Source: Xylographa opegraphella (Eukaryota). Taken from it: 43,408 bases of DNA. Numbering within the stretch: the first letter of the stretch is position 1; the number at the start of each line of letters is the position of its first letter. The stretch is taken from assembly GCA_022813865.1 (NCBI GenBank), contig JALDZX010000047.1, forward strand, positions 124,001 to 167,408, written 5' to 3'. Made by a program: the position numbers and the translations under genes. This document shows, in pieces, positions 1-43,408 of this stretch. A model generated the notes under the pieces. It ran no database searches, was not told the DNA's origin, and saw only the letters and a list, made by a program, of their open reading frames with translations.

Positions 1-2109
1 TGGCTGACCTTTGCCATTCATACGTAGACTTCCGCGTCATTATTATTTTTGCCAGACGAGAAGGGTCTATGTCATCGGCGTGCAAGCGAGATGGGTCCGC
101 CAAGAGCCGAGCGCAAGGTACCACCTATCTCCAACGGTGATCTACACGCCCGCTTAAGCATAACCATCATAAAGTGGGCTGGAAGTCACCACTGGTCCAC
201 CACTACTGTAGTACTGAGGTCAAGGGAAGGTAGCTCAGGTGCGGGAAAGTAATTGAGTACCTAGCTGAAGGCCACTGTCGTTCATATATTTAGCCTCAAG
301 TGGTGGGTGGTCAATAGTGCTGACAGGCTGGGTTCCTAATCTACCTTGGGCTTGTGCATCGCACAGACCTTCAACTTGCACTCCGAATTGACTTCGTCGG
401 CGACAGTCACTCCGTGCCAACCTTAGGCATGCACATCACTCACTAGCCGTTGGGAAGCTTTGGCAATCGGCCGGTCCATCCACACGGGCCATCGGAATCA
501 CTTCTGAAGCTTCATGCCTGTGCCACGTAGAAATGCTCCTTCACCCTGGAAAGCGGACAAGGCACAGTGGGAGAGGGGGCTGGGCGTGCCAAGGGAGATA
601 AGATAGTGTACCACGACTTGACTGCCTCAGTACCTTGCTTTAGCTCGTCTCAACAGTATTTTGTACGACCACCATGATGGCAAGGTAAGCTACGTAGTCT
701 AGCAGTGGTGGACCATGTAGTGGCCGACCACTCTCTCTCATGTGATCCATCCGAAGCGTGATGGGGAGTAATCATTCGAAATCGTGACTACCTTACCTTA
801 GTGAGGGCCGTAAGCCGAGCGTGAGGCACGTCAGGAGGACCTCAAATCCGACGGTGGCTTGGTGTAGCCAGTGCCCGCCTGGTGGTTGGAAAAAGCTATG
901 TTGGGCTATGTTATCGCAAGGGCCAGATATCTGATGGAGGATCTCGGATGGGCAGAATTGCACGGCGTCCTGTCGATGGCACGCCAATTTCATTACAAGT
1001 AGTCTACCATCCAGCCAATATACGCTTGTTGGCGATCCTGTGCGCCTCACGAAGGAGGGGGGTGGGTGGGCAGTGGTTGCACTCCTTGGATCGAGGCGAG
1101 AACCTGCCGGCTGCAGGAGAGGATGGACCCTGAATACTGGCCCGGGCAACGTGGTGGCTTTTTTCCCCCGTGGCCAAGGGGCTCGCTTCCTTTTAGGCGG
1201 AAGGGGGAGCGTTGGTGCTTGTGTGGACTATTATTGCGCAGCTTTTGTGCGCCGTCGTGTTCGACTAGTTTCAGCCACGAGGGATGCTTCTTGCGGACCA
1301 CATGGACGACTTGCCCAGGAGCTGCGGGCATCGGCAATCAAAAAAGAGCCCAGGGCTGCCAACGAGCTTCCTCCCATCCCCCCATCCTTCGTGCTCCGTC
1401 TCTGTTGCGCGGGGGGCGCGTGCCCAGGCCTGGGGGACGGCTGACTGGCTCACCACCTTTATCACCGTCTTGAGGAGGGGGAAACGCGTCTCTAGCAGAT
1501 GAAGCGGCGACGTTCACATGTCATGAGAGTTAGTGAGGAGTGAAAGGCATGATGAGTTTGATGGAAGTATTGCCCGCCTGACAAGCACCGCCGGGCCATG
1601 GTTGTCATCCACCGCTAACTTTTAAAACGAAAGCCCCTAAAGTGCCTCCCAGCGTCCCTGCTGTAGTCTATTATGTACAGGCCTACGGAGTATCAGCTAA
1701 GAAGCTACGGCTCAGCGACCAGTCAGTAATCCGTCCAACATGCCTCTAATAATTCACCCGCAAGAGGCCTCCATCTCGAACCCAGCAGGCAGACAGACCG
1801 AGACGGACTAGATGGTCCTTCTCGTTTTTGTCACACTTGTCCAGCCTCTCCAGCCAGACTGAAGCAAGATCCAGACGCGCCTCCACCCGACGCTCTCGAT
1901 GACGTTGATAATCACAATGGCGGCCAGGGCGACGACCACCTCGTCTACCGAATGGACCATCATCATCCGAAGGGCGTGCTAGGAAGACGAGAGCGCGTCG
2001 GAGGCGGAGGGGAGTCTTCGACGCTATTGGCCTCGAATCGGGATGATGATGATGAGCTGCGCAAGCACAGGCGATTCATCATCGTTTCCTATAGCACGCT
2101 TCCTGCCCT

Positions 2110-2110
<1 letters not shown>

Positions 2111-2171
<61 letters not shown>

Positions 2172-2221
2172 NNNNNNNNNNNNNNNNNNNNNNNNNNNNN
2201 NNNNNNNNNNNNNNNNNNNNN
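2111..2221. repeat. Poly-C tract (61 C, 2111-2171) running into a 50-N assembly gap (2172-2221)
   Basis: Read directly from the sequence. The poly-Pro/poly-Gly ORFs across it are artefacts. Confidence 0.95.
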
Positions 2222-3377
2222 CCCCTCCCCCCCTGCTACCTCTGCACAGACATCCGCCGCCTCGTCCCCCGGCTGGCAAAGATGGCAGAAAGGAGGTTGG
2301 TCGAGTCGAGCAGCGTGGCCAGCTGAGGTTCGCATAGCGGCATTGCGGACTTATGGCCGGACCACGCAGCATCGCTCAGGGTCGAGCCTGGAACGAAGTC
2401 GTCCCACGCCCCAGGCGGACCACACTCACGAGAAGTGGATTCTTTCGCCGGAGGCGACCAGTGTCACGTCAGTATATGATGCCTGCGCTCCGTCGCGACT
2501 AAGGAGTCTCCACCGAACACGACTCTGATTAGCCATCATCGCGCGACTTGCCAGGTCGGATTGGGGGAGGTGGATTGGATGGGGGGTTCGATATCTACGC
2601 TCGGGGATGTTTTGGGGGATGAGTGGGATGGCTTCACGATTTTACACAGTAGTATTTACACTCCGGCCAGGCACGTTTCACAATATTTAAAGACCGCTTC
2701 GACGCAGGGGGTCGCCACGAACGGTCCACGAGTCGTGTCCCTTAACTCAAAAGGCCGTGATACTCTCCTGTGGGCGCGGCATCCCCACGCGAGAGCTGGG
2801 AAGCCTTTAGTGGAGGTGCGTAGTCCAGTCCGGCGTGGTCGATCCGGCAAGCAACGCTTGGCGTTGCTTGAGGATTCGGTGCCTGCGACTTCTTTGCTTC
2901 CCCCCCCCCATGGCCGCAGCCAAGATGAGAAATTGAGAAGACGGAGTTGGAACTTGGCTGCGGCTAAAGGAGCGGCCGAATGAGCCGGGCTCGAGCAGGG
3001 GCAATCTGGAGTTACGGAGTTAGTGGCTCGCTCATCGGTACATGGAGGACGGAGCAAGGCTTGCCGGTCCCAAAGCCGCGTCGCTGCCCTTCGAAGTTCC
3101 ATCGTCAGTCCCGGGTTATCTCAACGACGCACAGCGACGGGATGCCAGGGTGGTGGCCTGCCGGTCATTGGCCCGAGGTGGACGAGGGGAGGCGAAGGAG
3201 ACGCACTGGCGATGGCATCATTGGCCGCGTTCGAGGACCTTCTGCTGGAATAATGGGCGCGGATTGGGGAGTTAGGGGAGGGTCTACAGGTACGGGTGCC
3301 TGCCCGGCTGTGCGGTGTCCGGGGGGGGGGAGGGAAGGCTGTTCTGGCGACCCAATAGCTGCAGTGCTGGCCGCATA

Positions 3378-5216
3378 TAAAAGTTTCTTCGACCTTCCAC
3401 CCTTATGCAGCAGCAGGCCGGTGCAGATAGGCCGATCGCCTACGGGAGAGGATTGAGGGATAGGTACTGTGTAGTGTGCAGATATGGGCGAGTGCTATCA
3501 GTTATTAGCTACCTACGGTGTATAGCTAGCTAGCTTGGTGCTTTGCTCTCACGCTGCGTCTGGCTTCTGCGTTGGGCTGTGTTGTTTTCTTCGCACCGAC
3601 GTCCCCCTCCACCCATCGGTACTCTCTCCCTCGCCCCCCCCTGGAACCTTTCCCCCCCTCCTTCGAGCCCCAGACGCCATCGTTGTGTCCGCGCCGCGAC
3701 TAGCAGCTTCCCTTCCTTCCCCTTCCCCTTCTCCACCCCCCATTGCTGTTCCCGATTCCTTGGCCCCAGGACCGTCTGGCTGAACCTTGGAGGCGAAGAC
3801 TCGGCTCCGATTGATCGATTTGATCGAGCCTCCGCATCTGACTTTCGGGTGCTGCTGCTAGCGGGCAGGCTTGGCGGAACTCCGGTGGGTCTTATGCCGG
3901 GATCGCTCCCACACCCCCCCCTTAGGCCCGAAACATCTGTGCGTAAAAAGTGTTGTTCTTCTGTACCTCATCTTTTTGCCCAACCAATGGCCCCCCCCCG
4001 ACCTCGAATCCTGGATCCCGTTCAGAACTGCTGAATACTGGACGTGTACGCACTGCGGTCAATAGGTGTGAGGGAGGTCGGTCCGGTCAGTGAGTTGAGC
4101 AGAACACGATACACCCTTCGACGAGAGAGAGACGAGCCAAGTGTTAATTAGTCCAACCGCCGCTGCGGTGCACATCCATACGCACCTCACCCACATCACC
4201 CGCATCACCCACATAACGTTCATCCACACACCCAATAATACACACACCATATACACTTCCATCCATCTTTATATTAGTATACTCCGTACACTCCCTCACA
4301 CCTCGACCCTACCCGCAATCCTCGAAAATCTAAATGCGACTCTAAAACCATCGCTCCGCACCGACCACCTGAACCCTCCAGCCCTTCGAACCTTCACACT
4401 TTCTAACCCCCCCCCATATACTTCTGTCACCGCTCGCCCCATCCTGCCCTTCCCTCTGCGTCACTGAACGACCCGACCATGGTCTGATTGGCGACATGAC
4501 AATTTAACTTCAGACCTGTCCGGCGGTCGACTGTCAAATCTCTGGCGCTGCTCGAGTCGCGGTCATTGGTGCTACCATCCGCGATTTCGTGAATTGCGGG
4601 GAGGAGGGGGACCTTACCACTCGCGAACTCGGATCTCAACACCAGACTCGACTAAATCGAAAACATCACCACGATTCGTACCTGCCCTGCGGACCAGGTC
4701 AGCGAACTCGGTCTCCAGCACGCCAGTCGTGTTTTAAAGGCTGCTCGGCGGCCTTTCCTTTCCCTCCGTCGCTCTTTCTCTTCTGTATCCATCTCGACCC
4801 ATCCCGTGCCCGTCTCGACCGGCAGCGCGCGTCCTGCATCTCGAAGTGAATCCCACTGCATCTTTTTCCTCGCCTTCGCTTGTACAGGATTGGATTCTCC
4901 AGGAGGAGGATCGGCAGATTTCGCGTCACTTTAATTCAGTTCATAACTCAACCCCCCCGTCCCACGGGCCAATTCTCACGTTACACCAAACCGTCGTCTT
5001 TTGACCTTCCACGTACGACCGCCGTCACTCCTTCCCGTACCGACCAACCATTCATACTTCGATCGATCAAACCTTGACTCAAGTGCCCCGTCCCTCTGCC
5101 GAAGGTTCGACAACGACAACTGGACTTTCGACTTGAGTTCTACGTAGCCTCGACGCAAAACGGGAAAGGTTATCAAAAAGGATATAGCGAACGTTGGTTC
5201 AGCGGCGAAGAACTAA
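3378..5216 (+). promoter_or_regulatory. Probable promoter and long 5' leader of the WOPR transcription factor gene
   Basis: TATAAAAG at 3376-3383, pyrimidine-rich tracts at 3530-3780 and 4170-4460, two micro-uORFs (4479-4487 MV*, 4496-4507 MTI*), then about 710 nt with no ATG before the CDS start. No credible CDS upstream. The TSS cannot be determined from sequence. Confidence 0.45.
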
Positions 5217-6599
5217 ATGAATATGGGTCCGGGTTCATTGCACCCGACCTGGTATGGTCACGTTTCGAGCACGCTGGATGCTCTGGTCCTCTTCGAATCG
5301 TGTCTCAAAGGGGATCTCCGGCATGTACCGCGTCGGCCCCACGACCGGGAACGCAGCCAATTGATCAAGAGTGGGAGCGTATTCATCTACGAAGAGAATG
5401 CCTCGGGCATCAAGCGGTGGACGGACGGGGTCCCGTGGAGCCCGAGTCGAATCCTCGGCAATTTCCTCGTCTATCGCGAGCTCTTGAAGCCATTCCCACC
5501 CGGCGAGAAGAAACGCGCGACGAAGCGGAACAAGAGAGTCACCAAGCCCGGCGAGCCGTACCCGAGGAGCGATGCGGAGGGTGCTGTTTCGACCTCGCCG
5601 ACGACACCCGGCGCCCGGTCCGAGAATGGCAGTGCCGAAGGCAAAGAGGCTGAACGTGCCTTGATCGGCTCGCTCGTCGATTCCTATGGCTTCAAACCGG
5701 ACGGCCTGGTCAAGAAGACGATGAGTGTGAACGTGCAGGGTGTTCATCACCATCTGGTATCCTACTACAAGATCGACGACGTCATCGGAGGGAAGTTGCA
5801 GACCGTCGCCCAAGATCCGGCCATACGTAACATCGACCCGAGACCGGAGTTGACCAGCCGTCAGAATTTTCGCGCCCCTCTCGACGACGAGAACGGTGAC
5901 ATGCAGGACAACCACGACGATGCGGGACACATGTTTTACCAGACCCATGGCTTTCCCGATCCACGGCAATTTATGAATCACGGACCGCATGCGCATCAGC
6001 CTCATCCGATGGATACACAGATGTACTCCTCCGCTCCATACAATAGCACCGCTCAGATCCCGGCCAACCTGTATTCACCATATTCCCAACCGCCGCAACA
6101 GCCGTTCTACCCCACGCATCAGCAGACCGCGCATCAGCCCATCAACGCGTATTCGCAAGCATCCTACCCGACACAGCAGTACACGACGCTTCCTCAGTCC
6201 CAAGGCCTTCCAACGACCGTCAAGACCGAACGGTCGCCGTCGTACCAACAACAACAGCAGCCTCCCACCTATCGCCAAAACTCTGCACCTGGGATAGAGA
6301 ACCGTCCGATTGAAATGGCGGCGCCGAATCGCCTTCATGAACAAGCTTCGCGGGACGACTCCACCTGGTCGCGCGGGGGTGGACCCTACGCACCGACCTC
6401 GACACAGAGCCCGATCTCTGTTCCACATGTATATCCCTACCCGAATGGCACTCCCATGAACGCTCCACACATGGGCATGCCACCCCCTTCGCAATCCCAG
6501 TCTGTCGTGCGGGACGGCCCCAACCCGTGGGCACACCCTTGGCACCTTGGCAACAACGGGGTCCACCAACATCAGAGTTATCCCACGCAGCATAGCTAG
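5217..6599 (+). CDS. RYP1: WOPR (Gti1/Pac2 family) transcription factor, Ryp1/Wor1/Sge1/Ros1-type morphology/virulence master regulator, 460 aa, intronless
   Basis: WOPRa motifs PTWYGHVSSTLDALVLFESCLKG, RRPHDRERSQLIKSGSVFIYEENASGIKRWTDGVPWSPSRILGNFLVYREL. WOPRb motifs ERALIGSLVDSYGFKPDGLVKKTMSV...HHLVSYY. Q/P/H-rich low-complexity C-terminus. PFPPGEKKRA is typical of the Gti1/Ryp1 clade rather than Pac2. Confidence 0.93.
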   Translation: MNMGPGSLHPTWYGHVSSTLDALVLFESCLKGDLRHVPRRPHDRERSQLIKSGSVFIYEENASGIKRWTDGVPWSPSRILGNFLVYRELLKPFPPGEKKRATKRNKRVTKPGEPYPRSDAEGAVSTSPTTPGARSENGSAEGKEAERALIGSLVDSYGFKPDGLVKKTMSVNVQGVHHHLVSYYKIDDVIGGKLQTVAQDPAIRNIDPRPELTSRQNFRAPLDDENGDMQDNHDDAGHMFYQTHGFPDPRQFMNHGPHAHQPHPMDTQMYSSAPYNSTAQIPANLYSPYSQPPQQPFYPTHQQTAHQPINAYSQASYPTQQYTTLPQSQGLPTTVKTERSPSYQQQQQPPTYRQNSAPGIENRPIEMAAPNRLHEQASRDDSTWSRGGGPYAPTSTQSPISVPHVYPYPNGTPMNAPHMGMPPPSQSQSVVRDGPNPWAHPWHLGNNGVHQHQSYPTQHS

Positions 6600-7169
6600 G
6601 ATCGGCAGAATTTCTGTACATCAGGCTAACGATGACATGTATGAAAGGATGTTGGGAATAATGAGTCCAGATTTTCTGCCTCGGTAATGCTGAATTTTGA
6701 TATGGAAATGGGTCGGGAGGAGCGATTGCGAATTCTCTACTATTTACTTGAAGTTCTCTCTCATGGGAGGAACACGACGCTGGAACTTCGTTTCGGGGAC
6801 TCCGAATGGAGACTCCGGATCACTCAATGTTTCCCTTTTATCGCGACCAAGGCATTGTCGTCGGAACCGCACTTTACGCACTTAATCACTTCTCGGCACG
6901 CCTCCGTCTTTTTCAATCCTCCTCCCTTCCTCGTTTTCACTTACGACCGAATACTTTCATATCCCGGGGCCAACAGTACCGGCTTCCACATAGACGACCA
7001 CTCTCCTATCTCGACGGCGCGCTTTCACGAAGCGAGGAGGGTGGGGGGGGGGAATGGAATAGAAAATCATGGTGGTGGAACTCTTCGTTTCCGCGCGGCT
7101 CGGTTCTCTTCTGTACATATATCCAATGCCCCTTTGGGAGGGCTTGTTTTTTTTCCTTCCCATCGTGCC

Positions 7170-7248
7170 TTTTTTTTTTNNNNNNNNNNNNNNNNNNNNN
7201 NNNNNNNNNNNNNNNNNNNNNNNNNNNNNNNNNNNNNNGGGGGGGGGG
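7170..7248. other. Assembly gap (59 N, 7180-7238) between poly-T and poly-G runs
   Basis: Read directly from the sequence. Confidence 0.95.
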
Positions 7249-8760
7249 GAAGGTGTGGGAGGCTTTCGTGTTTTTGTCACTTGTTGCGTACCGTTTACTT
7301 TATCGCGTGGGGTTTTCACGCCGGGATGGATGGGGCGGTCTTTTGCTGTTGTTCTTGTTCTTGTGGAAATCTTCGTGTACTGGCGCTGCTTTGCTTGCGT
7401 GCTTTTGCTCGCTGGCTGCCGCGACTACTCAGACTGTATGCAGCAGGCGAATGGATTATTGTTGCGAAATGGCTTGCTTGCTGTAATGATGCTGCCTCTT
7501 GCTCGGTGGTGATGGCTCTTTGAAGTAGGATGCGTGATGGTTTCGCCGGTTTGTTGATGGAGCTGGGTGGCGCCCTGATTGCGGATGCGTTTTTTGATGG
7601 GGACGGGGATATCTCCGGCCTATACCGCACTTTGTCCACCCCCCTTTTACTTTCAATCCTCGCTGCTGGTTTTTATGTAGTTACCTTCCTTACCTAGTTA
7701 GGTAGCTAGGGGAAAGGGACGGAGGGCCGGACTAGCTTCGCCTGGCTTAAAACCATCCGGCCGTATCTCCGCATTCTTGGAGTACCTTGCCTTGTATATG
7801 TGCCGGATGGTGGGGGGAGCTGGGGGTAGATGGGTGGTTAGGGTGGTTAGGGTGGTTAGAGTATTTTTTTCTTTCGTCTTTTTTGGGGGGGTGGATGCTA
7901 TGGGCGTTAGTTTAGCTTGGTTTAGCTTAGCTTAGGGGCGGAGTGGGGAGGGGAGAGGGGAGGGGAGACTGGGTGGGTGGAGACGGGGCGTCTAGGCGGG
8001 GGAGCTACGGGGATATCTCCGATGAATGTGGGTTTTGTTTTAGGCCGAAGGGGGAGGGGGGAGGGGAGTTGAGAGGTGATGCGGTTGTTTATTGGTTAAG
8101 ATGACTGGATGGGATGAAGGTGGGTGGGAGGGAGTGGGTAAATACCTACGGGTACTTCTGACGTGCGGCTGACGGCGAGCGGGATCTGGCCGCGATGGTG
8201 GGTGGTAAGGTAAGGTAAAGTAGGTAGGTAGGTGGTCCTTGAGGTCGGGCTGGAGTCGAGTTTGGGCAAACAATATTAAGGGCGTTTAAACGAATCTGTT
8301 AAACTTGTAAAATCGGTTAAATCTTGACAGTGTATATGATTGGCCGACTAAGCAGCTAAGCGGTTGAACAAGAGGAATCCTATTGATTAACAGAACGGAC
8401 TTGGGAGACCCGATCAGGCAATACGTTACTGCCAAAAATCCTTTAGATGTTATTAGTTTGACAGAACAGATTTTGGCTAAACACCTCTAATGGATCTCCC
8501 TCTTTTGGTGGTTTGAGGTTTGAAGTTCAAAGCTTTTATGCGATTGGTGCGTGGAAAAGCAAAAACACTACGGATCATCTCGGCCCGTGGATCAGAAACT
8601 CGGTTATCTAGCTAGCCGGGCAACCTCATGCGAACAATCTTTGCCCATTCTCGAGTCGATACCTGGTGGTGTACGTCGCTACTGTGTATATCTGGACGCG
8701 TAGGCCGCTTGTGGGAGGAAGGTATTGCACTCGAGGCACGGAAGACGGGACCGCGATGCG

Positions 8761-10171
8761 ATGACGCTGATGCTGCTGCGTGGTGGGCATGGCTTGCGGC
8801 CGCTGGCATGCCGGACCGTCGACGCTCTGCTGGTACGGGTGATGGGAGCCGGTTCGGTCAGGAGGTGCGGGATACGAGCGTTGGTGGGAAGGGAGCTGCG
8901 TATGGCGCGTAGTCGAAGTCTGAGGTCGACAGGTGGACCGAGTTCGAGCATGGGACCGTGTCGTGAATTTCGGAGATGCCTGGCTTCCGAACGCGAAGGA
9001 CCAGCGACGAGAGATCCGGACAGGTAAGTCCCCCTTCTGCAAACCACACCTGTCAACCCAACTTCCCCAGCTCACCCGGCCGCCCAGGTCGCCCACGCTC
9101 TCACCCCCAGCGACGAAACCCACGATCAAGACCCGGCTCCTGCGCCTCACCCCGCACGAGAACATCTACACCCTGCCCAACATCCTCACCTTCTCGCGCC
9201 TGCTCGCCGCTCCGCTGGTGGGCTACCTCGTCGTGCACGACCAGCACGCGTGGGCCCTCGGCCTGTTCGCCTACGCCGGCATCACGGACCTCGTGGACGG
9301 CTGGGTGGCGCGCCGGTGGCAGCTGCAGACGGTCGTCGGCACGGTGATCGATCCGATGGCCGACAAGGCGCTGATGACGGTGCTGGTAGGCGTGCTGGCG
9401 TGGAAGGGCGCGATGCCTTGTAAGTTGGACCAGCCGAAGGGCCTTTGCTTCCTCCAGAACCCCCCCAGAAGGCGAGATTTGGGACAATCTCAAGCTGTCC
9501 CCGTTCTGGGAATATGGGCTAACGGCTTTCTTTCTTTTTTCTTGCTTCCGCGTAGTGTGGCTCGCTGGTATCATTCTTTCGCGCGACGTCTTGCTCGGCG
9601 TCGCGGCCGTTTACTATCGTTATATTTCCCTGCCGCCGCCGAAGACCCTGGCTCGCTATTGGGACTTTTCGCTGCCGAGCGCGGAGGTGCGGCCGACGGG
9701 CATTAGTAAGGTTAATACAGCGCTGCAGCTGGGGTTGATTGGCTGGACGGTGGGCATGCCGTTGGTGGTTTGGGGGGGGTGGGGGGAGACGCTGGAGAGT
9801 GGGTTGGTGGGATTGCAGTAAGTTTTTTTTCTCTTTTGTCTTTTGCGGTGTTGCGGTGTTGCGGATGGGGAAGGTGGGTGCTGGTGTGGTGGATGTGGTT
9901 TCTGTGGTGTGTATGTGGCGAGATGAGTAGGGTGGCTCACCGTATGGTTTGTTGGGTTTCGTTTGATGTTTGTTTTTGAAGCAGAGGAAGAAGATGGGGC
10001 TTGGTTGTGTATTCGAATGCTGGCTGGCTGTGGTTACTGATTCTTGGTTGTTTTTGTAGGTACTTAGTTGCTACCACGACGGTCTGGAGTGGGGCTAGCT
10101 ATCTGTACACCAAGGACGCGGTCAAGATCCTGACGCCGGAGGAGAGCGAGCAGAGAGCGGCGAGGAAGTAG
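8761..10171 (+). CDS. CRD1: Cardiolipin synthase (CDP-alcohol phosphatidyltransferase family), about 322 aa; exons 8761-9023, 9088-9419, 9556-9817, 10060-10171
   Basis: HENIYTLPNILTFSRL, CDP-OH motif TDLVDGWVARRWQLQTVVGTVIDPMADK, YYRYISLPPPKTLARYWDFSLPSAEVRPTGISKVNTALQ and C-terminal YLVATTTVWSGASYLYTKDAVKIL. Three GTAAGT...YAG introns with GCTCAC/GCTAAC/ACTGAT branch sites give an in-frame 969-nt CDS. The Arg-rich N-terminus resembles a mitochondrial presequence. The first exon and start are less certain. Confidence 0.92.
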
Positions 10172-11549
10172 GAGCTTGAGGATTGGTTTTTGTATCACTG
10201 GCACTTCGGGTTACTGAGTAGCAGATCGGTTGATGACTGGACGGTTCGAAGACACCAAAGGAGAGCGAGCAGAGCGTGGTGAGGAGGTAGGTTCCTGAGC
10301 ATTGGCTGTTCTTGTGTGTGGCCAGCAGTTCATTTCTGGTCGACTGGATGGTTCGAAGACATCAGAAAAGAGCCTGGAGCACTGTTCCTTTCCGTACTCG
10401 GCCGGCGATTCGGGCTTGCAGAGCAGCTGATTCATGGTTGACTGGATGGTTCGACCACGCCAGGGGTGAGCGAACAGAGAGAGATGAAGAGGTAGCGGCC
10501 AAAGCATAGTCCTCTTTCATGTACAGTCTGCAGGTTGGGATTGCAAGGCATCAGCTTGATGGATGACTGAATGTTTCCAAGGCTGTTGTTTCAGGGGAAT
10601 ATCACTTTGCCAGAAGAGTTTGTCCAAGGAAACATCCAACGCCCCTTTGCTCCTCCATTGTGCAGAAAACGACATCTTTTCGCCTCGAGGGCTATCTACA
10701 TGCGCGCACCATCTGGATTGCTCATCTCTTCGGGCACGTGGAGTGCTCTATCCAGTATTCTGCTCGTCTTTGGCCCAGGAGGTTCCCGATATCTCACGTG
10801 ATGCTGAACACTCGCTGCTGGACCTGCTAAGTGCAGCACGCGCCAGCGTATTCACGGCCAGGCACGCACCGAATTGAGAGGCCGGAAATTGGACCGACGT
10901 CATCCCCTATCTTGCTTGTACGGAGTGTTCACGGTCGCCAGCGCGCTGGTGATTGCTTAGGCTAGATATCTTATTTCTGGAATCTGTTCACGCGTTGGTG
11001 AATGGGCTGGCGAGTCTCACTTCTTCTACTACTCCTTCTTCTTCTTCTTCTTCCTCTTTCATCTTTCACCCTGCCTTCGTGTAAGACGGTTACATCTGAA
11101 CTTCTATCCTCGATAGCTCTTTCATTATCAGAAGCTGATGCACTGGTGTGTCTGTTCCTATCTTCTCACTTTAAGCCCCACCACCTCCTATTTTTGTTGT
11201 GGTCTTGGTGAGAAAACTCGTGTTCGTGAGCTTCGAGAGTGTCGTTGCTGAACTCACTGTGAGAGAGCGGTCACGGCGAAGAAAGCTCTTGTGTCATCAG
11301 AAGAGGTGATTCGAATATCCATCAATTCCCCCTTTTAGCTGTTGATACCGGTGCCTGGCTTCGAGGACGTCGTTGGTGTGTGGTCCGATCAGTTGTTTCA
11401 TTCCCATCCTACCCCTCAAACCCCCAAACCTTCCAACTGATAAGAGTCCTGGAGCTTGGGCTTGTTGTCACCGTCTGCAAAGATTCTGTAGACCTCATTC
11501 TTGCTGGCGAACCTTGAAGATCGGTGGGTCTGTTCAGCGTGTAGAAATC

Positions 11550-14348
11550 ATGTCTACTTCGTCGAAGGATGTGTTGGGTTCGGAGGAGAGGGAGACTTCG
11601 TCACTATCAGTACCTATTACTTCAGCAACAACATCTACTCTTCCAGCAGCAGCAACCTCTACTGTTCCAGCAGCAGAAGCGTCCTCTCCATCTACCGAAG
11701 CGTTCTTTTCGTCAACACCAATCCCTACGCCTTCAGCAACAACGTCTGGTCTGGCGGCAGTAGAGCCTCCTCCAGCAACACCGTCGAGTCTGTCGGAAGT
11801 AGCAACATCTTCTCCCTCAGCAGCGACGTCTAGTCTATCACCAGAAGCATGTCTCCTGTCAGCATCTTCTCTAGCAGCAGCAACATCTACTTCATTGCAA
11901 AGGTCTACTTCATCAGCGACTTCTACGCCGTCGGCGGAAGTGTCTTCTCGGTCGGCAGCAGTGGCTACTCTTTCAGGAGCAGCAGGGCCTACTCTTTCAG
12001 CAGCAACATCATCGCCATCAGAAGTAGCAACATCTTCTCTATCTGCAACGACATCTACTCCATCACCAGAAGCGTCTTCTCCACCGACCATAACGGCTTT
12101 CTCGTCAACATCACTGCCTACTCCTTTAGCGACTACGGCTAGTCTGTCGGCAGCACTACCTACCTCTTCAGCAGCAAGATCTACTTCATCACCAGCGTCT
12201 GCTCCGTTGGCAAAAGCGTCTTCTCTGTCAGAAGTAGCAACTTCCACTCTAGAAGCACCTACGTCTACTCCATCGGCTGAAGCGTCTTCGCTATCGGCCG
12301 CAATCTCTACTTCATCACCAACGCCTACTCCAACAGAAGCATCTTCTCTACCAACGTCTTCTGAATTAGTAGCAACATCCACTTCATCACCAACGCCTAC
12401 TCCGGTAGGAGCATCTACACTGTCAGGAGCAACGTCTTCGTCATCAGCAGCAGTACCTACCCCTTCAGGAGCAACATCTTCGCTATCAGGAGTAGCAACA
12501 TCTTCCCTATCGGCAGCGACGTCTTCTCTATCAGCAGCTACATCTACTTCATCACCAGCAGCGGCTTCTCTATCACCCTTAACGTCTTCTTCGCGAACGT
12601 CAGTGTCTGCTACACTAGCCAGCCTTACACAGGAGCTCATATCCAAGATTGCTTCGTACCTCGAACCTGGTAGAGGAATGAGAATTACGCTCGCAAACAC
12701 TCGAACCAACCTTCCCAAATACGCCACCATCTCGAGGAAGTTTCAATATGCAATTGAGCATCGGACCTTCAGTTCCATCGAATTGAATAGCGATGAACTC
12801 GATTACTTCACCCAAATCTTTGTTGGCTATCGTCGAAAGTGTCTAGCCACGCTCAAATACTGGCCTATTCTTGCTACCTATCGTCGTGACGTGTTTGACG
12901 AATACGAGGATCTCAATGATATCCATCTAAACAACCAACATTTTACCGATGCTGTTCTCGGCCTGTTTAATGTGCTCAGTTCTTGGGAGATGGAAGAAAC
13001 GAAAACGATAGAAGAAGAAGGGATCATTATTCGTAGTCGATCTATCCAACTATATCTACTCGAACCTAGATCACCGACGGACAGCGGATGCTTTTACCGA
13101 CGACGGACTGATCCCAGAACAAGTTTAGGCAAACATCGTTTCGAGCATTCTTTCTTACAACTTCTTGACCCCGAAGTTCTTCCAGACCTTACCAGGATAT
13201 TGCACTTCTCCGCCTATGTCTATCGCTTCCGCCGTATTGAACCCCGCTCTCTTGTGATGATCACAGCCTGCATGATTGGTCTGAAGTCCATTGATTGGAG
13301 ACTCAGCGACGAAGAAAAGGTGCTCCTGCCGACGGTACAGAACAACCGCTTCGGTATGATTATTTCGCTCTTATTTTTTACCATATTTATATATGAAGGT
13401 TCACACTAATACTTATTTTTTTTCCCCGTCCTTTTAGCATTCGCTCGAGCGCTCCCCTACCTCTCCACGGAAACTCTCACGAGTTTCCGGCTCTACTACG
13501 AGCGGGAAGTACCAATCGACCACGAGCACGAACCGCCGAGCGTTCTGCTGCCATCCTTCCCCTCGATCGACCACCTCAGCCTCGCCCTCCACACCCTCTC
13601 CCTCGCGCAAAACCTGACAGAGTTCACTCTGTCAGGTCCCTTCGTCGTCTCCTCCGTCCTCTTCTGGCCTGCTGCCGCCAGCGCCGCCGCCGCGATGCCC
13701 TTTTGGCCCAACATGCAGAAGGTCGTCGTGGAGTTCTCTCCAATTGCCCCGGATGGAAGTTGGTACTTCCTCCGGGAGGAACTCCGAGGCGCGGCGCTGG
13801 CCAAGCAGGTCGAACGGATGGAGGCGGCGACGGAGCGCGAGGTCCTCCTCCACCAGACGCCGGCGGACGACAGCTACAACGCGCTGCTGCACCGCGAGCA
13901 CGTGGGCGCCTACCCGGCGCGCGAGTTCCGCAGCGTGCCGGACCCGGCTGCTATGCCGGCCCTCATGCTCGCCCTCGTTCGCGCCGCGGCCCGCATGCCC
14001 CGCCTGCGGCGTCTGCACGTCGACGTCGCGCCCCGACTGCCGTTCGCCTTCGGCGTCCGCTACGTCGGTCCCGGGGAGGCCTACGATCCCTCGTGGGATC
14101 TAGGCAACACCCGCGCCGTGCATCGGCGCGCGGTGATGCCCCGGGACGACGTCGGACTGCCAAGGCTGTACTGGACGGTCGGGCGGTGGAGGCCGGAGGA
14201 GGAGGTGTTGCGGTTGTGGAGGGAGAGGCCGAGGGGGAGGGAGGAGGATGCGGTGTTGCTCGTGCGTTTTTACGCCGAGCGGGAGGCGACGGCGGCGGAG
14301 AGGGTGGATCTGGGGCCGGAGGTGGTGGGGGAGTGGGTGGAGTTTTAG
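11550..14348 (+). CDS. Fungal F-box-like domain protein with a long Ser/Thr/Ala/Pro repeat N-terminus, about 904 aa; exons 11550-13353, 13438-14348
   Basis: F-box-like LASLTQELISKIASYL...LPKYATISRKFQYAIEHRTF at about 12615-12770. C-terminal motifs RFAFARAL, DHLSLALH, LFWP...WPNM...PDGSWYF, PRLYWTVGRWRPEEEVLRLW are typical of an expanded fungal F-box family. Intron GTATGA...ACTAAT...TTTTAG (84 nt, carries the stop of the first ORF) joins the two ORFs in frame. Confidence 0.75.
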
Positions 14349-14412
14349 TGGGGGGGGGGGGTTGGAGTTTTTTGTGTGCGTGTTTGTGTGTTTGTGTGTT
14401 TTTTGTGTGTAT

Positions 14413-14644
<232 letters not shown>

Positions 14645-16049
14645 GTACGTGCGTGTTTTTCTTGTTTTTTTTTGTTTTCTGCCTTAATTTATATGAGGCT
14701 TTTTCCTCTACGGCATTCAAATGCAATGGGGGGAGTTTAGAGAGTCGAGATCTTGGAGAACGTGGATTTGCAATTGTGATTGTGATGAACATGATGCTTT
14801 CGGTGGCCAGGAGTGAGAATCAAAGCAGAGATAAGGGAGGAGGGTAGAGTGGTTTTTACGAATATTCTCTGCGTAGGCTGGCGTGTAGGGCGTGTGTATA
14901 CGGTGGCAATGGCTATTTGTCATGTTTTAGGAGTAGAAGTTTGAGTCTCGCGGCTTGTCTTGGATGTCACTTCAAGCATTACGGGCGAGGTTGGGACGGT
15001 ATCTTAGCTACTACATTGCCTTAAGTAGCTTGGAGTTGTCTTTTCCTCCAGGGTCGTAGAGAGCCTCGGGCGCTTGCTGCTTTCAATGATAGGGCGATGG
15101 CAGGCCCTGGCGGGACTTTTAAGCGCGTGATTAAGCCTTGTGTCTCTGAGAGCGATTATTATTCTGTCAGTATGAGGAGGTTTTAGGCTAGGGTGTGCAT
15201 GTATTTTGCGGAGCACGTATGAGTTGGCGATGTGGACGGGGGAATGGGTCCGAAGGAGTAGCTGGATTTTTCTTTGTTCCAGGGGGTATGTTACTGGAAC
15301 AAAATTATTACTGTCTGAGACAGTAAGGCTCCGATTCTTGGGACTACCTTTGTGGTTGCAAAATAGAAAATATTACTTCATAATCTTGCGGCTGCTAAAG
15401 TCATGGTGGGGCTGCTGCGCGTACTCGCTATCAGCACTCTTTGGGAAATGAAGAGTAAATACAGCATTAATATCAACGCAAAAGCAGGATGATCAGACGT
15501 TGAAACGAAAACATTAATCATCTGCAAACAACAGCACAGAGTTGCGGGAAGGCGTCCAATGGATCCTCTTTTGTGCATGACTTTCGAGACAGTGGCCGGG
15601 GTCGGCGATGCACGTCCAGCTGTCGGGACCTCTTCCATTGGTCCTCGCATCAAGGAACGGCAAAATATGCAATGCAAGGTGAAATGATGCATATCGTAAT
15701 TTCTGCCTCGTCGAACCGATGGACGTCAAAGCAAAGCCGTTTCGACAAAAGCCCATGTGTAAAACACCTGGTTCCAGTAGAGGTCGAACAGGATCGGCCG
15801 GAAGGCGCGACCCGGCGTCGTATGAAGACGTCACGCTTCGGGGACATCCTGGTCTGCGGAAGCAAGACAATTATTACTCTAGAAAAGCACGCCAAATTCC
15901 TCGGCTAGGCCCCGCGCTTTCTCTTTCAACATGCGAAAGTTGCAATTCTGCCTTGGCTTCATCCACTGCTCGTCAAGGCAATGAAGATAGATCATCACGA
16001 TCTGGGATGGCCCTGCTGACTTCCGCACTTCTACCCTGGGCTTTTGGTA

Positions 16050-19000
16050 ATGGCACATCGCTCACCCCATCCACTGATACTCAGTCCGGCTTCGCGCTTC
16101 GCGGCGCAGATCAGCTCTGCCAACTCACGTTCACCATCACGCTCTCCAACACGTCGCCATGAATTTACCGCACTTGAGATCGATCCCTTACTCTCTAACC
16201 TCTCCCCCACGTCCACACTTGAGGCGCTGAGGACGACCGACGTGATTGCCCTTGCGCCAGGAAGTCGGCAGAAGGTACTCTCCGAGAGTATCGCCGACGC
16301 TTCGACCTCGGAGCGGGCATTTGCGATCCGAGCGGCGCTGGCTGGCAAGAAACTCAAAGAATGGTATCTGGAGGTCAAGGAGTGGCGATGGTCACAATAC
16401 AGCTTCGAGGAACCCCCAGTAAATGAGAAGTTCGGGAAAAGGAGAGACTTCAGCCACGGAGGTCATCTGGATCAAGTACTGGCGCATGGGAAAGTTGGCA
16501 CGGATACTTTGAGGACGAATGAGGAAGTCTACTGGGGCTCACTCCCCGCAAGAATAGTACAGCAATACGCAGAGCGAATCGAGATGATAAGAGATGATAT
16601 GGAAACTTTGGACGTTGAAGAACTCAAGGATCATGTCAGAGGAGCCCATCATACGTCGAGGTCAAGCTCTTCCTCGCTTTACGAAGTGGGCCCTTCGGAT
16701 TCCCCACTCGCAAAATACAACCACCTGGACGATTTCACCGTCCTCATCACTGCAACGATCATACAAGCATTGCCATACATTTCCAAACTCAATAGCCTGT
16801 TGGACGTATGGTTTGTCAGACTGGTGGTCTTGCGGCAAGTGCCGGGGTTCCTGCGGCAGTTGGAGGATGCACGTCTCGCTGTAGACTCTGCGTGGAACGC
16901 CATTGGGATTTCGAAGGCTCCCACGATGGAGAGTAATCCCAATCTCACGAAGAAAGACTACACCACGATGAGATCGGTTTTGCAGGAGAGGGTGACGGAG
17001 CTGGGACGAAGATTAGACGGGATGCTGGACGTCCTCGAAGGTGGTATAGATAGGCTGCCAGATCATTGGATAGACAGTATGGAAAGTGTTCAGGAAGATT
17101 ACGAGACCTGGGTTGTCGATGCGGAAAGGCTAGTAGAAGAGAACGACTGGAAACTTCAACAGGAGGCTGCGAGCTATTTATCTTCTCTGCATCCCGAAGC
17201 CAAACATGCAACTAATTCTCGGGTGCCTCTCGATGAGGAAGACTCCTATAACTCTCTGGATTCTGAGAGCCGTACAGCTGCATCTGATGGAGAACAACGA
17301 CCACAATCAAACGGCATTGCTTCAACAAGGTCCCTGGCGCAGTCAATGGACGGGAAAGGCATAACTGTGCAGACAGGCGACTTTGGCCATCGCACCCTGG
17401 ACGGTCACGTGTCGCCTGTGGATGAATCCAGTCCGGATTCCTTCTGGAATAAGGGCGTTGCTCCTTCAATGAAGAGTGCGAAGCTTTCTACATCTGGAGA
17501 CCCTATTATAGGGGAGCTCTTGGAAGTCATTGTGCATCCTACTACGAAACAAAATGATGGTGCACAAATTCCATCGTCAGGAAGAAGAACACCTTCTCGT
17601 AGGCCACCTCCATTAGAAATACATCACCAGACAGCAGCGACTGATAGTACCGTTTCTTCCGATATATCAGAACCAGGCTCTGGTACTTCCGAATACTTCT
17701 CCAATATGTCGAGTCCCGAGATCCTCGACGCTTCTCGTGTAGAGTACTTCAAAACCCCGACTGAAGACAAATTCCACTTTTGGTCAACTAAGGAAGCGGC
17801 ATCATCAAGTGACGTACTCTCACGCCACTCCAGCCAACGCACCGAAAGAAGCACAGCTACTGCCAAAGATGCTGCTGCTCATCTCGACGGAGTGAGCTCC
17901 AAAACCAGGAGCCGGGCGTCTAGCTTTGTCCCAGAACCGATGATCCTTGAAAGCTCTGCTGACGAAAGCGCTGAAAATGTGAGTGATAGGCCAGGCTTAG
18001 GGCTTAAGAGAGCTTCAGTGACTTCAATTGAGGTGCTTTCTAGAAGCGAGGTCAGTGTATTGTCTTGCTTATAATGAGCAGTATTACTGACCAATATCAG
18101 CTACGAAATATTACTGTCAGGCGCCATTCGTCCGGCTCTTCAGCAGTGTCACGACTGAAGGACATCGGCGGGATTCAGGAGAAGCCCGATTCACAGTCAG
18201 CGCATAAGGACCTCAACACTTTGTCTTCACGGGCTGGAACACCATCCATAGATCAAGATCTTTCTCCGTCATTGAAGGCAGCGAAGCGGCGCCAGGCGTT
18301 CTTCAACAACATGTCCGATTTTACGTTTACTTCTTCCCCTCCCTCACGTTCAGGCACACCACTACAGCCCATGTCAGAAGTCGAAGCAGGACCTCTGTCG
18401 GATAGGCTGGACTTTACTGACCAAAAAACCAGCAGCTCTTTATCTGATCCCAAAGGGGCCTCGAGTACACCCAAGAGGTCTTCCAACTCGACGAGGACTC
18501 CTCTGAGTCCATCCGATAGCATTGAGGACCAGTTGACCGCTAGAATTACGTCCATTCTTACCCATATTCCGGCTCGGATACGACTAACATCGGGTCCGGA
18601 GCCTGATGTATCTGAGTCACAACTGTCAGTCCAACCCACCGAGACCAACATGGTCAGCACTTTGTCACCACCACCGGTCATCGAGCGGACACATCCGTCC
18701 ACTCCCTCGATCACCTTGGGACCAGCTTTTCCCAAGACGTCTAAGACCAGATCGCATACTGGTGACTCTGACATCAAGCTCTATCATCTTCACCAGCCAG
18801 GCAGGGACGCTCCTATAAAGCTCTACGTCCGCCTTGTCGGCGAAGGTGGCGAGCGCGTAATGGTACGCGTCGGCGGTGGCTGGGCAGATCTCGCAGAATA
18901 CCTCAAGGAGTACGCGAGCCATCACGGCGGACGCTCCATTTCGGACAGCAAATTTGAGATCAAAGGCTTACCATCCGGTTATCCCAGCTCCTCGACCGCG

Positions 19001-19432
19001 GCGCTGGTCGGCCGCTCCAGTGGTCGCTCCACACCCACCAGCAGGCCAGGGTCTCCCACCACGAGGCCATCTTCTGCGCTCAACATCAGGAAACTCCGTC
19101 TATCCGAGAATTCGGGAATACCGAGTACTCCCGACCTATCGACGCGCTCATACGATATGACGCCCGGGTCCGCAGATTCTTATGCATCCTCTGTTCGCTC
19201 TTCATCCCGGCGACTCTCGTGCGCGGAAGACGATGCGCCTCTCGGGTTGTCAGGCCCCAAGAGCAAGAATACCATCATCTCTCCAGGGAAGAAGGCGTGG
19301 GTGGATGGCATGCTCGACCAGGCGCGGAAAGCGAGCGGTGAGAAGAAGAGAGCGGGACTCGGGGATTTCGGGGACTTGGGGAAAATCGGGGGCACACGAC
19401 GGGTATTTTTTCGAGGAAAGACCGAGGACTGA
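16050..19432 (+). CDS. GAS2/GAR-domain protein (putative microtubule-binding), about 1110 aa; exons 16050-18050, 18101-19432
   Basis: GAR signature KLYHLHQPGRDAPIKLYVRLVGEGGERVMVRVGGGWADLAEYLKEYASHH. Conserved N-terminal IDPLLSNLSPTSTLEAL and helical region, C-terminal WVDGML...GDLGKIGGTRRVFFR. A 50-nt intron GTCAGT...ACTGAC...TCAG joins the two long ORFs in phase 0. Confidence 0.88.
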
Positions 19433-20850
19433 GTAAAAAAATGAATGGGTTGGGCGTTTTTCTTGGGGAACGCAATTTTCAGTTGCATTGGGTTCCGTGG
19501 CAGGTTTTAGCGTATGATACCCTTTGCTTGAGGAACGGTGCTGGGTTTTGGGGGGGGGAGGATTCTTGTGGATATTATTTATGGGATATGATGGTATAGG
19601 TAAGGTATGGTGGTATTATGAAGGCTACGGGATCGAATAGACGATAAGCAGTACGACCCGAGGAAGAATTCAGTTGGTATGCCATCGGCAAAGATCCGAA
19701 GTGATTGGAATGGCACTCAGTGTCCAATCAGGCAAAGCGTGGCGGCAACTTTCGCTTATTAGCCAATTCTTTGCGCCTTGGGCGCGCTTCACTGACGTCG
19801 TCTTGGAGGATTTTTCATGCCTGAATAAAGTAAGGTACCTAGCTTCCTCGGCGTCTTCAGCATCCTCTGCATCCGGCTTATAGCATGAACTACCTTAGGC
19901 TTCCTCCAGCCGCTAATCCGTTGTCGTGATGCTGAACATACCGTCTGTGCCTGCCTCTATTGAGCTGCGATTTGGCAGCCCCTGTACGGCCCGAGTTGAG
20001 CTTTTGGCCACGATGTCAGACCGAACGGCGCTCTTGCCGTTGCTGAGTGATAAGGTAGCTTGCTCTTGTGCAGGCTTGCCGTGGTAGCCGGGAAAAGGGT
20101 CAATGGGAGGCTTGTTCGTTTTCTGTACTTGGCCTATGGGAATACGTTCTCGCGGATCGGACGCTTGGGTGCTGGCGTTTGGGGAGCAGGTCTGCTTCGA
20201 GAAGGGGTAGCGTTCACTGAGTTTGTTTCACCAATTGCTTGGTATTTTTACTTTCGATTTATTCATCAGGGGTTATTTCGGGCTTCTGGTCTAGGATCGG
20301 TGCCTTTTTATCAAAGATATGTGATAGGTGTTTTTCGCTAAGGAGTTTTCCCCGAGTATCGTTCGTTCCTTGAACATGCTGAGAAAGTTCTATCGTGTTG
20401 TTGGCGCTCATGACCGTGCTGTCCAGGCTCAAAATGGCTCTGGTGATCCCACTCAAGGTCGTGAAATCGACCTTGCGAATCGACATGATGTAGCCACAAA
20501 ACGAGCTCTATCATCGCTCGCCATGGAATCTTTACCGAAAACGGCCACACCATCTCCTGCAACTTCGGCGACGTGCAAGCAGACTTTGCATACCGGGGTC
20601 GCCCGCAATTCCAGCGTGTATATCCAAACGGTGCCTATTCAAGTTTCTAACCTATAGTTTTTGAGAGACAGCCTACGAATCAGAAAACTTACTTCCTTCC
20701 TGATCACTATCTAACTGTAAATGGATCAACGACAGTTACTATGATGCTACTCATCTCCGATGAAACCCTCGTCGAGACATCTTACCATCCACCCGCTCGC
20801 TCGCTCGTTGTCTCTTCGTAGTGGATGGACGCCCTATACGAACTCGCTCC

Positions 20851-20922
20851 ACCTATCCATCCATCCATTTATCCATCCATCCATCCATCTATCCATCCAT
20901 CTATCCATCCATCTTTCCATCT

Positions 20923-20955
<33 letters not shown>
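20851..20955 (+). repeat. Imperfect (ATCC)n tetranucleotide microsatellite
   Basis: About 25 ATCC/ATCT units read directly. Confidence 0.9.
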
Positions 20956-21507
20956 CTTTCACCGGGGTTTTCGGGAACGAAGGAACGGGGACTCTCGCTG
21001 GTAGGAGGGGCTTGTAGACATTCCTTTAAGCCGATTAAATAAATGTATAGACTTCGTTTTTAAGGCGAGTAGTGAATGTGCGGCAAGAGCGTGGGAACGC
21101 CAACCCGGCCCTGGGCTCCCTGGCCCCCTGCCCGTTAGGAAAACGGACAGCTGGGTAGCTTAACGTAAGGTAGATAATGAAGACCCAAGTGCTAGTCCTA
21201 GTGCTACGACCACCGCTACGGCTAGCGTGTGATGCGTAGTTACGTCCGGAACGGTAATTGTGATTAGTGGTCAGCGAGGAGGAGATACACAGCGGGTGGA
21301 AGCCACGATGCAGGACGGAGAAGTCCACGCATTCGAAGCCGAGGTTATATGATTTCCCCTGCGGAGTGGCAGCGGGGCGGATGAGGGTTTTGGGTACGGG
21401 CTCCGGGGCGGAGCGAGAATAGGGGATGGGGTGGAAAGGATGGAGAGGGGAGGGGAGGGAAAGCAAAGCAAAGCACAACAGTGCAAACATGCTCGCTAGT
21501 AAAATTC

Positions 21508-21576
<69 letters not shown>
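21508..21576 (+). repeat. (AGGCAC)x11 microsatellite, the reverse complement of the GTGCCT array at 14515
   Basis: Read directly from the sequence. Confidence 0.95.
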
Positions 21577-22153
21577 CAAACCTTTCCCCATCCACTTCCA
21601 CAGCACACCCACTCTCCCTTCACCACCAACAGCGACCACACCCAGCATGGAAGCACGCACGTATTTCATAGCATTGCCTATCTACCGCTAAGCTCATCAA
21701 TCCCCCGCAAACATATGCTACAAGAACAAAAAGCCCGCCCCTCCTCACCGCCACCGCCACCACCACCGCCACCACAGCATCGAGCGCGCAAGCAAGATCC
21801 GCCAACAACCCACCCCCACCTGTCCCCGCCGAGATGGAGTGTGGAGCCGAGCAAAAACAGAAGAAAAGGGAAAATGGGGAGTCGCTATGCAGCCCGCAAC
21901 GCACGCTGGTTTGTGGTGCGGCAAGGCTTCGGCCGAGAGATGTGCGTTAGAAATACAGATGTGTGGACAAAAGTGTGCGGGAGTGTGGGGTCGAGGAGGG
22001 GATTGGTGCGGTGGTGCTGTGGTGGGTCCTCGTGAAGGACGTGTTTCAGACCAGGCACGCCGGGTGATGCCGGATGGAGCAAAGAAGATTTGCAGGCTCG
22101 AGATGCATTCGTGGCGGGTGAATGGTCAAGGGATCATGGACACTCGTCGTCCA

Positions 22154-23819
22154 TCATATCGCCACGGTTTTCATCTCCTCGAAGCCGTCCACGCCGAGCC
22201 CATTCGACATCTCCTTTTTGTTTTCCTTGTCGTGGTCACCGCTGAACACTTCCTGAGACGTGCTCGTGCCCAGAAGTTTCTCCGAAGCCTCGTTGGTGCT
22301 GAAAATAGGCGTGGGCACCTCGACCAGTTTGCTGATCTGCTCGCTCTGCGACATTTGGTTGGTGTCGGTGTCGGTGCGAAGGGACATCGGCCGCACCGTC
22401 TCCTCGGAGACTTGGGAGAGAGGACTCGAGATACCGACCACACCACGTGGGCTGGCCGAGTGGACCTTGCCACTGCCCGCAAACCGGTACGGAGACCGAC
22501 CTCTTTCCTCGGTGGGAGTATCGTACGGGGATGTGGTTCCATCAGTACGATGATTGGCATTGGCTCCAGGACCGTTTGTCTGCTTTCTCTTCGGACCCCT
22601 GCGCCCATATTTCTGATCCATTCGCCATCGTAGAATGTCAAGATAGGCAGGCTCCACATTCGCAGATCGGAACTCTCTCAACTTCAGCTCTTGCGTTTCT
22701 TCATCTACAAACACCTTCTCGCTTCCCATATCATCCGCGACCATAGCCAGGAATGCAGACCATGACCGAGCGATCACGTATTTGCAGTCGTAATCCCGAC
22801 CGAAAATGATGATTTGACCCCATTTCCCTTGCGGTCCAGGCGCGAGATCTACAGCTATGTTGTTCCCTCCCCAATCTCGAGCCAGTGGGATCCAGCCGGG
22901 ATGAGCGTAGGCTTTTTGAATCGCCCTTGGGGGTTGAGAGTCCTGTCGGTCAATCAACTCTTGGCGCCAGAGTGGATTTGTAGCCTGATGAGATGACGAG
23001 GAACTGGAGGAAGCAGCGCTCGATTTGTGAAAACTATGGTTGGGAGGCGTGGTAAGGTATTCTTCGTTGACGGTCCTCCAGTTCTTCCACTCTTGCACAA
23101 TCTCTTCGCAATCAAGCAACATGCACCCAAAAATAATGCCGGTTGGCCGTCCACCTCGTTCCTGCCCATCGTGACACTGTAAGGATTCGCGTACTTCTAT
23201 GGGCAATGAGCAGTCTAGTTCATGTTCCAGTTCGTTCAGATCATTCTGCGTGCAGCCTTCCGCTAGCTGGTCATAAAGCTCTTCGTAGTTGTCCTCGGCC
23301 CATTTGTCTATACGTTTCCAAGAATGAGACACTGGAGGTGGAGGAGGAAGACCTTCTTGAAAGCTTTGCATCTGGATCTCGCCTGTTGCTATGCTATCGG
23401 ACGAGGTGCGCTCGGTGGAGGTTCGCTTGCCTAATGCCAAGCTTGATCGCATGCCGGGAGAGTATGGTGCTGTCGGAGACTGCAGTGCACCGACCGATCC
23501 AGACCACCCGTCGCCCGAGGCGGCATTCGAGTCGGGATGATCTTCCGCGAAGGGGGAGCCAAGGTCCGGACGTGACTCCATGGCACTGGTCGCAACCGAA
23601 GTCAGAGGGGCATGACGGCTTTGGTTGAGAGGCATATGCTGGCCGGTTCGGTACGGGGAGTCGTGAGAAGCGTGACGGTCGTTGGAAGTCATGGTATGCC
23701 AAAAGGAACGCCATGTCGCTGCGATGCTACGGTCGGTATCGTGTTAGCAACTGCTACCGTCGGAAAAACTCCCACTTCTGATGCAGGACAGGTCGACGTT
23801 GGACTTACGACGGAGCCAT
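22154..23819 (-). CDS. SMI1: Knr4/Smi1 cell-wall/glucan synthesis regulator (gs-1 homologue), about 527 aa; exons 23819-23809 and 23726-22154
   Basis: SMI1/KNR4 domain: PPPVSHSWKRIDKWAEDNYEELYDQL...LNELEHELDCSLPIEVRESLQCHDGQERGGRPTGIIFG, YAHPGWIPLARDWGGNNIAVDLAPGPQGKWGQIIIFGRDYDCKYVIARSW. An 82-nt intron GTAAGT...GCTAAC...CGTAG extends the N-terminus to MAPSIAATWRSFWHTMTSNDRH. Confidence 0.93.
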
Positions 23820-25640
23820 AGCAAGTTAAGTGCGGGTTTGTGTGGTTGTCCAGGAGAAGGTCGCGTCTGGATGTCACATTGGAGGTTCGATGGGTGAAAT
23901 ACACAGCGTCGTGGTGAATAATGGTTTGCAGAATGTTGACGGTTCAACGTCGTCTGCTCTGTTGGCGCGTTTTTCTAACGTCACTTGGTAAAACAGCAAA
24001 AGGAGTTGGTGGTGGTGGAGGCGGGCAGGGGTCGGTCACCGGGGGCTAGTTGTTTTCAGGGAAAGTGCCGCTCTCCAAACACACAAACCTGGGAAGTGGT
24101 GGATGCGCACAAGGCCGATGGAGTAGCACTACAGCACATTCACCGACGAGATCAACACTGATGCAGCGACGATCTCTGCGACACAGACACTTCTAAATAA
24201 AGACGAAGTGCAGCCGTCTTCCAGACTCTCGTTGCTCACCGTGCAATGATTTACTTTGTAATGTCAATATTAACTGCGGTGTTGACTGGACACTCGCGAG
24301 ACCGGCCAAGAGCCTAGCCGCTCTGGCCCTAGCTCGAGCCTAGGCAGCCAGTGACGTATGGGCAGAGTTACGATGAAGAGGCTAGTCCACTTCAAGCAGG
24401 TTCTATCACGTTGCATCTCTTCCGAGGTATTACTTATTGATCGGTTGTATGTAGCATGGACGAGAAGAAAGGTACTGCCCGTTTGATGCTTTGTTCAGCT
24501 ACGAGAGACGTCGGCTGACAGAGTACAGTACACTCTTGAGAATTATTCCCAGCCGACCTACCTTAGATACGCCGTAACTTAAAAAGTCCTTCTCAACTCC
24601 TCACCCGCCAATGCAGGTCCGGCCGGCTAGCTGCCCTCTAGCCGATTGTTTCAGGCTCGCATACGCCATGTGATTGGTTGAAGGCCTGTCCTGACCCTGC
24701 TATCGATTGCGTCTCGCCGCTGGCCACAAATAGAAATTTTGATTGAGGCGGCTCTGATGAATGATCATCCAGCAATCCTCCTCCGTGTCCAATACCATTG
24801 TACTCGACGTCGATCATCCGCACCTGCACTTGCACTGGCCAGACCATGCGGCATGGGTCCGACCAGGGACCAATGCTGCAGTCATGTTGCAGGAGTATGC
24901 TTGCTGAATCGATACCTGGGAACTTTGTGCGTCCACCTGACTTTCGCCATCGGTGCGAAGCTCTTCACCAGCGCCTTTGGACCCGCCACCAGGACAGTTA
25001 TCCACGCATGTCGTACAGATCCTGCCTTGCCACTCGACTCATCCATATGCCGAGTCCTGGTCGAGAGGCGGAGCACTGCATCGGCCACCGCAGAGGACTG
25101 TAAGCTGCTCCTGCAGGCACTCGGACTGCAACCCCCGCGGATGGGCCGCTATAGAGAGCGGATATGGGACGGCCTCTTATGTGTGAGTTACCGGTGCCGA
25201 TGGCTGTCTAAGCTACACACTATGTACATACGCCTTGCCGCCAGATGCCGCCACGTCCATAATGACATTGTTCTCTGCCAAGCTAATCCATCCTCAAGTC
25301 AGTCCATGGCGGTGTTGGTCATGCCACCCGGGCCAGACTTGTCGACCATAGCCATCAGGAATGATCTGTGTTGGAATCAGGACTATCCGAGAGCCCTCAT
25401 GAACCCATACCGACCGTTCCAGGGCGCGCGAGTGGGAGACATTATGTTACTGCGTAGGGAAGTGAAACCTGGAGAACTTATCTATGATATAAAGCGCCGC
25501 TCGCGCTGCACCGCTCCAAAGCATGATTGCCTCCGTTATAGTGCAGGATCTGTGACGTGATCTGTAGGAATTGGCCACATGTTCTGGCTGATCAAGCCGT
25601 CTGCTGTACGGAGTCCGGTTGCTCATGTGGTTGTTGTTAG

Positions 25641-26933
25641 CTAGCTCGCTAATGGCATTTTCCCGTATTCTTCCGTATCCTCGAGAGTGTGTCGTGGAGC
25701 GGGATCTGGCTCGCTCGACGAGGAATCTGCCTCACTTGACGCAGAATCTCCAGCAGTAGACTGCGATTGCCCAGGCTGATTGATCCGACCAGCATTGAGG
25801 TTCAAATAAAGGTATCCAGTTTGGGCTTTCGCCTTCGCAGCATACCCTCCATCTCTACCCTCAATCCAAAGATCCCATTCTCCATCTCCTTTGTCTTTGC
25901 CACACACCCTCATCGGTTCCTCGGCATACAGTGGAGCCAAGTTGCGGTACTCGATCTCGTTAATTGGATCACTGTTGACTCTTATCTTCCGATCGTGGAC
26001 CTGCGTCGATCGACTTGCAAGGTGCCTGCGAAGAAGCTCCACCATGAGTACGAGAGTCAAAGGTCCATGTACAAGTAGATTCCGATGCCCTTCGATCTCT
26101 TGGCAGTATTGCTTGTCAAGGTGGATTCGGTGTGCATTGAAAGTCAAAGCGGAGAAGCGGAAGAGTAGGGCAGCCGTGGGTGTCAATATATGCGAGAACG
26201 TTGGGTCCTGTGGAGGCTTCAGTATCTTGCCTGGCTTCTTTTGGCCATCCGCTGCCACGTCCCTCGTCCGCTCTCTCATGAAAACAATGTTTCGATGCTC
26301 GATGATAGAACAATATTCATCTTTATCCAATTTCATACGAAGCATTCTGTCACCTCCCCCCTCTGGAGCATAAGCTTTGTGATGCTTCACGGAGAGCAAT
26401 TGGCTGATACGACGCTCAATAGTCACATAAATTTTCTCGTCCCCAGAGATACCTTTGATGGTAACATCGCTAATACGCTCTGAACAGTATACACGTTGAT
26501 TCAGAATTCTCATACTCGCGCCAGGCGCAGGATGGAAATTGATACGCCCACCGGCCCACATACGGCGAACGAACGGGTCCCCAGGAGACTGCTCGGGATC
26601 AGTACCATCAGGCAGGAGAGCCGATAGGCGGCTTGGTGGGGGGAAGAGAACAAGATGGTAAGTTGGTGGAAGGTTGCGTCCCTTTTCTGTAGTACTTGGT
26701 AACCTTGGTGGTAGTGAAATCGCAGAAGGAGGGAGGAAGTCCGCTAAGGTCACAGAGAGCAGATAGTCTTGCATTGGGGTAAGTATATCACGAAGGAGTG
26801 GCAAGCGACGTGAAGTAAGCTCTTTGTGAAGATAGGCAAAGGTCGATGCCCATCTTGGCAATAGGCTTTGTTTGAAAGGCCTTAGCCACAGCCTTCTGTG
26901 GACAATGACGTGGCAGTGACAGCCTCTCAACAT
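25641..26933 (-). CDS. HTD2: Mitochondrial hydroxyacyl-thioester dehydratase type 2-like protein (double hot-dog, MaoC-like), 430 aa
   Basis: LLPDGTDPEQSPGDPFVRRMWAGGRI and the hydratase-2 motif LLFRFSALTFNAHRIHLDKQYCQEIEGHRNLLVHGPLT, plus IEYRNLAPLYAEEPM. First ATG at 26933 gives an Arg-rich, acid-free N-terminus (MLRGCHCHVIVHRRLWLRPF). Confidence 0.82.
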   Translation of the reverse strand: MLRGCHCHVIVHRRLWLRPFKQSLLPRWASTFAYLHKELTSRRLPLLRDILTPMQDYLLSVTLADFLPPSAISLPPRLPSTTEKGRNLPPTYHLVLFPPPSRLSALLPDGTDPEQSPGDPFVRRMWAGGRINFHPAPGASMRILNQRVYCSERISDVTIKGISGDEKIYVTIERRISQLLSVKHHKAYAPEGGGDRMLRMKLDKDEYCSIIEHRNIVFMRERTRDVAADGQKKPGKILKPPQDPTFSHILTPTAALLFRFSALTFNAHRIHLDKQYCQEIEGHRNLLVHGPLTLVLMVELLRRHLASRSTQVHDRKIRVNSDPINEIEYRNLAPLYAEEPMRVCGKDKGDGEWDLWIEGRDGGYAAKAKAQTGYLYLNLNAGRINQPGQSQSTAGDSASSEADSSSSEPDPAPRHTLEDTEEYGKMPLAS

Positions 26934-27367
26934 GGTGATGGATACTATACAAGTTCTAGGGTATGTAACGAGGAAATAATCCAAGATGAACTCGCAAAGT
27001 AGGTAGACAAGGTAGTTTCGATAAATGAGGTCGACGCGCTAAATAGCTTTAGGACCTAGAGGCTAGTGCTACCGGCGGCTAAAGACCGCTAGAGATTTTA
27101 GCGATGGGCATTGGGTGCCCGAAGTTAGACTATCTAAGGTAGACCTACAGTTGCTAACGCGCGTCCCTTACGACCATAATGATACCTTCCTCAGACGTTA
27201 ATTTCAAAAAGTAACATAACCTTGAGAGGCTCAATAGGAAAGTATAGCAGACAAGTTGGACAATGCTTACTATATCAGAGACATGAATTGCGCGCGATTC
27301 GTCTGTCCCGAGCACGCGGCTCTCTGCGTTGATATTGAGCATCAATCCCTTCAATGCTTCGGCGGGC

Positions 27368-28837
27368 ATGTATCTTCGTCTACGCTCCAACTCACTCCTT
27401 CTCCCGGCAGCTTTCCTCGGTGGTATCGCGGTCGTAGTGCTCTTTATCGTGTACGGTACTCGCAGCGATTACGATAGGCTGAATCCCGCCATAGGGCGGC
27501 TTCTCCCTGCTGGCCATTGTCTTTGTCGCTCGAGCGTAACATTTAAATGTACTACCTGCCTTGACTCGATCGGTACCATCTCCGACTCCGTCATAGACAC
27601 GGTCTGGGAGTTCCGATATGGACGAGACGATGGCAACGAGGGACTGACCCCGGATCAATGCGCCCACGCTTTCCCCGGCCTATTCGAGGATATCAAGAGG
27701 GCGAAGGATGCTCGTGGCGGCAAGAAGATTGAAAAATCAGATTTGGATGCTATGGTGGTGTACAAAGGCATGGTGCGAGCAATGATATACGCGGGTGAAT
27801 TGTACGTCATTGAGGTGCATTGCATGGGCGACGATCATCGAAGAAAGGTTGTCGCTACACTCTCTTCGGTCTATCGCGCCATGACCGCTGTCGCTTCCCG
27901 ACGGGCACTTCCGAATATCGAGTTCTTCTTCACGATAGAAGACATGGCAGATGATCCAAATACTCCACTTTGGGTACTTACGCGACGTATTCAGGACGAG
28001 ATGGTATGGCTGATGCCTGACTTTGGTTTTTGGAGCTGGAACATCGAAGGAATAGGCCCCTTCGGTCAAGTGCTGTCCGAGATCGCTGCAAGAGACACCG
28101 ATCCCGATGGTGGGTGGTCGCGAAAGATTCCTAAGCTCGTCTGGCGCGGAAAGCCATCCTTCAATTTCAAGCTGCGACGAGCGCTACTAGATGTCGCGAG
28201 CGGCAAGCCCTGGGCTGATGTACGGGCTATTCAATGGCAGAGCGAGACCAGCATGCGAGAGAGCTTTCTAAGCTCGGTAAATTATTGCGACTACATGTTC
28301 CTTGCTCACGCCGAAGGTCGGAGTTACTCGGCGGCACTGAAGTACCGCCAGGCCTGCCGTAGCGTGGTGGTTATTCACAAAATGCAGTGGATTCAACATC
28401 ATCATTATCTTCTGGTCTCGAATGGCACGCAGCAGAACTTCGTGGAGGTCGAGCGAGACTTTTCGGACCTGGAGTCGAAAATAGCATACCTGCTCCAGCA
28501 TCCGGACGAAGCGCGACGTATAGCAGACAACGGTGTCAAGGTGTTTAGAGAGCGTTATCTGACTGCTGCTGCGGAGGCCTGTTACTGGCGAGCTCTCATA
28601 CGCGGGTGGGCGGAAGTCTCCTTCGAGCCTGAATTGTATGAAATGGATGAATTGAGTGGACAAGCTAGGGCTCGTGGACTGAGAATTGAGAGCTTCATGT
28701 AAGACATCCCCACGAACACTGCACGTGACTTTATCTGAAATCGCGTTTCTAGATTGCTGTCAAGCTCGGAGCAACTGCAGTTTCGTGCCCGAGACAATGT
28801 CCTGTCGAACAGGGTAACCGCTGCTCATGTTTCTTGA
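27368..28837 (+). CDS. CAP10-domain / glycosyltransferase family 90 (POGLUT/KDELC-like) type II membrane protein, about 471 aa; exons 27368-28698, 28753-28837
   Basis: N-terminal TM anchor (LLLPAAFLGGIAVVVLFIVY). Motifs QCAHAFPGLFEDI, LPNIEFFFTIED, WLMPDFGFWSW, KIPKLVWRG, YCDYMFLAHAEGRSYSAALKYRQACRSVVV, FRERYLTAAAEACYWRALI. Probable terminal intron GTAAGA(28699)...TTCTAG(28752). If unspliced, the ORF stops at 28702. Confidence 0.85.
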
Positions 28838-31544
28838 CGCCGGGCAATATCCATATGTGGCAGTGGGTTGAGCCATTCTTCCGTAACCGGCAACCTACAC
28901 TCAGCGCCCTTGAAAGGAATGATCTAATCATTGGTGAAGTCATTATTGTTTGGGATATAATAAGATGATTCCCCCCAACCTTCCATCCTTCTTCACAGGA
29001 CACATATCCAATATAAGTAGATCGTTATTTTCAGCAGTTTTCTCGGGAGTCACACACTTGTTGGATGAGCTTCATTCGTGAAGCCGTCTTACGCAAAATC
29101 TACCCGCAAGAGTTGAGCAAACATTTCTCTTCTCCTCCCCACTCCTCGCGCCCACTTCTCTCATTCCTTCTCCACTGACCTTGGATGACTGTGTTGCCAT
29201 AGTGGCACAAAGACTTGATGAATTGGTGGGTGAGGAGGAAATACAGTACCTTTCGGCGGGTGTAGGTACTACATATATGTATGAAGGTCACTTGAGATGT
29301 TCGCAAAATCAACGGGATTAGGCCTCGATACTTGTGAGGTGGTAATGAGACTCTCCGGTAGTTCGAAAATCGCATACATACTGGCGGGATTACTATGATA
29401 CCCAGGATTGACTTGCGGGAGGTGTCTCTGTTAATTATAAGCCTGATCCTTCCACATATGACCAATAGTGGTCTTACACGACCTAAGGCTCTTTCAAGGA
29501 GTGATCACGATGCCCAAGTCCAGGTCTACCAATTCATCCGTCTCGGCCAAACACTCTGGATTAGCAATGTTGACACTGTATCAGCACGCAGTACACGGGG
29601 CGCATCTGATTGTTTACATGGCTCTGCTTACACCGCATGAGAGCTGATAATCATGTTTCGCGCTCCACGCCGATAATGTGGTAACACATCTCTCCGCCAA
29701 AACAATGGAAGTCTGCTGGATCCATGTTGCTCTGTATCAGGATCCGATATCTGATACGGATAGTGAATGCGGCGGAAGCCAGAGTGGTGCAGGCGAATAT
29801 GAAGACATGCATTTAAAGGCTTTTACCGAAGTGGGCGGATTCGAGGTAAGATATCAAAGCGAGGGAATATTATATCACATAGTTGAAAGGTGCAAAAGTA
29901 CCGGTCAACGGTCAGTACTGCGCACTGGTTTGTACAGTGGAGTGAAGGCTGTCTGGTGCAAGACTTGGAACCGTTAGAAACGAGTGAACCTGAATACAAA
30001 TATGCGCTGGACATGCAAAGCAGTGCCCTAGTACCTACTTTCAATAGTGATTCTGCGGCCTAGCGTTCAGGACGTAGTTTTTAAATCATAATTCTCTGCG
30101 CATTGTGGCGAGTCTATGTCGAACAGAGAAAATCGAAGATGTAAAGTGTTCTCACTCTCACTAACAGTTTGATGAGTGGGCATCAAGTACAGCAGAAAGC
30201 CTAGCTGAATGCTGTACTCCGATACTCTGGGTGAGATGTCTCGGTTGAAGAGCGGCGACGCCACGGATCGGTGAGTGAGCTGACCATAGAGTACAGGTTC
30301 TGCAGAATAGAGCAACGTGATACAGGATTGCTCACTTTGTACGGATATATCCTACCAATGATGTGAGGACAGTCGCCTGTCTTGACCTCTAGAAATACTG
30401 GACACAATATGATTCGTCACACCTTACGACCTGCATGGCTCGAAAAGGGGCAGATTTTATACCCATATTCTCAGGCGCTAAGGGACATACTAGACTCTCT
30501 TGCGTACAGACCTCCGTATGGCCCGTTCTACAGTCGATTAGTGCGTAGCAATGAGAGCGTTCTCATTGATGGTGTGTACGGATAGTATACCTAGGTTGCA
30601 GGGTTATTCCGAAAGCAGCTTAGCTCGTGTTTTTCAGGAGTTGGGTTAGATTGTTGTGCAGCCTTCACATTTATCCATTCCGTGCAACTTCTCTGCTTGG
30701 ACCACGAGATGGCAATGGCTCTTCCAGATCGGGTAGCTATTAGCTGTCCGCTGGCCATTTGTGACATGATCAGGTAGCTGTCAGCTGTCCGTCAGCCACT
30801 TGTGACATGGTGCCAGACATATCAGCCAATATTGGATAGCAGCGCTTAGATAGTTGATCAGGTCCGATCACTTTTGGACGGTAGGATGGAAAGAATTCTT
30901 TTTGGTCCTTAGAATGTCTTCACAACTGATGCACTTTCTCCACCGTCTCCTGTTGAACATTGACATCACCATTTCAGATGGCTGAACCAATGGTGCATCC
31001 TCAGCTTGTGTGTGTCCATGGAGGCTGACGTGTGGAGTAGCACAAGGGATCCAATTGAAGTGGCTATCGAAGCACTCAAATCGGTCCTAGCATTATTGCA
31101 TTTGCCGGACTGTCCATATTCGTGGAAATGCTAGCTACACGGACTTACTCCCTGTGGCCCCAGCATTTCTCTGCCAGCTTCCCACTGCCTCTTGCTCGGG
31201 AAATCTGATTCTCATATTTGAGCTTGCAGCAATACGACAGAATTCTGGTTGTACATTAAGCACCTACGGGTTAGTTGAAATAGTGCTCTCGGCTGGCACC
31301 TCACGTGAGGCGAAATGGCACGTGATGGATTACTCACCGCGGCGTCGCACTGGCGCTAGCCACTAGTTTAGGCATCCGTTCTATTTGCATCTTCCTTCTC
31401 TGTGCTTATTGACTGCTAGCATTTTGTAAATTCGCTATAATCACTTTTCAATTTGGAATATTAAGTATAGAAACTAGACTACTGCAGCTGCTTTGCCGTT
31501 CAGGGATATCATACATTACCCAAGGCTGAACGAGGAAGATAATT

Positions 31545-33333
31545 ATGCATGTCAGGATTCTCCCATTTACTGCAACATCGATCGTGCTTCTTGCACCCTT
31601 CATTGCTTTTAGTCGCGCGATTCTTCCCCGCAATGAAACACCGGTTGAAAAGAATGCTAATCATATTTTCAATGCAATCCACTCATCCATGCGACAATGG
31701 GGCTCCTCATTGAATCATAATGGCATGTCCTTCTTTCCTGCGTACTTGCCAGCGGGAACAGAGCTTTACCATGGCACAAGCACTCCGGACCCGGTCGAAG
31801 TCATGGAATGGCTCGCCTTCGAGCCTGAGCATGCCTTGAACTTTGCTTGGTGGATACAAGATGAGCTTGCTGTGAATGATTCGGAATATCACAATGTCAA
31901 TGGCCAATCAATTAAGTGGTTGCTGGATACTGATCAGACCAGGGCTGTCATGAGACAGACCCTAGAAATAGAACCAGGTGACCACACCAAGCAGTTCCAG
32001 GATAGTTTACAGCATGCTCTCCCTCACATGGGACGGCAGCCTCCCGCAAGAAAGCGATCAACTCCTAGGCCATCACCTGAAAGGAAAGCTGGGTGGCTTC
32101 ACACCTACATAATGAAACGTGACCTTCGCTTGGTCTATATCGACGGCCAATCTGCTGCGAAATCTTCGAAAGGTACCTTGGACTCGCAAGATTATGTCTT
32201 TGATATTGAAGCGAGGAAAACCCCTTGGTTCGATCGCAACAGAGCACTACATATGTGTAAGATTGCTGTGGAAGACTGGAATGAGCGTATCGACGGTTTT
32301 GTCCGAATGGAACACGGCTTCGAGCTCATCCTATGTGATTTTAAAAATAACGCTGATATGATTCGAGCTGAAAGAGCAATAGGCTATTTTCATACAGGCC
32401 AAAAGTATGTCACTATGGCAAATTTCTGGTTCTTGAAAGCCATTACAGCACGCTATCATGGTATTGGGATGAAGAGAGTATTGCTGGATTACTCTCGCAT
32501 GGTTACTGCTTTTGCTTATGATATCAATTTGTTCTCCGATCGGACAGAACTCCCTCGCTTGAAAGGTGTTTTGAGGGATGATCGGGCAAAGATTTTTGCG
32601 GACCTGTCAGAAAGCGTTACGCATGATAGCTATCAGCCTTTTCCTCAGTGGACCGACTGGCAAGCCATCGCAGATATGATTGTCGCAAGATATAGTGATA
32701 CTCTTTATGAACTTGCTTACAGCTCCTTCTACGACTCCCAGAAGCATGTTGAGGTGGGGATCAATCTGCTTATGCGACCTTTCATCGACACGGACTATCG
32801 GAATATCACTCTCGAAATCCAACGCTGCGCGTCACATTTCATGCCATCGAATTATACCTCCTCAATTCCCTCGGTTGCAGTTTCTAGTATCTCGGACCTG
32901 ATATGCTCGACATTGTTCGCAGCTGTTGATCAGAAGTCCCTCCACGAGGCAAGGCGGATCCTCCAGGAACTAGTCGAGTATCTCGCGTGGACGTCATGGA
33001 AGGAGTGTAGAGGGTGCCGGCGCGATGAGCTCTGCTATACCGCCATCTGTATGTAGACTATCTAGTTCACCTCTCCCCTTCTGGCATAACCCTGATATTC
33101 AAGCAAAACTCCCGAACCACATCGATACTTGCATGGCGGTGGAGAGAAGGGGATGATCTCTGCGATACTCTCTATTCCACAGGAGAGAACTTACTTGAAG
33201 AAATATGCTGAGGCGACAATCTTCTACAGGGCCATATGGGAACAAGGAAGACCACACACATCCGTCTTGCAAGAACATGACGGAAGCTTGGAACCGATCG
33301 AGTTATTGGAGCGCAGCTCATGGCCCTCAATGA
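31545..33333 (+). CDS. Conserved fungal secreted protein of unknown function, about 535 aa; exons 31545-33048, 33230-33333
   Basis: Signal-peptide-like N-terminus (MHVRILPFTATSIVLLAPFIAFSRA). Family motifs NANHIFNAIHSSMRQWGSSLNHNGMSFF, LYHGT, MEWLAFEPEHA, YIDGQSAAKS..GTLDSQD, DWQAIADMIVARYS, LAWTSWKECRGC...C..AIWPYG. Intron GTATGT...GCTGAG...TACAG (181 nt) restores IWPYGNKEDHTHPSC. Confidence 0.85.
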
Positions 33334-33895
33334 CTGATTGCTACTAAAGGCTTGTACTAGAAGTGCCGAGAATATAGCGCCAATGGTATCTGGCCGGCAC
33401 ACCACCTCAAGGATATTAGCGGCGCATTTCATAATCCGGAATCATGGTTCTTCAACAACGCTTTGATAGTGACATTCCGAGCCAGATCCTCCAATGAATA
33501 CCGAAAAATTACTTAAACATACACCCGGACATGGTCAAACTCCTCGAATACACCCTTCTTATCCAAACATATCCCAACTAATTATCTTACAATAAGTTGT
33601 CGCTGCTGCTGCAATTATCATCACCGTTGTCGCTGTCGCTGTATGGTTATTATCGCCGCTAATTTAAATAAAAAATAAAAAACGTTCGCAGTGAACGGCA
33701 GCGATGGCGGAACATTGACAGCAACAGCGACGCCGTACGACTTATTAGTAGAATAATTGGTTGGGCCCGTTGGGGTACAACTGGGTACGAAAGGGTTACC
33801 ATTATGCCCCATCTCCTCATCACTCCTATCCCTCTCACGGATGACATTCACGATATCCCACAACTCCGTTCAACCTTCGCTGCGACTTCATTGGC

Positions 33896-35746
33896 TCAGA
33901 AATACCAATTGAAATTGTTAGCCACGCCATCTTTAGCTCTCTGCCGCCTCTTCGAAACGATATCCTGCATTCGAAGACGCTTATGCTCCTCGGACTCTTC
34001 ATAGACCGGATCAGGACACAGCCTCTGAACATCATCCCAGGCCTCTTTCCGGCGGGTCCACCACACTGATCGCTGCGTGGAATTGGACTCGAGCTTCCAT
34101 GCAACTTCATACAACTCCTCAGCCTTGCGCCACCCTGTAAGATTCTTCATCGCAAAGTACTCTCGGGCCAGAGCCGCATACGCGTGGGCAGGGGGTTCAA
34201 AATCACTGCATCCGTGCATGCTGTCGTGTTCTTTGAGCCATACCAAGTCCCGCGGGAGAGGCATATTGGCCTTCTGTACGAGATTAATGCAAGCCAGTTT
34301 GTGCGGGATCCAAATATAATCGGCCAGATACATTCCAGAACAGATTTTATACGCCGTATCGTATTCTTTCTCGGCTTCTGCGTAGCGGCCAACTTTGTAC
34401 AAAGAATCTGCTCTTTCGGTGTGCAGAATGGCCTATTCTCTCTTGTCGTCTGAAACGGAGAACCACGCAGGCTGCCGAGCAATGGCGATTTCCAGTACTC
34501 GAGCCGATTTCTCAGATTGACCGTTTCGCCAGAACATGAGAGCCTCCTCGCGCAAGACCCGGACGTCCGTGATCCCAGCGTATGCTTTCAGATACTCGGC
34601 TTCTCCGCCCAACTTACTGGCCTCTGCCTCTTTCTTCGCTGCCAACCATTTTTGATTGTTTGGCTGATCCTCGACCGCCCAATCGAGCGATCTCATACCT
34701 TTCTCGTACTGCCCTTGTTTGATGAGTAGGATACCTTGTCGGGCACGACAGTCGACTACCCAGGGTGGATCTAGATACCCCGCTACATGGAGCGCTCTTT
34801 CCAAATCATCACCGTATTTAGATTCATCACCGCCTTCATCGACACATTTCTACAGCAGTACGAATGGCCGAGCAGACTGCGGAAACAGTTCAATAGCCCG
34901 ACGTGCCTTGGCTTCCGCCTCGACCACATCTCCTATCCAGAAGAGACGATCGCATTCATCCAAGTACCATTCAGCATTATGGAAATTCTCAACACGAAGG
35001 AGATCCATTTCGTGATGATCGGCCAAGTGTCTTTCCTCTTGCAAAGCCGCCTCTGCTCGCTGGAAAGCCAGGCTGGGTTCTTCGGTCAGCGATACAGGTC
35101 CGACAGCCGTCATTTCGGCTAGAGACAGCAAGTATTTCGGTTCAGGATCAGCCACATATGCGAGCTCATAGCGCAGGACAGCGAGCTCGTAGTCTCTCGC
35201 TTTTGTATTCGCGTCGAGCTGAGCTGATGCGAAGTTGACGAGTCGATCTGATGACTGATCTAGTGACTTTGCCGGTGTAATGGCTTCTTTCATCCGGTCT
35301 ACAAGACGAGATGTGATCGGTTCTGATGACGAAAAATATTTACCGGCAATTTCAAGAACTGCTTCTACAAAGCATATATCTAGTTCTCCAGATCGATCAT
35401 TCAGCAGGGGTTGCGCTCGAGCGTCTAGATACGCATGTTCGACTGTGGAGATACAGCTGAAATCTATTAGGTTCATATGTTGCGGTCTCTGGCCTAAGAG
35501 CTTCAGCAACCCTATTCGATATTGCAGGTTGTCCGGGTCCAGCTTTACAGCGTCCTGTTGTGTTTTGACCGGGTCCCATCCATAGCACGGGTCTCTAGGA
35601 TAGAGATATGCCTCGTGCGCTTGCTTCGCCTGCGCCTCTGCTCGTTCTTTGTTCTGAACGGCGGCGGCAGCCTGTATATGTTGTTGCACCGCCACCTTTC
35701 TCGAGGGGTAAGGCTGGTAATCTTCTGTCGAGCTGCAGTTGCCCAT
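33896..35746 (-). CDS. TPR-repeat protein with an N-terminal MGNCSS lipidation motif; one 617-codon frame interrupted by two in-frame TAG codons (34850-34852, 34433-34435); either recoded or a pseudogene
   Basis: The ORFs 34850-35746, 34433-34804 and 33896-34402 share one frame and are contiguous: ...ARPFVLL*KCVDEGGDESKYGDDLERAL... and ...SDDKRE*AILHTERADSLYKVGRYAEAEKEYDTAYKI. TPR-like helix pairs include AEWYLDECDRLFWIGDVVEAEAKARRAIELFP and RARQGILLIKQGQYEKGMRSLDWAVEDQP. Confidence 0.72.
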
Positions 35747-36143
35747 TGCGATGATCGTTGTTGTAGCACCAGATCCAGACTTGAAGGGAGGGCGAAAGGA
35801 AAAAAGAAGGAAGTGGAGAGCGTGGACATCAAGTGAAGTGGTGGGCTGTGTGACGTTAGATCACAGTAGTGAACAAGCTTGGCATAAGCCACCAAGCCAC
35901 AAGGCTGGCGATACATATATACGAGCGGGGTTGCGTAGTACTGTTATTCATTAGCTACTCTTTAGTGACAGGTCGCGAAGTCCGCGCGATCCTGGGTCTT
36001 CGCATATGGCTGTAAGCTATCTATATACCCTTTACTCAATGCATCGGTACTACTGGGGCTATCATCCCAGGCGTATCTGCATCAACTTGTGCTTTAATCA
36101 TTCTGCCTAGTCTGCCTAGTCTGCCTGATCTGCCTGATCTACC

Positions 36144-36390
36144 TTGGCGTTCTTACGCTTTTCGTCTCGCTTGACCTTCTTTTGCCCTTAATTGTTGCCC
36201 TGTTTGCGTTCTTATTAGCACGCTTCCTTTGCCTTTTCTGGAATCTTCGAATTTGTCGACGTACATTAGCTTTCTTGTCTATATAATAAAGATATCGATT
36301 TCGATTTCTGAGGACACGTTCGGCAAAACTTGTTTGAGCGGCATTTGCGAGTTTCCATATGTGGTTAAATAGACGCTACTTACTTGAAAT
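36144..36390 (-). mobile_element. Degenerate C-terminal fragment of a pogo/Fot1-type (Tc1/mariner superfamily) DDE transposase
   Basis: Manual minus-strand translation gives SSK*RLFNHIWKLANAAQTSFAERVLRNRNRYLYYIDKKANVRR...KRANK...KGK and, after a frameshift, KRDEKRKNAK. This resembles the recalled fungal pogo-like C-terminus (SKQRLQRHVQKLANAAQxSFAERALL...NNEAKVRR...KRGRKRK). It contains a stop and a frameshift and is absent from the ORF track. Confidence 0.65.
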
Positions 36391-38949
36391 CCTTCCGCTT
36401 TTTGTGCCATCTGTTCTCTATTGGCTGCCAGCACCTGGGTGGCTCCTGTCCACAACGATAATATCGTTTAATACGATGCTAACAATGGGCGCCAAGAAGC
36501 GCTTGAACAATTAGCCGAGACGCGAAGGATGTCGTGGGCCTTTTAATTTGTACGGCGTATCACTCGGACTTTACAGTTATAAAGCGGATAACCTGTTCAG
36601 TTTCAAAATCATATTCGTTATGAATGGTATTCGAATCTATAGCTTCGGATCACTAGAAGTAGTGCTCCATCGTGACTGAGGAGGGAGGAGGAAAGTCAAA
36701 GATAATGATTGACAGCGATCATTGAGATGATCGGCAGTGTATTTATACCGCGGTGTTCTTCCTCGACAGAATGCTTCCCGTGTGGACAAGTGGTCTGAGA
36801 CCAGTATAGCAATGTTCAAAATGTCAAAGGCTCGCGCGAAGAGAGTTGAGATGCTTGATAGGTGACTGTGGTTCGTTACGGGGTGTGGTTCGTGACCTAG
36901 GGCAGGATAATACGTATTGTGGAATGCAATTGGGCATAACAGGCCTGACTGGACGCCCTAGCTTACGAATGCTATTGTGATGCCTTGGGCTCAGGAGACC
37001 TGACGGTGTGAGGACACGGCGCTACCGACCGGTGAGGTCTCTGGAGGGAGGGTGCAGGAGGGAGCCGGACTTTGATACTGTTCAGATATCACGTCTGGAG
37101 GTGGGAGCCAAAGGGGAGGTTTAGTACTCCGTAATGATGGTATAGTCTGATTTCGAGTGGCCCAACGGCTGTGCTGAAGCTGGACGGGGCCTCTGATTAC
37201 TCCCGGCATCGGTCACGTATCTTCTTGGCCTTCAAGTCGCATTCGGATATGTTCAACACCTCCACGAGTCAAACCGTGGCGAGTCCGTAGCTAAGCAGGA
37301 ACAAAGAGATGTACAGGAACGGCGCATGACCGCAGGCGCCACTTGAGCAGTACTTTAAAGTGCCTGTACGCTGTAGTATACCTCCCCACTGCCTTCATGG
37401 GACTGCATTTGAAATCGGAGTGTATCCTTCGAGAGACTCCCAGATACCTGGCTCGTCTCGAGAGGCAAACAGAGTTTTGATACTATTAGTATGGTCGTTG
37501 AGATAAGCTCCACTCCCAGCCATCGACCGCTCATAAGGTCATCCCGACCAACAATTATGATGAAGACTGTCATCAAGCACCGTCGTCATATTCTGAATCA
37601 GAAAGCAAAAACTCTTATCTCGTCAGCAATTCTGACGGGATCTTTCGCAGGGACGTGACATTATTAGCGTTAAAAGCAGGACTCAGAGTTTCCTGTTCCA
37701 TTCTATCTCGGTAAGAATCTACGGTGTTTCGGAAATGGAGATCGGTAACAATTTTGCCACTCTAAGAATATTGAGCGATGTCGAATGCACCGGTAGAGAG
37801 ACGATCAGTCGCTTGCCCACGGACCGGCAACATCTATTTCTAGACGTGGGATCATCCAGCCTAGGACGTCCCAGCAGCAACGGATGGTAACATCCAGATC
37901 GTCATGAACAGATAGCCAGAGGAAGGACGAGAGCTTCTTATCCGAAGTTTGAGTCGATCAAACACGCCGATCATGTTAAATATAAGTGATCGACACGCTG
38001 TCGGTCTCTCAGCAACAGCGTGTCAAATTAAGCTCGTCCGCGAGGCCGGCTTGGCGCCCTTCATCTCCCGTTGCAGCAGTGCCGGTGTCAGGGGCGCCGT
38101 TAAGTGGAATTAGGTGTCAGAATTAGGGGGGATTACCACTTCGCTTCGCGGGAGATTGCTCCTAAACCTGCTAGGCGGCCGCTGGAAAGAGGGTGCGCTA
38201 CCCGGATTCGGCTGGCAAACGCACTCGTCTGTCGCATCATCCTCCCATCCCTCATCCTCTCATCCTCTCATCCTTCTCATGCAAGTCGGTGAGGAAAGCC
38301 TGTCGCAGCGACAGAGAGCATCTGATACAACAAATGTCCACCGTATTCGATTGAACATCGTCTAGGATTACACGTAGCTTGCTCTCTGACCCCGGGTTCG
38401 GATCCAATATGGGGTAAAGCTGCATCGACAGCCGTTGTGGCTTGCTTGACCAATTTCTCCAGGCGTTCCCCATCGGGCGTGGAGGCTTCAAGACGCTGAA
38501 CACGGCCCAGGAACGCGGGGAGGAGATGAGCACCACTCCATGGCCTGGTCGGGAGCGCCTGTCTAGTCGTGCAGCGAAAGAATGGGACCGGGCATGATTG
38601 GATCCAGAGATTGGACCTCTTTCCCATGCCTGCAACCACCGGCCAGCCAAGTTTCGACCCCGGTCACGTCTGACGACAGGACCCAACCTTTTGTCGATGC
38701 CATCTCTATTAGCGCCTCTTATCGACAAAATACCTCTGGCTTTCTTAACCTCTGTTCAGTTGCTCTTTGTGCGCTTTTGCTTTTTTGTAGTGCGGGTACG
38801 AGCTCGATTTCGTGATTGCCACTTGCTCTCCTTGTTGCTTGATGTCTGCGTGTGATCATGTGGTGGACCGTGAACGTGGATTTGTCTTTTGGCAGCTGTC
38901 ACTTGTAGCAATCCATTGATCGCAGAGCGACGCGCTGTACGCTATCATC

Positions 38950-41900
38950 ATGTACTGCAGGTGGTCACCGGTGGTGGTTGTAGCTGTACTAGCAGTGCTA
39001 AGCAGCTACACCACGGCCAATGACTTGCACGACATCCTTCCTCGTCAGGGCAGTAGCCCTTCGACAACAGACAATGCTTCCCCTTCTTCGACCTCCTTTG
39101 ACACCGCGGCTTCGACAACTTCTGGTTTGGGCTCGTCGGGTCTTTCCGTGACAACTTCAGCGGCCAGTGCTATCTCGTCGGAACCCTTATCGTCATTCAC
39201 CACGTCTATAAGACCCTCGTCAACCATACCGGCCCCGCTGAACAACACCTCTGCCCAGGATCCCAACAACGATGAGACTCTGCCACTCCTACCCACCATC
39301 ACGCCAGCACTGGGTATCGCTGGGGTCATACTCATCCTGTCGGGCACGGTATATACTCTGATAGGGATAAAAAACAAACTGGTACAGATATTCCTTTCGG
39401 TGGCGTACCTTACCGGTCTTTCAATCACCGTTCTGATCGTCTATGTTATGAACCCTCCTGTCAGTAATGGAGTTGAAGGAGCCTATCTAGTTGCGGCTGT
39501 GCTACCGGCCGTAATCTTGGGCACAGGGGCTTTACTCTTCAAGGACATAACAGAAGGGTTCGGTTGCATCCTGGGAGGTTTCTGTTTCAGCATGTGGATG
39601 CTTGTGCTCAAGCCGGGCGGTTTGATCACTTCAACCGGAGGAAAGGCAATTTTTATTGGTGTTTGGTGCTTGGCTTTCTTCAGCTCCGCCTTCAGTCACC
39701 ATACCCGATCTTATGGTTTGATCGGCTCGACTTCCTTTTCGGGTGCCACAATTCTTGTGCTCGGGGTGGATTGCTTCAGTCGTGCGGGTCTTAAAGAATT
39801 CTGGCTGTACATCTGGGGTAAGTACTGCAAATTATGGTTGACGATAATACTCTGACATACGATAGGTCTGAGTGCGAACTTGTTTCCACTGCTTACAACG
39901 ACATATCCCATCACCAGAGGGATCAGAGTTGAGATTGCTGCAATTATTGTTGTGACATTTATTGGCGTAATGTCTCAGCTCAAGATCTGGAAGGTGATCC
40001 AAGACAGAAGAGACAAACAGCTTATCGAGAAGCAGGAATCAGAACGTCAGCAGGAAATAGTCGATGAGGAGATCGGTCGAAGACTGGTTGCGGGAAATGG
40101 AAGAGAGCAAGAGGAATGGGAGGCAACATACGGCGACAATCCTCGCCCAGAGCATTTGCACAAAGATTCTGGTCTTGGTACTGAAGATAACAGTATTCGC
40201 AAGGTATCTATGAGCCCCGCGGACGTGGCCTCGTCTAGAGGGTCCCAGTCTCATATCTTTGAAATGACTCCCCTAGGGACCTCCGCTGCTGCCAAGTTTG
40301 ACAAAACCGCCGGAGGTCCTACGGTGGCCGTCTCAGTGGCACGGGACGAGGAAGACGAAAGCTATCCCGCTCCACGAAGGATGTCGCCGGAACAGCTCAG
40401 AATATCCAGTGTACCTAGCGCCTCACGTGGTTCCAGGGTGAATTCCGTTGACATCACACGCTACAACCCTGTTTCAGAGGTTAAGGACAAGCATCAGCGC
40501 TACAGCCTAAGCGGAGCACCAGATCTTGGTCCACTACCTTTCGAGAAACGGACGTCGTTCAAATCAGATAACGACGACGCATCCTCAGTTGCAACGGCCG
40601 CGTCATCGCAGCTTCCACAACGTAGATCAGCACAACGCTTTTCCGGTTCTTCACTGCTCAGGAAACTCTCCAAGCGATCGCAGCGCCGTTCGAGGCAGAG
40701 ATCGACTTCCGTCGAAGGCCCTAGTAGTACCCTTCGAGACGGAACTTCACTCGCATCTACTCATAACCAAGGTAGACAAGACGGCGTCTCGAGTAGGGAG
40801 AGTCGCCATATCCGTGAAAACTCCATTGGGTTGTCCATACTTCCCGAGGACGTCTTCCTTCCGGAGAGCCCACGAAGTACAGTAGCTTCCAGTGGTGATC
40901 ATGTTGCTCAAGCGAATAATACAAGATGGGCATTGGACGAGACGGCGAAAAGGCTGGCTGCTGAATATGCTGGAGAGCTTGGAGGGCTTAGCGACAACGG
41001 CACATCAAGTCCTGAAGAAGTGGTGGAGCAAGCGAAATCGCTCCTGCGACCATTATCAGAAGTACCAGAGGAAACAGACTACAATACGCTTTCAAGAGAC
41101 CCGTCCCAATTATCCAAGCTCTCAGCACCAAAGCAAGAATTGGAAGGTCGCCTGCCAGAGGCCACCTCCAAGGTCGCCAGTGTCTATCGGACCAACGAGT
41201 GGGCCAAGCACCTCGACAGAGCCGACAAGCCTGAAGTCGACCGACTCAGCCTGTTGAAACCATCCAACTCGCAAGAGTCCGACGAGTCAGAAGAAGCCGC
41301 GGCACCAGTCGACATCCAAGCACTACAGCAAACCGCAACCGGGGATTCCCCTCCCTTGACACAACAGTCCTCGGAAGAGTCCTTATCCCGCCGCCCACGA
41401 TCCCCATCCAACATCTCCCGCAACTTCCTCTCCGAGTACATGGCCTCCCAAGCCCTGAGCTCCCACCCCAGCAAGTCCTCCCTAGCCCGCAAACCCGTCG
41501 GGTCCCTCTCCCGCAACTCCTCCCAGCAAAGCAGCGACGCCCCCCTTCGACCCAATTCGCTCACGGCGCTCAAAACGCGCACCCTCCGCAGCAGCTCGAG
41601 CCCGATCGTCGCATCTCCGATCGAGGAAGGCGTCGAGAGCAGCTTCCCAACCCGCTACGTCTCCTCCCCCGCCGCATCCACCACCCTCCTCGGCAAACGA
41701 AGCACCATGCTCCGCGACAAACACTTCTCCCAACCGACCCCGTCCACCGGCCTCCCGGCCTCGCCCTCCGACCCCGCCTCCCTCGCCATCTACGGCGCCA
41801 ACCCCCTCGAAGACGACAACATGCCGCTTGCGCAGCGGCGCTCCCTCCTGCAAGCCCAGACGCCGCAACACTCCTCCACCTACCCGCTCCCTGCCGCCGC

Positions 41901-42180
41901 ACGCCGCGCCTCCCAGCTCGCCCACTTCCGCTCCTCCCTCGCCGCCGACCTCTCGACCCCGAAGCAGCCTACCCACGAGACTGAGATTCGTCGGGCTGAG
42001 CTGCTCGCCGCTAAGCACCAGGCCCAGCTGGCGGAGCAGCAGGCCGTGCGTCGTAGCTTGGAGCGCGACGTCGCGTGGGGCCAGGCCATGCGGCGCGGGG
42101 AGATGCTGGATGCGCACCGCGTAGTCATGGGGAGGATGCAGAGGGGCGTGAATGAGCGGTTGAGGAGCGGAACGGGGTGA
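38950..42180 (+). CDS. DUF4203 (TM7S3/TM198-like) multi-pass membrane protein with a long disordered C-terminus, about 1060 aa; exons 38950-39817, 39866-42180
   Basis: Signal peptide, then a Ser/Thr-rich ectodomain, then LPLLPTITPALGIAGVILILSGTVYTLIGIKN...ITEGFGCILGGFCFSMW...SFSGATILVLGVDCFSRAGLKEFWLYIW, LFPL.T.TYPITRGIRVE, YRTNEWAKHL and C-terminal MRRGEMLDAHRVVMGRMQ. A 48-nt intron GTAAGT...CTGAC...ATAG joins the ORFs in frame. Confidence 0.9.
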
Positions 42181-42744
42181 GCGGGAGGGGACGGGTGGGG
42201 GGTTTGGTAGTCGTGCTGTTGGGGGCTCGGAGGGAGGGCTGAGCGGAGCATAGATTATCAAGGTGGGACGGGTAGCTTTGCTTTCGCCTAGATGCATACT
42301 ACCTGGCGCGCCGTGGGTTTTCTCTATTTGTTTTCTTTTCGAAATCTCGTGAGAGGGATATATATACATACATACTGTTCACAGAGCTTAGGCCGGAAAG
42401 GGCCCGGGGGGGGTAATACACGACGAAGCTACTCACTTAGCGAGGGGGGGAGAGGAGAGCAGAGCAGAGTGGTTGGAGAGATGGGATTGGTATATACCAG
42501 ATGAGTGGGTGGGTGCGGTGGGGTGGATGATTTGGATATGTACATAGCACACGCAGAGACGAGTTGTAACGGCGTGTTACATGGCACCTTAACAAGTGAT
42601 AGACGGAACGAGACTAAAGCGCGTCCGGGACTCAGGCTAGTTCGAAAGCGGTTAGGAGTCTTGGCGTTAGCACTGTTTATTTTAACTTCTACGTGTATTA
42701 CTAAACTTGCTTCCTTATATTATTCTAGGTTGAAATCGCTCACC

Positions 42745-43346
42745 TATAGCTGAGGTTCTAGGCCTGCCTTTCTGGTGAGATAGCGAGCCGTAACACGAGT
42801 TTTCTCGAAATGGCCGAAAATATATATACACGGCCTCGCATGACGGACGGATCGGGCCAACTTCTTCGCTTTCTACAGCGCTGTGCTTGTCCACCTGAGT
42901 GCCTTCCCGAGGCTACAGGGCTTCCCGGCGGGGAGGGGGTATTTCGTTTGCAAATTACAGTACTACGTCAAAAGTATTCGCCGCGGAGTAACCCCACCAT
43001 TTCCTACAACAAGGGCATTATTAGTAACTACAGAACGCGATATCGGAGAATATTATAATTTTATATAATAAATTTAATATTATTAAGCAAAATATCCCCA
43101 AAGTTTTATACTTTAAAATTTAATATACCACTTTTGTTAAAGTTCTTACCTTCACAGGGGAAATTAAGGACGTTAAGGGATTAACGCTCGATAAAAAAAC
43201 GGCTCGACTTTAATTGCCTTTCGTTGCTTCATAATGCTTTAATAAGGGGTATTTAGGGGCATAAAAATATTTTAAATAAAACTTTTATAAAAAATTGTTA
43301 CGGCTCGCTATCTCACCAGAAAAGCAGGCCTAGAACCACAGCTATA
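42745..43346. mobile_element. Non-autonomous TIR DNA transposon (MITE, Tc1/mariner-type), about 600 bp, with TA target-site duplication
   Basis: 42744-42795 (CTATAGCTGAGGTTCTAGGCCTGCCTTTCTGGTGAGATAGCGAGCCGTAACA) and the reverse complement of 43296-43347 match at 50 of 52 positions. TA occurs at 42745-46 and 43345-46. The interior is non-coding and very AT/TpA-rich at 43020-43300. Confidence 0.9.
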
Positions 43347-43408
43347 GTGTTAAGGTTCTGCCCAATACCGTGTGGAACAGGGGTCGGGTAAACCTTATCC
43401 CGGTTGCC

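Follow-up and report, generated by a model that had tools for sequence, protein, structure and literature searches.

Two in-frame TAG codons in an otherwise intact TPR-like gene of Xylographa opegraphella: a probable young pseudogene, or a possible target of restorative editing?

A TPR-type gene of Xylographa opegraphella, a lichen-forming fungus of the class Lecanoromycetes, carries two in-frame TAG codons and has probably been inactivated only recently, either as a young pseudogene or as a null allele carried by the sequenced individual, with nothing that rescues the gene. The data show that both stops exist, that the relatives are intact at the sites they cover, and that neither stop lies in a canonical intron; loss of function, how recent it is and which hit came first are inferred. 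An earlier note on this DNA had offered two readings, restorative A-to-I editing and a young pseudogene, and the latter is the better supported.

We propose that a lineage-specific TPR-type scaffold gene took two single-base nonsense changes in this genome. The first would be a G-to-A transition that turned a conserved tryptophan codon (TGG) into TAG at codon 299, and the second would have produced TAG at codon 438, where the relative P0003 has tyrosine. Translation would then stop after residue 298, so that the product would lack all recognisable TPR motifs and 16 of the 28 helices predicted for the full protein.

Results and discussion

One reading frame with two internal stops

The features of the gene are given below by their positions in the window, that is, the whole stretch of DNA analysed (43,408 nucleotides).

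33896..35746, minus strand: complete frame of the TPR-like gene; its 617 codons count both in-frame TAGs and the final TGA; homology to P0003 over 95% of its length
34853..35746, minus strand: segment 1, codons 1-298, running from the ATG up to the first TAG; 56% identity to P0003
34850..34852, minus strand: first internal stop (TAG1), codon 299, context CTG-TAG-AAA; tryptophan in both relatives
34436..34849, minus strand: segment 2, codons 300-437, between the two TAGs; 53% identity to P0003, TPR-like matches present
34433..34435, minus strand: second internal stop (TAG2), codon 438, context GAA-TAG-GCC; tyrosine in P0003, the sole relative covering the site
34340..34426, minus strand: best Pfam TPR motif, residues 441-469, beginning 3 residues past TAG2
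33899..34432, minus strand: segment 3, codons 439-616, conserved more strongly than the other two; 65% identity to P0003, its last 122 codons being the GenBank model P0005
33896..33898, minus strand: terminal TGA; the frame and P0003 both end in ...FNWYF

Translation of the minus strand from the ATG (MGNCSS...) gave exactly two internal stops, X299 and X438, which separate open pieces of 298, 138 and 178 codons. The frame is otherwise undamaged, with start and end intact and no frameshift; the 954 nt past TAG1 contain neither a frameshift nor any premature stop other than TAG2. Such a frame is far beyond chance: the intact 587-residue homolog P0003 aligns over 95% of it (E 1.8e-199), and it ranks among the longest two-stop stretches within the window. 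Internal ORFs that start with ATG downstream of the stops have 87 and 145 codons for amino acids.

The earlier note had described one frame with two TAG lesions and no frameshift, and its coordinates and codon contexts agree with the translation; the ladder of products that it listed (298, 437 and 616 residues) also has the right lengths for the three stop positions. It had further spoken of three annotated ORFs forming one frame. The single frame stands, but the GenBank models of the locus number two (418 and 122 residues), not three.

Both premature stops are genuine in this genome. A Logan contig from run X1 (18,437 nt, word depth 160.4) was compared with positions 33700-35900 of the window, and 0 differing letters and 0 gaps were found, so that the TAGs are not the consensus slip of one assembler. 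X1 is probably the window's source sample, and its contig is a separately built sequence and not an independent specimen. This agreement at a depth of about 160 bears out the two TAGs, which the earlier note had wanted checked in the raw reads. No match to the locus of at least 80% likeness was obtained in runs X2 and X3 of the same study, which are from other organisms and where a false blank is possible.

Relatives and the codons at the two sites

When 5.8 billion clustered proteins were searched with a word index at near and shorter lengths, P0003 and P0004 were the only relatives returned apart from the window's own models. P0004 was also among the hits when 1.84 billion representatives were scanned exhaustively with HMMER, and P0003 was absent there by name; the remaining HMMER matches were weak and generic TPR proteins (E 7.6e-07 or weaker). 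By both protein searches, the family appears to be very small, comprising three loci in X. opegraphella and the two relatives. A gene of such a tiny, lineage-specific family is therefore of a readily lost kind.

P0003 is an intact protein of 587 amino acids with 56-58% identity over 95% of the frame, and P0004 is a 323-residue model with 67-68% identity that covers residues 69-386. The P0004 model breaks off abruptly near residue 386, and this copy may be interrupted as well. The alignment is ungapped and well conserved on either side of each stop, with P0003 running through both sites and P0004 through the first. In the TAG1 column both relatives have tryptophan (VLLW-D/KC), and in the TAG2 column P0003, the one relative there, has tyrosine (IEY-SILH). 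In the alignment with relatives, which the earlier note had suggested for orthologues, both proteins have sense codons at the stop sites that they cover.

Because tryptophan is found in both relatives, TAG1 is explained by a single G>A transition from TGG, and no class of spontaneous change is commoner than such transitions. If tyrosine were ancestral at the second site, TAG2 would have come from TAY by a transversion. A first metagenome scan for orthologue DNA yielded no relative. A second scan returned one locus, L001, which was rejected as a relative because its likeness to the protein is confined to one TPR motif of 29 residues (52% identity).

A predicted TPR-type scaffold

Pfam returned matches to the TPR clan only, all of them downstream of TAG1. 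The best was TPR_14 at residues 441-469 (24.4 bits against a cut-off of 23.5), accompanied by eight weaker TPR models; this places the protein among TPR proteins by a match that is marginal and generic. TPR patterns do persist past the stops, as had been noted from the sequence, with every Pfam TPR match after TAG1 and the best one 3 residues past TAG2.

An AlphaFold model built on a three-sequence alignment was of low confidence (pLDDT 66.6, pTM 0.35). It was predicted to be helical throughout, with 28 helices, the last of which would reach residue 615. Foldseek gave 113 PDB matches at E<=0.001 with TPR superhelices at the top, at TM-scores of about 0.2, and the language-model neighbours were all TPR clusters. 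Taken as a generic TPR assignment, these predictions point to an all-helical TPR-type scaffold of about 616 residues. Such a protein would share its all-helical repeats with the TPR superhelix scaffolds (the O-GlcNAc transferase TPR domain 1w3b, Tom70/71, Ctr9 and the APC/C TPR subunits), whereas it differs from them in a TM-score of about 0.2 on a low-confidence model and in a sequence family of three loci. In this model, the stop at codon 299 would remove 16 of the 28 helices together with every detectable TPR motif.

Little decay beyond the two stops

RIP was judged by a high TpA/ApT index, a low (CpA+TpG)/(ApC+GpT) index, AT-richness and many C>T/G>A changes, with numerical thresholds taken from general knowledge. 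The locus has a GC content of 0.51, a TpA/ApT of 0.62 and a (CpA+TpG)/(ApC+GpT) of 1.37, and its frame retains 16 TGG, 18 CAG and 12 CAA codons. These indices, the GC content and the intact codons speak against a RIP-mutated locus. The remark in the earlier note that the locus is not AT-eroded and keeps many unmutated CAA, CAG and TGG codons was accordingly correct, and the RIP variant of its pseudogene reading finds no support, the dinucleotide indices showing no RIP signature. A transposase relic that it had placed 400 bp away was likewise not recovered: six-frame translations of 35950-38252 and 33057-33897, with stops as X, gave 0 Pfam families in all 12 translations at E<=0.01.

With P0003 as the outgroup, changes unique to the X. 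opegraphella frame were found in 17 of 216 columns upstream of TAG1 and in 6 of 87 downstream, and those unique to P0004 in 23 of 216 and 8 of 87, respectively. No faster protein change was seen downstream of TAG1 in this comparison, which has low power and would miss additional divergence of a few per cent since inactivation. With no sign of relaxation past TAG1, the stops are either recent or tolerated, and the rate test cannot separate the two.

Of all single-base substitutions possible in the coding sequence, about 5% give rise to a stop codon, which is TAG in 42-44% of cases. Two random nonsense substitutions would thus both be TAG with a P of about 0.18 (18-19%), and the TAG-TAG pair is not unusual by chance.

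The locus resembles a young unitary pseudogene or nonsense null allele in that disabling point substitutions are seen against intact homologs with no further decay yet, and in that the gene predictor hid the stops by an implausible intron and split models. It differs from a typical young pseudogene in having two nonsense hits without a frameshift, both of them TAG, which is also the pattern of an editing target. Several observations speak against the pseudogene reading: the gene is otherwise undamaged, no rate increase is seen past TAG1, and conservation is highest beyond TAG2 (65%). Moreover, both stops are the very stop that fungal A-to-I editing turns into tryptophan, and TAG1 was ancestrally tryptophan.

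Restorative A-to-I editing

The alternative put forward in the earlier note is restorative A-to-I editing; in this reading a deaminase of sexual tissue would convert both UAG codons to UGG (Trp), and the full 616-residue protein would be made at that stage only. We regard this as unlikely, and there is little reason to expect that both TAGs are bona fide restorative editing sites, changed from UAG to UGG during apothecium development in X. opegraphella.

The locus does share features with the premature-stop-codon (PSC) 'pseudogenes' of Fusarium graminearum and Neurospora (for example PUK1, AMD1 and PSC genes), in which UAG becomes UGG at the sexual stage via Tad2-Tad3-Ame1. It is an intact, conserved ORF, collinear with P0003 and P0004, that contains two premature TAGs and no other lesions, and tryptophan is ancestral at one of them. 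The low-power rate test, which shows no relaxation downstream, is also consistent with editing. Genes with two such sites have a precedent in F. graminearum (6 of 71), and the available part of the same paper states that premature TAG stops in Fusarium are "mainly derived from TGG", that they 'often' arise from non-TGG codons too, and that premature stops at such sites occur in single species of other Pezizomycotina classes (PMC10776026).

The host, however, is a Lecanoromycete. As far as the accessible portions of three papers go, Tad2-Tad3-Ame1 acquired its role in mRNA editing in the ancestor of the Sordariomycetes, editing in the Pezizomycetes is independent, and Aspergillus nidulans and Botrytis cinerea showed none (PMC11156358, PMC10776026, PMC11087585). 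Orthologues of Ame1, a DUF726 protein, are widespread in ascomycetes, but the excerpt that states this also reports that the Ame1-Tad3 interaction was born in the Sordariomycetes and that a Leotiomycete Ame1 does not work; interface residues of Tad3 and Ame1 are reported there as essential in Fusarium (PMC11087585). In the available text of a review, genome-wide editing is absent in an Aspergillus and a Botrytis, and which other Pezizomycotina classes edit is "to be determined" (PMC11156358). A full-text literature search found no report of A-to-I mRNA editing in lichen fungi or Lecanoromycetes; the class came up there only in a survey of residues. Editing in a lichen fungus would need a wider spread of the known system, or another independent origin.

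The local sequence and structure also miss the preferences known from Fusarium. Editing there favours C/U at -2, G at +2, and A/G at both +3 and +4, according to the part of the source available (PMC9600606). TGG can become TAG or TGA by one G>A transition, but of these two stops only UAG has the U at -1 that fungal editing prefers. TAG1 (G-U-[A]-G-A-A-A) has the preferred nucleotide at 2 of 4 free positions and TAG2 (A-U-[A]-G-G-C-C) at 1 of 4; combined, 3 of the 8 positions not fixed by UAG agree with these preferences, which are soft rules derived from Fusarium. In the predicted folds of 31 to 81 nt, TAG1 has its A in a stem (P unpaired 0.01-0.33), and TAG2 is predicted to lie in the 5-nt loop of a weak hairpin (-1.8 kcal/mol) only in the short windows of 31 and 41 nt. 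Preferred neighbours together with a hairpin loop are thus found at neither site.

Two further points weigh against editing, namely the probability of about 0.18 for a TAG-TAG pair by chance and the residue at the second site. Because the only relative covering TAG2 has tyrosine, a UAG>UGG change there would give tryptophan and would not restore the residue of that relative. The tryptophan of the relatives at TAG1 is predicted equally by editing and by a plain nonsense mutation. Overall, the pattern is compatible with editing, for which the prior is low in Lecanoromycetes, and nothing tested favours it over plain nonsense mutation.

If editing were true, at least some lichen-forming Lecanoromycetes would edit, and a lineage-specific TPR scaffold would be switched on only at the apothecium stage. 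Sexual-stage A-to-I mRNA recoding would then extend to lichen-forming fungi, the number of fungal classes known for stage-specific editing of this type would rise to three, and the editing system would be older than the Sordariomycete ancestor or would represent one more independent invention. The locus offers two PCR-sized test sites for the question of which Pezizomycotina classes edit, as it is posed in the available part of the review (PMC11156358).

A functional short form

A further reading is that the 298-residue N-terminal product, or products from internal starts, are functional and that the remainder was orphaned as a tail not long ago. The first ORF has its own ATG and is undamaged, and ATG-started ORFs of 87 and 145 amino acids lie downstream, as this reading would have it. 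Nevertheless, the 298-residue product has no TPR motif detectable by Pfam and would be without 16 of the 28 predicted helices, the C-terminal third is the most conserved part of the family, and the full-length P0003 has everything in one chain. A functional short form therefore seems doubtful to us, and loss of function of the whole gene is preferred.

Introns and the deposited gene models

The best protein match of the frame was MCJ1286567.1, "hypothetical protein MMC26_005913 [Xylographa opegraphella]" (P0002, 418 amino acids). This GenBank model equals the frame in the window except at two points: it is without codons 281-299, and it ends at TAG2. The missing codons correspond to the following feature.

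34850..34906, minus strand: 57-nt piece, codons 281-299, cut by P0002 as a GC..AG intron; no CTRAY branch motif

The piece starts with GCACGT and ends with TGTAG, and its acceptor AG is the AG of TAG1 itself. The peptide cut out consists of 18 residues plus the stop position, and it is kept in both relatives (ARRAIELFPQSARPFVLL-W). The second GenBank model, P0005 (122 amino acids), is the last part of the frame.

Taken at face value, P0002 describes a rescue by splicing, in which a 57-nt in-frame GC..AG intron, with an acceptor born of the TGG>TAG change, removes TAG1 and the protein ends at TAG2 after 418 residues. The deposited model was built in this way, the length of the piece is a multiple of 3, and it is near that of three introns read in the window. 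Its donor GCACGT, however, agrees with GTAAGT in just 4 of the 6 letters, and no CTRAY branch accompanies it; the 18 residues and the tryptophan removed are conserved coding sequence in both relatives, and TAG2 is left untouched. We consider such a rescue very improbable.

More generally, an intron was taken to have a GT or strong GC donor, a CTRAY branch and a YAG acceptor, and to remove a piece that is unconserved as protein. Of the 507 donor-acceptor pairs that span TAG1, 0 had either a good donor or the combination of a moderate donor and a branch motif. At TAG2, all candidates share one GTAAGT donor inside conserved coding sequence (ASKLGG); they lack a branch motif, and their removal would cost the protein 60 to 84 conserved codons. 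Judged by these sequence features, no canonical intron appears to span TAG1 or TAG2, in line with the earlier statement that no convincing intron removes either stop.

P0002 and P0005 are best read as workarounds of a gene predictor for the two stops, with an invented intron. If the locus is a plain young pseudogene, its main value lies in correcting the deposited models (418 amino acids with an invented intron, and a 122-residue fragment), and it illustrates how gene predictors conceal nonsense lesions.

Readthrough, sequence error and stop codon usage in the window

The letters after the two stops are TAG-AAATGT and TAG-GCCATT, with a purine (A and G, respectively) first in each. A purine after the stop is a good termination context, and leaky stops are marked by motifs such as stop-CUAG and UAG-CARYYA. 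Neither of these two readthrough motifs was present at either TAG. No tRNA gene, and thus no suppressor tRNA, was found in the window. Readthrough of both UAGs is at odds with these observations and with the use of TAG as the end of other ORFs, and error or heterogeneity in the sequenced material, for which it could be said that one sample only was available and that X1 may be the same sample, is countered by a separately built contig at a depth of about 160 with no alternative letter; together these explanations have a very small chance of being right.

Across the window, 12 in-frame single stops are flanked by open segments of at least 100 codons, and four of them, all outside the TPR gene, were inspected. 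Three of them, TGA at 39853 (TM7S3/TM198 gene), TAA at 13407 and TAA at 9025, lie in canonical introns (GTAAGT/GTATGA...CTRAY-like...AG), and the stop at 21620 lies within a GT-rich, low-complexity stretch. The other six were assumed to be chance or alternative-frame cases. TAG ends the long ORFs of Gti1/Pac2 and CDP-alcohol phosphatidyltransferase and the ORF at 31530-33056, and it is thus, as the earlier note had said, a normal stop in other genes of this region.

Gene models of the TPR gene and of a close relative

The tetratricopeptide repeat (TPR) gene is covered by two GenBank models. The first (MCJ1286567.1, 418 aa) drops 57 nt (window 34850-34906, minus strand) as a GC..AG intron; the dropped sequence is conserved coding sequence, and the acceptor AG of this intron is part of the premature TAG. 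The tail of the gene is covered by the second model, P0005 (122 aa). Both models look like annotation artefacts.

The model of the closer relative, P0004, is only 323 aa long, although it lies on a contig of 7,686 nt. Its first residue corresponds to residue 69 of the 617-codon TPR frame, where an internal Met stands in place of Leu, and it ends abruptly near residue 386, followed by an unrelated tail of 7 residues. It is possible that this copy, too, is interrupted, or that its model is wrong.

N-terminus and surroundings of the TPR gene

The predicted N-terminus of the TPR protein, MGNCSS (window 35729-35746, minus strand), contains Gly2, Cys4 and Ser6 and resembles an N-myristoylation/palmitoylation signal. 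The full-length relative P0003 has a different start and lacks an N-terminal signal of this type. Short tandem repeats with (CTGCCTAGT/CTGCCTGAT)-type units were observed upstream of the TPR gene (window 36100-36140, plus strand). A neighbouring ORF had no match in Pfam:

31545-33056, plus strand, 503-aa ORF with an N-terminal hydrophobic stretch

In-frame stops within introns

Elsewhere in the window, long open segments are separated by the following in-frame stops:

38920-42180, plus strand, TM7S3/TM198-domain gene, interrupted in frame by the TGA at 39853-39855
13356-13437, plus strand, TAA at 13407, inside a canonical intron
9024-9088, plus strand, TAA at 9025, inside a canonical intron of the CDP-alcohol phosphatidyltransferase gene

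The TGA at 39853-39855 lies inside a canonical intron, GTAAGT...CTGAC...AG (about 39819-39866), so the split of this gene is nothing unusual.

Skewed and repetitive regions

Several frames on both strands (447, 312, 241, 239 and 236 codons) are simultaneously open in window 13397-14850, a stretch with strong base skew (GC skew 0.345 and AT skew -0.416 at 14001-15000). It had no match in a Pfam search and has the appearance of a repeat region or of low-complexity coding sequence. A short tandem (GCCTGT)n run was observed near 21540-21590 (within window 21540-21600, minus strand), and the window contains two N runs, at 2172-2221 (50 bases) and 7180-7238 (59 bases).
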